IMG/VR virus record: IMGVR_UViG_2660238271_000001
Direction: 5' to 3' (one strand)
Length of the DNA stretch: 64,000 bases
Origin: an uncultured virus (IMG/VR IMGVR_UViG_2660238271_000001)
Taxonomy: Duplodnaviria; Heunggongvirae; Uroviricota; Caudoviricetes
This document shows positions 1 to 64,000 of the stretch, piece by piece; the stretch's first letter is position 1; the number at the start of each line of letters is the position of its first letter. A model generated the notes under the pieces. That model saw nothing but the letters and a program-made list of their open reading frames with translations, was not told where the DNA came from and did no database searches. The position numbers and the translations under genes were made by a program.

Positions 1-1011
1 TTATAAAAAACAACATAAACAGCCGCTTTGTTGTTCTGAGCGAACGTGTAGCGTGGTTAACTGTTCTTCCGCCATTTTTTGTATAGCCTGGGGATCTATT
101 CTAAAAATGGCGTGAAAAACCTGATCAGAGAGGGTTTCGATTATCTCAGCTAACATACTTTGGCTGGTGCTGGGATCCGTTACGAGGAACGCCTGAAACG
201 TCTTATCCGCTAGTAAAACCTCTTTTACCATTTTTTCAATAGGTATGTGGGTATGCGGTGGTGGTATTTCAAGCTGTTTTAATCCACACATCGCCATTGT
301 TTCTAAAAATGCGTTTTGCTGAGTACTTTCGGATATATTCGCATGGTGTAAAATGCGCGTTGTCTTTTCAATCCCAGACTGAATTTTCGCTGCCAGGTAG
401 GTTGCCTTTTCTTGCGCTTTCCACCCATCTAAATGTCCTTTTCTCAATTCAGTATATAAATACCCCTCTATGTTGTCTAATGGAACCGATAATATCGGCG
501 CGCCAGCAGGATTGAGACATAATGTCGAAGGGAGGGGGTAGTCTACGATTTCGCTATATCTTCTCTTAATCATGGCCGTCATTTGTGGATGCGATTTTAA
601 AGTATCCGGGCGATTTTTCATTAAAAAATAAAGATTCCCCATGACTTCACAGCTAAAGGTATCGGTATTTTGAGTGATACGTAACAATTCGTTCTCTTCG
701 TTTTGATCCATGATACGAAGAATCATGATGGCATCATTTTCATGAGGATTATAAACCTGAAATCTATCTCTTTGCGATGCGCAGGCTAACTCTTTCAACT
801 CAAAAAAAATCTCTGTAAGCCGCTCTCGTGTGGGGGCGCGTTCGGCAAACAACATCTCATGTAGACAACGGTCCGCTTTTTCTTTGCCAGTAGAAAAAAA
901 GAAGTCTTTAATTTTTTCCCATAAAACTTTCCACCATGCTTCTTTCGTATTCCTTGGGGAGTTGGTAAGGATTTCACTTTTTAAAAAACCATTCCCTATA
1001 GTAATCGGCAT
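1..1011 (-). CDS. sifA: SPI-2 T3SS effector SifA
   Basis: 336 aa; N-terminal MPITIGNGFLKSEI..WEKIKDFF translocation motif and C-terminal CLCCFL prenylation motif. Confidence 0.98.
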   Translation of the reverse strand: MPITIGNGFLKSEILTNSPRNTKEAWWKVLWEKIKDFFFSTGKEKADRCLHEMLFAERAPTRERLTEIFFELKELACASQRDRFQVYNPHENDAIMILRIMDQNEENELLRITQNTDTFSCEVMGNLYFLMKNRPDTLKSHPQMTAMIKRRYSEIVDYPLPSTLCLNPAGAPILSVPLDNIEGYLYTELRKGHLDGWKAQEKATYLAAKIQSGIEKTTRILHHANISESTQQNAFLETMAMCGLKQLEIPPPHTHIPIEKMVKEVLLADKTFQAFLVTDPSTSQSMLAEIIETLSDQVFHAIFRIDPQAIQKMAEEQLTTLHVRSEQQSGCLCCFL

Positions 1012-1343
1012 ATTAATCTCACTTATACTGGAGTAAAAATGACTACATAATTGATTAAATCGACCCTTTTTATCTCAACTGCGGGCGCATCGGATGTAAT
1101 ATAATTTTTAAAAGAGACTGGCAATCAGTATAAAACCTGAGAGCTTCGCGTATAAACGCATTACTGTCTGTGATAGCGTCGCTACAGGTAAAAATAAAAG
1201 AAGGACTACCGCGGATGATGTTGTAGATTTGCAATACTGGCGGCAACTTCTTTCATGCGTTTTTTATGCCGAAGGNNNNNNNNNNNNNNNNNNNNNNNTA
1301 AACTTCATGCCTGGATGCGTGTGGATTTGTTAGCGTTGCGCAA

Positions 1344-1379
1344 TTAATCGCTTATATCACTCACCTTCTTATTCAGAAG
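1344..1379 (-). other. Orphaned 3' end of potB marking the prophage attachment junction
   Basis: Minus strand reads CTT CTG AAT AAG AAG GTG AGT GAT ATA AGC GAT TAA (LLNKKVSDISD*), as I recall the PotB C-terminus; sifA normally lies between potB and potC; the integrase ends 140 bp away. Confidence 0.75.
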
Positions 1380-1518
1380 GTGGAATACTTCCATTGTTTT
1401 GAATTTATTCAATTTTTTCTCTTCTCCAAAATCTCTCCAAAACTTTTCTCCAAAACCAGCCCACACATTTTACAACACTTTCTTCGGGAGAAGTCGATGC
1501 ATTTCCCATATAGATTTG

Positions 1519-2637
1519 TCAAACAACCAACTGAACCCATTCCTGACCGCGAGTATCGTTATAGCGATCGGTGGTTGCCTGGACTTTATGTCCAAGTAAT
1601 GTTTTTGTATCGATACCCTGCGCGCGGTACAGTCGTTCTGACAGGGAGCGTTGTTCATGAAATGTTGGCGGAGTTTTTCCTGCTGGTGGAATTATTCCAG
1701 CCAGATCCCGCGCTTTGGCAAAGTAATCACTTACATTGTCTTTACTCATCGGTTTTGGCTGCTTCTGGTGTCGGCTATGAACTAGGTATGGGCTTAATAT
1801 TTTGTCTCTACATCCATCAATAACTTCTTTTAATGATATTCCAATGGCATCGCAGCGTAACGTCAGTGGTAACGCCAGACGCATTTCGGTTTTTCTCTGG
1901 ATGATATGCAGGTGATTGTTCCATACATCTGAGAAACGCATGTGGCAAATGTCATCACGGCGCTGACCCGTAACAATCGCGAGAAGCATCGCATTACGAA
2001 TAAAATGTTTTTCTGGTGTGGCGTTATAAATTTTTTGCCAGTTTTCCAGAGTGAGCCTTGCTCTTGATACCTTAGGGATCGGTTTGCGAGTGGCCTCAGG
2101 AGGGTTCCACCCAGGAGGAACCTCACCTGCATGTTGTGCTTCTTTGTAAATATCAACCCATAACCCGCGATTTACTCTCGCCGTACTGACCATGTCTTTA
2201 CCCAACCACTCGTCCAGTATTAATGCGAAGTCTCTTACTTCCAGTTCCTTCAACGGGTGGTTTCCCAGACGGGAAACCAGATATGCAGCCATCCGCGCTT
2301 TTTCTTTGTGGGTTGTGGCTGAAATGTCTCCATTTTTCAGCCGTGTGTCCTGTATTTTGAGATATCGATCAACCCATGCCTTTAATCTGATACCCCGACG
2401 TTTTGTTGCTGACGGGCTTTCATCTATTTTGCGCATGAAATATTCAGCTTCTGCTGTGGCTATTCGTTGATTGGCTGTGGTGGCAATTTTTTCTGCCTTG
2501 CTCTTATCAGTTCCGAGTCCATGAAATTTTCCCGTTACAGGATTTTTATATTGGTAATAAGTTTTATCTGTTCTGCGATCGAATCGTGCGTAAAGACCTG
2601 GAACAGATATGCTATTTTTTCGTGGCCTCGGTGACAT
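1519..2637 (-). CDS. int: Tyrosine integrase (lambda Int family)
   Basis: Arm-binding N-terminus; TGQRRDD, FHEQRSLS, LLGH..TTDRY catalytic motifs. Confidence 0.95.
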   Translation of the reverse strand: MSPRPRKNSISVPGLYARFDRRTDKTYYQYKNPVTGKFHGLGTDKSKAEKIATTANQRIATAEAEYFMRKIDESPSATKRRGIRLKAWVDRYLKIQDTRLKNGDISATTHKEKARMAAYLVSRLGNHPLKELEVRDFALILDEWLGKDMVSTARVNRGLWVDIYKEAQHAGEVPPGWNPPEATRKPIPKVSRARLTLENWQKIYNATPEKHFIRNAMLLAIVTGQRRDDICHMRFSDVWNNHLHIIQRKTEMRLALPLTLRCDAIGISLKEVIDGCRDKILSPYLVHSRHQKQPKPMSKDNVSDYFAKARDLAGIIPPAGKTPPTFHEQRSLSERLYRAQGIDTKTLLGHKVQATTDRYNDTRGQEWVQLVV

Positions 2638-2884
2638 GGATTAATATCTCCTTCAGGGCGTCATCATCGTCATCATGAATTTCTGGCGCGACTCCAGTTT
2701 CACCAGCGCCAACAAAAATAGCATTGCGATCCACCAACCAACGACCACGAATCTTTTGCGGTCGGGGAACTATGTATCCAAGCTTTCCATATTTCACCAG
2801 GGTGGTGTTCGTAATCGGAAGACTGAATCGCTTAGGTTTCCACTCGTCGAGCGTTATCATGAATTGTTCGCTCATGGCTATCAC
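2612..2884 (-). CDS. xis: Excisionase
   Basis: Small ORF overlapping the int start; ITLDEW...PRPQKIRGRWLVD pattern. Confidence 0.8.
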   Translation of the reverse strand: MIAMSEQFMITLDEWKPKRFSLPITNTTLVKYGKLGYIVPRPQKIRGRWLVDRNAIFVGAGETGVAPEIHDDDDDALKEILIHVTEATKK

Positions 2885-2956
2885 TCCGGGACGCNNNNNN
2901 NNNNNNNNNNNNNNNNNNNNNNNNNNNNNNNNNNNNNNNCTGGCGACGGTTGAACA

Positions 2957-5392
2957 TTAAAAATCAGCCTGATTTGGGATCAGTTTTTGCCAGATTGCTG
3001 AAACGTATTTTGCCTGGTGGCGGGCATCGTCCAGGGCATTGTGCCGTTCGCCTTCAAACGCTATGTCGTTGCGCGCGTCGTAACCAATGGCTTTCCCCAG
3101 TTCAACAATCGTTCGTATATCGCGATCGTTATAAAAACGCCACGGGCAGGGGATACCCAGACGCTCGTATGAGCGGCGTAAAATGACGTTATCGAAAGTT
3201 GCGCCGTTGCCCCATACCTGAATCAATTTTTCGTCTGAGTGTTCGTTGATGAATTCCCGCAACTGCAACAAGGCGTCGACCAGTGACCTTTGATCCACTA
3301 AAAGAGCGGATCTGGCTTCGCCTGATTGCTGCAACCACCACTCAATGGTTCCTCCATCAGGGACAGCCCCTGATTCCATAGCATTAACCAGACTAATGAC
3401 TACATAAAATATCGCTCCTCCGATTTCTCCGGTTTGTGGATCGAAGAGTATGGCGGCAATAGCCACGATCGGTGCGTCTGGATTTGTCCCCATAGTTTCA
3501 AGGTCGACCATCAGATGAGTCCACGTCTGGCTGGTGGACTCTTTTTCTTGATGACCGTTCACCTTATCTATGATATTTGACGTATGGTCAGTTTCATTAG
3601 CGCTATTGCCGTGTTGAGCGTCTTCATTGTTCGTTTGCTGCGGAGAATCATCTTTTTCCGGTATATCCTGATCTTTTTCCTGACAGTCATCAGATTTTTC
3701 CACGCCGAATGTTTCTTTGTACGTGGCATCCCCCATAACCGTCCCACAGTCGGGGCAATTACCACGGCCAGTTTTCCCGCAGGTGTTACAGGCTTTTTCC
3801 TGGCCTTTATCGTCAGCGGTTTCGTCCTGATTTGAGGCGCTGTAATCGTTATGAACCCACTTCGGATCGTTCGGGTCGCTGATGCCTTCCACATATTCAC
3901 CGCGCGCGGCCGCCAGTTGTTTACCAAAGTCGACCGGATTTTTGGGTGGAATGTTTTTACGTGCTTCGTGCAGTTCTGCCAGTTTTTTCTGATATGCAGC
4001 GTCTATCTGCGACTGAGCATCCAGCGGCTGCGCATCCTGATGATGCTCAGTTGTATCCGGTTCCATTGTTTCAGGCGTTGCCGGTTCATCTGCCATTGCG
4101 CCAGATGGTTGCGATTTTTCTTCATCACACTGAAATCTCCCGGCCTCAATATCCCGAAGACATTTGCCCGCCTTGCGAAGCCTTGCTGTATTTTCTTCAT
4201 GGGTTGTTGGGGCATTATCAGGCACATATTCGTACCAGTCCGGATCGCGAACGCCATGAACAGCAAGAAAGCTTTCACACCAGACCCGGCGAAGTTCCGG
4301 ATTACCGTTATGTACGGCCTTTGGTGCCTTACGTACCAGGTCAATAATGGTCTGTCGGTCGTAGCCTTTGATGTCGGGAATAATGCCCACTGTCATCGAC
4401 ATGCGTTTCCAGTCTTCCCGGTCTTCGGTGATGATACGTTTTGCAAATTCCATTGCAGGACGCAGGTTATTTAGGTCAAGATCTTCACAGAATCCACAGG
4501 CGAGTTCATAGTTAATCGTCCTGTGTGTCGGTTTTTCACTACGACGCGGACGTTCCGGCCTGTTTACGTCAGAGACGTTTACTTCAGGTGGCTCTGGTTT
4601 TATAGCGGGCGCAGGTTTATTCCTCAGGCGCTCAGCCCATTCCTTAACCAGCAGGCCGCGGTTAATGTGTTCAGCACTGAACCATTCCTTAAAAAACTGA
4701 ATGGTGGTGCATAACTCAGGCACTTTTCCATCGACAGGAAATACCTGCTTATACGCATTAACCACCTTGTGAATATCATGCTCAATAGCTTTTTTGAACG
4801 GCTCTACATTTTCTGCTGCGAGTATGAGGTTCTGGACGGTGGTATTCTGAGTATCCATTTCCAGACACGCGATTTCTTTTTTCTGGTCTGTATCGACGTG
4901 ATAAAGATATTCACCATCCCCAATATACTGCGCCAGAACGCGATGGCGGAACGGCAGTGTCACAACCACGGTCAGTTGATGTTTTGATGGCTGGTTATCA
5001 GTTTCCGGTGTCCCGCTTTCTTCGGTGCCAGTGTCGTCGGCGCATTCCTCCGTTTTTTTGTCGTGGGCGTCAGTAGCGGGCGCGCCGGGGATAAGTGTCA
5101 GGGTTTTGCCATCTTCGCCGCCCAGCTCATATTTCTGCCAGAAGGTGGTATCAAAACTTCCCTCCGGCGGAAGTTCGTTAACAACGGGGAAATTAACGCG
5201 AACCGGTTTTGCAAAATCTGTCGGTTCGAATCCGGCGTCAAGCATTGAAACGGTAAGACGTGCTAAAGCTGCCGTTTCGCTGTTGTCGGTTTTCCACCAG
5301 AAAGCAAAAGGGAAGCCGAGACGTTTTCGGGCGTTTTCATTTTTAACCTTAATATAATATGAGTATTCTGTTTTATTGTCGCTCATTATCAT
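2957..5392 (-). CDS. RecE/ExoVIII-like N-terminus fused to DEDDh 3'-5' exonuclease domain
   Basis: C-terminal HLMVDLETMG...WGNGATFD...HNALDDA; CxxC-CxxC segment; position in the early-left operon. Confidence 0.85.
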   Translation of the reverse strand: MIMSDNKTEYSYYIKVKNENARKRLGFPFAFWWKTDNSETAALARLTVSMLDAGFEPTDFAKPVRVNFPVVNELPPEGSFDTTFWQKYELGGEDGKTLTLIPGAPATDAHDKKTEECADDTGTEESGTPETDNQPSKHQLTVVVTLPFRHRVLAQYIGDGEYLYHVDTDQKKEIACLEMDTQNTTVQNLILAAENVEPFKKAIEHDIHKVVNAYKQVFPVDGKVPELCTTIQFFKEWFSAEHINRGLLVKEWAERLRNKPAPAIKPEPPEVNVSDVNRPERPRRSEKPTHRTINYELACGFCEDLDLNNLRPAMEFAKRIITEDREDWKRMSMTVGIIPDIKGYDRQTIIDLVRKAPKAVHNGNPELRRVWCESFLAVHGVRDPDWYEYVPDNAPTTHEENTARLRKAGKCLRDIEAGRFQCDEEKSQPSGAMADEPATPETMEPDTTEHHQDAQPLDAQSQIDAAYQKKLAELHEARKNIPPKNPVDFGKQLAAARGEYVEGISDPNDPKWVHNDYSASNQDETADDKGQEKACNTCGKTGRGNCPDCGTVMGDATYKETFGVEKSDDCQEKDQDIPEKDDSPQQTNNEDAQHGNSANETDHTSNIIDKVNGHQEKESTSQTWTHLMVDLETMGTNPDAPIVAIAAILFDPQTGEIGGAIFYVVISLVNAMESGAVPDGGTIEWWLQQSGEARSALLVDQRSLVDALLQLREFINEHSDEKLIQVWGNGATFDNVILRRSYERLGIPCPWRFYNDRDIRTIVELGKAIGYDARNDIAFEGERHNALDDARHQAKYVSAIWQKLIPNQADF

Positions 5393-5413
5393 TACCCTTA
5401 TTACAAATCAGAT

Positions 5414-5731
5414 TTAATGAAGACTTTCTTTTTTCATTGAGCAGAATGCGTCCGTGACGAGCTCTTTACACTCCATCAGTTTCAACAATGAAATAAGATT
5501 TTCGGGAGGAGCTTCGTTCATTTTTAACAGCATTATTGCGGCTATTATTGACCTGTCATATGCGCCTGTTTCACTGTCTGTATATGCAACAAGAGTTCTG
5601 GAAACACTTTCCTCGTCACAGTCCCGGGCATAAGAAACAACACAGGGCATATTGTTTTCGATACATAACGTACGAATTTTTCCTGAAAGCTGGCGGAGTT
5701 CTGCAATTACTGATTCAGGTACATTTTTCAT
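5414..5731 (-). CDS. Hypothetical phage protein
   Basis: 105-aa ORF with RBS; identical copy at 45266-45583. Confidence 0.7.
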   Translation of the reverse strand: MKNVPESVIAELRQLSGKIRTLCIENNMPCVVSYARDCDEESVSRTLVAYTDSETGAYDRSIIAAIMLLKMNEAPPENLISLLKLMECKELVTDAFCSMKKESLH

Positions 5732-5815
5732 ATAGATTCCTTTTTTCAGGTTGAGTGAATCCCTGCCATTGCTGGCATCTTTAAAAACAGGATGGTTTAA
5801 ACTAAGAGTGGTCTG

Positions 5816-6037
5816 TTACCATGATTCAGCTTTGGCAGGCAGACCATTTCTGTTCAGCCAGACTTTTACCATGCAATCGGTAATACATCTTTGCGTTGTT
5901 AAATCACGGATATATAAACGGCGTTTTTTAATGTTATTCGCTGAGGCGATATAAGTACGACCATCATGGATAACATAATCTCCCGGCGTAATACACTGAC
6001 GCGGTATTTCATCCGTTCCGAAGTGATGAGCAATCAT
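5816..6037 (-). CDS. kilR: KilR-family FtsZ/cell-division inhibitor
   Basis: [21 protein letters not shown]...KAESW closely resembles Rac KilR. Confidence 0.9.
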
Positions 6038-6062
6038 AGCCCCTCCATTTCTGGTAAATAAA

Positions 6063-6196
6063 TTTTGTGGTGCGGTGCCTGGTGCCTCCAGGTGACATTA
6101 ACCAGTTAACAATTAATGCCGACTTAAACCACCCATACTGATTCAGGAGTTTTAACTGTGCCGCGTGCGCTTAGCCGCATTCACCACACCACAAAA
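6063..6196 (-). ncRNA. Structured RNA element of the early-left transcript (15-bp closing stem; CCUGG-AGGCA-CCAGG arm)
   Basis: Arms 6063-6077 and 6182-6196 are complementary; resembles dicBF-operon leader stems. Confidence 0.55.
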
Positions 6197-6201
6197 TTCG
6201 C

Positions 6202-6255
6202 TTTAAAAAGGGCGGAAACCAGAAAGGAATGAACTGGTACCGCCAAAGACTACAC
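6202..6255 (-). ncRNA. DicF-like small RNA
   Basis: CTTTGGCGG...CCGCCCTTTTTAAAG frame typical of DicF, upstream of a division-inhibitor gene. Confidence 0.55.
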
Positions 6256-6390
6256 ACAGCAATGTCACGGGTTCCACTCGCAACCGGAAGCGCGCTGTCA
6301 GGCTGGATTAACGACAGGATCAATATGAACATATCCCGCAACGCGCTTTCGTGTTGTGTGCTCCGTAACGTGGAGCAGGCGGCCTGTCTT

Positions 6391-6418
6391 TTTACCACTT
6401 CAGGCTCGGTGGTATACT
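6391..6418 (+). promoter_or_regulatory. Rightward promoter with extended -10 (TGgTATACT) for the sieB-slot gene
   Basis: TTTACC...TGGTATACT; same element at 46264-46272. Confidence 0.55.
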
Positions 6419-6453
6419 GGAGTTCTCACACAACCAGTAAAAGGAAATCCGTT

Positions 6454-6651
6454 ATGACAACTAAAATAAAAGCATCCACCAATGAGCTTGTTGCGATTAA
6501 ATATGCTCTCGCCCTTATCCTTTACAAGCTTCATAATTCATGTGAAGCAAACGTTATTCTCGATGAATTACGCGCATCTGGGTTTCAGGAATGTATAGCG
6601 CTGGCGGATGAAATAGCTAAATTTGCTCCGGCTCCTCCTCCGCGCTTATAG
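6454..6651 (+). CDS. Small protein in the sieB position (opposite to the early-left operon)
   Basis: RBS AAGGAAA then ATG; 65 aa; own promoter. Confidence 0.6.
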   Translation: MTTKIKASTNELVAIKYALALILYKLHNSCEANVILDELRASGFQECIALADEIAKFAPAPPPRL

Positions 6652-6859
6652 GGCCAGGACGACCAGGGTCATAGTTAATGGTATATGTTTTCATAGGGTT
6701 ATAGAGCTTGGTAAAAGCGTCGTTGATATTCTGGGCCAGTGCCATTGCTGGTTCGTTTTCACTGGTGTTGGTGGCACACGGCATTCTATCCGCCAGCAGT
6801 TGAGCTGCGATGTTCTGGACTGATATCGGTAATTCTCTGAAGTTCATCTCATACCTCAC
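6617..6859 (-). CDS. Hypothetical phage protein
   Basis: 80-aa ORF in the early-left operon. Confidence 0.55.
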   Translation of the reverse strand: MRYEMNFRELPISVQNIAAQLLADRMPCATNTSENEPAMALAQNINDAFTKLYNPMKTYTINYDPGRPGPISAEEEPEQI

Positions 6860-6952
6860 TGGTTCCTGTGCTGCCAGCTTAATTAAGGTTCTGCGTAGTG
6901 CGCTTTCGTGTTGCGCCGGATGCTTTTCTGAATCCGGCTTCCTGTATGACTC

Positions 6953-7108
6953 TTAATCACAATGGTTTCTTGTTAACCAGCGTCGTGCGCCAGCTTCAGT
7001 TTTGAAGGTTTTGCTTCTGGTAAACGTCATGGCGGTAAACGTACCGTCATTGTTGGGAAATACGCCATAAACCACAGATTCATTGTTGCCTAAGTCGATT
7101 GCTTTCAT
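6953..7108 (-). CDS. YdaF/YdfA (DUF1391) family protein
   Basis: MKAIDLGNNESVVYGVFPNNDGTFTAMTFTRSKTFKTEAGARRWL (51 aa, below the ORF-track cutoff). Confidence 0.85.
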   Translation of the reverse strand: MKAIDLGNNESVVYGVFPNNDGTFTAMTFTRSKTFKTEAGARRWLTRNHCD

Positions 7109-7404
7109 TTTTCCCTCATCCGCTTAACGCCCGGCGGCGGAACGTTTTATCTACTGCGCTTGTTACTTAACAACAACTGCCGTCATGTTCGTATGCCTCA
7201 GGCTGGCTACTTAGCCCGACTCAGCAGCGGGATAACTCATGGTATTGTCCGGCTGTTATCTGGTCTGGCGTTGTCTTGATACATCAAATGCTCACATATC
7301 GTGAGTGATTTGTCAATATGAATTGTGAGCATTATTTTCTTGGTGGGATATGGATAAGCAAAAAAAATCCCGCATTTGCGGGATTACTAAGAGGGGAGGT
7401 TAGC

Positions 7405-7803
7405 TCAAGAGGATGGAGTATCTTTTTTATACTGTCTGCTTCTAAGGTATTGTTCTACATACTCATCAATTTCTTTTAATCTGATTTCAAACAGATCAAG
7501 CATACGTGTTTGCTCTGATGCTGGCAGTTGATTAAACAATTCGAGTAGCTTTTGTTGGTTATCACTCAGCCATGAGTTGGCATTTTCCTGCTTACCGAAC
7601 ATTAGTTCTGCGGGGGAAATGCCAAGCACTTGACCAAGCGTAATGGCATCCTCAGCTCCAATACTCCGCGTTCCAGCCTCGTAATTTGCAATGCGTGACG
7701 ACCCCGACCAGCCACATAGCTTAGCCAGTCGTCCCATGCTTAATCCTCTGTTTTGGCGGATAGTTTTAAGACGTTCGCCAATTTGTTCTGCAATCGTTTT
7801 CAT
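7405..7803 (-). CDS. CI-like XRE repressor
   Basis: N-terminal HTH (RLKTIRQNRGLSMGRLAKLCGWSGSSRIANYEAGTR), divergent from cro. Confidence 0.88.
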   Translation of the reverse strand: MKTIAEQIGERLKTIRQNRGLSMGRLAKLCGWSGSSRIANYEAGTRSIGAEDAITLGQVLGISPAELMFGKQENANSWLSDNQQKLLELFNQLPASEQTRMLDLFEIRLKEIDEYVEQYLRSRQYKKDTPSS

Positions 7804-7816
7804 GTTTGGAATTTTA

Positions 7817-7878
7817 TCACGCTACGTGAAATTGATGATACTCACGTATGTGTAGTTGACTATGCTCACGAATTGTGA
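7817..7878. promoter_or_regulatory. Operator cluster TCAC-N5-GTGA (OR); another copy at 7292-7304 (OL)
   Basis: tcacgctacgtga, tcacgtatgtgta and tcacgaattgtga lie between the divergent repressor and cro genes. Confidence 0.65.
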
Positions 7879-7901
7879 ATAATAAAATTCGGAGGTTTTA
7901 A

Positions 7902-8156
7902 ATGAACAAAATTTCAACATACAGAAAGCAACTGGGGCTATCTCAAAGGCAGCTTGCGACTCATTTGGGATGGATACAGAGCCGTCTGGCGAACTACGAA
8001 GCAAATTTTCGCACACCCGGACTGGAGGAGTGCCGAAAAATTGTTGCCACACTTAACCATCTGGGATCTCGCTGTGTTCTTGATGATGTTTTCCCGCCTC
8101 ATGTGAACGATAGCAGAACCATATTAGCGAAGGTGAACAACCATGATCACCCCTGA
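7902..8156 (+). CDS. Cro-like HTH protein
   Basis: Short XRE HTH divergent from the repressor. Confidence 0.85.
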   Translation: MNKISTYRKQLGLSQRQLATHLGWIQSRLANYEANFRTPGLEECRKIVATLNHLGSRCVLDDVFPPHVNDSRTILAKVNNHDHP

Positions 8157-8637
8157 AACAGCCAGTCAGGCGTTATCGTCATGGCTGGCATATCTACAGA
8201 TAACCCAGGAAACCGCCACGCAGCTGATCACCCGCGCATTCCTGGAGCAGCCGGCGCGACCGGAAATAGCGGTTCACCGTATCGAGCGTGACGACGGAAC
8301 GGTGGATTACGACGCATGGCGCCGTAACCGGATAAACATTTTTCAGCGCTGGCGGAAACGGGAAACGGCGGAGCACTGCGAGAAATTCTCTGCACTGATC
8401 CCCGCTATTCTGGAGGCGATCCTCAAAAGTGCGCCGGAACTGCATAAACGAATAACGGCAGGGCAGAGCATTGAATACCTGCTTTCACAGCTTTTAAAAA
8501 AACCGCAGTGGCAAGCGCGGTACTTCTTGGCGCGCCGCTGGCGGATTTTGAGCGAAAGTGTGACGAGGCCATATATGCATTACAGGCGTTACGTAGCGGT
8601 TATCGCCAGCAGTACCAGAGACATGACCAGTGAGTAA
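8143..8637 (+). CDS. CII-like protein (possible -1 frameshift at A7, 8496-8502)
   Basis: Position after cro; NIFQRW motif; alternative protein-like -1 frame tail. Confidence 0.65.
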   Translation: MITPETASQALSSWLAYLQITQETATQLITRAFLEQPARPEIAVHRIERDDGTVDYDAWRRNRINIFQRWRKRETAEHCEKFSALIPAILEAILKSAPELHKRITAGQSIEYLLSQLLKKPQWQARYFLARRWRILSESVTRPYMHYRRYVAVIASSTRDMTSE

Positions 8638-8683
8638 TTTTTTATGTTTTCAGATCGCCCGGAAAAGAGCGTAGAGAGGCTTT

Positions 8684-9691
8684 ATGGCCACACTTCCATA
8701 CATGCAGCTTTACATCGCTGATTATCTGGCGGACACCATGCACCTTTCTGCCGAGGAGCATGGAGCCTATTTGTTGTTGATGTTCAATTACTGGCAGACC
8801 GGAAGAGCTATCCCGAAAAGCAGGCTGGCAAAAATTGCTCGGATTAGCAGTGAACGCTGGGGAGCTGTGGAAGAGTCCCTGAGAGAATTTTTCATTGATA
8901 ACGGCACTGAATGGATTCATGAGCGTATCGAGAATGATCTCGCTGCGGTCAGGGATGTTCTGGCGAAAAAGTCGGCAGCAGGGAAAGCATCTGTTCAGTC
9001 CAGAAGGAACAGGAAGAAAACGCAGGCCGCCAGTGGAAGTAACACATGTTCAAAAGGTGTTGGTTCGGTGTTTAAACAGGAAGCCAACAAAAAGGGAACT
9101 AATAAAGATATAGATCTAAAAGAATTAAACCCCACACATAACGCGTGCGCGCGCGCGAGTGCTCCGGTTAGTCAGCCTGGAATTATGCAACAGCCTGCCG
9201 TGACTGAACCGGAATACCGGGAAGGCCTGAACGAGCCGATCGGGAAATTCTCAATGATGGACGACTGGCATCCCTCGCTGGATTTCCGACAACGGGCCGC
9301 CCAGTGGGGCGTTGCGTTACCAGAGCCGGAGTATTTACCTACGGAGCTTGTCGCGTTCAGGGATTACTGGACGTCGGAGGGAAAGGTGTTCACACAAATC
9401 CAGTGGGAACAAAAATTCGCCCGTCACGTAAACCACGTCAGGGCAAAGGCGAAACCAGCCAGCAGGGGAGAAAGCCATGCAGAAATCCAGCCAGACAGCA
9501 TCGCATCGCGGGCAGTACAGCAAATCAGGGCAGCCCGCGTGCAGTGGGAACGCGAAAACGGGATCGTCAGCGACGGAGACGGCCTGGCGACTCTGGGAAG
9601 TCATGGGGGAAATTTATTCGAACCGCTGGACGCAGAAGAACGGCGCGGCACCTTCGAAGCTGTGGGTGGCCCAGATTGGGGCGATGACTGA
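8684..9691 (+). CDS. Replication initiator (YdaU/DUF1376 N-terminus, DnaT-like C-terminus)
   Basis: MATLPYMQLYIADYLADTMHLSAEEHGAYLLL; FRDYW...WEQKF. Confidence 0.85.
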   Translation: MATLPYMQLYIADYLADTMHLSAEEHGAYLLLMFNYWQTGRAIPKSRLAKIARISSERWGAVEESLREFFIDNGTEWIHERIENDLAAVRDVLAKKSAAGKASVQSRRNRKKTQAASGSNTCSKGVGSVFKQEANKKGTNKDIDLKELNPTHNACARASAPVSQPGIMQQPAVTEPEYREGLNEPIGKFSMMDDWHPSLDFRQRAAQWGVALPEPEYLPTELVAFRDYWTSEGKVFTQIQWEQKFARHVNHVRAKAKPASRGESHAEIQPDSIASRAVQQIRAARVQWERENGIVSDGDGLATLGSHGGNLFEPLDAEERRGTFEAVGGPDWGDD

Positions 9692-10157
9692 GCGCCAAAT
9701 CCGGCTGATTTGTCAGCAGTGTATGGAGCGATGCCGGGCGGCTGAGACATGGCCGCCGGACCTGGCTGAGTTTATTTCGCTGGTTTCTGAAAGCGGAGCT
9801 AATGCGTTTGGTCTCACAGCCGATGCGGTGCTGGCGGAATATCGTCACTGGCGTAACGAGTCCTGGCGCTACTCCGGCAGTGATAAATATCCGTGGCCTC
9901 AGCCGGTTCTGTATCACATCTGCACCGAGATGCGCAGAACGGGCGTTGAGCACCAGATGACGGAAGGCGAACTGAAACGACTTGCAGAACGGTTACTGGC
10001 GAAGTGGACAAAACACGTCGGTAATGGTTTCAGCATACCGCCGGNNNNNCCGCCGGTACGCCGTCAACTGGCAGCGCCGCGTCATCCTGCAGGGCCAACC
10101 CCGGCACAACTGATGATGGAAGAATTCAGACGGCGTAAGGCGGCGGGAAGGCTTTAA
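9477..10157 (+). CDS. Replication protein P-like
   Basis: Overlaps the O-like gene; TWPPDLAEF motif; contains a small gap; true start uncertain. Confidence 0.75.
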   Translation: MQKSSQTASHRGQYSKSGQPACSGNAKTGSSATETAWRLWEVMGEIYSNRWTQKNGAAPSKLWVAQIGAMTERQIRLICQQCMERCRAAETWPPDLAEFISLVSESGANAFGLTADAVLAEYRHWRNESWRYSGSDKYPWPQPVLYHICTEMRRTGVEHQMTEGELKRLAERLLAKWTKHVGNGFSIPPXXPPVRRQLAAPRHPAGPTPAQLMMEEFRRRKAAGRL

Positions 10158-10169
10158 CAGGGGGGATTT

Positions 10170-10565
10170 ATGAGCAGAAATTACACACCGGCGCAGAAAG
10201 CTGAAATACAGAAGCGCCTGACGGAACTGGTACGAACACACGGTCGGATGACGTTTGGAGAGCTGCGGAAGATAACAGGGTTAACCATTTTTACAGCCCG
10301 CCACTACCTGGAAAAGGCGGAAAGTTGTGGGGATCTGTATCAGGCCGGGAGAAGCGGTATTTTTCCTTCGGAACAGGCTTTCCTGTTTTGGAAGCAGAAA
10401 CGTGAAGATGCCAGGATTACCCGCTTTCTGAAAACGCCGGAAGGTGTCGTGAGTTCCTACGACCGGACCAGAAACGTTATCTGTACGGAGTGCCGGAACA
10501 GCGTGACGATGCAAAGGGTACTGGCATTTTATCGGGGACATCACCGGGAGGCGAAATCTGCATGA
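10170..10565 (+). CDS. DUF977-family protein
   Basis: wHTH-like N-terminus; ICTECRNS..MQRVLAFYRG. Confidence 0.75.
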   Translation: MSRNYTPAQKAEIQKRLTELVRTHGRMTFGELRKITGLTIFTARHYLEKAESCGDLYQAGRSGIFPSEQAFLFWKQKREDARITRFLKTPEGVVSSYDRTRNVICTECRNSVTMQRVLAFYRGHHREAKSA

Positions 10566-10717
10566 AAATCGAATAATATAACTTTGCAGAGGTAGCGAAT
10601 ATCGTAATCACCCGTTCGGCATTTGAATTCCGTGAGCACAGTCGTGTTGTGAATGTCGCCTTGTTCACAACACCAGGAATATTCCACTGTCAACTGGTTG
10701 TCTGCGGCTGGACATAA
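10562..10717 (+). pseudogene. Remnant phage gene (MKIE* then ..VANIVITRSAFEFREHSRVV)
   Basis: Coupled ATG with an early TAA; the frame continues and ends just before the cargo block. Confidence 0.45.
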
Positions 10718-10851
10718 TTTTATCTGATATTCAGGCTGTACCAGCGCAAAGGTTCCGTGAGTCCGACTGTCTTTTTTGCTTCCAAATATTCAGTTTTAAT
10801 TATCTGAGTATGGCAAGGTGATCATCTGTATCAAACACCGGGCAACTGGTT

Positions 10852-11997
10852 TTACTTTACCCAACGATTACGTCCCTGTTGTTTAGCCCGATAAAGGGCC
10901 TCGTCCGCTCTGGCAATAATGCCGGTAACAGTGTCACCGGCTGTGGAAAGGGTGATGCCCATACTGACGGTGACCGTTTCGCTAACCGCAGATGCTGCAT
11001 GCGGCATTGCGGTTTCACGCAGGTTTGTCTGAATACGTTCAGCAACCAGTGCTGCTTCATTCAGCGACGACGAAGGCAGCACAACGACAAACTCCTCGCC
11101 CCCGTAACGTGCCACCAGGTCTGCCGGAGTACGAACCGACCTCTTCATTACCCCGGCCACCTTTGCCAGACAGGCATCGCCAGCCTGGTGACCATAATGG
11201 TCGTTATAGTTTTTGAAATAGTCCACATCGAGCATGATCAGTGCAAACGGCTCCGTCTGGCGGAGAGCATCCCCAAGAAAACTTTCCATTGAACGTCGAT
11301 TAGCGGTCCCGGTCAGTGCATCCTGGTGAGCCATAACGTCGAGACGCGCGATAAGCATCCGGTTTTCCTGGTAACGCAACCAGGCTTCATCAAACCAGCG
11401 CTGCAGGATAAAGCGACCATAAATGAGTATGGCGGTAAGAGTAAGCCAGACTAATAAAAACCGGATATTCACATACTGGTTAAGCTGCACACTGGCCAGC
11501 AGGGCGGTCAGCCATAACGGGACGATGAAAAGTAGCAACGCTGGCAGATGATAATAAAGCGCAGCCAGCGCGGTAAGCATAAGGATGACACTGAGAGGCC
11601 AGGCAAAAGGCAGTTGCCACCAGACAATAAAACAGTAGCTACAATAGCTCCACATCAGACTGAGAATCAGCAGCATCACCAGACAAAGAGGAGTAAATCT
11701 GGCCGGAAGGCGGTAAATGAAAAGGAGTATCAGGAACGAAAAAACAATAATACTGCCCATAATATCGTCTATTAAAGGCAGTATTCCAGTCTGTGCACTG
11801 ATCGACTTGTCAAAGTCACTGATGAGTATGTGGCGAAATAAAATGATAAGCGCAAAACTGATATTCACAAATGTGAACCACGGAATACTTACACGTAGCG
11901 CTTGCGTGACCATATCTTTATGATCCTGCCATATCCTTCCAGCACTGGAAGTACGGCGCCTGTCGTCCGAATCCTGCCCCATCCTTAACCGCCTCAT
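10852..11997 (-). CDS. Membrane-anchored GGDEF diguanylate cyclase (DgcY-like arrangement)
   Basis: Multiple TM segments, then DALTGTANRR, DVDYFKNYNDHYGHQAGD, RYGGEEF. Confidence 0.93.
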   Translation of the reverse strand: MRRLRMGQDSDDRRRTSSAGRIWQDHKDMVTQALRVSIPWFTFVNISFALIILFRHILISDFDKSISAQTGILPLIDDIMGSIIVFSFLILLFIYRLPARFTPLCLVMLLILSLMWSYCSYCFIVWWQLPFAWPLSVILMLTALAALYYHLPALLLFIVPLWLTALLASVQLNQYVNIRFLLVWLTLTAILIYGRFILQRWFDEAWLRYQENRMLIARLDVMAHQDALTGTANRRSMESFLGDALRQTEPFALIMLDVDYFKNYNDHYGHQAGDACLAKVAGVMKRSVRTPADLVARYGGEEFVVVLPSSSLNEAALVAERIQTNLRETAMPHAASAVSETVTVSMGITLSTAGDTVTGIIARADEALYRAKQQGRNRWVK

Positions 11998-12378
11998 ATA
12001 ATGAATAATTACTATCCAGTGTAGTGCGCAGATATCTCACAGTGAAAAATGGAAAAGCTATCAGGCCAGGCAGCATTTTTGGCTGATGAGATGATTTTTG
12101 TTCCACAGTGACGAACTTATAGTCACAGCTTCTGTAGTAGGGGGAATAATTATAGTTGTCTCCCGGAAACGGGAAGCGAGCTTACCCCACTTACTAAAAG
12201 AGGATGGAACTGGCTGACGTAAAACACGATTTATTTGTATCCATAAATAGCGAAATGTAACGTTTTGGTTATATTTAAAAGAGAGAAAATGGTCAGCAAT
12301 AACTTTAATTGTTTGAATTAACAGATAATTAATCTACCAGACTGAGTGATACAGAATATTTTTACATGAGGGGTACAA

Positions 12379-14358
12379 ATGAGACTTAAGTTGATCGTTA
12401 AAAGTTTTGCGCTGGCGGGGCTACTCTCTTCCACTGCGCTGACACCTTTATTTGCACAGGAAGCCCCAAAAGGTGCCACTGCTTCAACCAAGCAAGCTAA
12501 CGATGCGCTTTATAACCAACTCCCTTTCTCTGATAACACCGATTTCACGAATGCCCATAAAGGCTTTATCGCCGCTTTACCTGAAGACGTGATTAAGGGA
12601 GAGCAAGGGAATGTCATCTGGAATCCACAGCAGTACGCTTTCATAAAAGAAGGGGAAAAATCTCCTGACACTGTTAACCCTAGTCTGTGGCGTCAGTCCC
12701 AGCTAATCAATATCAGTGGCTTGTTTGAAGTCACCGACGGCGTCTACCAGATTCGTAACCTTGATTTATCCAACATGACGATTATCGAAGGTAAAGAGGG
12801 GATTACGGTTGTCGATCCGCTGGTTTCTGCGGAAACAGCCAAAGCCGGTATGGATTTGTATTTCAAAAACCGTGGCAATAAGCCTGTTGTCGCCATCATT
12901 TATACTCATAGCCATGTTGACCACTATGGCGGTGTGCGTGGCGTTGTCGATGAAGCGGACGTGAAATCCGGCAAGGTGAAAGTGTATGCGCCTGCTGGCT
13001 TTATGGAGGCAGCAGTAGCCGAGAATATTATGGCCGGCAACGTGATGAGCCGCCGTGCCAGCTATATGTATGGCAACCTCCTGAAACCAGATGCTTCCGG
13101 CCAGGTTGGCGCCGGACTGGGGACGACCACCTCTGCGGGGACGGTGACACTGATTGCGCCCACTAATATCATCGATAAAGACGGCCAGAAAGAAGTGATT
13201 GATGGCCTGACTTACGACTTTATGCTGGCCCCTGGTTCGGAAGCCCCTTCGGAAATGCTGTGGTTCATCGAAGAGAAGAAACTCATCGAAGCCGCAGAGG
13301 ACGTCACTCACACCCTGCATAACACTTACTCGCTACGTGGCGCAAAAATTCGTGAGCCGTTGCCGTGGTCGAAATATATCAACGAAGCTATAGTGCGTTG
13401 GGGTGACAAAGCTGAAATTATTATGGCCCAGCACCACTGGCCGACCTGGGGTAACGAGAATGTTGTTGGTCTGCTGAAAAGCCAGCGAGACCTGTATCGT
13501 TATATCAATGACCAGACTCTGCGCATGGCCAATGAAGGTCTGACTCGCGACGAAATAGCGGCCAACTTCAAACTACCGGATAGCCTGGCAAAAACCTGGG
13601 CCAACCGCGGCTATTACGGCTCCATCAGCCATGACGTAAAAGCAACGTATGTGCTGTATCTCGGTTGGTTCGATGGCAATCCGGCAACCCTTGATGAGCT
13701 GCCACCCGAAGAAGCGGCCAAGAAATTTGTTGAATACATGGGCGGTGCCGATGCGATTCTTCAGAAAGCTAAAGCAGACTTTGACCAGGGGAACTACCGT
13801 TGGGTTGCTCAGGTGGTGAGTAAGGTCGTGTTTGCCGATCCAAATAACCAGAATGCACGTAACCTTGAAGCCGATGCGTTGGAGCAATTGGGGTATCAGG
13901 CTGAATCTGGTCCATGGCGTAACTTCTACCTGACCGGTGCGCAGGAGCTGCGTAACGGTGTGGTTAAAGGTCCGACGCCAAATACAGCAAGTCCGGATAC
14001 CGTTCGGGCGATGACCCCTGAAATGTTCTTCGACTTCCTGGCTGTACATATCAACGGTGAAAAAGCGGGTAATGCCCGGGCGGTATTTAATATTGACCTT
14101 GGCAGCGACGGCGGAAAGTACAAGCTTGAGCTGGAAAATGGCGTGCTGAACCACACGGCTAATGCTGAAGCGAAAGATGCTGATGCCACGATTACTCTGA
14201 ACCGTGACACGCTGAATAAAATTATCCTGAAGGAAGAAACTCTGAAGCAGGCTCAAGATAAAGGAGAAGTCAACGTTACCGGTAATGCTGCGAAACTGGA
14301 TGAGATGCTGGGCTATATGGACAAGTTTGAGTTCTGGTTCAATATAGTTACACCATAA
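12379..14358 (+). CDS. Secreted alkyl/aryl-sulfatase (SdsA1/YjcS family, metallo-beta-lactamase fold)
   Basis: Signal peptide; THSHVDHYGG motif; C-terminal SCP2-like domain ending FWFNIVTP. Confidence 0.92.
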   Translation: MRLKLIVKSFALAGLLSSTALTPLFAQEAPKGATASTKQANDALYNQLPFSDNTDFTNAHKGFIAALPEDVIKGEQGNVIWNPQQYAFIKEGEKSPDTVNPSLWRQSQLINISGLFEVTDGVYQIRNLDLSNMTIIEGKEGITVVDPLVSAETAKAGMDLYFKNRGNKPVVAIIYTHSHVDHYGGVRGVVDEADVKSGKVKVYAPAGFMEAAVAENIMAGNVMSRRASYMYGNLLKPDASGQVGAGLGTTTSAGTVTLIAPTNIIDKDGQKEVIDGLTYDFMLAPGSEAPSEMLWFIEEKKLIEAAEDVTHTLHNTYSLRGAKIREPLPWSKYINEAIVRWGDKAEIIMAQHHWPTWGNENVVGLLKSQRDLYRYINDQTLRMANEGLTRDEIAANFKLPDSLAKTWANRGYYGSISHDVKATYVLYLGWFDGNPATLDELPPEEAAKKFVEYMGGADAILQKAKADFDQGNYRWVAQVVSKVVFADPNNQNARNLEADALEQLGYQAESGPWRNFYLTGAQELRNGVVKGPTPNTASPDTVRAMTPEMFFDFLAVHINGEKAGNARAVFNIDLGSDGGKYKLELENGVLNHTANAEAKDADATITLNRDTLNKIILKEETLKQAQDKGEVNVTGNAAKLDEMLGYMDKFEFWFNIVTP

Positions 14359-14697
14359 ATAGATTCCCTGCGNNNNNNNNNNNNGCGGCGTCAATGCTGC
14401 GGGGAAGTTACTTCAGATAATTCTGTACGTTTTTTATACTCAATTTTTCCTTCATTCTTTATATCTTGCTTCATCTTATGTATTTGCTGCTGAAGAACAT
14501 GGCTCTGATACCAGTCAGTTCTGATTCTGTTATGCACAGCCTTTTTCATCAGATGACAGTAACTGGTTGTTGCGTGATTCAATGGCCTGCGAGTCTGGTC
14601 AACATGCTTTTCGATGCCGGTTGGGGGNNNNNNNNNNNNNNNNNNNNNNNNNNACTGGCATCATGGCAGCATAATTTTGCCGGATAAGTCAACCGCA

Positions 14698-14830
14698 GCG
14701 ATGTTAATCGTCCTGATTATCATCTGCATCACTGTCACAGTGACTGCACCAGTAACGAGGAGAGACTGCGATCGAACCGGCCAGACAGAGAGGAGGTAGT
14801 TGTCTTCATTGCTAAGTAAGAGACCTTGGG
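14698..14830 (+). pseudogene. Decayed hok/gef-type toxin gene
   Basis: AMLIVLIIICITVTVTAPVTR and gaaccggccagac...gtaagagacc match the intact hok at 52394-52549, with indels. Confidence 0.7.
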
Positions 14831-15099
14831 GGATGAATCTCCGTCACCTGTGATGTGTCAGACAACCTCAATGTACCCGCACTTAATACCTGCGCCGGCG
14901 GTTTTTTAATGTCCGGGAAATGAGCATGTCAAAAAATAACCAGTTATAAGATTATAAATAGTACACAGAGAAAATGTCATTGCATATGGTCAAAAAATAG
15001 CCATATTTATTGATGATGATAATTAATAGTCTCCTATATATTCATGGTGAGAATGAAGATGCTTTAAAAATGCTCAAGTTCGTTATCTATGGAGACACC

Positions 15100-15318
15100 G
15101 TGAAAAATTTAAATAAAACATTCACTTGTAAATATGCTGTTATTCGCCGTGATGACATGACAGTAATTGCTGAAATGGATTTTTTTCCTGACTGCAACAG
15201 GTCATTGATGTATCGGGATGGCCGCTATGTCCGGTTTCTGCCGTTGTTGCAAAATGACATCATGGGGAGCGATACCCTGATTAATGAGCTGACTATCAGG
15301 GCCGGTTATCATGAATAA
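15100..15318 (+). CDS. Hypothetical phage protein
   Basis: GGAG RBS then GTG at 15100; ORF track extends it to 15010. Confidence 0.5.
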   Translation: MKNLNKTFTCKYAVIRRDDMTVIAEMDFFPDCNRSLMYRDGRYVRFLPLLQNDIMGSDTLINELTIRAGYHE

Positions 15319-15381
15319 TCATCCTTTGTTATACTCGTCTGCGGGCTGAACTCCCAATCTACTGCGCCAACGGAGAGAACG

Positions 15382-15981
15382 ATGGCGCATTTACAACTGG
15401 TCAAGCAAACCTCATCAGGGCTTCTGCTCCCGGCGACGCCGGAGAGTGGGGATTTCCTGCGCTCAGTAAAAATCGGTGAGTGGATACACGCCGATTTTAA
15501 GCGTGTCCGCAACTACGCCTTTCATAAACGATTTTTTAAACTCCTTCAGCTTGGTTTCGACTACTGGACGCCAACGGGCGGCACGGTCACATCGCGGGAA
15601 CAGAAACTTATCTCCGGGTTCGTTAATTTTCTTTGCGACTCCGCAGGCCAGGAATATACCCCGGCCCTTAACGAGGCGGCGGAACAGTACCTCCATAACG
15701 TAGCTACCCTGCGAACCAGGGACGTCGCCCTTCTTAAATCTTTTGATGCCTTCCGGGAATGGGTAACCGTTCAGGCCGGGTTTTATACCGAGCATTTTTA
15801 TCCGGATGGCAGCCGCGGGCGCCGGGCGAAATCCATAGCATTCGCCAGTATGGACGAAACCGAGTTTCAACAGGTCTATAAGGCTGTGCTGAACGTCCTG
15901 TGGAACTGGATTCTGTTTCGTAAATTTTCCTCTCCGGAAGAAGTTGAAAACGTGGCCGCGCATCTGCTGGAGTTCGCATGA
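15382..15981 (+). CDS. DUF1367-family protein
   Basis: MAHLQLVKQ...RNYAFHKRFF..GFDYWTP...SIAFASMDE. Confidence 0.8.
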   Translation: MAHLQLVKQTSSGLLLPATPESGDFLRSVKIGEWIHADFKRVRNYAFHKRFFKLLQLGFDYWTPTGGTVTSREQKLISGFVNFLCDSAGQEYTPALNEAAEQYLHNVATLRTRDVALLKSFDAFREWVTVQAGFYTEHFYPDGSRGRRAKSIAFASMDETEFQQVYKAVLNVLWNWILFRKFSSPEEVENVAAHLLEFA

Positions 15982-16172
15982 AAATGACATGGTTTCAGCA
16001 TCCGGCGTGTACCACCGAAGAGGCGGATGAGCTGGTGAAGCAGTACCGGCGCAGGGGGGTAAAGACGGAGCGCAGCCTGAATCATGACTGTATTCACTGG
16101 ACGGTAAGCGCCCTGTTACCGGAATTCGGGCATGTGCCAGTACGGAGGCGTGCGTGCTCTTATCTGAAATGA
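15978..16172 (+). CDS. Conserved small nin-region protein
   Basis: WFQHPACTTEEADEL; paralog at 53180-53380. Confidence 0.65.
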   Translation: MKMTWFQHPACTTEEADELVKQYRRRGVKTERSLNHDCIHWTVSALLPEFGHVPVRRRACSYLK

Positions 16173-16450
16173 AAACTTACCGCAGTAAAAAATGGCTGGC
16201 AGCCGTCGGGCAGATTGAGCAGTGCGTGCTGTGTGGTCGGTGGGGAACGCAGGTCGCGCACATGAATGAAGGCAAAGGCATGGGAATGAAAACGGATGAC
16301 TGCGCCACGGCGGCTATTTGTCAGGAATGCCATCATGAAATCGATAACGGCAGTCACCTGAGCAGGGAAGAACGCCGGTGTCTGATGAACAGGGCAATCG
16401 TACTGACAGTGATTAAACTTGTACGCATGGGAAAGGTGGTACCGAAATGA
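16169..16450 (+). CDS. Zn-binding HNH-like nin-region protein
   Basis: CVLCG...AH...AICQECHHEID. Confidence 0.7.
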   Translation: MKTYRSKKWLAAVGQIEQCVLCGRWGTQVAHMNEGKGMGMKTDDCATAAICQECHHEIDNGSHLSREERRCLMNRAIVLTVIKLVRMGKVVPK

Positions 16451-17001
16451 TTTATCCAACCAGTACCGGAAAACCGGGCGAATATTTTCGACTGAATACA
16501 CTGGAAAGCGTGTGGATTCAGGGAAAACTCCGTATGTGGGGACGATGGTCATACATCGGCAGCGGTAAACCCGGCAATATGTTTAACCAGTTACTGGCCT
16601 CCAGAAAACTGACAAAAACAGCCATCAATGAGGCTTTACGCCGTCTGAAAAAATCAGGAACAAGCAAGCCAGATCTGGAGGCCTTTCTTCGTGAAATGAT
16701 GAACGGGAAACAAAAAAGCTGGCTGGCGCATTGTACTGATTCCGAGGCCATGTTGATTGACCGCGTGATTGGTACTGTATTAGCTGAGTATCCGGCGCTG
16801 AAAAAGTTGATTCACCAGCGTTATGAAGGGCCGGGAATGAGTAAGCGCAAAATGGCAGAACAGCTAAATGAGCTGCATCCAGATTGGTGCCTGAGGACCT
16901 GCAAAAATCGTATTGATCAATGGTTATGTACGGCTGAGAACGCGCTCTATGTTCCGCTTTGTGAGGCATATGGTCTGGATGTTACGAGATTTGAAAATTG
17001 A
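16447..17001 (+). CDS. Late antiterminator Q (DUF1133 type)
   Basis: LRMWGRWS motif; directly upstream of late promoter, terminators and lysis genes. Confidence 0.75.
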   Translation: MIYPTSTGKPGEYFRLNTLESVWIQGKLRMWGRWSYIGSGKPGNMFNQLLASRKLTKTAINEALRRLKKSGTSKPDLEAFLREMMNGKQKSWLAHCTDSEAMLIDRVIGTVLAEYPALKKLIHQRYEGPGMSKRKMAEQLNELHPDWCLRTCKNRIDQWLCTAENALYVPLCEAYGLDVTRFEN

Positions 17002-17133
17002 CACGTTTTGTACGTAAAATCTGGCGACTCATTAGTGAAAAAAGCTATTGCATTTTTGCCCACAAACTGCTTCAATCCCGGTATGCTTCGCAAAGCTGTA
17101 TCGCGAGGCGAATAACAGACATGAACACAAAAG

Positions 17134-17164
17134 AACCCGCCATTGAGCGGGTTTTTGCGTTTTA
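17134..17164 (+). terminator. tR'-like intrinsic terminator
   Basis: AACCCGC-cattga-GCGGGTT followed by a T run. Confidence 0.65.
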
Positions 17165-17277
17165 GGGGGTCGCATTCGCGGGCCTTTTTTGTTCAACAGG
17201 CTTTGAATTGTGGTTTCTTGCACCGTGGCATTTTCTGCTTCGCCCTATACTATTTGCTTAGTCTGGCGGAGGTGTGA

Positions 17278-17466
17278 ATGAAAGAAGGGTATTACTGGAT
17301 TCAGCATAACGGTGTTGTTCAGGTGGCATACTATACGAACGACACAGTTGACGATCTGGAATCAGGACAGCTTATTGTCGGTGTCTGGCATCTGACAAGG
17401 GGCGATGATATCTGCCATAACGGTGAAGCAGAAGTACTGTCGGGGCTGTTACAACCACCAGCTTAG
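17278..17466 (+). CDS. Conserved small phage protein
   Basis: GGAGGT RBS; MKEGYYWIQHNG. Confidence 0.7.
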   Translation: MKEGYYWIQHNGVVQVAYYTNDTVDDLESGQLIVGVWHLTRGDDICHNGEAEVLSGLLQPPA

Positions 17467-17663
17467 ATATAGAACGCGCTGGCGGCGCTTGGAAGACGGC
17501 TTGAAATATTAGCTGCGTAAATCATACCCCTGATTGTCTGTATACCACTGCCGCATAGCGGGGATTGGCTCCCGCACCCATCACAAGGCTGCGCTATTGC
17601 GCGGCCTTTTCTTTTTCCACTTACCCGACATCCGGGTAGTCCATTTCCCGGACAGGGGAAGTT

Positions 17664-17972
17664 ATGACAATGGATAAACATACGACATGGCTGGCCTACA
17701 TCTGGGCATTAATCAGCGGCATATGCGCCCAGTGGACGTTAAACGACTATGGCGCGCTGATAGGTATTGTTCTGGGTATTGGTACGTTTCTGGTTAATAA
17801 GCATTACAAAAAGAAATCAGAGCAGGCTCAGGCAAGACAGGCTGCCGCGATGGAAGAGCGTAACAGGCTAATCGCCCGGATTCTGGAAAAAAACGACCAT
17901 GACAGCACGTTAAAAATGCTGGCGGTATCTGAAATGCCGGAGGGCAATAATGGCGCTCAGGACAAAAGTTAA
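17664..17972 (+). CDS. Holin
   Basis: Hydrophobic N-half, charged tail, M-T-M possible dual start; overlaps the endolysin. Confidence 0.8.
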
Positions 17973-18438
17973 GGCCCTTCTGGCTGGTGGCGCGAGTGCA
18001 ATGGTGATAGCGGCGGCGATGCTTGGCGGTAATGGCGGTCTGGAAGGCAGGCGCCATGAACCCTATCGAGATGTGGCTGGCGTACTTACCGTATGTGATG
18101 GACATACGGGAAAAGACATTGTACCTGGCAAGCACTATACCGATGCGGAGTGTGATGCTCTGCTGAATAAAGACCTTGCACTGGTCGCAGCCCGCATTGA
18201 TCCACTGATTAAGGCCAGTATCCCGAACAGCGAAAGAGCTGCGCTCTACTCCTTTGCGTACAACGTTGGTACTGGCGCGTTTGCCAGGTCAACCCTGCTG
18301 AAAAAACTCAACACTGGTGATCTGGCCGGAGCCTGCAACGAGCTTAAACGCTGGACGTATGCAGGTGGTAAGCAGTGGAAAGGGCTGGTAACGCGTCGCG
18401 AGATCGAGCACGAGGTGTGTACGTGGGGGCTGAAATGA
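17950..18438 (+). CDS. SAR endolysin (GH24 lysozyme)
   Basis: Ala/Gly-rich N-terminal SAR segment; E-x8-D-x5-T triad ([17 protein letters not shown]). Confidence 0.93.
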
Positions 18439-18899
18439 ACCGTATAACCACGGGCGTAATAGCCTCATTGTTGATTGTGGTCGCGGTACTGGCATGGGCA
18501 ACAGACCATTACCACAGTAACGCGGTACGGTTCCGGCAGCAGCGGGACACCGCCACTCACAACCTGAAGCTGGCGAACGAGACTATCAGCGATATGCAAA
18601 CGCGCCAGCGTGACGTTGCCGCCCTCGATGCAAAATATACGAAGGAATTAGCTGATGCACAGACCAGGAATACTGATTTGCAGCGCCGCCTTGCTGCTGG
18701 TGGCCGGGTGCGCGTCGAAGGGCGATGTTCAGTGCCCACCCGGACCGAAACCGCCAGCACCAGCCGCGTGGGCAATGCTGCCACCGTCGAACTCTCTCCA
18801 GGTGCTGGACAAAACGTTCTCAATATCCGCGCCGGAATCATCAGCGACCAGGAAAAACTGAAGTATTTGCAGGAGTACGTTCGCACGCAGTGTGAATAG
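18435..18899 (+). CDS. Rz i-spanin
   Basis: N-terminal TM, coiled coil, ends LQEYVRTQC. Confidence 0.88.
18655..18861 (+). CDS. Rz1 o-spanin lipoprotein nested in Rz
   Basis: Lipobox LVAGC, Pro-rich PPAPAAWAM. Confidence 0.8.
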   Translation: MHRPGILICSAALLLVAGCASKGDVQCPPGPKPPAPAAWAMLPPSNSLQVLDKTFSISAPESSATRKN

Positions 18900-19151
18900 G
18901 TATTGTGAGGGTAAAAAAAAGCCCGCACAGGCACAGCGTCCCTCACGGGCGAATGGTATCGGGGCTATCGGAGTTGTTATGAGGCCGCAGGATTATCCAC
19001 ACAGCATCCGGCCTGATCCATCAGTTAAACGCGAGTAATACCTCAGTGCGCCGTCCTGTTACTGTCCTGCCACATTCACCAGAACCATGCGGCGAAACCG
19101 TGGTGGAAGAGTCAGCACGGCGAAGGTAGTGATAATGAATGTCATTTGCGC

Positions 19152-19345
19152 GGGTCCTTTCCGGCAAATCAGGCCGTTACGGGGCGACGCGCTCGCGAGA
19201 TTTCACTCCTTATGAAAATTTTCAGAGGAAAAACGTGTCGGTGCTTCTTTTTGTTAACGTTATGTTTTATTTGGTTTTGTTTAAAAAAAGAAACGACACG
19301 TCAGGCTGTGATTTTGCCATTTTTATGGGTTTTCGTGTCGTACCT
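19152..19345 (+). other. Lambda-type cos site (cosQ GGGTCCT 19152-19158; cosN GGGCGACGCGCT 19182-19193; cosB CGTGTCG motifs)
   Basis: Colinear with lambda GGGTCCTTTCCGG...GTTACGGGGCGGCGACCTCGCG...TATGAAAATTTTC, upstream of the small terminase. Confidence 0.8.
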
Positions 19346-19367
19346 TATTTTTGAGGTGTAATTTTTT

Positions 19368-19884
19368 ATGAAAGTTAACAAAAAGAGGTTGGCAGAGTTT
19401 TTTAATGTTGATCCCCGCACTATTGAACGCTGGCAAAGTCAGGGAATGCCACTGGCGTCCGGAGGCGGGAAGGGTGTGGAAGCTGTTTTTGATTCTGCAG
19501 CGGTGATTGAGTGGTACGCCGAGCGGGATGCGTCCATAGAAAATGAAAAACTGCGTAAGGAAGTTGATGATTTACGGGCTGCCGCTGAATCCGATCTTGT
19601 ACCGGGAACCATTGACTATGAGCGTTACCGGCTGACCAGGGCGCAGGCTGATGCGCAGGAACTGAAAAATGCAGAACGTAAATCAGAGGTTATGGATATT
19701 GAGCTGTTTACTTATATTTTGCAAAGAATTGCTCAGGAAATAGTAGGGATATTGTCGAGGCTGCCTCTTACATTGCAACGCAAGTACCCGGATTTAACCA
19801 CTGAACACATTGATGCAATAAAAACGGAAATTGCAAAAGCATCGGACAAAGCGGCCACGATAGCAGATGTGGAGAAGTGGGTTG

Positions 19885-19913
<29 letters not shown>
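19368..19913 (+). CDS. Terminase small subunit (Nu1)
   Basis: [23 protein letters not shown]. Confidence 0.93.
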
Positions 19914-23578
<3,665 letters not shown>

Positions 23579-23589
<11 letters not shown>

Positions 23590-25093
23590 TCTACCGCACA
23601 TAATAAGCCAGGCCACCAATGCCCCGCTGTTACTTGAACCCGCCTACGCGCGGGTTTTCTTTTGCGCGTTAGGCCGGGAATCCGGTATTGGCAGCCTGCA
23701 AATTCCCCAGGATCAGGAACGCCTTGATCAGGCGGGTATGGAGCTTGTTACCGGGAGTTATATGTCTGGCGACAAGCCGCGGGCGCGGTTTTATCAGGTG
23801 GTAAATGGCATTGCCATGCTGCCTGTCTCAGGAACACTCGTTCATAAGCTTGGCGGCATGCGACCATTTTCCGGAATGACCGGCTATGACGGCATTACCG
23901 CCCGCCTGCAGCAGGCGATGGACGACCCGGACGTTAAAGGGGTTTTGCTGGATATCGACAGTCCGGGTGGTCAGGCCGCAGGGGCATTTGACTGTGCCGA
24001 CATGATTTACCGGCTGGGTGAACAAAAACCCGTCTGGGCGCTGGCAAATGACCTGTCCTGTTCGGCGGCGATGCTGCTGGCCTCAGCCTGCCAGCGCAGA
24101 CTGGTGACGCAGACATCCAGAATAGGTTCAATTGGCGTGGTGATGGCGCATACCAGCTATGCCGGAAAACTCGAGCAGGAAGGCATCGATATCACCCTGA
24201 TTTACTCAGGGAGCCACAAGGTCGATCTGAACGGGACGCGCGAACTGCCGGAAAGCATACGCGCGGATTACCAGCAAAAGATGGATGACGCGAGGCTGAT
24301 GTTTGCCGAAAAGGTTGCACAGTACACGGGGTTGTCAGTCGATGCGGTAATGGCGACCGAGGCGGCGACATACGATGGTCGGGCGGGCATTGATGCCGGG
24401 CTGGCTGATGAAATGGTAAACGCTGCAGATGCCGTTACGGTAATGGCCGCAGCACTGAAGAGTAACCCAGGAGAACGTAATATGCCTGAATTAACAGCAA
24501 AAGAAGCGGCAGCGCAGGAAAATCAGCGCGTGATGGGGATTATAGGCTGCCCGGAGGCAAAGGGGCGTGAACAACTGGCGCAGATGCTGGCCAGCCAGCC
24601 GGGTATGAGTGTGACGCAGGCGCAGGCCATTCTGGCGGCGGCAGCGCCACAACAGGAAGTTGTCAGTGAGGCGGATCGCATTATGGCGCTGGAAGAGGCT
24701 GATGGCAGGGGGACGCTGGCTGCCGCGCTGGCCGCTATGCCGGATATGACAGCGGAACGGGCTAAAACCATTCTCGCCGCGTCGCCGCGCTCAAATGCGA
24801 CATCACTCAGCGACAGTATTCTGACGCTGGATGAGGCTAAGGGGTGTGAGGAGCTGGCCGGGAAACTGGCAACCACGCCAGGAATGACCGTTGAGCAGGC
24901 GCGTGAACTACTGGCGGCAGCGCCGGATACATCGGGTTCTGGCGGGCTGAGCATGAACAACGCTTTTGATCAGTTTATGCAATCGCAGTCCCCGCTCGCC
25001 GTATCTGGTGGAGGTGGTCAGGGGGATGATGCAGAGATGCAGTTAATGATGGGTATTCCGGGTACTGTAGCCGCAGAAAAAGGAGGCAAATAA
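23579..25093 (+). CDS. S49 capsid protease gpC with nested scaffold (Nu3; internal ATG 24482)
   Basis: DIDSPGG, CSAA, GSIGV motifs; GGAGA RBS before the internal Met. Confidence 0.92.
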
Positions 25094-25440
25094 TGACCTT
25101 TAAAACGATAACGCAACAGCGCGATGAAAAGCGTATTTTTGCCGGGAATGATACCGCGCATACTGCCACGGGCAGTAACGGGATTGCGACCGCTACTCCA
25201 GCGCTGACACCGCTGATGCTGGAAGCCGCAACAGGAAAACTGGTTGCCTGGGACGGGCAAAGTGCGGGTACAGCAGTGGGTGTGCTGGTTCTGCCGCTGG
25301 AGGGTACGGAAAGCCAGTTAACGTACTGGAAAAGTGGCACGTTTGCCACTGAGGCGCTGTTGTGGCCGGAAAATGTGGACGCCGTTAAAAAAGCGAACGC
25401 TTTTGTAGGCAGCGCCATCAGTCATGCCGCATTACCGTAA
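25093..25440 (+). CDS. Head decoration protein gpD
   Basis: TPLML...KLVAWDG...YWKSGTFA. Confidence 0.9.
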   Translation: MTFKTITQQRDEKRIFAGNDTAHTATGSNGIATATPALTPLMLEAATGKLVAWDGQSAGTAVGVLVLPLEGTESQLTYWKSGTFATEALLWPENVDAVKKANAFVGSAISHAALP

Positions 25441-25515
25441 TATCAGGCCGCACANNNNNNNNNNNNGGCCGCACAGCGGCCTGTTCTGTTTTTACAGTTC
25501 AAAGGAATATTATTC

Positions 25516-26544
25516 ATGAATTTGTTTACCACTCGTCAGTTGCTTGGATATACCGAGCAGAAGGTCAAGTTTAACGCGCTTTTCCTGAATTTGTTTTTCC
25601 GTCGCACCATGACCTTTAAAACTCAGGAAGTGATGCTGGATAAAATCAAAGGGAAAACGCCGATCGCCGCCTATGTCTCTCCTGTTGTGGGTGGGGTGGT
25701 GTTACATAACCGTGGCGGTGAAACCCGCGTTATTCGCCCGGGCTATGTAAAGCCCAAACACGAGGTCACTTACGACCAGGTTGTAGAGCGTTTACCGGGA
25801 GAAGATCCGGCAAAACTCAACGACCAGGCGTATCGCCGCCTGCGTATCCTGACGGATAACCTCAAGCAGGAGGAGCACGCCATTGTTCAGGTTGAGGAAA
25901 TGCAGGCCGTTAATGCCGTGCTGTACGGCAAGTACACGATGGAGGGTGAGCAGTTCGACACAGTGGAGGTGGATTTCGGGCGCTCAGCGGCCAACAACAT
26001 TGTTCAGGCTGCAGGTAAAAAATGGTCAGAGCAGGACCGCGATAACTTCGACCCGACATATGACATTGACCTGTACTGCGATCAGGCATCCGGCCTGATT
26101 AATATCGCCGTGATGGATGGAAAGGTCTGGCGTCAACTGAACAGCTTTAAGATGTTCCGTGAAAAACTGGATACCCGCCGTGGATCAGCGTCCGAGATGG
26201 AGACCGCCGTAAAAGACCTGGGGGCTGTCGTGTCCTTTAAGGGATATTACGGCGATCTGGCTATTCTTGTTTGCAAAACCTCGTACGTTGATAAGGACGG
26301 TACCGAAAAACGCTATCTGCCGGAAGGGACAATGGTCCTGGGGAATACCGCGTCGGAAGGTATTCGTTGCTACGGCGCCATTCAGGATCAGCAGGCACTG
26401 GCGGAAGGGATTGTGGAAGCGGTTCGTTATCCGAAGCACTGGATCACTGTTGGCGATCCGGCTAATGAGTACACCATGACGCAGTCCTCTCCGTTGATGG
26501 TTCTGCCAGATCCGGATGAGTTTGTGGTAGTTCAGGTAGGTTGA
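25516..26544 (+). CDS. Major capsid protein gpE
   Basis: PGYVKPKHEV; TMTQSSPLMVLPDPDEFV. Confidence 0.95.
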   Translation: MNLFTTRQLLGYTEQKVKFNALFLNLFFRRTMTFKTQEVMLDKIKGKTPIAAYVSPVVGGVVLHNRGGETRVIRPGYVKPKHEVTYDQVVERLPGEDPAKLNDQAYRRLRILTDNLKQEEHAIVQVEEMQAVNAVLYGKYTMEGEQFDTVEVDFGRSAANNIVQAAGKKWSEQDRDNFDPTYDIDLYCDQASGLINIAVMDGKVWRQLNSFKMFREKLDTRRGSASEMETAVKDLGAVVSFKGYYGDLAILVCKTSYVDKDGTEKRYLPEGTMVLGNTASEGIRCYGAIQDQQALAEGIVEAVRYPKHWITVGDPANEYTMTQSSPLMVLPDPDEFVVVQVG

Positions 26545-26558
26545 GAAAATCGACAAAA

Positions 26559-26579
26559 TGGCCCGTAAGGGCCTTTTTT
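26559..26579 (+). terminator. Intrinsic terminator after the capsid gene
   Basis: GGCCC-gtaa-GGGCC TTTTTT. Confidence 0.7.
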
Positions 26580-26607
26580 GTGTCATGAAATCAGAAGGAT
26601 GACCGAA

Positions 26608-26982
26608 ATGGAAACAAAAGAAGAGAATGTAGCCCGCCTGCAGGTACTCGCCGTACAACTCGGACGGGAAGCGGATATTTCCGGCAGCGCCGCCGAAATC
26701 AGACAACGTGTCGCTGAGTGGGAGGAAGAGGCGGGCGGTATGTCGGATAAAGAAGATGATGAAACGACGGCTGAAGTCTCACGGGACGAGCCGGAATCTG
26801 CAAAAAGTAATACTTATTTTTCGGAATTTGTCCTTATCAGGGCGGTCCGCACTCTTCATATTGATGCGCTGGCAGCGGACAGCGATCGGGTTCTGGATAC
26901 TGTTCCGGCGGGGGATTCGGCGCGTATTCCGGCGATATATGTTGATGAGCTCGCGGGAGACGGACTGATTGTTGCGTTATGA
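26608..26982 (+). CDS. DNA-packaging protein gpFI
   Basis: TKEENVARL..LGREADISGSAAEI.QRVAEWEEE. Confidence 0.85.
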   Translation: METKEENVARLQVLAVQLGREADISGSAAEIRQRVAEWEEEAGGMSDKEDDETTAEVSRDEPESAKSNTYFSEFVLIRAVRTLHIDALAADSDRVLDTVPAGDSARIPAIYVDELAGDGLIVAL

Positions 26983-26992
26983 GGGCCGCGGT

Positions 26993-27349
26993 ATGTCGCA
27001 GACAGACAATCTTTTTGATACTGCCATGTCCGTAGCCGATGACGCCATTATCAGTGTCATGGGAACTACGGCAACCATCACGTCGGGCGTACTGGCGGGT
27101 GCCTCACTGACCGGGGTTTTTGATGATCCGGAAAGCGTTTCATATGCTGCAGGCGGCGTCAGAATTGAGGGGATAAGCCCGTCAATTTTCGTGAAATCGT
27201 CAGCCGTGCATCAACTGAAGCGAGCTGACACCCTGGAAATTGGTGGACAGAATTACTGGGTGGACAGAATGGGGCCGGAAGAGAGCAGTGGAAGCCGGGT
27301 TATCTGGCTGGGAACGGGAGACCCTCCGGCAGATACCCGGCGACGGTAA
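26993..27349 (+). CDS. Head-tail joining protein gpFII
   Basis: DNLFDTAM..GVFDDPE. Confidence 0.85.
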   Translation: MSQTDNLFDTAMSVADDAIISVMGTTATITSGVLAGASLTGVFDDPESVSYAAGGVRIEGISPSIFVKSSAVHQLKRADTLEIGGQNYWVDRMGPEESSGSRVIWLGTGDPPADTRRR

Positions 27350-27358
27350 GGGGGAAGC

Positions 27359-27958
27359 ATGTCACTTAAAGGGCTGGAAAATGCTGTACAGAATCTGAGC
27401 AGTATTGACAGGCAGATGATACCGAAAGCATCTGCTATGACGATAAACCGACTGGCGCAGAAGGCCATCTCTTTTGCCACGCATAAAGTTGCAAAAGAAA
27501 CGGTCGCCGGTGATAACCACCGACAGGGCATTCCTTTCCGGCTGGTTAAACAGCGCGTCAGATTATGGAAAGCTTCCCCCCGCTTTGATGTGGGAAAACA
27601 GTATGCCCGCATCCGTATCAACCGGGGCAATCTGCCCGCCATTAAACTCGGTACAGCGCAGGTCAGGCTGACGCGCCGCAAAGGACAGTTACTGCGCGGG
27701 GGTAGCGTGCTGAAGATTGGGCCGTACCTGTTCCGTGATGCTTTTATCCAGCAACTGGCAAACGGGCGCTGGCATGTGATGAAGCGCATCGAAGGTAAGA
27801 AGCGCTATCCCATTGACGTAGTGAAGGTCCCGCTGGCGGCGGCACTGACACAAAGCTTTGAAGAGGCTAAAAATCGCATCATTGCGGAAGAGTTTTCCAA
27901 AGAACTCGCTTCATCGCTGAAACAGCAACTCCGGCTGTACCTGACCAGGAGACTTTGA
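27359..27958 (+). CDS. Minor tail protein gpZ
   Basis: INRGNLPAIKLG; RYPIDVVKVP. Confidence 0.9.
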   Translation: MSLKGLENAVQNLSSIDRQMIPKASAMTINRLAQKAISFATHKVAKETVAGDNHRQGIPFRLVKQRVRLWKASPRFDVGKQYARIRINRGNLPAIKLGTAQVRLTRRKGQLLRGGSVLKIGPYLFRDAFIQQLANGRWHVMKRIEGKKRYPIDVVKVPLAAALTQSFEEAKNRIIAEEFSKELASSLKQQLRLYLTRRL

Positions 27959-28359
27959 TGAACAAACATACAGCCATTCGTAACGCCATTCTTGACCGCC
28001 TGTCCGAAACGTCAGGTGAAGGCGTAACGCTGTTTGATGGTCTGCCCGCCGTTATCACGCCGGAAGATTTACCCGCTTTGGTGGTCTGGCTGACAGACGC
28101 GCAGTACACGGGAGAAGAGCTTGATGAAGACAACTGGAAAGCACATCTGCACGTTGCGGCGTTCCTGAAAGCAGAAAGTCCTGACCGTGAGCTGGATGAC
28201 TGGATGGAAGGGAAAATCTATCCGGCTCTCAGCGATGTTCAACAACTGGCTTCTCTTATCGATACCATGACGCCGACCGGATATGACTGGCAGCGTGATG
28301 GTGACATGGCTCTTTGGGCTATGACGGAAATAACATATCAAATCACCTACACCATGTAA
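27955..28359 (+). CDS. Tail terminator gpU
   Basis: KHTAIRNAIL...ELDDWME.KIYPAL. Confidence 0.9.
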   Translation: MMNKHTAIRNAILDRLSETSGEGVTLFDGLPAVITPEDLPALVVWLTDAQYTGEELDEDNWKAHLHVAAFLKAESPDRELDDWMEGKIYPALSDVQQLASLIDTMTPTGYDWQRDGDMALWAMTEITYQITYTM

Positions 28360-28371
28360 GGAGAATGTATT

Positions 28372-29124
28372 ATGACAGCACCTGACCCGCTGAAAAAAGT
28401 GAAAGGAGCCGGTACAACGTTATGGCTGTATACCGGTAACGGAGATGCATATGCGAACCCGCTGAACGATAACGACTGGCTGCGCCTGGCAAAGGTCAAA
28501 GATCTGCAGCCCGGTGAGATGACCGCTGACGCCGAAGATGATAACTACCTGGATGATGAAGATGCCGACTGGAAAACCACCGCGCAGGGGCAAAAAAGCG
28601 CCGGGGACACCAGTATCACGCTGGCGTGGAAGCCGGGAGAGTCCGGGCAGAAAAAACTGATAGACCTGTTTGATAGCGGCGATGTGGAATCATGGCGCAT
28701 TAAGTACCCGAACGGAACCGTGGATGTTTTTAAAGGCTGGATCAGTTCGCTGGGTAAGACCGTTCAGTCCAAAGAGGCTATCACCCGCACAGTGAAAATC
28801 ACAGGCGTCGGGCGCCCACATATGGCAGAGGAAGACACCGCACCTCCGGTAGCGGTATCTGGTCTGGTCGTGGCGCCACAGGCAACAAACGTGAGCGTCG
28901 GCGCGACGGTTGATTTGACGTTTACGGTAAAACCGGACAATGCCACAGATAAAATGCTGCGCATCGCCACCTCAGATCCGACGATTGCCACGGTTACTCA
29001 GGCTGATAACGTTGCAACAGTGAAAGGCGTTAAGGTCGGAGCTGCAAAAATTATTGGCATGGCCTCAGACGGTAACTTTACCGCCATTGCGGATATCACC
29101 GTTCAGGCCGCCGCTCAGGCGTAA
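28372..29124 (+). CDS. Major tail tube protein gpV with Ig-like domain
   Basis: KGAGTTLWLYTG; C-terminal Ig-like segment. Confidence 0.92.
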   Translation: MTAPDPLKKVKGAGTTLWLYTGNGDAYANPLNDNDWLRLAKVKDLQPGEMTADAEDDNYLDDEDADWKTTAQGQKSAGDTSITLAWKPGESGQKKLIDLFDSGDVESWRIKYPNGTVDVFKGWISSLGKTVQSKEAITRTVKITGVGRPHMAEEDTAPPVAVSGLVVAPQATNVSVGATVDLTFTVKPDNATDKMLRIATSDPTIATVTQADNVATVKGVKVGAAKIIGMASDGNFTAIADITVQAAAQA

Positions 29125-29169
29125 CCCCCTCCTTTNCGCCTGTCGGGGCATCTTCTGCAGGAATACATC

Positions 29170-29559
29170 ATGTTTTTGAAGAAAGACACGCTTACTTATG
29201 GTGATGCATCAGTAGATCTGTACGAACTTTCAGGACTGCAACGCGTCGAGTATCTGGAATACATACAGCAACGCACCGCGCAATATGACCGGGAGACGGA
29301 GGAATCAACAGAAGCAGAACGCAGGGTCGCGTTTTTGCGAATGGGGATTGATATTAATGCCTGGCTGGTATCCCGCTCATTACAGAATGGCGATCAGACG
29401 CGGGATACAGGGAAAACCAGCGATAATATCGCCGCCCTTTGGTCGTATGAGGCGTTGGGAAAAGGGGCCGATATGGTGCTGTCCCTGAGCGGAATGACTC
29501 CCCCTGATTCTGACAGTGAAGAAGAAGGTGCGGAGGCTGATTCGCCGGAAAAGTCCTGA
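29170..29559 (+). CDS. Tail assembly chaperone gpG
   Basis: MFLK..LYELSGLQRVEYL. Confidence 0.88.
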   Translation: MFLKKDTLTYGDASVDLYELSGLQRVEYLEYIQQRTAQYDRETEESTEAERRVAFLRMGIDINAWLVSRSLQNGDQTRDTGKTSDNIAALWSYEALGKGADMVLSLSGMTPPDSDSEEEGAEADSPEKS

Positions 29560-29882
29560 AGGCTGAAATTCTTTTTGCCATGCAGCTTGCGCGGGAGTTT
29601 GGCAGGGGGGACTGGCGCCGGATGCTGTCAGAGCTGAGCGCAACAGAGCTGGGGGAATGGTCGGCACATTTCCGGCAGTACAGCTTCAGTGATGCGCATC
29701 TGGACGCAGAATTCGCCACCCTGAAATCGCTGGTGGCCGGGCTGGTGACAGGAAAGCCTCACGATGCAACGGATTTCAGCCTGATGCCGGACCCGGAACC
29801 GGCATTTGAAAAAAATGATGACGACATGATGTTTGCGGGCGAAGGCATTTTTGGGGGAGTACGTTATGGACCAGGTGGCTAA
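29547..29882 (+). CDS. gpT portion of the G-T -1 frameshift product (slippery G GAA AAG at 29547-29553)
   Basis: The -1 frame from 29547 is open and in frame with LAREFGRGDWRRML. Confidence 0.8.
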   Translation, partial: GKVLKAEILFAMQLAREFGRGDWRRMLSELSATELGEWSAHFRQYSFSDAHLDAEFATLKSLVAGLVTGKPHDATDFSLMPDPEPAFEKNDDDMMFAGEGIFGGVRYGPGG

Positions 29883-32800
29883 CCTTGTCTTTGATCTGGG
29901 AATGGATTCGCAGAAATTCCGTGATGAAATGCCACGGGTGGTAAAAATTCTGCAGAATGCTTCCGGTGAGTCCGCGAGAGCTGAAGCGCGACTAAAACGT
30001 TTTATTGAGAGTCAGAATAAAGCCAGCCAGGAGGCGACAGCCGGGGCTGAAGTGGCTGTATCGGCTGAAGGTCGCCAGCGTCAGGCAGTAGCGCTCACTG
30101 CGCAGTCATATGCGCAGATGTCGCAGCGCGTGGATTTGACTCAGCGACATATCGCGGCCCTGAATCAGAAGTTGCAGGAAGAGGCGGCTAAGGCGGCTGN
30201 NNNNNNNGCGGTCGCACAGGCTCAGGATGCAGCCGCAGCGGCATTTTACCGTCAGATTGACAGTGTAAAACAGTTAAGCGGTGGTCTGCAGGAGTTACAG
30301 CGTATCCAGGCGCAGGTACGACAGGCGAAAGGACGCGGAGATATTTCACAGGGCGATTATCTGGCGCTGGTGTCTGAAGCTGCTGCAAAGACACGCGAAC
30401 TTACCGATGCGGAGGCGCTGGCCACGCAGAAAAAAGCACAGTTTATACGTCGACTGAAAGAGCAGACGGCGGTACAGGGCCTCTCCCGTACTGAGTTGCT
30501 GCGGGTGAAGGCGGCTGAACTGGGGGTTAGCAGTGCCGCCGATGTCTATATCCGCAAACTGGATACCGCAACAAAATCCACTCATGCACTGGGACTGAAA
30601 TCAGCAATGGCGCGCCGCGAGATAGGCGTACTGATTGGTGAACTGGCACGGGGAAATTTTGGCGCCCTTCGCGGTTCCGGTATCACGCTGGCCAACCGGG
30701 CCGGGTGGATTGAGCAACTGATGTCGCCGAAGGGCATGATGCTCGGCGGGCTGGTTGGCGGTGTGGCTGCGGCGGTTTACGGACTGGGTAAGGCGTACTA
30801 TGAGGGGGCGAAAGAAAGTGAGGAGTTCAATAAACAGCTTATTCTGACCGGAAGTTACGCCGGAAAAACCACAGGCAAGCTTAATGAAATGGCGAAGTCG
30901 CTCGCCGGAAATGGCGTCACGCAGCACGACGCTGCAGGAGTACTGACCCAGGTGGTCGGTAGCGGAGCGTTTACCGGGCAGGCAGTGGCAATGGTATCCC
31001 GTACCGCGGCCAGAATGCAGGAAAACGTGGGGCAGTCAGTGGATGAAACCATCCGCCAGTTTAAACGGCTGCAGGATGATCCGGTGAACGCGGCGAAAGA
31101 ACTGGACAGGGCACTGCATTTTCTGACTGCCACCCAGCTTGAACAAATCAGGGTGCTCGGTGAACAGGGAAGAACGGCTGATGCTGCGAAAATTGCCATG
31201 TCCGCGTATTCGGAAGAGATGAATAAACGGGCGGGTGACGTACATGATAATCTGGGCTGGATCGAGAAGGCATGGAATGCCGTGGGTGATGCGGCGAAGT
31301 GGGCGTGGGATCGGATGCTGGATATCGGGCGGGAAGATACGCTCGATGAAAAAATCGCGACACTGCAGGAAAAAATCGCGCGCGCCAGAAAAACGCCATG
31401 GACAGTGTCTTCCTCCCAGACTGAATATGATCAGCAGCAACTGAACGAACTTCAGGAACAGAAACGCCAGAAGGACCTGCTGGATGCGAAGGCGCAGGCA
31501 GAGCGTAATTATCAGAAGACTCAGAAGCGCCGGAACGAGCAGAACGCCGCGCTGAACCGGGATAATGAAACTGAATCCCTGCGGCATCAACGGGAGGTGG
31601 CGCGCATTACCGCCATGCAGTATGCCGATGCAGCGGTACGCAATGCCGCGCTGGAGCGTGAAAACGAACGCCATAAAAAAGCAATGGCACGGCAGAAGGA
31701 AAAGCCAAAGGCTTACCACAACGACGAGGCCGGGCGACTGCTTTTGCAGTATAGCCAGCAACAGGCGCAGACTGAAGGGCTGATTGCCGCCGCGAAGCTT
31801 TCCACGACCGAAAAAATGACGGAAGCGCATAAGCAGCTTTTGTCATTTCAGCAGCGCATCGCTGATTTGTCCGGTAAAAAACTGACGGCGGATGAACAAA
31901 GCGTACTGGCACATAAGGATGAAATAGCGCTTGCGCTACAGAAGCTGGATATCTCACAACAGGATTTGCAACACCAGAATGCCTTTAATGAACTGAAGAA
32001 AAAGACGCTCACATTAACCAGCCAGCTCGCTGACGAAGAATCCCGCGTCAGGCAGCAGCACGCACTGGCGCTGGCCACAATGGGTATGGGCGATCAGCAA
32101 CGTGGCCGGTACGAAGAGCATCTGAAAATTCAACAGCACTACCAGGAACAACTGGAGCAGCTTAAGCGCGACAGCAAGGCAAAAGGGACATACGGTTCTG
32201 ACGAATACCGTCAGGCGGAGCAGGAACTTCAGGCCAGTCTCGATCGCCGACTGGCTGAGTGGGCGGATTATAACGCGAAAGTGGATGCTGCGCAGGGAGA
32301 CTGGACGCAGGGGGCGTCGCGGGCGCTGGATAACTTTCTGGCGCAGGGGGGCAACGTGGCAGGCATGACGGAGAACGTTTTCACAAACGCATTTAACGGC
32401 ATGGCGGACAGTATCGCGAATTTTTCCGTGACCGGAAAGGGCAGTTTCCGGAGCCTGACGGTCTCCATCCTGGCTGACCTGGCAAAAATGGAGGCACGTA
32501 TTGCGGCTTCTAAACTGTTGGGTTCAGTACTGGGTATGTTCGGCTTTGGCGCATCAGCAGGCGGAAGTACACCATCCGGGGCATACAGTTCAGCGGCGCT
32601 GTCGGTCATTCCAAATGCGGACGGCGGCGTGTACCGCTCAGCAGGACTCAGTCAGTACAGCGGCAGTATTGTTAACAGACCGACGTTCTTTGCATTTGCC
32701 AGAGGGGCGGCAGTAATGGGAGAGGCCGGTCCGGAGGCTATACTGCCGCTTCGTCGCGGTACTGACGGTAAGCTGGGGGTTGTGGCAGCAGGTTCCGGAG

Positions 32801-32967
32801 GGATGGCGATGTTTGCACCGCAGTATCATATTGCAATCAGCAACACGGGGCCGGAACTGACGCCGCAGGCGCTGAAGGCGGTTTATGATCTGGGTAAAAA
32901 GGCGGCGGCTGATTTCGTGCAGCAGCAGGGGCGTGACGGCGGCAGGCTGAGCGGGGCATATCGATGA
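29866..32967 (+). CDS. Tape measure protein gpH
   Basis: ~1030-aa Ala/Gln-rich coiled coil; MGEAGPEAILPL; small gap. Confidence 0.93.
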   Translation: MDQVANLVFDLGMDSQKFRDEMPRVVKILQNASGESARAEARLKRFIESQNKASQEATAGAEVAVSAEGRQRQAVALTAQSYAQMSQRVDLTQRHIAALNQKLQEEAAKAAXXXAVAQAQDAAAAAFYRQIDSVKQLSGGLQELQRIQAQVRQAKGRGDISQGDYLALVSEAAAKTRELTDAEALATQKKAQFIRRLKEQTAVQGLSRTELLRVKAAELGVSSAADVYIRKLDTATKSTHALGLKSAMARREIGVLIGELARGNFGALRGSGITLANRAGWIEQLMSPKGMMLGGLVGGVAAAVYGLGKAYYEGAKESEEFNKQLILTGSYAGKTTGKLNEMAKSLAGNGVTQHDAAGVLTQVVGSGAFTGQAVAMVSRTAARMQENVGQSVDETIRQFKRLQDDPVNAAKELDRALHFLTATQLEQIRVLGEQGRTADAAKIAMSAYSEEMNKRAGDVHDNLGWIEKAWNAVGDAAKWAWDRMLDIGREDTLDEKIATLQEKIARARKTPWTVSSSQTEYDQQQLNELQEQKRQKDLLDAKAQAERNYQKTQKRRNEQNAALNRDNETESLRHQREVARITAMQYADAAVRNAALERENERHKKAMARQKEKPKAYHNDEAGRLLLQYSQQQAQTEGLIAAAKLSTTEKMTEAHKQLLSFQQRIADLSGKKLTADEQSVLAHKDEIALALQKLDISQQDLQHQNAFNELKKKTLTLTSQLADEESRVRQQHALALATMGMGDQQRGRYEEHLKIQQHYQEQLEQLKRDSKAKGTYGSDEYRQAEQELQASLDRRLAEWADYNAKVDAAQGDWTQGASRALDNFLAQGGNVAGMTENVFTNAFNGMADSIANFSVTGKGSFRSLTVSILADLAKMEARIAASKLLGSVLGMFGFGASAGGSTPSGAYSSAALSVIPNADGGVYRSAGLSQYSGSIVNRPTFFAFARGAAVMGEAGPEAILPLRRGTDGKLGVVAAGSGGMAMFAPQYHIAISNTGPELTPQALKAVYDLGKKAAADFVQQQGRDGGRLSGAYR

Positions 32968-33296
32968 TGAAAACCTTTCACTGGAAAGTTGACCCGGACA
33001 TGGGGGTGGATTCGGAACCACAGGTGTCGGTGGTGAGGTTCGGTGATGGCTACGAGCAGCGGCGTGCATCCGGGATCAATAATGACCTGAAAAAATACAG
33101 TGTGACTATCCGCGTTGACCGGGAGGATGGTCCGCCACTGGAGGGCTTTTTGTCACAGCATAACGGTGTGAAGGCGTTTTTGTGGACTCCGCCTTACGGA
33201 TACCGGCAGATTAAGGTTGTCTGCCGGAAATGGAGTGTGAAAGCGGGATTGCTGAAAACAACATTCACCGCGACATTTGAGCAGGTTATTTCTTAG
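32964..33296 (+). CDS. Minor tail protein gpM
   Basis: VRFGDGYEQR; AFLWTPP. Confidence 0.9.
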   Translation: MMKTFHWKVDPDMGVDSEPQVSVVRFGDGYEQRRASGINNDLKKYSVTIRVDREDGPPLEGFLSQHNGVKAFLWTPPYGYRQIKVVCRKWSVKAGLLKTTFTATFEQVIS

Positions 33297-33394
33297 TATT
33301 TTTTATCGAAACGATCGATAAATATGATTGAACTTTCTAACCTGCTGCTGTTTCACTGAGCCCGCACAGTCAATAATCAAAAAAAGGAAATGTT

Positions 33395-33919
33395 ATGAAA
33401 AAGATTGTCGTGGCGGTTTTAGTTGGTCTGGCGTTAGGTAGCATCGGCGTGGCTAACGCAGCAGGGTATAAAAATACCGTTTCAATTGGATATGCCTACA
33501 CAGATTTAAGCGGCTGGCTTTCCGGTAATGCGAACGGTGCCAACATCAAATATAACTGGGAAGATCTGGACAGTGGATTCGGGGCGATGGGTTCAGTTAC
33601 ATACACCTCGGCTGATGTTAATAACTATGGGTATAAGGTAGGTGATGCTGATTATACCTCCCTTCTTGTTGGTCCTTCATACCGTTTTAACGACTATCTG
33701 AATGCTTACGTGATGATTGGTGCAGCAAACGGACATATTAAGGATAACTGGGGAAATTCTGACAATAAAACCGCCTTTGCTTATGGGGCAGGTATTCAGC
33801 TTAACCCGGTTGAAAATATTGCCGTTAATGCGTCTTATGAGCATACAAGTTTTTCCACTGATGCTGACAGTGACGTCAAAGCTGGAACCTAGGTGCTTGG
33901 CGTAGGTTACAGCTTCTGA
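33395..33919 (+). pseudogene. Ail/Lom-family outer-membrane protein with a premature TAG at 33890
   Basis: Signal peptide, SLLVGPSYRFNDY, AYGAGIQLNP; after the TAG the frame continues VLGVGYSF*. Confidence 0.85.
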
Positions 33920-33944
33920 CCTTTAACATCGATACAGATTTAAT

Positions 33945-33968
33945 GCCCTCCAGTGAGAGGGCTTTTTT
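33945..33968. terminator. Terminator between the convergent ail and sodC1 genes
   Basis: GCCCTC-cagtga-GAGGGC TTTTTT. Confidence 0.7.
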
Positions 33969-34008
33969 ATGGGTAAAACGAAATTATGACGATATGGCTA
34001 TGTTGCTG

Positions 34009-34542
34009 TTATTTCTCAATGACACCACAGGCAAAACGTGCACCGCCACCACCCAGTGGAGCAGGTTTATCGGAGTAATTGTCACCGCCTTTATGGATCA
34101 TCAATGAGTGACCTTTCAGTTCTGACAGTGATTTAAGGCGTGGTGCCAGTAACGGATACGTGGCTGTACCATCTGCATTGACAACCAGTCCAGGCAGATC
34201 CCCCAAATGCCCTTTGTCATTATATGGGCCAAGATGTTTCCCGGTTTTTTCGGGGTCAAGATGTCCTCCGGCCATGAGCGCCGGAACCTCTTTACCGTCT
34301 TTCATTCCCGGCATACAGCTTGGGTTTGTGTGGACATGGAAGCCGTGAATTCCTGGCGTAAGACCATTTAGGTGAGGAGTGAAAAGCAGACCGTAAGGTG
34401 TCTCTGAAACTGTGATTTCACCTATGTTTTCTCCTGTTCCGCTGGACAGGGCATCGTTCATCTTTACAGTCAGGGTATTCTCTGCCATTGCTGAACAACT
34501 GATGAGCGCACCAGCTACCAGCGACAATATTGTGTATTTCAT
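34009..34542 (-). CDS. sodC1: Periplasmic Cu/Zn superoxide dismutase SodCI
   Basis: [29 protein letters not shown]; Gifsy-2-like location. Confidence 0.96.
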
Positions 34543-34631
34543 TAGTTACCTCGTTTTTTGGTTGTATCGTAAATACCATTAATAAAAGCATGTATATTTT
34601 TGCAAGATAAATAATAAAGGATCTCTCATAT

Positions 34632-35328
34632 ATGCAGGATATACCACAGGAAACCCTGAGCGAGACCACCAAAGCGGAGCAGTCCGCGAAGGTGGATTTG
34701 TGGGAATTTGATTTAACCGCGATTGGCGGNNNNNNNNNNNNNNNNNNNNNNNNNNNNNNNNNNNNNNNNNGAGCCGTTAACCTGGCAGGGGAGGCAGTAC
34801 GAACCGTACCCGATACAGGTACAGGATTTTGAGATGAACGGGAAAGGCGCATCTCCCCGCCCGAACCTCGTTGTTGCCAATCTCTTTGGTCTGGTCACGG
34901 GGATGGCGGAGGATTTGCAAAGTCTCGTCGGCGCGTCAGTGGTAAGGCATCAGGTTTACAGCAAGTTTCTTGATGCGGTGAATTTCAGTAACGGCAATCC
35001 GGGCGCTGACCCGGAGCAGGAGGCGGTAGCGCGCTATAACGTGGAGCAGTTGTCAGAACTGGATTCATCAACTGCTACCATTATTCTGGCATCACCGGCA
35101 GAAACCGACGGTTCTGTGGTGCCGGGGCGTACCATGCTGGCGGACTCCTGTCCGTGGGATTACCGGGATGAAAACTGCGGATACGACGGCCCGCCCGTGG
35201 CCGATGAGTTCGATAAGCCCACCTCAGACCCGAAAAAGGATAAATGCAGCCACTGCATGAAAGGCTGTGAAATGCGTAACAATCTGGTGAATGCCGGATT
35301 TTTCGCTTCCATCAACAAACTGTCTTAA
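34632..35328 (+). CDS. Minor tail protein gpL (spans a gap)
   Basis: MQDIPQETL..VDLWEFDLT...WQGRQY.PYPI; C-terminal Cys cluster. Confidence 0.88.
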
Positions 35329-35337
35329 CAGGTTCCC

Positions 35338-36075
35338 ATGATTAACGATGACATTCTGGCACATGCCCGACAGTGTGCGCCTGCGGAATCGTGCGGTTAT
35401 GTGGTCAGAACGGCACAGGGAGAGCGGTATTTTCCGTGTGAAAATCTGTCTGCTGAACCCACGATGTATTTTCGTATATCCCCGGAGGATTACCTGAATG
35501 CCCGGAACCGCGGCGACATCGTGGCGCTGGTACACAGCCATCCTGACGGTAAGCCCTGTCTCAGCAGTGCGGATCGTACCCTCCAGATACAAAGCGGGCT
35601 GGACTGGTGGCTGGTCTGTGATAACAGGATACATAAATTCCGCTGCGTGCCACACCTGACCGGGCGGCAGTTTGAGCATGGCGTGACGGACTGCTACACG
35701 CTGTTTCGTGATGCCTACCATCTGGCCCGGATTGATATGCCGGATTTCGATAGGGAAGATGACTGGTGGAGTCAGGGTAAAAGCCTCTATCTGGATCACC
35801 TGGAGGCGGCGGGATTTTACCGGGTGAATCCGGAGGATGCGCAGCCCGGCGACGTGCTGATTTGCTGTTTTGGTTCACCGACGCCCAATCATGCGGCGAT
35901 TTACTGCGGCAACGGTGAACTGTTGCACCATATTCCGGAGCAGTTGAGTAAACGAGAGGGGTATAACGACAAATGGCAACGACGGACACACTCAATATGG
36001 CGGCACCGGCAATGGTGCGAATCTGCCTTTACGGGGATTTACAACGATTTGGAAAGCGCATCAGCCTCAGCATAA
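35338..36075 (+). CDS. Tail assembly protein gpK (JAB + NlpC/P60)
   Basis: ESCG, VHSHP, DCYTLFRDAY, NHAAIY. Confidence 0.92.
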   Translation: MINDDILAHARQCAPAESCGYVVRTAQGERYFPCENLSAEPTMYFRISPEDYLNARNRGDIVALVHSHPDGKPCLSSADRTLQIQSGLDWWLVCDNRIHKFRCVPHLTGRQFEHGVTDCYTLFRDAYHLARIDMPDFDREDDWWSQGKSLYLDHLEAAGFYRVNPEDAQPGDVLICCFGSPTPNHAAIYCGNGELLHHIPEQLSKREGYNDKWQRRTHSIWRHRQWCESAFTGIYNDLESASASA

Positions 36076-36677
36076 AGACAGCGGCGGAAGGCATACATGC
36101 GCTGGCGATACAACTCCCCGGATTCCGGCAGCGAATGAATGAGGGCTGGTATCAGGTCCGGATTGCCGGGAGCGATATGGCGCCGGATACCCTTACTGCC
36201 AGACTGAACGAATCGTTACCGCCGGGGGCAGTGGTTCATATTGTACCGCGTATGGCGGGAGCGAAAAACGGTATCTGGCAGGTGGTAGCCGGGGCAGCGC
36301 TGATTGGCGCGTCATTTATTCCCGGTCTGAATGCTGTAGCGGCGGCAGTATTGTTTTCCGCAGGAACCAGTATGGCGCTGGGTGGTGTGGCGCAGATGCT
36401 GACACCTGTACCCAAAACACCGACGGTGGGTCAGACAGATAACGGGAAACAGAACACGTACTTTTCTTCCCTGGAAAATATGGTGGCCCAGGGGAACCCG
36501 GTGCCGGTGTTGTACGGTGAAATGAAAATCGGGTCACGGGTGATATCGCAGATGATGAGTACCCGGGATGAGAGCACGTCGGGAAAAGTTGTGGTGATCG
36601 GCTCCCCGTTACAGGCAAACACCACGTCGCGGCAGGACGGCGGGATTACCAGACCGTCTGTCGTCATCCGGCAGTGA
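35973..36677 (+). CDS. Tail assembly protein gpI
   Basis: RICLYGDLQRFG; QGNPVPVLYGE. Confidence 0.9.
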   Translation: MATTDTLNMAAPAMVRICLYGDLQRFGKRISLSIKTAAEGIHALAIQLPGFRQRMNEGWYQVRIAGSDMAPDTLTARLNESLPPGAVVHIVPRMAGAKNGIWQVVAGAALIGASFIPGLNAVAAAVLFSAGTSMALGGVAQMLTPVPKTPTVGQTDNGKQNTYFSSLENMVAQGNPVPVLYGEMKIGSRVISQMMSTRDESTSGKVVVIGSPLQANTTSRQDGGITRPSVVIRQ

Positions 36678-36773
36678 TAATCATGACAACATGAGCTGAT
36701 ACACATGANNNNNNNNNNNNNNNNNNNNNNCCCCCGCCATTACGGCGGTTTTGTTATTTATGGAGCCAGGAGA

Positions 36774-39700
36774 ATGAGCAAAGGTGGAGGGAAGGGGCAT
36801 ACACCACGTGAGGCGAAGGACGATCTGAAGTCCACACAACAACTGAGCGTGATTGATGCCCTCAGTGAGGGACCGATAGTCGGCCCGGTGAACGGTCTGC
36901 AGAGCGTGCTGATTAATAACACGCCGGTGGTGGACGCGGACGGTAACAGTAATATTCACGGCGTGACCGTGGTATATCAGGTGGGGGAGACACCACAGGC
37001 ACCGCTGGAAGGTTTTGAGGCTTCCGGCGCGGAAACGGTGCTGGGTGTGGAAGTGAAACACGATAATCCCGTTACCCGTACTGTTGTCTCAGAGAATGTC
37101 GACCGGCTACGCTTCACCTTTGGTGTACAGATGCTGCAGGAGACCACGGACAAGGGGGACCGTAACCCGTCCTCCGTGAATCTGCTGATACAGTTTCAGC
37201 GTAGCGGGATCTGGAACACAGAATTTGATATCACTATTAACGGCAAGATCACAACACAATATCTGGCATCGGTAGTGGCTGATAATTTACCGCCGCGCCC
37301 GTTCAGTGTCCGCATGGTCAGGGTGACACCGGACAGCACCACCGACAGGCTTCAGAACAAAACGCTGTGGTCGTCGTATACGGAAATCATCGATATCCGG
37401 CAGGGTTATCCTGGCACAGCGGTTGCCGGTCTGCTGGTGGATGCGGAACAGTTCGGCAGCCAGCAGGTCACGCGTAACTACCACCTGCGCGGACGTATTT
37501 TTCAGGTCCCCTCAAACTATGACCCGGATACCCGCACATATACCGGCCTGTGGGACGGGGCGTTTAAACCGGCGTACACGAATAACCCGGCGTGGTGCAC
37601 GATGGATAAACTGACCCACCCCCGTTACGGGCTGGGCAGGCGTATCGGGGGGGCGGATGTGGATAAATGGGCGCTGTACGCCATCGCGCAGTACTGCGAT
37701 CAACCGGTGCCGGACGGATTTGGCGGCACGGAACCCCGCATGACGCTTAATGCGTATATTACCACCCAGCGTAAGGCGTATGACGTTCTGGCGGATTTCT
37801 GCTCGGTGATGCGTTGTATGCCGGTATGGAATGGCCGCAAAATGACCTTCATCCAGGACCGCCCCTCCGATAAAGCATGGACCTACACCAACGGTAACGT
37901 GGTGGGCGGGCGCTTTAAATACAGCTTCAGTGCCCTGAAAGACCGCCATAACGCGATAGAAGTGAGATACACCGATCCGCTGAATGGCTGGCAAACCTCC
38001 ACGGAGCTGGTGGAAGACCATGCCTCACAGGCCCGTTATGGACGCAATCTGCTGAAAATGGACGCGTTCGGCTGTACCTCACGTGGACAGGCGCACCGGA
38101 CGGGGTTGTGGGTGATGATGACGGAGCTGCTGGAAACGCAGACCGTGGATTTTTCTGTCGGTGCGGAAGGTCTGCGTCATACACCGGGCGATATTATTGA
38201 GGTCTGCGACAACGATTACGCCGGGGCGTCGGTCGGTGGGCGTATCACTGACCTGGATATTTCCACCCGCACGCTGACGCTTGACCGGGAAATAACACTA
38301 CCGGAAAGCGGCGCCACCACGCTGAATATTGTCGGGCCTGACGGTAAGCCGTTCAGTACGGAGATTCAGTCGCAGCCCGCACCGGATCGGGTGGTAACGA
38401 AAGTCCTGCCGGAAACCGTGCAGCCGTACAGTATCTGGGGGCTGAAACTGCCCTCCCTGAAGCGCCGCCTTTTCCGTTGCGTGCGTATTAAGGAGAATGA
38501 CGACGGCACATACGCCATCACTGCCTTGCAGCACGTTCCGGAAAAAGAGTCCATTGTGGACAACGGGGCGCACTTTGACCCGTTACCGGGGACCACCAAC
38601 AGCATTATTCCGCCCGCTGTACAACATCTGACCGTCAGCACGGATAACGACAGCACCCTGTATCAGGCCAAAGCGAAATGGGATACGCCGCGGGTGGTAA
38701 AAGGTGTGCGTTTTGTCGTGAGACTGACTATCAGAAACGGGAAAGATGACGACCCCGCGCGTCTGGTGACAACCGCCACAACCAGTGAGACAGAGTACGC
38801 TTTCCACGAATTACCGCTGGGTGACTACACGCTGACAGTCAGGGCAATAAACGGATTCGGGCAGCAGGGGGAGCCGTCATCGGTCACGTTCAGCATTCAG
38901 GCTCCGGCGGCACCGTCCACCATTGAACTGACGCCGGGCTATTTTCAGATAACGGTGACGCCGTACCAGGCCATTTATGATGCCAGTGTGCAGTATGAAT
39001 TCTGGTACTCCGCAACACAGCTGACGACCGCAGCAGACATTCAGTCAAAAGCGCAGTATCTGGGCATCGGGTCATTCTGGATAAAGGATGGACTGAAACC
39101 ACTGCATGATGCCTGGTTTTACGTGCGTAGTGTAAATCTGGCTGGAAAATCAGTGTTTGCGGAAGTGTCCGGGCGTCCGAGTGATGACGCGAAAGGGTAT
39201 CTGGACTTTTTTAAAGGACTGATTACGGAGGCGTATCTTGGTACAGAGTTGCTGAAAAAAATTGACCTGACGGAGGATAACGCCAGCAAACTGCAACAGT
39301 TTTCGAAGGAGTGGAAGGACGCTAACGATAAATGGAACGCCATGTGGGGCGTCAAAATAGAGCAGACCAAAGACGGCAAATATTATGTGGCCGGAATTGG
39401 ACTGAGTATGGAAGACACGCCTGACGGGAAGATAAGCCAGTTCCTGGTGGCGGCGGATCGCATTGCTTATATTAACCCGGCAAACGGAAACCAGACGCCA
39501 GGATTCGTCATGCAGGGCGACCAGATAATCATGAACGAGGCGTTCCTGAAATACCTGAGCGCGCCGACTATCACCAGTGGCGGTAATCCTCCGGCATTTT
39601 CCCTGACGCCGGACGGAAAGCTGACTGCGAAAAATGCGGATATCAGCGGCCATATTAACGCTGTGTCTGGCTCGTTTACCGGAGAAATCAATGCCACCTC

Positions 39701-40124
39701 CGGTAAGTTTTCTGGCGTGATAGAAGCAAAAGAGTTTGTCGGTGATATCTGCGGCTCAAAAGTCATGCAGGGCGTGAGCATCAGGGCGACGAACGACGAA
39801 CGCAGCACCTCAACACGGTATACCGACAGCGCCACCTATCAGATAGGGAAAACCATCACGGTGATGGCTAACTGTGAGCGTAACGGTGGCTCCGGTGCCA
39901 TCACCGTCACGATAAATATTAACGGCCAGGTGAAAACGGCGGAGGTTATCCCGTATACCGCAGGGCTTCCGGCCATGTATCAGACAGTTGTCTTTTCGGT
40001 CTACACCACTTCACCTGTCGTGGATATCAGCGTTTCTCTGAGGGTCGGCGGGCAGTACACCACTGAAGCTTCCGTCTGGCCGCTGGTGATGGTTTCCCGG
40101 TCGGGGAGCAACTTCACAAACTGA
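36774..40124 (+). CDS. Host-specificity central tail fibre gpJ
   Basis: [36 protein letters not shown]. Confidence 0.95.
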
Positions 40125-40162
40125 CCGGATTTCCGGTCCCTTTCGTTTAATGAGGAACAAAT

Positions 40163-40405
40163 ATGACTATGTCGCGCGTAATTTCTCTGGCGGCAGGGCT
40201 TTCCCTGTCCGTTTTATTTTCCACTGCTGCCGTTGCCGATAACGGAAGAGGAAGCGGCAACAGCAATATTGAAAACCAGACCCGGATTTATACCGGCACC
40301 GACCGTGGGCAGAAACAGCACCGCGAGGCAAAGGGAAAAACAATCACGCGGAGCGTCCAGTGTTCTCTGCCGGCATATTTACGTGACCCGGATAATCAGT
40401 GCTGA
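40163..40405 (+). CDS. Small secreted phage protein
   Basis: GAGG RBS, signal peptide, followed by a terminator (40423-40448). Confidence 0.65.
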   Translation: MTMSRVISLAAGLSLSVLFSTAAVADNGRGSGNSNIENQTRIYTGTDRGQKQHREAKGKTITRSVQCSLPAYLRDPDNQC

Positions 40406-40616
40406 GATGTGAATGAATCTGAAGCCTGCCTGCGGGCGGGCTTTTTTATGGAGGCAATATGCCAGTACTTATTTCCGGCGTACTGAAAGATGGTACGGGA
40501 ACGCCGGTACAGAACTGCACCATTCAGCTGAAGGCCTGCCGGACCAGTACGACGGTGGTCGTGAATACGGTGGCATCAGAAAATCCGGATGACGCCGGGC
40601 GCTACAGCATGGATGT
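40221..40616 (+). repeat. ~396-bp direct repeat, copy 1 (copy 2 at 42879-43274); includes the tail-fibre start
   Basis: Same sequence at an offset of 2658; both copies abut N gaps. Confidence 0.9.
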
Positions 40617-40630
40617 NNNNNNNNNNNNNN

Positions 40631-41168
40631 TATTCAGTACTGACGCAATTTGTTTGTTAGAAAGCCCCTGCGCCAGCTCATGCAAGACATCTAACTCTCG
40701 TTCGGTCAGGATACTAAAGGGATCTTCCTGCGCGCCAAACCGTTCGCGCTCACGCAGATATTCATTGACCCGATCGCTAAAGACTTTACCGCCGTTAGCG
40801 CCTTTGCGAATGGCCTCCAGCAGCACTTCCGGATCGCTATCTTTGAGCAGATAACCGTCGGCGCCGGCGTCGATCAGCGCGTAGATGTCGCTGGCGGAAT
40901 CCGAGACGGTAAGAATAATAATTTGCGCCGTCACACCATCCCGGCGTAGCGCGTTCAGGGTATCTAACCCGCTCAGACCTTTCATATTCAGATCCAGCAG
41001 GATCAGATCGGGCTCAATGCGATTCGCCAGATCGATCGCACTCGCCCCGTCACCCGCTTCGGCAACGACATGAAAAGCCGGGTCCAGTTCCAGTAATTGA
41101 CGAATACCTCGCCGCATAAGTGGATGGTCGTCCACAATAAGCACCTGAAAAGGTGTTACTTCAGGCAT
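40631..41168 (-). CDS. narP: Nitrate/nitrite response regulator NarP (3' end cut by gap)
   Basis: MPEVTPFQVLIVDDHPLMRRG...LTERELDVL..LAQGLSNKQIA. Confidence 0.92.
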
Positions 41169-41897
41169 GCTATATCTCCTGAGTTTTATTAGAATGATTA
41201 TTGTTTTCAGCGCGGAAATCGTCCAGATTTGCCACATTGTCAAGCGCGTAAATTTTACCCTAATTAGTGCATGGGTAAGTAGTAAAACCTGTGACAGGCG
41301 AGTAATTAGCTGAACGATAGAAAGGATAAAACAACCCGTTGTGAGAGAAAACAGAATACTCCCTGAAGTTGAATACTGGTCTGGACGCTTTTTTCGGACA
41401 ATGTGACATAACAGAAGTGTGGCATATGTTGCTGCGCCCTTGCCCCCGTAAGTCCAGACTATCTTTACTGGCAGGAAATTCCTTATTAAGAGTCATAGCG
41501 TCTAAAGCTTGTCATTATTAACAAATTATTTTAACTGAATTTATTTATGGTTTTATTAATGTCAATGAAATACATCTGAGCAGAACGAATAAACCGCGAC
41601 ATCTGTTAAATTAAATATTAAGTCAATAGCAGAGGTATTTTTATGCGATAAAGAGATTCTGACGATATTCTTATCATAAATGAAAATGTGGTCAGAAATG
41701 AGTGTCATTCACTTATAACTTATCCTGGATGTGCCTGAACAACACTCGCGGCGTTTTGAGCACCCGTTGGGGCGACTCAAGGGGAGAACGTAGTGTGGAT
41801 GCTATATCAGCCGTTTCTGTGAGCGTAAGCGTGGCGTAGAAAATTTTAAATATGTTAGCCGGTTAAAAATAACTATTGACATTGAAATGGTGGTGGA

Positions 41898-42461
41898 GTG
41901 TATATGAAGAGAATATTTATATATCTATTATTACCTTGTGCATTCGCATGTTCTGCTAATGATAATGTTTTTTTTGGCAAGGGCAACAAGCATCAGATCT
42001 CTTTTGCTGCGGGAGAAAGTATAAGAAGAGGAGGGGTTGAGCACTTATATACGGCTTTTCTGACATACAGTGAACCCAGCGATTTTTTCTTTTTACAGGC
42101 AAGAAATAATCTGGAGTTAGGAGGATTTAAGGCTAAGGGTGGCGATGATTGCAGTAAACATTCTGGCAGCGTTCCCTGCAATAAATATAACCAGGGCGTA
42201 TTGGGTATCTCGAAGGATGTGGCGCTGGTTCATTTCGCTGGTATCTATACCGGTATTGGTCTGGGGGCTTATATAAAATCTAAGTCGCGAGATGATATGC
42301 GTGTCAATTCTGCATTTACCTTTGGAGAAAAAGCGTTTCTTGGCTGGAACTTTGGGGCTTTTTCTACAGAAGCTTATATCCGGCATTTCTCAAATGGATC
42401 ACTTACGGATAAAAATTCAGGGCATAATTTTGTAGGTGCTTCAATTAGTTATAATTTCTGA
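41898..42461 (+). CDS. pagL: Lipid A 3-O-deacylase PagL
   Basis: Signal peptide; RHFSNG catalytic motif; C-terminal Phe; adjacent to narP. Confidence 0.9.
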   Translation: MYMKRIFIYLLLPCAFACSANDNVFFGKGNKHQISFAAGESIRRGGVEHLYTAFLTYSEPSDFFFLQARNNLELGGFKAKGGDDCSKHSGSVPCNKYNQGVLGISKDVALVHFAGIYTGIGLGAYIKSKSRDDMRVNSAFTFGEKAFLGWNFGAFSTEAYIRHFSNGSLTDKNSGHNFVGASISYNF

Positions 42462-42652
42462 AGTTGAATAACAATTAGCGAGTTGCTGGCTGAAGGAGTA
42501 ATTAATCACCGTACGTTGTCTACAAAACGTGTTGTGAATAGCCGATCGTTATCGACCCTATGGCGACAGGGAGGCTAGTTGTTAGTGACAAAGAAGTGGT
42601 AGGCCGTTTACCTTACCAGAACGTTTTATTATTGCTGCGACAGATTGCTTAC

Positions 42653-42856
42653 TCATTTCCCTGCCACTGCAAACATTTCTTCCAGCATAGGGTGTAGATG
42701 CGCTTTTTCTGTTTTAGTACAAACATGGTTTACGTTAGTTGCCTGCATTGACTTTACTGTGACCACTGCACAGGAAAGATGTCCAATCAGTTCATGCAAA
42801 ATCAGTTCATGCAAAATAACGTCTCTGGCATCAGCTAACTTTTTAATTGTAGGCAT
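42653..42856 (-). CDS. DinI/MsgA-like protein (5' end may be in gap)
   Basis: VTVKSMQATNVN..TKTEK..LEEMF pattern; next to pagL. Confidence 0.5.
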   Translation of the reverse strand: MPTIKKLADARDVILHELILHELIGHLSCAVVTVKSMQATNVNHVCTKTEKAHLHPMLEEMFAVAGK

Positions 42857-43116
42857 NNNNNNNNNNNNNNNNNNNNNNCCACTGCTGCCGTTGCCGATAA
42901 CGGAAGAGGAAGCGGCAACAGCAATATTGAAAACCAGACCCGGATTTATACCGGCACCGACCGTGGGCAGAAACAGCACCGCGAGGCAAAGGGAAAAACA
43001 ATCACGCGGAGCGTCCAGTGTTCTCTGCCGGCATATTTACGTGACCCGGATAATCAGTGCTGAGATGTGAATGAATCTGAAGCCTGCCTGCGGGCGGGCT
43101 TTTTTATGGAGGCAAT

Positions 43117-44719
43117 ATGCCAGTACTTATTTCCGGCGTACTGAAAGATGGTACGGGAACGCCGGTACAGAACTGCACCATTCAGCTGAAGGCCTGCCGG
43201 ACCAGTACGACGGTGGTCGTGAATACGGTGGCATCAGAAAATCCGGATGACGCCGGGCGCTACAGCATGGATGTGGAGCAGGGGCAGTACACTGTCACGC
43301 TCCTGGTGGACGGGTATCCCCCGTCACATGCCGGAGTTATTACGGTTTACGATGATTCAAAGCCGGGCACCCTGAATGATTTTCTGGGGGCCATGACGGA
43401 AGACGACGTCCGCCCGGAGGCGCTGCGGCGTTTTGAGGCGATGGTGGAAGAAGTTGCCCGCCAGGCATCGGAGGCATCGCGGAATGCCACCGCCGCAGGG
43501 CAGGCATCTGAACAGGCGCAGACATCAGCAGGTCAGGCATCGGAAAGCGCCACGGCAGCAGTGAATGCAGCCGGAGCGGCAGAAGCATCAGCCACACAGG
43601 CAGCCTCATCCGCAGCATCTGCGGAGAGCAGCGCAGGTACGGCGACCACAAAAGCCGGGGAGGCATCAGCCAGCGCGGCGTCGGCTGACACAGCCAGAAC
43701 GGCGGNNNNCGGCAGCCGCAGCGAAAACATCTGAGACAAATGCAGCAACGTCAGCAAGTACAGCAGCGGCCAGCGCAACAGCCGCCTCGTCATCAGCATC
43801 GTAGGCATCCACCCACGCCGCCGCATCTGATACCAGCGCATCACTGGCAGCGCAAAGCAGAGCTGCAGCCGGAGAATCGGCAACCAGAGCCGAAGAGGCC
43901 GCGAAACGGGCCGAGGATATCGCAGACGTGATTTCCCTGGAAGATGCAAGCCTGACGAAAAAAGGTATCGTTAAATTAAGCAGTGCCACGGACAGTGACA
44001 GCGAAGCGCTGGCGGCCACACCAAAGGCGGTAAAAACCGTTATGGGTGAGGTACGGACCAAAGCGCCGCTGGACAGCCCGGCATTCACTGGAACGCCGAC
44101 CACACCGACGCCGCCAGGCGATGCTAAAGGGCTTCAGACAACAAACGCGGAGTTTGTCCGCAAACTGATTGCCGCGCTGGTTGGTTCCGTACTGGAGCCA
44201 CTGGACACCCTGCAGGAACTGGCTGACGCGTTGGGAAATGATCCGAACTTTGCCACCACGGTACTGAATAAACTGGCGGGCAAGCAGCCGCTGGACGAAA
44301 CCCTGACGGCGCTGTCAGGAAAAAGTGTTGACGGTCTTATCGAATACGTTGGTTTGCGAGAAACCATAAGTCGTGCCGCCGATGCATTACAAAAATCACA
44401 GAATGGCGGCGATATTCCGGACAAGGATTTGTTTGTGCGTCGTATCGGTGCCGCGCGAGCGTTTGATGGCGCAGTTATTATCGGCTGTGATGATAATCCG
44501 TGGACGACGGCGGAGTTTATCGTCTGGCTGGAGTCTCAGGGCGCATTCAATCACCCTTACTGGATGTGTCGTGGCTCCTGGTCTTACGCTTATAACAAAA
44601 TCATCACGGATACTGGCTGCGGTAATATCTGTCTCGCTGGCGCAGTGATTGAGGTAATGGGAGTGCGTGGCGCGATGACTATTCGGGTGACAACGTCCCA
44701 TTCAGTATCTGGTTGGTGA
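43117..44719 (+). pseudogene. Side tail fibre with an in-frame TAG at 43802
   Basis: MPVLISGVLKDG N-terminus, Ala/Ser repeats, KGIVKLSSAT, LDTLQELADALGNDPNFATT; frames on both sides of the stop match. Confidence 0.82.
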
Positions 44720-44759
44720 TACGTGGGTGACAGCCCCAAGTGTATAAGAAGGAATAATT

Positions 44760-45152
44760 ATGACAGCGGAAAAAAAATAAAAAGAACAAACAGTTTTTAA
44801 ATATTAAAAATTTCATTCCGTATGCACCGGAACCAGATGACACATTATTCGCCGATGCGGCGTATCTTAAATCAGAGGATGGTCAGGACTGGTATGGGTG
44901 CCAGCAATTATTTTCAGCAGACACGCTGAAAATTACCTACGACGATAACGATGTTATTACGTGTATTACGCGTGATGTTTCCGGGCTGTGGCCTGCTGGC
45001 CAGAGCGTTGCAGAGTTGCCTGATACGGATGAAAACCGTCGCGCTGATATTCATGCTGCTGGCAGTTTAAAGACGGTAAAGTCGTTCAAAGGGTTTATTC
45101 GCCGGAAGAGCTGCGCAGGCAGGCAGAATCGAAAATTGAACGCCCGGGCGTT
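44760..45152 (+). pseudogene. Tail fibre assembly protein (Tfa), frameshifted and cut at contig break
   Basis: ATG then an A8 run gives an early stop; YLKSEDGQDWY motif lies in a shifted frame. Confidence 0.7.
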
Positions 45153-45265
45153 NAAGCAAAAGGGAAGCCGAGACGTTTTCGGGCGTTTTCATTTTTAACC
45201 TTAATATAATATGAGTATTCTGTTTTATTGTCGCTCATTATCATTACCCTTATTACAAATCAGAT

Positions 45266-45583
45266 TTAATGAAGACTTTCTTTTTTCATTGAGCAGAATG
45301 CGTCCGTGACGAGCTCTTTACACTCCATCAGTTTCAACAATGAAATAAGATTTTCGGGAGGAGCTTCGTTCATTTTTAACAGCATTATTGCGGCTATTAT
45401 TGACCTGTCATATGCGCCTGTTTCACTGTCTGTATATGCAACAAGAGTTCTGGAAACACTTTCCTCGTCACAGTCCCGGGCATAAGAAACAACACAGGGC
45501 ATATTGTTTTCGATACATAACGTACGAATTTTTCCTGAAAGCTGGCGGAGTTCTGCAATTACTGATTCAGGTACATTTTTCAT
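45266..45583 (-). CDS. Hypothetical phage protein (copy 2)
   Basis: Identical to 5414-5731. Confidence 0.7.
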   Translation of the reverse strand: MKNVPESVIAELRQLSGKIRTLCIENNMPCVVSYARDCDEESVSRTLVAYTDSETGAYDRSIIAAIMLLKMNEAPPENLISLLKLMECKELVTDAFCSMKKESLH

Positions 45584-45667
45584 ATAGATTCCTTTTTTCA
45601 GGTTGAGTGAATCCCTGCCATTGCTGGCATCTTTAAAAACAGGATGGTTTAAACTAAGAGTGGTCTG

Positions 45668-45889
45668 TTACCATGATTCAGCTTTGGCAGGCAGACCATT
45701 TCTGTTCAGCCAGACTTTTACCATGCAATCGGTAATACATCTTTGCGTTGTTAAATCACGGATATATAAACGGCGTTTTTTAATGTTATTCGCTGAGGCG
45801 ATATAAGTACGACCATCATGGATAACATAATCTCCCGGCGTAATACACTGACGCGGTATTTCATCCGTTCCGAAGTGATGAGCAATCAT
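45668..45889 (-). CDS. kilR: KilR-family protein (copy 2)
   Basis: Identical to 5816-6037. Confidence 0.9.
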
Positions 45890-46053
45890 AGCCCCTCCAT
45901 TTCTGGTAAATAAATTTTGTGGTGCGGTGCCTGGTGCCTCCAGGTGACATTAACCAGTTAACAATTAATGCCGACTTAAACCACCCATACTGATTCAGGA
46001 GTTTTAACTGTGCCGCGTGCGCTTAGCCGCATTCACCGCATCACAAAATTCAC

Positions 46054-46107
46054 TTTAAAAAGGGCGGACATCAGCCAGCAATTAAACTGATGCCGCCAAA
46101 GACTACA
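46054..46107 (-). ncRNA. DicF-like small RNA, second allele
   Basis: CTTTGGCGGCATCAG...CTGATGTCCGCCCTTTTTAAAG. Confidence 0.55.
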
Positions 46108-46304
46108 AACAACAATGATTGTCGCAGTGGCAACTACAACCGGAAGCGCACTGTCACAGTGGATTTAAGACAACGGCATTAATTGCATTTCTGCGCAATG
46201 CGCTTTCGTGTTGTGTGCTCCGTATCGTGGAGCTGACGCCCGTCTTTATCCACATCGGGGCGGTGGTATACTGGAGTTCTCGCACAACCAGTAAGGACAT
46301 AAAA

Positions 46305-46619
46305 ATGACACCCCGTCCAATTAGTGTTTTTTGGTTCAAAAATCTCGATCAGTACGAATCATGCAAAGAAATTTTGACCGATTCGTGGGTGCTACCTGAC
46401 GATTATCGGGACTGGCTTATCCGCTTCAATCAGATGATTGATCGTTATGAACGCAGTGGTATCGAGGTGATCAAAGTAGAGATAGAGCCCAACGAGTTCT
46501 CCATCTGGTGCCTCGCCAACGGATGTGAGATAAGCACCAAGAGCTGCAACGACTTCGCTGTTTTCCATGGCAGTAGCAAGGCGCTCCGCGATAGAGATAC
46601 TGATTGGGGATATGAGTAA
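46305..46619 (+). CDS. 104-aa protein in the sieB position
   Basis: Shared promoter/leader with 6391-6450, AAGGA RBS, ATG. Confidence 0.65.
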   Translation: MTPRPISVFWFKNLDQYESCKEILTDSWVLPDDYRDWLIRFNQMIDRYERSGIEVIKVEIEPNEFSIWCLANGCEISTKSCNDFAVFHGSSKALRDRDTDWGYE

Positions 46620-46658
46620 ACAAACTCGTCCTTCAATTCTGAATATTTCTATTTTCAT
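46392..46658 (-). CDS. Hypothetical protein, antisense to 46305-46619
   Basis: ATG overlaps the stop of the upstream ydfB-like gene. Confidence 0.45.
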   Translation of the reverse strand: MKIEIFRIEGRVCLLISPISISIAERLATAMENSEVVAALGAYLTSVGEAPDGELVGLYLYFDHLDTTAFITINHLIEADKPVPIIVR

Positions 46659-46762
46659 GACAGTACCTCTACAAATTTTGCGAAGCTTAGCGCCCCCTTA
46701 CCTTCGGCAAGGCTATTAAAGTAATCTTCGTAAGCCTTTTCCATGAGCGAGTTGAAATCCAT
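46655..46762 (-). CDS. YdfB-family small protein
   Basis: MDFNSLMEKAYEDYFNSLAEGKGALSF; GAGG RBS. Confidence 0.75.
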   Translation of the reverse strand: MDFNSLMEKAYEDYFNSLAEGKGALSFAKFVEVLS

Positions 46763-46957
46763 GTTGACCTCATTTCCCCTTAACGCCGGGTGGCGGAACT
46801 GTTTGCTGATAACACCGTGCGGTGTCTTGATGAAGTGTAATTTAGTTTTCTCATGTATTTTGGTCAAGTGTTTTTATGAGAAAACTCAATTTTTATTGTG
46901 AGAAGATAACAACCTATTGAAAAATAAGTTGTTATTTTTATCCGGGAAACATGAGGA

Positions 46958-47359
46958 CTACTTGTTGCGCTTGCGAACTTCGAGCAGCTCGGTAAACAAA
47001 CGGTTAAAATTCTCAACCCGCGCACTTAGTTCGCTTATTTGCGCTTTCTGTTCGGATTTCGGAAGAGAGCGGTACAGGCGTAGCAGCTCCTGCTCATCAT
47101 CCGTCAACACGGGTGTGCTGTCGGCAGGGACTGGTTCTGATGGCGACTTATCCTCGTCGCCAAAAAGTATCCAGGTTGGTGAGCACTGAAGGGCTGAAGC
47201 CAGTCGGTGTAAGTTTTCTCCACGGGGAGCAGTATGATCGCTTTCCCATAATGAAATCGAAGAATCAGAGACACCAGCAGCCTTGCTCAAGCCTCCTTGA
47301 CTTAAACCTATCTGTTTACGCCTTTGACGAATTCTTTGGCCTAGAGTTTTCTCATTCAT
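46958..47359 (-). CDS. DicA-like repressor
   Basis: TLGQRIRQRRK..ISLWESDHTAPRGENL..LQCSPTWILFGDED. Confidence 0.88.
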   Translation of the reverse strand: MNEKTLGQRIRQRRKQIGLSQGGLSKAAGVSDSSISLWESDHTAPRGENLHRLASALQCSPTWILFGDEDKSPSEPVPADSTPVLTDDEQELLRLYRSLPKSEQKAQISELSARVENFNRLFTELLEVRKRNK

Positions 47360-47436
47360 ATTTAGATATCTTAATAACTCTTGACTTGAGATTCCTTGCG
47401 TGATTAACATTGAGAAAACTCATGATTGGAGGACGA

Positions 47437-47664
47437 ATGTTTAAACTAGATGCAATAAATTTTTATGGGACGCGAGCCAATGTAGCGAAAGCTGCTGGCG
47501 TAGATCCGTCAGCCGTTTCGCAATGGGGAGAACTGGTTCCGGAGGGACGTGCAATGCGTCTTCAGGAGGCATCCGGCGGCGAACTCCATTACGACCCCAA
47601 AATTTATGACGAGTATCGTAAAGCAAAGCGGGCGGAGAAGGTGATTCATGAAAATCAGGCATGA
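47437..47664 (+). CDS. DicC/Cro-like protein
   Basis: MFKLDAINFYG...VSQWGELVPEGRAMRLQEAS. Confidence 0.85.
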   Translation: MFKLDAINFYGTRANVAKAAGVDPSAVSQWGELVPEGRAMRLQEASGGELHYDPKIYDEYRKAKRAEKVIHENQA

Positions 47665-48073
47665 GCACATCCGCATGGCGATGAATGCCTGGGCGTATCC
47701 GGATGGTGAAAAAGTTCCTGTCGCTGCGATAGTCCGGGCTTATTTCGAACTGGGAATGACGTTCCCGGAGCTGTACGGCGACAGTCATCCGGAAGCACTG
47801 GCCCGTAATACTCAAAAAATTTTTCGCTGGGTTGAAAAAGACACCCCTGATGCAGTTGAAAAACTTCAGGCATTGTTGCCGGCGATCGAAAAGGCGATGC
47901 CGCCGCTGCTGGTGGCCCGAATGCGCAGTCACAGTTCAGCCTATTTTCGGGAGCTGGTGGAGACGCGGGAGCGACTGGTGAGAGACGCCGATGATTTTGT
48001 CGCAGTGGCGATCGCTGGTTTCAACCAGATGAATCGTGGTGGCCCGGCGGGAAATATTGTGGTTGTGCATTGA
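47648..48073 (+). CDS. ydaT: YdaT-family (CII-like) protein
   Basis: MKIRHEHIRMAMNAWAYPDGEKVP resembles Rac YdaT. Confidence 0.85.
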   Translation: MKIRHEHIRMAMNAWAYPDGEKVPVAAIVRAYFELGMTFPELYGDSHPEALARNTQKIFRWVEKDTPDAVEKLQALLPAIEKAMPPLLVARMRSHSSAYFRELVETRERLVRDADDFVAVAIAGFNQMNRGGPAGNIVVVH

Positions 48074-48144
48074 CTGGCAATATTCATACCGGATCGCTTC
48101 CGGCAATTCGTGAGTAAAAAGATTCGGTATCAGAAGAGGTGAGT

Positions 48145-49155
48145 ATGGCTAACGCCTGGCTCAGATTATGGCATGACATGCCAAATGATCCTAAGTGGCG
48201 AACAATTTCCAGGGTGTCAGGACAGCCAATCGCAACAGTGATGGCTGTGTATATCCACCTTCTGGTGAGCGCGTCACGAAATGTCACGACATGTCACGGC
48301 GTATCACTACGCGGTCACATTGATGTCACGACGGAAGATTTAGCAAGTGCACTTGATGTGACGGAAGAAGTAATTGATTCAATTTTACAGGCAATGCAGG
48401 GGCGAGTTCTGGATGGCGATCTTATTTCCGGATGGGAAAAACGCCAGGTACTGAAAGAGGACAATGGTAACGTTTCGCAAACCGCGAAATCCCCGGCAGA
48501 GCGCAAGAGAGCGCAGCGCGAGAGGGAAAAATTACGAAAACAGAATGATGGGTGTCACGACGAGTCACGACATGTCACGACAGATAAAGATACAGATAAA
48601 GAATTAAACCCCACACATAACGCGCGCGTGCGCGAAGGTGTTCCGGCCAGTGCATCGTTGCAGACAGCGGAAGCTGAATATCCGGACGGCCTGAGTGGGC
48701 CTGTCGGGAAATTTCCGATGACCGATGGCTGGAAACCATCGCTGGATTTCCGACAACGGGCCGCCCTGTGGGGCTTTGCACTGGCGGAGCCAGAATTTAC
48801 ACCTGCGGAGCTGACGGCGTTCAGGGACTACTGGGCGGCGGAGGGGAAGTTTTTTACGCAGGTCCAGTGGGAGCAGAAATTTGCCCGCCACGTGCAGCAC
48901 GTCAGGGCACAGGTTAAACCAGTGAGCAGGGGGGTAAACCATGCAGGAACACCAGCAGGCGGCACCGCATCACGGGCAGTACAGGAAATCCGGGCAGCCC
49001 GCGAGCAGTGGGAGCGTGAAAACGGGGTTATCAGCGTCGGAGACGGCCTGGCGACTCTGGGAAGTCATGGGGGAAATTTATTCGAACCGCTGGACGCAGA
49101 AGAACGGCGCGGCACCTTCGAAGCTCTGGATTGCACAGATTGGCGCGATGACTGA
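48145..49155 (+). CDS. Replication initiator with GTCACG iterons
   Basis: MANAWLRLWHDMPNDPKW; C-terminus homologous to 8684-9691. Confidence 0.85.
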   Translation: MANAWLRLWHDMPNDPKWRTISRVSGQPIATVMAVYIHLLVSASRNVTTCHGVSLRGHIDVTTEDLASALDVTEEVIDSILQAMQGRVLDGDLISGWEKRQVLKEDNGNVSQTAKSPAERKRAQREREKLRKQNDGCHDESRHVTTDKDTDKELNPTHNARVREGVPASASLQTAEAEYPDGLSGPVGKFPMTDGWKPSLDFRQRAALWGFALAEPEFTPAELTAFRDYWAAEGKFFTQVQWEQKFARHVQHVRAQVKPVSRGVNHAGTPAGGTASRAVQEIRAAREQWERENGVISVGDGLATLGSHGGNLFEPLDAEERRGTFEALDCTDWRDD

Positions 49156-49609
49156 GCAGCAAATCAGACAGGTTTGCCGACAGTGCATGGAGCGGTGTCG
49201 CGCAGGTGAGACATGGCCGCCAGACCTTGCCGAATTTGTGGCGCTGGTTTCGGAAAGTGGTGCTAATCCGTTTGGTCTGACGGTGGATACCGTGATGGGG
49301 GAGTACCGCCGCTGGCGAAATGAGTCATGGCGATATGACGGCGCAGATAAATACCCGTGGCCGCAGCCTGTGCTGTATCACATCTGTACCGAGATGCGCA
49401 GAACGGGCGTTGAGCACCGGATGTCGGAAGGCGAACTGAAACGACTCGCAGAACGGTTACTGGCGAAGTGGACAAAACACGTCAGTAGTGGTTTCAGCAT
49501 ACCGCCGGTACGTCGCCAACTGGCGGCACCACGCCATCCGGCAGGGCCAACTCCGGCGCAAAAGCTGCTGGAAGAGTACAAACGCCGTAAGGCGGCAGGA
49601 TTGATTTAG
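48941..49609 (+). CDS. Replication protein P-like
   Basis: Homologous to 9477-10157. Confidence 0.78.
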   Translation: MQEHQQAAPHHGQYRKSGQPASSGSVKTGLSASETAWRLWEVMGEIYSNRWTQKNGAAPSKLWIAQIGAMTEQQIRQVCRQCMERCRAGETWPPDLAEFVALVSESGANPFGLTVDTVMGEYRRWRNESWRYDGADKYPWPQPVLYHICTEMRRTGVEHRMSEGELKRLAERLLAKWTKHVSSGFSIPPVRRQLAAPRHPAGPTPAQKLLEEYKRRKAAGLI

Positions 49610-49621
49610 CAGGGGGACTTT

Positions 49622-50017
49622 ATGAGCAAAAATTACACGCCGGAAAAGCGGGAGGAAATACAGCGCCGCATAACAGAACTGGTGCGGAAGCATGGCCGTA
49701 TGACGCTTACGGAGCTGAGGAGGATGACGGGGTTAACCATATATTCGACCCGTCACTACCTGGACAAGGCGGAACGTTGCGGGGATGTGTACCAGGCGGG
49801 CAAAAGGGGGATTTTTCCGTCGGAAGCGGCTTTTCGTGTCTGGTGTGAAAAGCAGTCTGACGCCAGAGTCGAGCGATTTCTGAAAACGCCGGAGCGCGTG
49901 GTGAAACCCTACGACAGGCATCAGAACACTATCTGTGCGGAATGCAGAAAAAGCGAGTACATGCAGCGGGTACTGGCATTTTACAGGGGAAATAACGGAG
50001 CAGTAAAAACGATATGA
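49622..50017 (+). CDS. DUF977-family protein
   Basis: Homologous to 10170-10565. Confidence 0.75.
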   Translation: MSKNYTPEKREEIQRRITELVRKHGRMTLTELRRMTGLTIYSTRHYLDKAERCGDVYQAGKRGIFPSEAAFRVWCEKQSDARVERFLKTPERVVKPYDRHQNTICAECRKSEYMQRVLAFYRGNNGAVKTI

Positions 50018-50304
50018 AGGTTTATATCGCAGGGCCGATGACAGGCTATGAAAATTTTAACCGTGAGGCATTTCACCGGGCGGAAAAAGCTCTGAAACGA
50101 GAAGGGCACACCGTATTAAATCCGGCAGTTCTCCCGAACGGATTAACGCAGGCGCAGTACATGGACATTTGCATGGCAATGATTCGTAGTGCAGATGCGA
50201 TTTACATGCTGTGGGGATGGCTGTGTTCGGCAGGCGCAAGGGCAGAACTGGCGCTGGCGGAAAAGCTGGGGCATGAGGTTATTTTTCAGGAGGTGATGCA
50301 GTGA
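50014..50304 (+). CDS. DUF4406-family protein
   Basis: VYIAGPMTG..FNREAF...VLNPA...SAGARAE. Confidence 0.8.
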   Translation: MKVYIAGPMTGYENFNREAFHRAEKALKREGHTVLNPAVLPNGLTQAQYMDICMAMIRSADAIYMLWGWLCSAGARAELALAEKLGHEVIFQEVMQ

Positions 50305-50591
50305 ATATCGATACAACAATAACGATTGATACCGCTTTGAATACTGGTCTGGCCCTGCTCGGTTGGTTTTATATCATGTTCAGTGCGGGGAAGTGGGCGG
50401 CATCTGTTTTTCTAAAGCAGTGGGAAAAGCGCCGCAAACAGACGCAGCAGCAGAAGGCAATGAATGCGTTTTTTGAGGCCTTCGATATCGACCGCATAGA
50501 GCCGGGAGAACCAACCCGCGTTATCCCCGTAGGTGATGTCGTGATTTTTGTATACCGGAGTGAAAAAAATGAACAGGAGGCGGCGCAGTGA
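50301..50591 (+). CDS. DUF4752-like membrane protein
   Basis: LNTGLALLGWFYIM. Confidence 0.65.
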   Translation: MNIDTTITIDTALNTGLALLGWFYIMFSAGKWAASVFLKQWEKRRKQTQQQKAMNAFFEAFDIDRIEPGEPTRVIPVGDVVIFVYRSEKNEQEAAQ

Positions 50592-50974
50592 GCAAAATTC
50601 ATAATCCCGTAGTGCTCATTAACAAGCCAGATAATAACGCTTGGGTCGTTGCTGTAACGGATGGTAGCCAGAATTATCAGGACGCCAGGCTAATGGCAAG
50701 CATGGAACTTGATATAACCGGGGATAGTGCTGATACATGGAGTCGTGTTGGTTTTTACATGGCGGCTGAAATTGAAGTGCTACGCCAACGCATCGCAGAA
50801 TTGACAGATGCACTTACGCAAATGATTAATGCGCATCAAACCACAATTCGTTTTGGTTATGAACGCATTACTGAATGTGGTGGTGACTGCGATTCGCCAG
50901 AAAAGATGATTTCAGAAGACCCGGATATCAGAATGGCAGAGGCTGTTTTGAGAGCGGGAATCAAATCTGAATAA
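50588..50974 (+). CDS. Hypothetical (Ead/Ea22-like C-terminus)
   Basis: Coupled ORF; GYERITECGGDCD. Confidence 0.55.
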   Translation: MSKIHNPVVLINKPDNNAWVVAVTDGSQNYQDARLMASMELDITGDSADTWSRVGFYMAAEIEVLRQRIAELTDALTQMINAHQTTIRFGYERITECGGDCDSPEKMISEDPDIRMAEAVLRAGIKSE

Positions 50975-51138
50975 TTAAATTCAGCACTGTAAATAAAAAT
51001 TAATCCTTAACCGGAGGGATTTCTGCACCCTCAATACATCAGGAGGCCNNNNNNNNNNNNNNNNNNNNCCCGAAAGGGCGGTAATGAAAAATGACTGAAT
51101 TAACCAAAGAGCAATTAGATGCTCAACGGAGGTAAATC

Positions 51139-51711
51139 GTGAAAGAGAATCAAATCCGAGAACTGGTAAACGAGCTGCGCGATATTGCTATTGAGTATCA
51201 CGGCACACAACAGTTACGTGAACGAATTGTACGCACAGTTCGCGACGCCCTGCATCATGACTTAGAAAAACTAAACCAACCTGTAAGCCAAACTTACGAG
51301 TTGCCACAAACGCAGTTTGAACAGGTTGCTGACCTCTACGAAATGCAATTTGATGATGGGCGCACCTGCGAATTCCACACAGATGGAGCAAAAGCTGCTC
51401 AGTGGTTGCTCGCATGCGATGGTAATAAGGTGCAGGAATACGTCAGGCTTGAGCGCTATCAGGAGGCTGTAATTGGCAACTCTCCGGTAATTCCGGATGG
51501 TTGGATAAGCTGTAGTATTGCCGTTCCAGTTGATTTTTGCGATGTGATTCTTCATGACGATCTCGGTAACGTATTTCCCGGTTTCTGGGATAAGGTTTTT
51601 TGTTCCATTCGTGGCGGGAATAAGATGACTTTTGTGGACAAAGACGGCGTAGAAGTAGAGAACGCAACCCACTGGATGCCGTTACCGGAACCGCCGCAGG
51701 AGGTGAAGTGA
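51139..51711 (+). CDS. DUF551-domain protein
   Basis: PDGWISCS...THWMPLPEPPQEVK. Confidence 0.8.
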   Translation: MKENQIRELVNELRDIAIEYHGTQQLRERIVRTVRDALHHDLEKLNQPVSQTYELPQTQFEQVADLYEMQFDDGRTCEFHTDGAKAAQWLLACDGNKVQEYVRLERYQEAVIGNSPVIPDGWISCSIAVPVDFCDVILHDDLGNVFPGFWDKVFCSIRGGNKMTFVDKDGVEVENATHWMPLPEPPQEVK

Positions 51712-52106
51712 TGGACGATAACAGCGATAACGTTATTCAACTGGTGCAGCCAAAATCAGAGGAGGAAGGGCTTCTCAACGTTGTGATAACCGACAGGAAA
51801 AGCGGCGAGCAAAAATGCTGTCAGCATATCCGTACAACAATTTCAGAAGTGAATCGTACGATTATCTGCAACCGGTGCGGATTGGCTTTAGATCCGTTCG
51901 GGCTTATTCTCGACCGTGCGAGAAACGGCGAAAACATCGTGTCTGAGATTAAATCACTCTATGCAAGACGGGATGCTCTTCGTGAATCTGTGGCAAAACT
52001 TGAACGCGAAGAGAAAAACGCAAAGGCGCGGCTGCGAGCAGCCAGGACTGCAATACTGTATGCGGAAAATGATCTTAAAAATATTGAGCAGGAGGTGAAT
52101 CAATGA
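51708..52106 (+). CDS. Hypothetical protein (CxxC plus coiled coil)
   Basis: CNRCG..LDPF. Confidence 0.65.
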   Translation: MMDDNSDNVIQLVQPKSEEEGLLNVVITDRKSGEQKCCQHIRTTISEVNRTIICNRCGLALDPFGLILDRARNGENIVSEIKSLYARRDALRESVAKLEREEKNAKARLRAARTAILYAENDLKNIEQEVNQ

Positions 52107-52186
52107 GCTGGCCTGATGCATTCGCAACGGCAGGAACCGCAATAGCGGCGGCGCTGGTGGTGTATTCGATTTGCCGTTGGGGATAA
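52103..52186 (+). CDS. 27-aa membrane peptide
   Basis: GGAGGT RBS, coupled start; MSWPDAFATAGTAIAAALVVYSICRWG. Confidence 0.5.
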   Translation: MSWPDAFATAGTAIAAALVVYSICRWG

Positions 52187-52393
52187 AAACGGTTTGCGGG
52201 AAAAGGAGAGTTAAGTAGAATTGTTGCGGGTGCTTGAGGCTGTCTGCCTTAAGCGCTTGCTGAGAGGTAGGCAGAGAAAAGCCCCAGTTAACATTACGCG
52301 TCCGGCAAGACGCTTAACATTAATCTGAGGCCCTATCTATGCGACACATAGAGATTAGCCTCTTACGTGCCGAAAGGCAAGGAGAAGCAGGCT

Positions 52394-52549
52394 ATGAAGC
52401 AGCAAAAGGCGATGTTAATCGCCCTGATCGTCATCTGTTTAACCGTCATTGTGACGGCACTGGTAACGAGGAAAGACCTCTGCGAGGTACGAATCCGAAC
52501 CGGCCAGACGGAGGTCGCTGTCTTCACAGTTTACGAACCTGAGGAGTAA
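52394..52549 (+). CDS. hok: Hok/Gef type I toxin (mok-like leader ORF and probable sok antisense upstream)
   Basis: MKQQKAMLIALIVICLTVIVTALVTRKDLCEVRIRTGQTEVAVF. Confidence 0.9.
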   Translation: MKQQKAMLIALIVICLTVIVTALVTRKDLCEVRIRTGQTEVAVFTVYEPEE

Positions 52550-52821
52550 GAGACCTGGNNNNNNNNNNNNNNNNNNNNNNNNNNNNNNNNNNNNNNNNNN
52601 NNNNNNNNNNNNNTTTTTTGTTACCCGTAAAATAAAAATTCATAAAAATGATCAACTTTCAGATTGGTTGCGCAACAAGTGAAAAATGTCCTTGTTGGTG
52701 AACATAAAATAAGCAAATTTATATAATGAAATAAATAGTCGCAGTGTTTATATTTCCCGCCTCAACAGAAATCGCGTTGAAATCGCACATTTTCATTTTT
52801 CCTTAGCTGTCAGGAGGCATT

Positions 52822-53016
52822 TTGAAAATCCCCACCAATTTAATACCAGGGTTTTATGAGAGTACACGGCCTGTCGTATTGTTCCGGAATAAGGATGGCA
52901 CATTCAAATCAGGGTTTGTACTGCGTGGCGATGAGTTCGTAGTGAATATTTCGTTGCTGAGGGACGGTTATAATTTTGCAGGGCTTTCAGTTGCCGGGCA
53001 TCCGAAACGATCGTAA
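52822..53016 (+). CDS. Hypothetical phage protein
   Basis: GGAGG RBS then TTG. Confidence 0.55.
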   Translation: MKIPTNLIPGFYESTRPVVLFRNKDGTFKSGFVLRGDEFVVNISLLRDGYNFAGLSVAGHPKRS

Positions 53017-53179
53017 AATTGCTGCCGACCTGAACAGTCTGCTGATTAACACCGTGCCACTGAGAAAATCTGATGGCACAGATAACCAATATCAAATTCC
53101 CCCTTACGCTGTCACTGCCTGCTGGCGGTGATGGCGTTTTGTCGTATCGGAACACCAGCCACCTTTGCGGAGGTGCTCA

Positions 53180-53380
53180 GTGAAAAAAAGCTGGTTCCAT
53201 TACCCGAATTGCACCACAGAAGAAGCCGAAGAGCTGATGGCGACCTATCGCCGTCGCGGTGTGAGGGTTGAGCGAAGCCTGAATTTCGACTGTCTCACAT
53301 GGACCATATCGGCACTGCTTCCTGAGTCTGCAAGAGCTCCGCGTCCGTCCCGTACTTATCAGCAGAGTTTCTGGAGGTAG
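53180..53380 (+). CDS. Conserved small nin-region protein
   Basis: Paralog of 15978-16172. Confidence 0.65.
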   Translation: MKKSWFHYPNCTTEEAEELMATYRRRGVRVERSLNFDCLTWTISALLPESARAPRPSRTYQQSFWR

Positions 53381-53381
53381 C

Positions 53382-54435
53382 GTGCGTGCATTACTGCGCC
53401 CTGCGTCTGTGCCGGAAATGGGAGTGGTGGTAATAAAGCCCGGCAGGGAGCTGATGCCGCTGTTTGCTGGTGGACGAGTGCTGGTGGAGCCGGAACCGGA
53501 AAGTATGAAGTCGCTGCCGTCAGGCGCGGNNNNNNNNNNNNNNNNNNNNNNNCCAGCCGCTGGCAGATGATAAATCGCTGCTTCCGTTTTTTACCAGTGA
53601 GCGTGTGATACATGCCGCCGGGGGCGTCGGGGCGCTGTCGGACTGGCTCCTGCGTCATGTTAAATCCTGCCAGTGGCCTCATGGTGATTACCACCACCAC
53701 GAAACGGTTATCCATCGTTACGGTGCCGGAGCGATGGTGTTGTGCTGGCACTGTGATAATCAGTTGCGTGACCAGACGTCTGAATCACAGGAACAACTGA
53801 CAAACCAGAATCTGATCACATGGCTGACTGATACCGTTCGTTACGCGATAAACGGTTCTCAGGAGCGGGAGCTGTCGCTTGCCGAATTGTGCTGGTGGGC
53901 AGTTTGTCATGATGTTGCCGGAGCCGTTCCGGATGGCGTGATTCGCCGTTCGCTGGGATTACCGGCTGAAGAAATCCGTTCCGTATACCGTGAAAGCGAT
54001 ATTGTGCCGGAAGAGCAGACCGCCACCAGCATTCTGAAGCAGCGCACAAAAAGTATTGTGCCGCAGCACCTCCACCAGCAACCAGTCCCTCAACAAAAAA
54101 GGGTGGTGCCCCTCACTGTCGATCCGGATTCACCGGAAAGCTTCATGCTGCGCCCGAAACGCCGTCGGTGGGTCAATGAGAGATATACCCGCTGGGTTAA
54201 GACACAGCCGTGTGTGTGCTGTGGTAAGCCAGCCGACGATCCCCATCACCTGATTGGTCACGGTCAGGGAGGGACAGGGACAAAAGCACACGACCTGTGG
54301 GTGTTGCCTTTGTGCAGAAAGCATCACGACGAGCTACATGCGCACCCGCTGTCATTTGAAGAGGAGTACGGCTCCCAGATTGACTTAATTTTTCGTTTTT
54401 TAGATTACGCGCTGGCAGTTGGTGTACTGGGATGA
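53382..54435 (+). CDS. DUF968-family protein (spans a gap)
   Basis: MRALLRP...CWHCDNQLR...CVCCGKPADDPHHLIGHG. Confidence 0.82.
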
Positions 54436-54446
54436 GGAGGTAAGGA

Positions 54447-54821
54447 GTGAAATCTGTTCAGTTTGTTTTACCGTATCCGCCGTCGGTGAACACGTACTGG
54501 CGTCGCCGGGGTTCGCAATATTACATCGCCGATACCGGAAAACGATACAGAAAAGACGTGGCTCACATTGTCCGTCAGTTGGGGTTGCGGATGAATCTGG
54601 CGGGAAGACTGGCGATAAAAATCATAGCAGATCCGCCGGATAATCGTCGTCGTGACCTGGATAACATACTGAAAGCGCCACTGGATGCGCTGACACATGC
54701 AGGCGTTCTTGTCGACGATGAGCAGTTTGATGAGATTCATATTGTACGGGGGCAATCATCGCCGGGCGGGCGGCTGGGGGTGAAGATTTACGAAATCACA
54801 GGTGATAGTAATGGCGCGTGA
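54447..54821 (+). CDS. rusA: RusA Holliday-junction resolvase
   Basis: [31 protein letters not shown]. Confidence 0.92.
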
Positions 54822-55197
54822 TATTCAGATGGTTCTGGAGCGGTGGGGGGCATGGGTGGCAAATAATCATGAGGATGTTGCCTGGTCGTCGATAGCCGCA
54901 GGGTTTAAGGGGCTTATCCCGTCGAAGGTGAAATCACGTCCGCAATGTTGTGACGATGACGCGATGATCATTTGCGGTTGTATGGCCCGCCTGAACAAAA
55001 ATAACAGCGATTTGCATGATTTGCTGGTGGATTATTACGTTGGCGGGATGACGTTTATGGCATTGGCGCGGAAGCATGGTTGTTCTGATGGGTACATAGG
55101 TAAAAAGTTGCAAAAAGCCGAAGGCGTGGTTGAGGGGATGTTAATGATGCTGGGTATCCGGCTGGAAATGGACAAACACGTCGAGCGAGGCATGTAG
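54811..55197 (+). CDS. Late antiterminator Q
   Basis: [13 protein letters not shown]...[10 protein letters not shown]...CCDDD. Confidence 0.88.
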
Positions 55198-55234
55198 GCG
55201 GTTGACCTGATGCATCGTCCGGGGCTATATTCTC

Positions 55235-55450
55235 CGCACGCCAGCAAAATCTGGCGTCGGGGGNNNNNNNNNGGGATTGGAACCCCGGACAAGAAACCGC
55301 GACAACGACACGCCGCGAGCGTGTTTTTTATTGTCGTATGCACTCGCACACCTGAATTATGGTGAGGCGTATGGGGCCGACTTCGGTCGGGCCGGTTGGT
55401 TTCTCCGGTAGTTCCAACCCTGTACGTCTCACCACCCGATGATTGGAACC
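55235..55450 (+). ncRNA. IsrK/C4-like structured antisense RNA module
   Basis: Promoter TTGACC..TATATT; CGCCAG..CTGGCG hairpin; GATTGGAACC boxes (55275, 55441) complementary to GTTCCAACC (55411); stem TGGTGAGGCGTA...TACGTCTCACCA. Confidence 0.65.
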
Positions 55451-55491
55451 TGACGGTGGTGATAATTAAGAAACCATTCAAGGGCGTCTTT

Positions 55492-56049
55492 ATGACCACT
55501 CAAATCTCTGTCGAAACTATTTCCCCGATTACCCATAACCAGATCCCTGTTATTACTACCGAGCTTTTGGCGCACCTTTACGGTACAGAACCAGTTCGCA
55601 TCCAGCAAAATCACAAACGCAACACTGATCGTTTTATAGAAGGGAAACACTTTTTCAAGGTCATGGGTGAGGAGCTAAAAATTTTGCGACTATCTTTAAG
55701 AGAGTCACAAATCTCTACCAAAACCCGTTCCCTAATCCTCTGGACAGAACGCGGCGCAGCCCGACACGCAAAAATGCTCGAGACTGAGCAGGCGTGGGAG
55801 GTGTTCGAAAAACTTGAGGACTGCTATTTCAATCCAAAATGCCCACCAGCAAAACATGAACCAATGATCGAAGGTGACGGGCGCACATTGCTAATCCACT
55901 TCGACGAACATGGAAACGTAGAGTTCACTGAAAAAGTTCCTAAGGATGCAATGGTATGCACTGCCGAACGGTTCAGGTTATACCTGGAACAACATGGCTG
56001 GATCGTTGCACGTAAAGAGCAATTGGTGGAAAGGCTGATGCGGCTTTAA
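55492..56049 (+). CDS. ORF6N-domain (antirepressor-like) protein
   Basis: VITTELLAHLYG...LILWTERGAARHAKMLET. Confidence 0.85.
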   Translation: MTTQISVETISPITHNQIPVITTELLAHLYGTEPVRIQQNHKRNTDRFIEGKHFFKVMGEELKILRLSLRESQISTKTRSLILWTERGAARHAKMLETEQAWEVFEKLEDCYFNPKCPPAKHEPMIEGDGRTLLIHFDEHGNVEFTEKVPKDAMVCTAERFRLYLEQHGWIVARKEQLVERLMRL

Positions 56050-56096
56050 GTACGGAAGCCCCNNNNCCCCGCCTTTATAGCGGGGCTGAATGCTCA

Positions 56097-56642
56097 TTAC
56101 TGAACTACTTTTAACCCACTAAATTTAAAAATATACTCTGGCTCTGTTACTTTACCATAGAGAGTCATGCTTGATTCAAGGATGCAGTCTTTTGAATTAG
56201 GGATAAAACGCCCTGAAAATGAAACCATATCACCAGGTTTTAAGTCAGAGGCTACTGAGAAAATTTCAGAGTCAGGGTTGATAAGAGTATGATGACTGGA
56301 ATCGGAGAAAGCGTTATTCCAGGTTTTAACTTCAATGTCTGGTGCTATCTCCAAAGCCAGCACACCGTAACCATCACTATTGGCGGAAACAGTTTTTACT
56401 GTACCAACCCAATTTTTAACTTTCTTGTCTTTGCTCAAAGTTTTGCAAACCGCCTTGTCTCGTTTTGCTTTTATTCCGCCCAACTTCATGTCGTTATCAA
56501 CGCCTTTAGCTGATGAAATTGCATTTGAGACTACCTCGATGAACTTTTCCTGCTGCTCAGGTATCTGGTAAGCAAAGGCTGGTGTCTGGAGGATAGTAGC
56601 TGTGCACGCGATGGCTATGATTTTTGTGAAAACACTATTCAT
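56097..56642 (-). CDS. Secreted AT-rich moron protein of unknown function
   Basis: Signal peptide, 181 aa, opposite strand to the phage genes. Confidence 0.75.
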   Translation of the reverse strand: MNSVFTKIIAIACTATILQTPAFAYQIPEQQEKFIEVVSNAISSAKGVDNDMKLGGIKAKRDKAVCKTLSKDKKVKNWVGTVKTVSANSDGYGVLALEIAPDIEVKTWNNAFSDSSHHTLINPDSEIFSVASDLKPGDMVSFSGRFIPNSKDCILESSMTLYGKVTEPEYIFKFSGLKVVQ

Positions 56643-56776
56643 ATTTGCACCTAAAACAAAAAAACTAATGAAACAAAAACGCCCAAGTTATGAGCGCGCT
56701 TAGATTACCCATCCCTCAAAACCTTATCAATAGTGTGAATTTGAGGTTGTATTGTTCATTAGGTTTGTTTGGGGGC

Positions 56777-56853
56777 TTTACGTACGTAAAAATCTGGATA
56801 TCCTGTTAAGAGTGGTTACTACGCCACACCGCTTAAACCCGCCATTGTGCGGG
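56777..56853 (+). promoter_or_regulatory. Probable late promoter pR' and tR' hairpin
   Basis: TTTACGTACGTAAAAATCTGGATATCCTGTTAAGAGTGG motif, then ACCCGC..GCGGG. Confidence 0.5.
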
Positions 56854-57039
56854 NNNNNNNNNNNNNNNNNNNNNNNNNNTTTTGTCGTTTCTGCAATACA
56901 GAAAGATATTCGCCAGTCCAATTTGGATTGTTAAACATGGTGTGTTTTAAATATGTTTTATGCACATTAAATTAATGTGAAATGTTTTGATAAAATAAAA
57001 ATACAATAATAACTTTACGTTCATTGACACAATGAATTG

Positions 57040-57729
57040 TTGAAACGCCTGTTCTGACTCGTATTATTTTCATCGGTCCGAAGGGGGTGATGGATAACCT
57101 TCTTCTGCCCCCGAGGATCAGAGAGCCGGTTTTTTTGTGCATCCTGGAAAATTCACGTGAAGGAACCGGCTCTCAACCAGAGAAGAAGAGGCGTTTTTTT
57201 CGATACAACTATCGTAATTACTCCGTTGGTGGTGCTGGCACGTAAAGTGTGGATAGTGCGTTTATGATGAGTGCATGATGTATATCCTGATACAGCATCC
57301 GGTTTGTGGGGGCGGAGAAGCCCCGATGGACTCAGTACCACAATTTTTTATTGCATTCAGATAGCGTACTGTGAATCGGATAAATGAGAATGTCAGTGTG
57401 TTGGTAATGCGGGGTTCTCAGTGCGCTATCTGAATGCAGTGAAATCTGCTCTGAGCAGAGCTAAACAGCATTGTCTGCGTTTGATCAATTTGTAGCGGGT
57501 CATAGTGGCTGACTAAAGACTCTCCGGGGCATCCCGGCACTGCATTTATTACTAAAAATCTTCATATCACAGAGGCAGAACATACGGAAAATTCTTGTCA
57601 ATACAACACCTGACACAGCAATATTTTTCGGGAGTCCCCGGTGCCTCAGGTTTTTTATCGCCATCAATAAAACTATAATAATAACTCCATGTTATGATTA
57701 CCACCTCTCTCATGAGGTGGTTTTTTTTT
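57040..57729 (+). ncRNA. Putative long structured ncRNA unit 1 (promoter to terminator)
   Basis: TTGAAA-16-TATTAT; series of stems; terminator ACCACCTC..GAGGTGG-T9; no credible ORF. Confidence 0.6.
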
Positions 57730-57867
57730 ATTCCCGCAAATTGCAGGAATAAGATGGAGTCATCAGAATATGCCCTGATTGTATTTTGTCTTTTTTGAAT
57801 TAATGCAAAACATTTGGAATAAATAAACATCTAATGATAAATTTACATTTCTTGACGCGACTGCTTG

Positions 57868-58520
57868 TTGAAATGAAATTTTTATGATTTATTATTGTCG
57901 ACAGTTTGGCGGAGGTGACTGGCAGATTTCTCCACTCCGTCGAATAAGAGAGTTGATTCTTTATACCTCCTGAGTCGTCTGATTAAAGAATCATCACTCG
58001 ATTTGGCATTAAGGTGAAATTAAGATTCCATTGATATAGGTATCGTTCTTACTCTTTGTGGTGCAGGCATATGGATATGGGGTGGTTACATTAATGTTCC
58101 TTTAATTTATCCTCCTGATTCGGAGTGAATCAGGCACCGCAATTTTTTTACTGCATTCAGATGGCGTATTGCAAAAAACGGTCATTACTTGTGCCACTGT
58201 CTGATGCTCTTGTAACACATACGGGATTTGTGGTACGCCATCTGAATGCAGTGAAACCCACATAAAGTGGGGCATAAACAGGATGTGAGGTGCGTTTATT
58301 TTCGTCTGCGGGTCATGGTGACTGACCAACGGCCCTCCGGAGATAATTCCGGCACTGCATTATTTATTGAGGTGTTCCCCAGTGCGGGGGTGACCGGGAA
58401 AAATGTTCTGCCGATGGTCACAGACACATACCGGGCTAATATGTGTTTTCGGGAGGCACCCGACACCTCTACTGTTTTTCCAGTCGATAACTATAAAACA
58501 TGCTTCAGATATTGAGCACC
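57868..58520 (+). ncRNA. Putative long structured ncRNA unit 2 (diverged tandem copy; 3' end in gap)
   Basis: Same promoter geometry and stem order as unit 1, with compensatory changes. Confidence 0.6.
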
Positions 58521-59003
58521 NNNNNNNNNNNNNNNNNNNNNNNNNNNNNNNNNNNNNNNNNNNNNNNNNNNNNNNNNNNNNNNNNNNNNNNNNNNNNNNN
58601 NNNNNNNNNNNNNNNNNNNNNNNNNNNNNNNNNNNNNNNNNNNNNNNNNNNNNNNNNNNNNNNNNNNNNNNNNNNNNNNNNNNNNNNNNNNNNNNNNNNN
58701 NNNNNNNNNNNNNNNNNNNNNNNNNNNNNNNNNNNNNNNNNNNNNNNNNNNNNNNNNNNAAAAATTTCAGGCATCCCTTTCGGGAGGTCGTCATTATTTT
58801 ACTGATAACAAAATAAGACCGGAACCCCGGAAACAACCTTATTTTCCGGTAAGGCTTATTTTATTCCCCGCGCCACGCCCGGCGCACATTCATAACTAAC
58901 CACGGAGCCTTTCAGGGGTGAGCTTACGGGATGGTCAGTGTGACTTTCTCTGTGGGCTGGTCACCCCCGGGCGCAGGCTCACCCACTAAAAGGAAAAGTC
59001 ACG

Positions 59004-59429
59004 ATGCTTGGTATTTTCAGAAAGAAAACCCGCAAGGCAATTGTTGAAGTGAAGAAGATGGAGAACCGGGATGCGGTGGAGGCGACCGTCTGGGGCGCAT
59101 ATTCCATTGCATACGCAGACGGCACCTGTGACGCGAAAGAAATTGCAGTGCTGGAGAAAACCATCGCGGCACTTCCTGCCTTTGCGTCGTTCTCCGGTGA
59201 GATTGCCCAGATGAGTGCAAACATTCGCGCCCGCTATGAGGCGTCACCGCGTAGCGCGAATGCTCAGGCACTGCGTGAGCTGGCTGATGTGGCAGGAACA
59301 GCAGAAGCGGTTGATGTGCTGTGCCTGTGTCTGGATATCGCAGACCAGGACGGCATCGGCCCGGATGAAGAGGCACAGCTCAAGAAAATTGCGCAGGCGC
59401 TGCAGTTACCGCTGGAGCAGTACCTGTGA
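59004..59429 (+). CDS. TerB-family protein
   Basis: IAYADGTCDAKE...DIADQDGIGPDEEAQLKKIAQAL. Confidence 0.8.
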   Translation: MLGIFRKKTRKAIVEVKKMENRDAVEATVWGAYSIAYADGTCDAKEIAVLEKTIAALPAFASFSGEIAQMSANIRARYEASPRSANAQALRELADVAGTAEAVDVLCLCLDIADQDGIGPDEEAQLKKIAQALQLPLEQYL

Positions 59430-59578
59430 AAAGTGCGCGCCCTGTGCTGGCTGCCGTCCTGCTGTTTCTGGTAGTGGCAGTGGATTTTACCGGGCGCCTG
59501 ATGTCGTTTCTGGCGGATGGCGTGCTGGTGGCTGGCGTGGTGGCGCTGGTGTGGCCGCTGCTGCGGGCGCAGAAATAA
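59426..59578 (+). CDS. Small two-TM protein (DUF3927-like)
   Basis: GTGA coupling to terB; VAVDFTGRLMSFLADG. Confidence 0.65.
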   Translation: MKSARPVLAAVLLFLVVAVDFTGRLMSFLADGVLVAGVVALVWPLLRAQK

Positions 59579-59667
59579 CATCACACAAAAGGCATCTGCG
59601 GGTGCCTTTGACGGGGTGTTGTTTTCACGGGCCGGTGATGGCCCTTTTTTATTGACGGGAGAAACAC

Positions 59668-60060
59668 ATGTCTGCTGAACCCTTATCCGGGACGGGCACG
59701 GCGGTGGCGCTCGGCGGGGCGACAGTATTCGGGCTGCTGACCAACACGGATTTCGGGATTGTTTTTGGCGCATTTGCAGGAGCGCTGTTTATTGTCACGG
59801 TGCCGAAAGAGCTGTCCCCCTGGCGGATGGCGGCGCATTTTCTGGTGTCATTTATCGTCGGCGTGCTGGGGGCGGGTGTACTGGCCTCGTTCCTGTCCCG
59901 CCTTGCTGACTACAACGGTAAACCGCTGGATGCGCTGTGTGCAGTGGTGATGTCGGTGCTGTCAGTGAAATTTCTGACCTTCATTCATGACCAGGACATT
60001 TCATCGCTGACCGGGGTTTTTTCACGGATGCGGGGAGGAGGGAGTGGTCATGGAAAGTAA
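59668..60060 (+). CDS. Putative holin
   Basis: Multi-TM; GIVFGAFAGALF. Confidence 0.78.
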   Translation: MSAEPLSGTGTAVALGGATVFGLLTNTDFGIVFGAFAGALFIVTVPKELSPWRMAAHFLVSFIVGVLGAGVLASFLSRLADYNGKPLDALCAVVMSVLSVKFLTFIHDQDISSLTGVFSRMRGGGSGHGK

Positions 60061-60331
60061 TCTGACCGGCACACTGAATGCGGGCCTGTGCCTGGTGACA
60101 GTGCTGGCCCTTTTTCTCTACCGCCGGAACGGCGCCAGATACAAACCGGGGATAGCCTGGCTGTCATACCTGCTGATGCTGGGTTATGCGCTGGTTCCGT
60201 TCCGTTTTCTGGCCGGACATTACCCGTCTTCATCCTGGCCTGTGGTGCTGATGAACGCGCTGTTCTGCGGGCTGGTGCTGTGGGCGCGGGGTAATGTGTC
60301 GAAAATACTTTCACTGCTGAGGCTGCGATGA
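60050..60331 (+). CDS. Holin-family protein
   Basis: 3 TM; YRRNGARYKP...ARGNVSKI. Confidence 0.78.
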   Translation: MESNLTGTLNAGLCLVTVLALFLYRRNGARYKPGIAWLSYLLMLGYALVPFRFLAGHYPSSSWPVVLMNALFCGLVLWARGNVSKILSLLRLR

Positions 60332-60906
60332 AACCGAAGAACGAAATTTTTGATGAAATTCTGGGTAAGGAAGGCGGCTACGTCAACCATCCGGACGATA
60401 AAGGCGGGCCGACAAAATGGGGTATTACGGAAAAAGTTGCCCGCGCCCACGGATACCGCGGTGATATGCGCAATTTAACCCGCGGACAGGCGCTGGAAAT
60501 TCTGGAGACCGACTACTGGTACGGTCCCCGCTTTGACCAGGTGGCGAAGGCCTCGCCGGATGTTGCCGCCGAACTGTGTGACACGGGCGTGAACATGGGG
60601 CCGTCGGTGGCGGCGAAAATGTTGCAGCGCTGGCTGAACGTGTTCAACCAGGGCGGGAAGCTGTATCCGGACATGGATACGGACGGGCGCATCGGGCCGA
60701 GAACCCTTAACGCGTTACGTGTTTATCTGGAAAAGCGCGGTAAGGATGGCGAGCGTGTACTGCTGGTGGCACTGAACTGCACGCAGGGAGAGCGCTATCT
60801 GGAGCTGGCGGAAAAGCGGGAGGCTAACGAGTCGTTTGTCTACGGCTGGATGAAAGAGCGCGTTTCTGTGCCTGTTTACAGTGAAGTCGGTAAATCTACT
60901 TTGTAG
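60328..60906 (+). CDS. GH108 endolysin with peptidoglycan-binding domain
   Basis: EGGYVNHPDDKGGPTKWGIT; DGRIGPRT. Confidence 0.92.
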   Translation: MKPKNEIFDEILGKEGGYVNHPDDKGGPTKWGITEKVARAHGYRGDMRNLTRGQALEILETDYWYGPRFDQVAKASPDVAAELCDTGVNMGPSVAAKMLQRWLNVFNQGGKLYPDMDTDGRIGPRTLNALRVYLEKRGKDGERVLLVALNCTQGERYLELAEKREANESFVYGWMKERVSVPVYSEVGKSTL

Positions 60907-61061
60907 CGAGTGCGGTATTAAACTCAACTGAAAAGCAAAACCCCGACTGCGGGAACAGGCCGGGGTTTTCAGTTTTCACGTCAAAGAGGAAATTGTGATC
61001 AGTGAGTACGGAAAAAATCCTCGTGGGAAAGTATAAAAGATTCTTTTTGAGGTTGTCCATT

Positions 61062-61175
61062 ATGAAAGGCATAGAAGTGGAAACTCCCGCGAGCCTTGAT
61101 CTGACGAGGGCGGCAGCCTTTGCAATTCGCCTTGTGGCGGTCGCTGTTCTGATTTGGGCTGTACGTTGGTGGTGA
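61062..61175 (+). CDS. 37-aa membrane peptide
   Basis: GAGG RBS; C-terminal TM ending RWW. Confidence 0.55.
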   Translation: MKGIEVETPASLDLTRAAAFAIRLVAVAVLIWAVRWW

Positions 61176-61176
61176 T

Positions 61177-61359
61177 ATGACGCGGAAACACTGGACACAC
61201 AGAATGCCGCGAATGGCGGCGAAATGGGCACTGGTAGCGATACTGGTGCCTTTTTTACTGGTGGGGTGCGCCAGCCTGGATAAGGCGCGCCAGATATTCG
61301 AAGCTGCCGGGCAGGTCTGCCGGATTATTGATGGTGTCCGGCAATGTGTGCAGAACTGA
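61177..61359 (+). CDS. Small lipoprotein
   Basis: Lipobox LLVGC. Confidence 0.65.
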   Translation: MTRKHWTHRMPRMAAKWALVAILVPFLLVGCASLDKARQIFEAAGQVCRIIDGVRQCVQN

Positions 61360-61573
61360 TCATGCATGTCAGCAGAATATTTTGCTGAGAAATGACAATG
61401 GCGCCGCTGTCCGGAAAGCATGAAATTCTGCTGCGTGCGATGTTTTTGAATAATAAATGCTGATTTCGATGTTCACGATTCAAATATCGATCACCGGTAT
61501 TACAGCAGCCCTTCAGTGAAGGGCTGCGATAATGCTGGTGGTCTGAATATCTCCATTGAAAACAGGAGGCGAA

Positions 61574-61921
61574 ATGTCTGAGCGAAACTATGAAGCAATT
61601 GGGCGCTGCGTTGTTCTGAGAAAGCGTATTGAAGAAAATCTTTGCGCCCTGCAGGAAATAAAATCGGAAATTATTTCTGCTGAATCTCCGTTTTTATTAG
61701 GTGAGCGGTTGCATGGTGGTTATTCACTGGTGTTGAGCATAGAAACGAATGCAAATCGCTGTCGTGAGTTACTTGATAGCACAATAAAGCTTGTCGATGA
61801 ACATAATCAGTATGCCGTGGCAGCGGGACTGGGTGCGATCTGTATCTTCCCCGAGGGAGAAGCGTTTAATAGCAAGAGAACGAAATTCCATGCCATCACG
61901 AATTCCCCGCGCCTGTCGTAA
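61574..61921 (+). CDS. Hypothetical protein
   Basis: GGAGG RBS; NYEAIGRC. Confidence 0.6.
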   Translation: MSERNYEAIGRCVVLRKRIEENLCALQEIKSEIISAESPFLLGERLHGGYSLVLSIETNANRCRELLDSTIKLVDEHNQYAVAAGLGAICIFPEGEAFNSKRTKFHAITNSPRLS

Positions 61922-62240
61922 GCGTGGATGTGCAGGCACAACAACAGACAGATCTGGCTACTGCGATAAACATCGTGGTGAAGGCTGGGCACAGCATCAG
62001 CGCGGACTGAGTCGCCACCAGCGTGGCTATGGCTCAAAATGGACAGTGATCCGTGCCCGTATTCTGAAGCGCGATAAAGGCCTGTGCCAGTTGTGCCTGC
62101 GTGCTGGTGTGGTAAGCGAGGCAAGAACCGTCGACCACATCATCCCGAAAGCGCATGGCGGTACGGATGCAGACAGTAATCTGCAGAGTCTGTGCTGGCC
62201 CTGCCACAAGGCGAAAACAGCGCGTGAACGCATCAACTGA
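61890..62240 (+). CDS. HNH endonuclease (terminase cofactor type)
   Basis: CQLC..VDHIIPKAHGG..NLQSLCWPCHKAKT. Confidence 0.9.
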   Translation: MPSRIPRACRKRGCAGTTTDRSGYCDKHRGEGWAQHQRGLSRHQRGYGSKWTVIRARILKRDKGLCQLCLRAGVVSEARTVDHIIPKAHGGTDADSNLQSLCWPCHKAKTARERIN

Positions 62241-62387
62241 TAATTGTTCTCACCTGTAAGGGAGGGGCGGGTCAAATCCCTGCAACCTGTGCCGTTCGGG
62301 ACCGCCCGCCTACCCTTCCTCGCATCGCCGCAGGTTTGAAAACTTTTTTTGGGAATGTGATTAAATGATTGATAGGTAAAATCGATT

Positions 62388-62885
62388 ATGTCAGGACCTC
62401 AGAAAACCCCGCCACGCCTGCATTTGATTCGGGGTAACCCCTCAAAACGCCCCGTTAAAGCCCCCAAAAAAACCGCTAAAAAGGATGAAAAAGGTCTCCC
62501 TAAAATTCCGCAACATTTAGGGGCGCAGGGGAAGTACTGGTTCAGGCGAATGGCGGAAGAACTGGATGCGGAAGGGATCATTTCTCAGCTCGATGCCCGG
62601 GCGCTTGAGTTACTGGTGGAAGCCTACACCGAATACCGGCATCACTGCGAAATACTCGATGTTGAGGGATATACCTACCGCACTGAGACGCAGAACGGCG
62701 ATGTGATGATCAAGGCACACCCGGCTGCGGCAATGAAAGCGGATGCCTGGAAGCGAATCCGGGCGATGCTTGCAGAATTTGGTATGTCGCCAGCGAGCCG
62801 GGCCAAAGTGAATACCTCTGGGCCGGATGATATTGATCCGCTGGCGGNNNNNNNNNNGGCGGAGATTTTAAAAGCGAGAGACTGA
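62388..62885 (+). CDS. Terminase small subunit, P27 family
   Basis: LIRGNPSKRP; HPA...EFGMSPASR. Confidence 0.9.
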   Translation: MSGPQKTPPRLHLIRGNPSKRPVKAPKKTAKKDEKGLPKIPQHLGAQGKYWFRRMAEELDAEGIISQLDARALELLVEAYTEYRHHCEILDVEGYTYRTETQNGDVMIKAHPAAAMKADAWKRIRAMLAEFGMSPASRAKVNTSGPDDIDPLAXXXXAEILKARD

Positions 62886-64000
62886 TGGCAAAAGTGGCTG
62901 ACGGGATACGCTACGCCGAACGTGTTGTTGCAGGAGAGATTGTTGCCGGCGAATTTGTCCATCTGGCGTGCCAGCGTTTCCTGGATGATCTGAAGTATGG
63001 CGAAGAGCGGGGGATTTATTTCAGTGAGCCCCGCGCACAGCACATCCTGAATTTCTATAAATTTGTGCCCCATGTGAAAGGGGCGCTGGCAGGCCAGCCA
63101 ATTGAACTCATGGACTGGCATGTATTTATCCTCATCAATATTTTTGGTTTTGTTATTCCGCTGGTTAATGAAGAGACCGGGGAAGTGGTCATGCGCAGCG
63201 ATGGCAGCGGACGCCCGGTGATGGTGCGTCGGTTCCGGACGGCATACAACGAAGTCGCCCGTAAAAATGCAAAATCAACGCTGTCATCGGGTATCGGTCT
63301 GTATATGACCGGGGCGGATGGTGAAGGCGGGGCTGAGGTGTATTCAGCCGCAACCACACGCGACCAGGCCAGAATCGTGTTTGAAGACGCCAAAAATATG
63401 GTCAGAAAAGCCCGGTCAACACTCGGGCGGTTGTTTGATTTCAACAAGCTGGCAATTTACCAGGAGCAGAGCGCATCGAAATTTGAGCCGCTTTCCTCGG
63501 ATGCAAATAACCTGGACGGTCTGAACATCCACTGCGCCATTATCGATGAGCTGCATGCACATAAAACCCGTGATGTGTGGGACGTTCTGGAAACGGCGAC
63601 CGGCGCCCGTCTGCAGTCCCTGTTATTCGGTATTACCACGGCAGGCTTTAACAAGGAGGGGATTTGTTACGAGCAGCGTGATTACGCCATCAAGGTGCTG
63701 CGAGGCTATAACAGCGATGTGGAAGGCGCGGTAAAAGACGACTCCTACTTTGCGATCATTTACACGCTCGATGAAGGGGATGACCCGTTTGATGAAACGG
63801 TCTGGCAGAAAGCGAATCCCGGCCTGGGCATCTGTAAACGCTGGGATGATCTGCGTCGTCTGGCGAAAAAAGCGAAGGAGCAGGTTTCTGCGCGGGTGAA
63901 TTTTTTTACCAAGCACATGAATGTGTGGGTCACTGCCGAATCTGCCTGGATGGATATGATTAAGTGGGAGAAGTGCGAATACATCGCTCCACAGCATGAG
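62885..64000 (+). CDS. Terminase large subunit (partial, runs off window)
   Basis: Read manually: MAKVADGIRYAE...VARKNAKST...IIDELHAH...ITTAG. Confidence 0.93.
   Translation, partial: MAKVADGIRYAERVVAGEIVAGEFVHLACQRFLDDLKYGEERGIYFSEPRAQHILNFYKFVPHVKGALAGQPIELMDWHVFILINIFGFVIPLVNEETGEVVMRSDGSGRPVMVRRFRTAYNEVARKNAKSTLSSGIGLYMTGADGEGGAEVYSAATTRDQARIVFEDAKNMVRKARSTLGRLFDFNKLAIYQEQSASKFEPLSSDANNLDGLNIHCAIIDELHAHKTRDVWDVLETATGARLQSLLFGITTAGFNKEGICYEQRDYAIKVLRGYNSDVEGAVKDDSYFAIIYTLDEGDDPFDETVWQKANPGLGICKRWDDLRRLAKKAKEQVSARVNFFTKHMNVWVTAESAWMDMIKWEKCEYIAPQHE

Follow-up and report, generated by a model that had tools for sequence, protein, structure and literature searches.

Related RNAs of the lambdoid late region

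The interval between Q and the holin gene of lambdoid prophages is home to the Shiga and LT-II toxins and to several regulatory sRNAs. ROOL and GOLLD, which are large structured noncoding RNAs of prophages, are often found beside tRNAs. The prophage sRNAs of this moron region are reported to be Hfq-bound regulators (PMC4104026, PMC8550237, and the preprint 10.64898/2026.05.13.724894). PMC8550237 describes both PasD and STnc100 as trans-acting, Hfq-bound RNAs; the Hfq association and trans action of PasD are known from RIL-seq and Northern blots. In Stx and other lambdoid phages a tRNA operon lies downstream of tR′, with a tRNA promoter seen by dRNA-seq (PMC7547250).

The 64,000-nt stretch of DNA analysed here (the window) carries, at 56886–58520, two colinear promoter-to-terminator units arranged back to back. 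They directly follow a PR′–tR′ element and precede the TerB, holin, and endolysin genes of a lambdoid prophage. We regard it as probable (about 0.6) that the units are lysogen-expressed multi-RNA precursors, that is, self-contained noncoding RNA operons (“RNA morons”) whose products would act in trans.

The units resemble the phage tRNA operon in site, in orientation, and in having a separate promoter after tR′, and in their relatives a homologous promoter and leader precede tRNA-Thr and tRNA-Gly. They differ from it in that neither unit of the window contains a tRNA, and in the presence of a structured trailer of ~400–520 nt after the tRNA position, which is unannotated in RefSeq at the loci read. 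StxS and lambda 6S RNA are likewise abundant short lysogen RNAs at the head of the late operon, ended by Q-overridden terminators, but they start at the Q-dependent PR′, whereas the units start downstream at a promoter that is not tied to Q type. AgvB and AsxR of EHEC also occupy the moron region after PR′, and their short AU-rich 5′ part followed by a terminator resembles the tail of unit 1. However, the AgvB model (RF02702) scores that tail at 21.9 bits against a cut-off of 56, and the GcvB-mimic motif of AgvB, CACAACA, occurs in none of five window-type units. With ROOL and GOLLD the units share the character of a large structured prophage RNA, with tRNAs adjoining in the units' relatives. 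Those RNAs come from another host group, and their covariance models gave no match at E values up to 1 (14 kb) or 5 (1.5 kb).

Organization of the locus

The element upstream of the units (56778–56885, plus strand) comprises a late promoter PR′ (TTTACG-16-TATCCT), a short leader, and a tR′-like hairpin, assigned by homology to phage H-19B. The Q gene of the window (54802–55197) is of the H-19B type and 83% identical to H-19B Q; the H-19B DNA directly after Q is 82% identical to the window and maps to 56777–56855. In a second locus, L027, an 88%-identical Q is followed by the same post-Q sequence. The tR′-like terminator site lies at 2010–2031 of L004, a provirus that is 99.9% identical to the window and was used to read across the window's N run. 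This homology, taken with the description in the StxS paper (PMC7547250), supports the identification of 56778–56885 as the probable PR′/tR′ element of an H-19B-type Q, and it bears out a first-pass annotation that had placed the units between pR′ and the lysis genes. A run of 26 N breaks into the element.

The possibility that the unit promoter is itself PR′ was considered and rejected. The H-19B post-Q sequence maps upstream of the units, with the same linkage in L027, which makes the PR′ homologue a separate element. The units start 220 and 1050 nt beyond the H-19B-type post-Q element, and loci with a DUF1133-type Q have other post-Q sequence yet the same unit promoter.

A consensus promoter scan of L004 returned exactly two sites scoring 10/12, both TTGAAA-16-TATTAT, which correspond to window 57040–57067 and 57868–57895 and share the identical geometry read earlier from the window. 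When 56885–57760 and 57740–58520 were aligned with MAFFT, mean column identity was 74% and the blocks were colinear, as expected of the colinear pair first proposed. An 18-nt arm motif occurs four times, each unit holding one inverted pair of it; 0.07 occurrences were expected, and four copies were seen in 0 of 100 shuffles. Three strong plus-strand terminators, found by scanning L004, lie within 1.7 kb: the tR′-like site before unit 1 and one at the end of each unit. The first-pass annotation had closed unit 1 with a strong terminator, which the scan recovered at window 57700–57721 plus a T run, and had located the end of unit 2 in the N run (58521–58759, plus strand), where L004 has the strong intrinsic terminator of unit 2 and ~150 nt of spacer. 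The N runs of the window differ in length from the corresponding L004 sequence.

No credible open reading frame had been seen in the units, and this judgement stands. There is no conserved ORF: the longest open frames vary in strand and frame among five members, none of seven indels between units 2 and 3 is a multiple of three, and four ORFs tested gave no PHROG family. A coding region or decayed gene was rejected on these grounds. ARAGORN found no tRNA in window 50000–64000 or in L004.

Anatomy of the units

All parts of both units lie on the plus strand. Unit 1 begins with an AT-rich upstream region and promoter (56886–57074; −35 TTGAAA at 57040–57045, −10 TATTAT at 57062–57067), and RNA 5′ ends lie at 57075. 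Its 5′ module (57075–57205; fold z −4.0) contains three hairpins, including GAGAGCCGGUU/AACCGGCUCUC. The module has no tRNA and sits where relatives have tRNA-Thr and tRNA-Gly. The central structured domain (57206–57552), which displays covariation, consists of helix H1, a long hairpin of 26–30 bp (57346–57444, z −7.7), and a four-arm subdomain (57431–57549) that is predicted to be closable by AAUGCAGUG/CACUGCAUU. In the closing domain (57553–57656), which aligns with units 2 and 3 and is followed by a T run, GAGGCA (57572–57577) pairs with UGCCUC (57642–57647) around the inner hairpin UUCGGGAGUCCCCGG. The unit ends at 57657–57738 with an AU-rich tail, AACUAUAA, found in four of five family members, and its intrinsic terminator, whose stem runs into Ts as far as 57730.

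In unit 2 the AT-rich upstream region and promoter occupy 57739–57902 (−35 TTGAAA at 57868–57873, −10 TATTAT at 57890–57895). The 5′ module (57903–58042) combines a hairpin, GGCGGAG/CUCCGUC, with a long hairpin, GAUUCUUUA/UAAAGAAUC, whose loop contains CCUCC; its fold is no better than that of shuffled sequences (z −0.45). The central domain (58043–58365) again covaries and comprises H1, a long hairpin (58146–58256, z −5.9), and a four-arm subdomain (58245–58361) for which an alternative fold is predicted. The STnc100/PasD-like closing domain starts at 58348, reaches 58520, and extends into the N run; its order is GAGGUG...CCCC-AGUGC-GGGG...UUCGGGAGGCACCCGA...CACCUC.

Whole-unit folds are well below those of shuffles (z −7.6 and −6.1). 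The stems listed in the first-pass annotation are present, and the two units keep every helix at 74% identity. For the stem written “GGTCA..TGACY”, a pair of nested helices (GGGUC/GRCYC and UGGU/ACCA) is the better description. The proposal that pairing is kept while sequence changes is substantiated by double changes at 23 of 125 pairs among three unit types, against 2–8 in slid controls. In the centre, with two further relatives, the count is 33 of 100 against 1–7; in both cases the consensus structures derive from the same alignments as the counted pairs, and the window-type domain is represented by only five related sequences.

Transcription

Stranded reads support transcription from both promoters. 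In the raw reads of one library (X16), 26 molecule ends fall at L004 2224 (window 57075), and 99 reads with non-templated 5′ letters start at L004 3050 (window about 57903) and 18 more at L004 3047 (about 57900). The 5′ ends predicted from the promoters, 57074 and 57902, are thus within 1 nt, and the stranded ends at both units support independent transcription of each. These data come from 920 placed reads of a single run, 6% of which was read; nearly all have the first mate on the minus strand, and strand is assigned by the usual convention.

The reads lie almost wholly within L004 2041–3740, with bins beyond that range below 1×. In unit 1 depth is highest over the 5′ module (79×), and six molecule ends fall at L004 2790 in the closing domain. 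The 5′ module of unit 2 is the most abundant RNA species (488× versus 9–60× downstream), and coverage is lowest over the centre. Fragments of ~116–140 nt that start at the unit 2 transcription start are implied by adapter read-through at L004 3165, 3187, and 3189. The uneven coverage and the discrete 5′ species fit the multi-sRNA precursor that was one of the possibilities first suggested.

In two of three studies, depth on assembled RNA-library contigs, which alone cannot prove transcription, is 25–200 times greater over the units than over neighbouring genes. A contig covering just the two units has a depth of 2635 in X1, the corresponding value in X7 is 263, and the TerB/holin flank has 0–13; both units are among the most abundant RNA contigs of these two transcriptome studies. 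Expression in the lysogen is thereby supported, though in the third study (X5) depth is flat at about 10.3 and the units are not enriched.

Relationship to STnc100 and PasD

The first-pass annotation considered the units unassignable to any named family. In agreement with this, no Rfam family reached threshold; permissive thresholds yielded chance-level microRNA-type matches on the long hairpin, with STnc100 and AgvB both sub-threshold. The claim needs amendment on two counts: the last ~200 nt of unit 2 are distantly STnc100/PasD-like, and each unit as a whole belongs to a widespread cassette of phage tRNAs and small RNAs, of which it is a version that lacks the tRNAs.

STnc100 and PasD1/PasD2 (= EcOnc13) come from the same late region of lambdoid prophages, between Q and holin. 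They share a motif order with unit 2: a UGGUG-type closing strand, a C-rich/G-rich hairpin with a GUGCG loop, the CGGGAGGCACCCG hairpin, a closing CACC strand, an AU-rich tail, and a terminator. Judged from its sequence, the 3′ domain of unit 2 is distantly related to these prophage sRNAs, at a score below threshold. Read through L004, it aligns over the full length of the STnc100 covariance model (RF02076) and scores 21.8 bits, short of the cut-off of 47 (E 0.0065 when 281 nt were searched). Full-length colinear alignments were obtained at nine loci (21.8–35.5 bits), E. coli-type relatives scoring 22.9–35.5; the published relative PasD2 itself reaches 41.4 bits. In the model alignment unit 2 has the closing helix, the C/G hairpin, the GGGAGGCACCC hairpin, the tail, and the terminator in order. 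Unit 1 retains just the closing helix together with a variant of the inner hairpin, and gave no full-length match to the model, only an 18.4-bit partial one elsewhere in the unit. Its closing domain is, from the alignment, a diverged counterpart of the STnc100-like domain.

There are also differences. PasD has its own promoter right at its core; the domain described here probably forms the 3′ end of a ~650-nt transcript that has two modules upstream of it. A 9/12 promoter-like site, at L004 3465–3494, is seen in unit 2 and by eye is not kept in units 1 and 3; X16 coverage climbs there from 18× to 60×. The PasD seed CCU(U)GUGAG, complementary to the target motif CUCACAGG, is found in none of the five window-type units.

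A modular cassette and its distribution

The cassette opens with the promoter and the 5′ module, continues with the structured centre and the 3′ domain, and closes with the terminator. Five loci (L007, L014, L015, L085, and L094) combine the promoter, tRNA-Thr, tRNA-Gly, and a window-type domain. Relatives have tRNA-Thr(UGU) and tRNA-Gly(UCC) as the 5′ module, and the window units have an unrelated hairpin RNA of ~130 nt. The leader is conserved at 72–79% in many E. coli-type loci. The E. coli-type domain is shorter (~400 nt), lacks the four-arm subdomain altogether, and occurs in 435 of 5426 complete genomes; in ten loci read it always lies between Q/tRNAs and holin. It is unannotated in RefSeq at the loci read; PGAP calls short hypothetical proteins over the E. 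coli counterpart. A profile built from E. coli sequences alone (nhmmer) matches window 58369–58479 (E 2.2e-11) and L004 3516–3696 (E 1e-17), with no sequence match to the 5′ two-thirds of the window units or to PasD2. That H1 and the long hairpin look alike in the E. coli and window types was judged by inspection only.

These comparisons suggest that many features of the Q-to-holin interval belong to one modular, separately promoted cassette, in which a promoter is followed by tRNAs or another RNA, a structured centre, and an STnc100/PasD-like end. About 8% of complete E. coli genomes contain the ~400-nt form without annotation, so that published sRNAs such as STnc100 may derive from the 3′ ends of longer precursors linked to tRNAs. 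The window amounts to a natural experiment, with two diverged tandem copies in which the tRNAs have been swapped for another RNA. This arrangement, with both copies abundantly expressed, makes the function of the non-tRNA modules directly testable.

The window-type domain is rare in the databases examined. A 26-base gapped pattern matched nothing in species-representative genomes or metagenome contigs, and a closing-domain motif scan of genome contigs gave one match, in Escherichia ruysiae. Among 401 family genomes there were just two matches, both of chance size (39 and 21 nt, E 1.4e-4 and 8.6e-4), and five genomes of the nearest genus gave none. Neither the nearest genome nor the nearest virus record gave a match. 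By BLAST the whole region matched none of 50,697 phage records (distant mode) or 5,426 E. coli genomes (near mode); in distant mode unit 2 gave short pieces in 71 of the 5,426, covering at most 13%. A literature search of limited scope found no description of the composite unit or of its centre.

Function and alternative explanations

In the reading as multi-RNA precursors, each unit has a constitutive sigma-70 promoter, preceded by AT-rich DNA, that drives a ~650-nt transcript of four modules. The first is a 5′ hairpin RNA of ~130 nt in place of the tRNAs. The second is the covarying centre of ~300 nt, with a core duplex of 26–30 bp whose 3′ strand may alternatively close the four-arm subdomain. 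A closing domain, distantly related to Hfq-associated STnc100/PasD, and an AU-rich tail with an intrinsic terminator complete the transcript. The primary RNA would then be cut into smaller stable RNAs, presumably by RNase III within the long duplex and by RNase E or a P-type activity at module borders. By analogy with PasD, AgvB, and StxS, published from the same prophage region, the products, chiefly the 5′ module and the STnc100-like 3′ part, may base-pair in trans as lysogen regulators. In lytic growth Q-modified polymerase would read through both units.

It is possible, though unlikely, that the centre instead defines a new class of large structured RNA in phages, which moves together with phage tRNAs, is built on a bistable element, and has a function beyond base-pairing regulation. 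Invariant AAUGCAGUG would either form the base of the 26–30 bp duplex or close the four-arm domain with invariant CACUGCAUU; the centre might serve as a switch triggered by processing, as an assembling scaffold, or as a decoy for host nucleases that act on tRNA or dsRNA. Also unlikely, and slightly more so, is the proposal that the centre is no sRNA precursor but a large structured RNA with its own job (scaffold, protein or nuclease decoy, self-assembling RNA), in a context like that of ROOL and GOLLD. The AAUGCAGUG strand, with two folds that exclude each other, would then be a switch. Its size, strong fold, covariation (33 of 100 pairs), and very high expression favour such an RNA, as do the tRNAs immediately upstream in relatives. 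Two complementary strings of 9–10 nt are invariant in five of five members at 64% overall identity, and the closed four-arm fold, the alternative to the long hairpin, is predicted in four of four sequences. However, the alternative helix never varies, so that covariation cannot test it; the E. coli form dispenses with the four-arm subdomain, no large-RNA family, ROOL and GOLLD included, matched at E up to 1–5, and the centre is the part least covered by X16 reads.

A role in cis is improbable. The units could be part of the late-operon leader, in which stacked terminators and structure silence the lysis genes in the lysogen and influence how the Q-antiterminated late mRNA is processed or how stable it is. 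The abundant short RNAs would then be by-products. Position and orientation between PR′/tR′ and holin are indeed fixed in all loci read, and the three strong plus-strand terminators in 1.7 kb are followed by a depth below 1× after unit 2. Insulation, however, requires neither strong promoters aimed at the lysis genes, nor tRNAs, nor a 300-nt covarying domain. The units have their own conserved promoter, and the related PasD and STnc100 act in trans, bound to Hfq (PMC8550237).

It is very unlikely that the units are what is left of duplicated phage tRNA operons by decay, still transcribed from a surviving promoter and lacking a selected function. The loss of tRNAs that relatives retain, the narrow distribution of the window-type domain, and a deletion in one copy in a mosaic, recombining region are compatible with decay. 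In the L027 copy part of the long hairpin's 5′ arm is missing, and the window-type domain may therefore be dispensable. Against decay, 94.5% of cells remain paired through compensatory changes, with sequence identity at 64%, the window units preserve every helix despite their divergence, and promoters and terminators are intact.

Least probable is a function at the DNA level (inverted repeats as protein-binding or recombination sites) or a decayed protein gene, for although there are long inverted repeats with conserved arm sequences, and PGAP proteins over the E. coli counterpart, the G–U pairs, strand-specific covariation, and strand-specific transcripts with defined ends fit RNA, and the reading frames, indels, and PHROG searches described above speak against coding.

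Anatomy of the tandem units

The first-pass annotation described two colinear noncoding units, and the pairwise alignment bears this out: across window positions 56886–58520, units 1 and 2 share 74% column identity, and the order of their conserved blocks is preserved. Each unit has one inverted pair of an 18-nt arm motif, four occurrences in all where 0.07 would be expected. Because the window contains N runs, the public provirus contig L004, 99.9% identical across the region, was used alongside it. The lengths of these runs (55264–55272, 56063–56066, 56855–56880, and 58521–58759) disagree with L004; for example, 26 N of the window stand opposite no extra bases in L004, and 239 N opposite ~175 bases.

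A consensus scan of L004 finds exactly two strong promoters, both TTGAAA-16-TATTAT and both on the + strand, at the equivalents of window 57040–57067 (unit 1) and 57868–57895 (unit 2), which agrees with the positions and identical geometry proposed earlier. The three + strand terminators of L004 lie before unit 1, at the end of unit 1, and at the end of unit 2. The strong terminator predicted for unit 1 spans window 57700–57721 plus a T run, and that of unit 2, also as anticipated, falls inside the window's 239-N run, whose counterpart in L004 comprises the terminator and a spacer of ~150 nt. ARAGORN detects no tRNA in the window units, and no Rfam family reaches threshold.

The unit promoters have to be distinguished from the late promoter PR′. 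The antiterminator Q gene upstream of the units (54802–55197) shares 83% identity with its counterpart in the Stx1 phage H-19B, and the DNA directly 3′ of H-19B Q, which consists of TTTACG-16-TATCAT, a short leader, and a hairpin that ends in a T run (the StxS locus), is 82% identical to window 56777–56855. The same post-Q element is present in L027, a provirus with 88% identity to the window in Q. At loci with a DUF1133-type Q (L015, L037), the post-Q sequence differs, but the hairpin and unit promoter that come after it do not. Since one unit promoter stands behind different post-Q sequences, and an H-19B-type element lies upstream in the window, homology and position place PR′, its short leader, and a tR′-like first terminator at about 56778–56885, so that the units would start after it, as the title of the first-pass annotation had it. 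On this reading the unit promoters are not PR′ itself. According to the StxS paper (PMC7547250), PR′ is constitutive and is terminated in lysogens.

Transcription

The stretch is present in seven RNA-library runs from three studies; one run per study and one raw-read run were mapped to L004. In run X1 a 1877-nt contig at depth 2635 spans L004 2010–3811, just the two units, with contigs of the TerB/holin flank at depth 0–13, and in X7 the depth is 263 on the units versus 10 on the flank, although contig depths of this kind cannot prove transcription. Run X5 shows no enrichment over the units (flat depth 10.3). The sequenced strains have a different upstream flank, and the RNA data therefore say nothing on genes to the left of the units.

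In X16, the one run in which 5′ ends were mapped, 6% of the raw stranded reads were used; 920 of them map, almost wholly within L004 2041–3740. Judging from bin depths, first mates are minus-strand in nearly all of them, the mark of + strand RNA under the usual library convention. Twenty-six molecule ends fall at L004 2224 (window 57075), 8 nt past the −10 element, and 99 and 18 reads bearing extra non-templated 5′ letters start at L004 3050 and 3047 (window ~57903 and ~57900). The predicted 5′ ends were 57074 and 57902, and the data support independent transcription of each unit from its proposed promoter, with the + strand as the RNA sense. Successive depth bins read 79x, 31x, 18x, and 3x along unit 1; in unit 2 the 5′ module reaches 488x and the bins after it 18x, 60x, and 9x. 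Reads that run into the adapter at L004 3165, 3187, and 3189 point to a discrete RNA of ~116–140 nt at the 5′ end of unit 2. Each unit gives rise to a highly expressed, structured noncoding RNA of ~650 nt with its own promoter and terminator.

The structured centre

A consensus fold built on five window-type sequences (64% mean identity) contains 100 pairs, with 94.5% of cells paired. Thirty-three of these pairs have changed on both sides, compared with 13.2 ± 2.6 in shuffles (0/500 reach 33) and 1–7 with slid partners; the three unit types alone give 23/125 (2–8 slid), and nine domains of the shorter E. coli type give 24/94 (4–7), in all cases for structures predicted on the alignments in which the pairs were counted and for sequences that are kin. 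These counts support but do not prove the predicted folds, and they accord with the earlier observation that pairing is kept while sequence changes. By inspection, both types share an H1 helix, a U-rich linker, a long hairpin, and a closing domain, to which the window type adds a four-arm subdomain of ~115 nt. As far as could be found, the centre is not described in the literature.

One strand of the model may have two partners. AAUGCAGUGA makes up the base of the long hairpin's 3′ arm; GCACUGCAU follows the four-arm subdomain. Both strings are identical in 5/5 sequences, and the 5′ arm partner varies. When the 5′ arm is omitted, a predicted AAUGCAGUGA/GCACUGCAU helix closes the four arms in 4/4 sequences tested. 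AAUGCAGUGA would therefore have two mutually exclusive partners, a choice that covariation cannot decide because AAUGCAGUGA and GCACUGCAU never vary.

Relatives and the modular cassette

Pattern scans of viral contigs recover the two-unit locus in four contigs (98–99.9% identity) and a single-unit form, unit 3, in L007, L014, and L015. The 3′ two-thirds of the latter is 79% identical to unit 2, its leader is unit-1-like, and tRNA-Thr(UGU) and tRNA-Gly(UCC) replace the 5′ module of the window units. L027, a third prophage of one genome, carries a 97% copy of this form in which part of the long hairpin's 5′ arm is deleted (reverse complement, ~2340–2360); a DNA methyltransferase gene, not TerB, comes after it.

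The tRNA pair and leader lead in turn to E. coli phage vB_EcoS-683R6, in which the hairpin after Q precedes a homologous promoter and the genes for tRNA-Thr and tRNA-Gly; ~390 nt of noncoding DNA then separate these from a terminator and the holin gene. Its 394-nt noncoding stretch is matched in 435/5426 complete E. coli genomes, with at least 80% cover in 220, at 70 to 100% identity and at up to 5 places per genome (39 places on plasmids), and in 2 phage records. In the ten E. coli loci read, the domain lies before TerB/DUF3927/holin genes and after tRNAs, Thr-Gly, at times preceded by Ile, Arg, Lys, or Met. RefSeq annotates over it nothing or a short hypothetical protein; those in L037 (3166–3483), L042 (1687–2100), and L047 (1613–1873) differ between loci and are probably spurious. 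Downstream of the unit in L045 (1860–2100) are a StxS-like terminator element and a fragment like the tmRNA 3′ end (15.7 bits, E 0.018), which may be an attachment-site remnant.

A closing-domain motif scan of viral contigs gave 96 stretches, 80 of them retrieved; the 75 unique extracts comprise 62 E. coli-type domains, 4 closing domains only, and 9 of the window type. Seven of these nine come from contigs already known, and the two new, divergent ones (L085, L094) each carry the promoter, tRNA-Thr, and tRNA-Gly. E. coli-type units stand in tandem in L073 (1301, 2067) and L082 (1301, 2075), 766 and 774 nt apart, the first without tRNA and the second with tRNA-Thr and tRNA-Gly; the window is therefore not alone in having tandem and tRNA-less forms. 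Judged by sequence comparison, the modules of the units are common to a widespread phage tRNA cassette. Prophage sRNAs, phage tRNA operons after tR′, and STnc100/PasD are already known; the composite unit, covarying centre, tRNA-to-other-RNA swap, tandem diverged pair, and two-partner strand were not found in the literature searched.

The 3′ domain and STnc100/PasD

An nhmmer profile made from the nine E. coli domains only matches the end of unit 2 (L004 3516–3696, E 1e-17; window 58369–58479, E 2.2e-11) and of unit 3, but neither unit 1 nor the first two-thirds of the units. The Rfam STnc100 model aligns full-length and colinearly to the 3′ part of unit 2, which shares its closing strands, C/G hairpin with GUGCG loop, CGGGAGGCACCCG hairpin, AU-rich tail, and terminator; the score, however, is 21.8 bits against a gathering score of 47, and E. 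coli-type loci (22.9–35.5 bits) also lie below it. The units had been considered unassignable to a named family, which stands at the Rfam threshold but not for the 3′ end of unit 2, which appears to belong, distantly, to the STnc100/PasD superfamily. A 2026 preprint presents the EPEC sRNA PasD as a structural relative of STnc100 (10.64898/2026.05.13.724894); PasD2, with coordinates from Table S6 of PMC8550237, scores 41.4 bits, likewise below 47. At its core PasD carries a promoter of its own, and none of the five window-type units contains the PasD seed.

In Stx2 phages, according to PMC12370729, STnc100 lies 75 nt downstream of stx2, which would fit a picture of cargo between tRNAs and 3′ domain. 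A phage fragment named for LT-IIb enterotoxin (KU052038.1) has the E. coli-type domain at two places; together these suggest that toxin genes may insert within such cassettes.

Proposed function

The transcripts may be precursors that are cut into smaller stable RNAs, as suggested by the uneven coverage and discrete 5′ species. RNase III would be the natural candidate to cut the 26–30 bp duplex, and the borders between modules fall where relatives have the ends of their tRNAs. The products would act in trans in the lysogen, as reported for other RNAs of this region, PasD, AgvB, and StxS (PMC8550237, PMC4104026, PMC7547250). We give this combined reading a probability of about 0.6.

Each unit folds much better than shuffled sequence (z −7.6 and −6.1), and an autonomous large structured RNA is conceivable, if unlikely. 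For transcripts with promoters of their own, a mainly cis-acting role as leader or insulator is rather unlikely. Decaying remnants, set beside pairs that change on both sides, are improbable. Least credible are DNA-level or coding readings: the earlier view that there is no credible ORF is upheld, as the longest open frames vary in strand and frame among five family members, none of the 7 indels that separate units 2 and 3 has a length divisible by three, and four ORFs of the region match no PHROG family.

Genomic surroundings

The PR′-type element lies ~1.6 kb from its own Q gene, with inserted genes between. Directly after Q is an isrK/C4-controlled antirepressor module of P1 immunity type (55225–56049), with a c4-a1b1/isrK match (57.6 bits), a C4 antisense RNA (76.2 bits), and an ORF6N antirepressor gene. 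Between it and PR′, an orphan ORF of 181 aa on the minus strand (56097–56642) has a hydrophobic, signal-peptide-like N terminus and matches no Pfam or PHROG family. Downstream of the units follow a TerB-like gene (59004–59429), two holin genes, and the endolysin gene (60328–60906). A sok antitoxin RNA at 52228–52399 (Rfam, 105.6 bits) implies a putative hok/sok-type toxin-antitoxin locus within the prophage early region.

Follow-up and report, generated by a model that had tools for sequence, protein, structure and literature searches.

In enterobacteria, small RNAs (sRNAs) usually arise from a promoter of their own or are cut out by RNase E. Phage transcripts are known to carry RNase III processing hairpins, such as the early and late R sites of T7, the lambda N-leader and sib. 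RNase III cleaves duplex RNA some two helical turns long, and a near-perfect duplex of 26-32 pairs is a classic substrate of the enzyme.

Several small RNAs of lambdoid prophages have been described. STnc100 is presented in the accessible text of two reports as a prophage sRNA related to PasD and encoded between Q and the lysis genes (bioRxiv 10.64898/2026.05.13.724894; PMC12370729). The StxS and lambda 6S-type short RNAs are transcribed from the constitutive late promoter PR' (PMC7547250, accessible portion), and the Shiga-toxin phage Phi24B yields 24B_1, a microRNA-size RNA with a hairpin precursor of ~80 nt (PMC5488031, accessible portion). In the passages accessible to us on STnc100/PasD and on RNase III in lambdoid prophages, there is no mention of a hairpin such as the one described below.

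The window analysed here, a stretch of 64,000 nucleotides from an uncultured virus of the IMG/VR collection, contains two long hairpins located in two tandem, diverged non-coding units of about 810 bp each, which belong to a lambdoid prophage. As with the RNase III sites of T7 and lambda, these are long hairpins standing between functional modules of a phage transcript, with a selected stem and a free loop. The T7 and lambda sites differ in that they part mRNAs and usually have an internal loop directing a single cut, whereas the window hairpins combine a nearly perfect stem of 26-32 pairs with an apical region of 24-52 nt, lie between non-coding modules and are putative rather than known cleavage sites. 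We propose, with moderate confidence, that each is probably an RNase III-type processing hairpin which matures a downstream sRNA from read-through transcripts; both the enzyme and the cleavage are deduced from the features presented below. What is most likely new is the joining of a phage hairpin of this type, with its presumed cleavage, to a known family of prophage sRNAs.

Upstream of the units lies the gene of a Q antiterminator (PF06530, 54802-55197), and downstream are found the genes for TerB, DUF3927, two holins and a GH108 lysozyme. An immI-like module directly follows Q (55225-56049) and includes c4-a1b1/isrK (57.6 bits) and the C4 antisense RNA (76.2 bits), after which comes an ORF6N-domain antirepressor within the same interval. 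Between the antirepressor and unit 1, a 181-amino acid ORF with a signal-peptide-like N-terminus is present on the - strand (56097-56642), with no match in Pfam. Runs of N at 56855-56879 and 58522-58759 flank the units and mask the end of unit 2 as well as the junction with TerB; the unit 2 counterpart of the module at 57662-57729 is among the masked parts. The following features can be distinguished:

57040-57067, + strand: predicted promoter of unit 1 (TTGAAA-16-TATTAT, 10 of 12 consensus matches)
57075-57273, + strand: leader RNA of unit 1 with a leader hairpin, an abundant short transcript
57346-57444, + strand: long hairpin 1, formed in the minimum-free-energy fold, with a T-run at its foot starting at 57344
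57431-57548, + strand: STnc100-like four-way-junction domain A of unit 1 (Rfam STnc100 18.4 bits), from the fold without the 5' arm
57572-57657, + strand: second structured domain of unit 1, predicted by folding, with a T-run at its end (57652-57657)
57662-57729, + strand: short AU-rich, sRNA-like module in which a terminator scan places a strong intrinsic terminator (57700-57721 plus T8)
57868-57895, + strand: predicted promoter of unit 2 (TTGAAA-16-TATTAT), in the same relative place as in unit 1
57903-58042, + strand: leader RNA of unit 2, the most abundant species of the region
58056-58150, + strand: structured domain of unit 2, predicted from sequence, closed by 58056-58064/58135-58143
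58146-58256, + strand: long hairpin 2 (arms 58146-58175 and 58227-58256, loop of 51 nt), formed in the full-length fold
58245-58361, + strand: STnc100-like domain A of unit 2 (Rfam STnc100 21.1 bits, E 0.057), from the fold without the 5' arm
58369-58479, + strand: STnc100-like domain B of unit 2 (closing helix 58369-58375/58463-58469, T-run 58475-58479)

A repeat finder recovered both inverted repeats proposed in the initial annotation, at 57346-57375/57415-57444 and 58146-58175/58227-58256 (arms of 30 nt, 87% Watson-Crick). When G.T pairs and at most one mismatch were allowed, a stem scan extended hairpin 1 to 32 pairs (57346-57377/57413-57444, loop of 35 nt) and gave 30 pairs for hairpin 2 (58146-58175/58227-58256, loop of 51 nt). 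The same scan applied to 24 other prophage loci of ~3.2 kb each returned no stem longer than 21 pairs, so the stems of the window exceed what is expected by chance. Folds tested against shuffled sequences gave z = -3.9 for unit 1 and -6.2 for unit 2. The initial annotation had stated that the stems deviate from Watson-Crick pairing by wobbles alone, and indeed the seven non-Watson-Crick pairs of the stems as first drawn, three belonging to unit 1 and four to unit 2, all read G.T on the + strand, equivalent to A.C on the - strand. The compensatory exchange of A-T for G-C it had reported between the units is likewise present (AGATAGCG/CGCTATCT vs AGATGGCG/CGCCATCT). Between the two units, 23 of 26 and 22 of 26 positions of the hairpin arms are identical, which is above the mean column identity of the whole units (75%). 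A covariance model of the hairpin (R1) scored hairpin 1 at 72.9 bits on the + strand and 38.2 on the -, and hairpin 2 at 68.5 and 39.3 bits, respectively. Both stem-loops are real, evolutionarily conserved RNA hairpins.

For the study of covariation, 31 distinct hairpins from IMG/VR proviruses and E. coli prophages, out of 34 references, were aligned with MAFFT, the arms being free of gaps. The three references left out were L111, whose hairpin is the same as that of unit 2 of the window, L114, a variant of L108 with one extra T in the T-run, and L124, a copy of unit 3 (see below) shorter by 12 nt at the base of its 5' arm, with a 23-pair stem retained. With the 27 pairs of unit 2 as the structure, 91.1% of the 827 cells can pair, compared with 33-53% when the partner is slid by one to three columns. 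Sixteen of the 27 pairs changed on both sides, and the cells with double changes numbered 97 against 27 +/- 4 in shuffles, none of 500 shuffles reaching as high a count; these figures overstate the independence of the data, since the aligned sequences are related to one another and one of them supplied the structure. Several columns hold three or four types of pair (e.g. AU 13, GC 10, CG 5 and UA 1). In a 28-pair model of the same 31 homologues, G.U occurs in 140 cells and A.C in 10, and the non-standard cells (61 of 868, i.e. the 10 A.C and 51 others) are clustered at two columns, as G.G, A.G and A.C. This clustering would fit a protein-recognition feature equally well.

Because G.U far outnumbers A.C, the functional strand is the + strand, as RNA or single-stranded nucleic acid. 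Scores of R1 on the homologues were 63-91 bits for the sense strand and 24-39 bits for the antisense strand. That the repeats act as + strand RNA rather than as a DNA palindrome, as first suggested from the wobbles of two stems, thus holds over 31 homologues, and the stranded reads presented below agree with it. A palindrome acting at the DNA level, as a cruciform, a recombination site or a protein-binding site, could account for arms that are more conserved than their surroundings; such a duplex DNA site is not expected to produce an asymmetry of 140 G.T to 10 A.C, the arms vary by compensatory substitutions with no fixed sequence, and the region is transcribed on the + strand. We therefore regard this alternative as extremely improbable.

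Other readings of the units were set aside. No T-run follows the 3' arm of either long hairpin on either strand and the terminator scan was silent over both; the long hairpin is therefore not an intrinsic terminator. A T-run does stand before the 5' arm, and in unit 2 the T7 run that follows the structured domain (58144-58150) doubles as the foot of hairpin 2. A coding function was rejected: the ORFs that cover the two hairpins share neither frame nor start nor end, and where unit 2 has an ATG in its 5' arm, unit 1 reads ATA. A tRNA reading of the units was also rejected, as ARAGORN found neither tRNA nor tmRNA genes in positions 50000-64000. The layout of the structured domains is nonetheless cloverleaf-like, with a hairpin abutting the 3' strand of the closing helix, and true tRNA genes adjoin the units in E. 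coli relatives.

The domains downstream of the hairpins resemble STnc100 (RF02076). The Rfam model matched 58217-58389 with 21.1 bits and 57434-57545 with 18.4 bits, both below its gathering score of 47, and these two weak matches occupy equivalent positions in units 2 and 1. A related E. coli unit (L088, 2474-2671) reached 36 bits (E 1.8e-6), also below 47, and in its alignment the first positions of the model fall on the 3' arm of the hairpin. Domain B of unit 2 is 75.9% identical to the domain of this E. coli unit over 103 nt. The search with the model and independent folds recovered the closing helix, the inner hairpins, a hairpin abutting the 3' strand of the closing helix and the terminal T-run of STnc100. 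The STnc100-like domains at 58245-58361, 58369-58469 and L088 2510-2620 fold as four-way junctions with a closing helix of 7-11 pairs. The short module at 57662-57729 showed a weak match to AgvB (21.9 bits vs a cut-off of 56) and almost no reads in the RNA-seq run X16.

With the Hfq-associated prophage sRNAs STnc100 and PasD, the window domains share the same helices, namely the closing helix, a C-rich/G-rich hairpin and a hairpin of the CGGGAGGCACCCG type next to the 3' strand of the closing helix. They also share the niche between Q and the holin genes near TerB and DUF3927, as given for Pas sRNAs in the accessible text of the preprint (bioRxiv 10.64898/2026.05.13.724894), and the occurrence of tandem copies, which are found at canonical loci too. 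They differ from them by scores of 18-36 bits against the gathering score of 47, by the arrangement of two domains in series and by the region immediately upstream: in place of the STnc100-type promoter directly before the closing helix, the window units have the long hairpin. Of 121 Enterobacteriaceae genomes sampled, 24 contain STnc100, frequently as tandem copies, and at 24 canonical loci no long stem adjoins the sRNA. PasD1 of E2348/69, which was placed by means of the RIL-seq table of PMC8550237, has no hairpin either; R1 gave no match for PasD1, the DLP12 locus of K-12 or four of the canonical STnc100 loci. Promoter-like -35/-10 elements were recognised by eye directly upstream of a canonical STnc100 (L067) and of PasD1. 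The window domains thus define a hairpin-linked branch of the STnc100/PasD family, below the score threshold of STnc100 and with a common architecture.

The transcription of the units was examined in reads of one run (X16) of one study, of which about 6% were used and whose strain has a unit 2 variant. The stretch is also contained as contigs in seven RNA libraries, in one piece in X1, X5 and X7, which indicates its presence and is no proof of transcription. In the stranded raw reads of X16, the first mate is nearly always on the - strand. Twenty-six molecules have their left (5') end at 57075, and 117 reads carry the adapter and a non-templated G immediately before 57900/57903. These ends are read as starts of + strand RNA at both predicted unit promoters.

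Along unit 2 the successive depths were 157, 582, 601, 247, 33, 11, 6, 34, 63, 83 and 34, where 11 and 6 correspond to the hairpin, and the depth fell to 1 after 58475. The leader stands at about 580-600, with reads reaching the adapter at 58018, 58040 and 58042, and across the structured domain 58056-58150 the depth drops from 33 to 11. Unit 1 has the same shape but is weaker (100 in the leader, 13 in the hairpin and 22 downstream); its leader depth of 35-100 declines to 20 by the hairpin. Position 57273 is the right end of 13 molecules, position 57641 an end of 6, and the depth is 0 in the bin 57650-57704. The leader is the main product, and a few percent of the transcripts pass the hairpin. 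Reads of the + strand cross both hairpins at a depth of 6-20.

In this respect the units recall StxS and 6S. As with these RNAs (PMC7547250, accessible portion), each unit opens with a constitutive promoter and an abundant short RNA with little read-through; the likeness concerns the leader and not the hairpin, and the window differs in having two such modules in tandem. A counterpart of the promoter-leader modules (57040-57273 and 57868-58042) lies directly after Q in the E. coli relative L089, and the module is also found upstream of tRNA genes in L088 and L090. It is a candidate PR'-type late promoter with its short constitutive RNA, tandemly duplicated here.

Downstream of hairpin 2, the reads outline an RNA of ~220 nt that extends from about 58255, at the 3' foot, to the T-run at about 58478, at a depth of 34-83, i.e. 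5-14 times that of the hairpin. The dip over the hairpin and the RNA beginning near its 3' foot would fit cleavage, as seen in one run; the dip could be technical, as stable hairpins are under-represented in RNA-seq, and the rise downstream of the hairpin in unit 1 is small (13 to 22). Among the 5' ends listed, at a threshold of 5 molecules and a fifth of the local depth, none clustered at the 3' foot of a hairpin.

The downstream sRNA could instead have its own promoter, with the hairpin acting as a barrier or insulator, or as a protein-binding site, between transcription units. The canonical members of the family are driven by promoters, the depth of unit 2 is maximal at 58365-58419, and a promoter-like site is indeed present at 58318-58347 (9 of 12 matches). 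This site, the sole one found after the hairpins, lies within domain A of unit 2; it has no counterpart in unit 1 or, as judged by eye, in unit 3, and the depth is already 34 in the bin 58255-58309, upstream of the start that the site implies. As to a barrier, the lack of a T-run after the hairpin on either strand means that it is not an intrinsic terminator. Such an arrangement seems unlikely to us, and the weak site could feed part of the downstream signal of unit 2.

The relation of the hairpin to the sRNA domain is also visible in the folds. Full-length folds of both units form the long hairpin; when the 5' arm is removed, the remnant of the 3' arm closes the sRNA domain, and a second domain of the four-way-junction type follows the first. 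In unit 1 the closing helix of domain A (57431-57441/57538-57548) takes the last 11 nt of the 3' arm of the hairpin, and in unit 2 the closing helix 58245-58253/58353-58361 vies with the long hairpin for the same arm. This competition is limited to the window type: in the E. coli types the sRNA helix begins about 12 nt past the hairpin, and a fold switch is therefore not a general property, the hairpin and closing helix having no overlap in those types.

The mutually exclusive pairing of the 3' arm in both window units would also suit a hairpin that remains uncut, either as a 5' structure that keeps 5'-end-dependent decay away from the sRNA or as a switch in folding, with the closing helix unformed until the hairpin is opened, and the invariance of the 3'-arm segment AATGCAGTGA in all seven window-type rows of alignment A3 fits such a double constraint. 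Against this, the depth of the unit 2 hairpin is 5-14 times below that of the downstream RNA, RNase III would not be expected to leave a near-perfect duplex of 26-32 pairs intact, and the overlap is absent in the E. coli types. An uncut hairpin is in our view rather unlikely.

As regards size, the comparison with an RNase III stem that had been drawn in the initial annotation is borne out by the 26-32 near-perfect pairs of the hairpins. RNase III substrates have at least about 20 duplex pairs; on the transcribed strand the window stems offer 30-32, G.U included.

The loops were a different matter. The initial annotation had found no evident similarity between them, and their global alignment is indeed non-significant (65 of 1000 shuffles score as well); a short similar stretch does adjoin the 3' arm, within a 38-nt direct repeat (79%). 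It had further proposed that the loops are variable inserts serving as guide or seed RNA, a view that would be refuted by loops as conserved as the stems across homologs. Within lineages they are: stem and loop identities are 0.94/0.93, 0.92/0.93, 0.95/0.90, 0.88/0.85 and 0.96/0.96, and 0.91/0.83 between unit 1 and unit 3. Between old lineages they are not, the stems being 0.43-0.91 identical and the loops 0.07-0.49 (0.80 and 0.24 for unit 1 vs unit 2, 0.91 and 0.49 for L087 vs L107). With this conservation within lineages, complementarity at chance level and the lowest read depth over loop and arms, the idea of exchangeable inserts is not supported. A faster drift of the loop is expected where selection holds the stem and leaves the loop freer, and such drift is not evidence for programmed inserts.

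A related possibility is that RNase III frees the upper hairpin, or its loop, as a small guide RNA with different targets for each unit. The stem has the size of an RNase III substrate, cutting of both strands would necessarily free an upper hairpin of about 60-90 nt, the loops diverge far more than the stems between old lineages, and a hairpin-derived 20-nt RNA, 24B_1, is reported for a Shiga-toxin phage in the accessible part of PMC5488031. The window hairpins resemble 24B_1 as lambdoid-phage hairpins with proposed cutting into a small RNA, and they draw sub-threshold matches to miRNA precursors; they differ in that 24B_1 belongs to another locus, the lom region, with no sequence relation found. 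The complementarity of the loops to the rest of the 64-kb window extends over 10-11 nt, the same as for shuffled loops; the loops are conserved like the stems within lineages, and their drift between lineages is expected anyway if selection acts on the stem alone. In X16 the depth is lowest over the loops and arms, and the RNA that accumulates is downstream of the hairpin, though standard RNA-seq would lose products of 20-90 nt. We consider a guide RNA of this kind quite improbable. The miRNA-precursor matches from Rfam (mir-29 with 29.4 bits vs 46.7, and others) were dismissed as generic matches to long hairpins, being sub-threshold and on both strands.

Searches of phage and E. coli collections with 56880-58520 by megablast and blastn gave no match. 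The region is absent from the nearest genome (G001) and from provirus G002, and 61 relatives yielded merely two short matches to it, at chance level. An exact-arm pattern recovered near-identical pairs of units on four IMG/VR contigs; applied to 185,579 species genomes, it gave 30 matches, all in unrelated phyla and close to the chance number estimated from pattern length and database size, which were discarded. A third variant, unit 3, was found through a conserved downstream motif and combines a hairpin and loop like those of unit 1 with a downstream part like that of unit 2. E. coli relatives were obtained by blastn (L087 and L088), with arms altered by compensatory substitutions and different loops, and L089 is a further one. 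A scan with a motif of the 3' domain retrieved 53 units from 49 IMG/VR loci, and 43 of these units are unique. At 85-105 or 190-222 nt upstream of the motif, a stem of 15 pairs or more is present in 41 of the 41 unique units whose upstream sequence is long enough, and the other two begin too near the edge of the locus for this check.

The long hairpin precedes small-RNA-like modules in all the units found, and these are usually sub-threshold relatives of STnc100/PasD. In the E. coli loci L144 and L145 the same hairpin stands ahead of a different short RNA with a terminator at its end, which makes the hairpin an independent module. The E. coli units come after tRNA genes. Of 5426 complete E. 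coli genomes, 328 contain one E. coli type of hairpin plus sRNA, 219 of these over 80% or more of the query, and this type also occurs in 2 of 50,697 phage records; there is no annotation beneath the match in the 12 matches listed. With strict filters, R1 gave no match on the Sakai chromosome, and at least one of 151 species genomes of the family was matched, 27 candidates being scored per genome.

These observations are consistent with the following order of events. Each unit begins with a constitutive promoter, an abundant short leader RNA and a structured domain with a T-run, followed by the long hairpin and then by one or two STnc100-like sRNA domains and a T-run or terminator. Most transcripts end ahead of the hairpin. 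In the few that read through, the double-strand-specific RNase III of the host may cut the near-perfect duplex of 26-32 bp, which would part the upstream RNA from the downstream sRNA and create the 5' end of the latter. In the window type, the cut would also free the last 9-11 nt of the 3' arm for the closing helix of the sRNA four-way junction. Selection acts on the stem, and the loops mostly drift.

If a covarying hairpin of ~30 pairs is set ahead of sRNAs in a tRNA/sRNA array for this purpose, it would constitute a distinct, RNase III-linked route of sRNA biogenesis, in a prophage region that often carries toxin and other accessory genes. A bolder and doubtful extension is that the hairpin is a portable maturation cassette in which the release of the sRNA is tied to read-through of the upstream terminator, for example by Q-modified late transcription, and in which the excised upper hairpin, with its lineage-specific apical region, survives as an additional small RNA that has targets or a protein partner of its own. 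If so, sRNA output would be coupled to prophage induction.

Two minor observations concern individual relatives. A CDS for a "hypothetical protein" is annotated over the hairpin and sRNA-like unit in L090 (2890-3288) and in ON470595 (31913-32218), and is probably a miscall in both. Finally, the IMG/VR loci L081 and L124 carry a copy of the unit 3 hairpin which lacks the 12 nt at the foot of the 5' arm, T-run included, and keeps a stem of 23 pairs.
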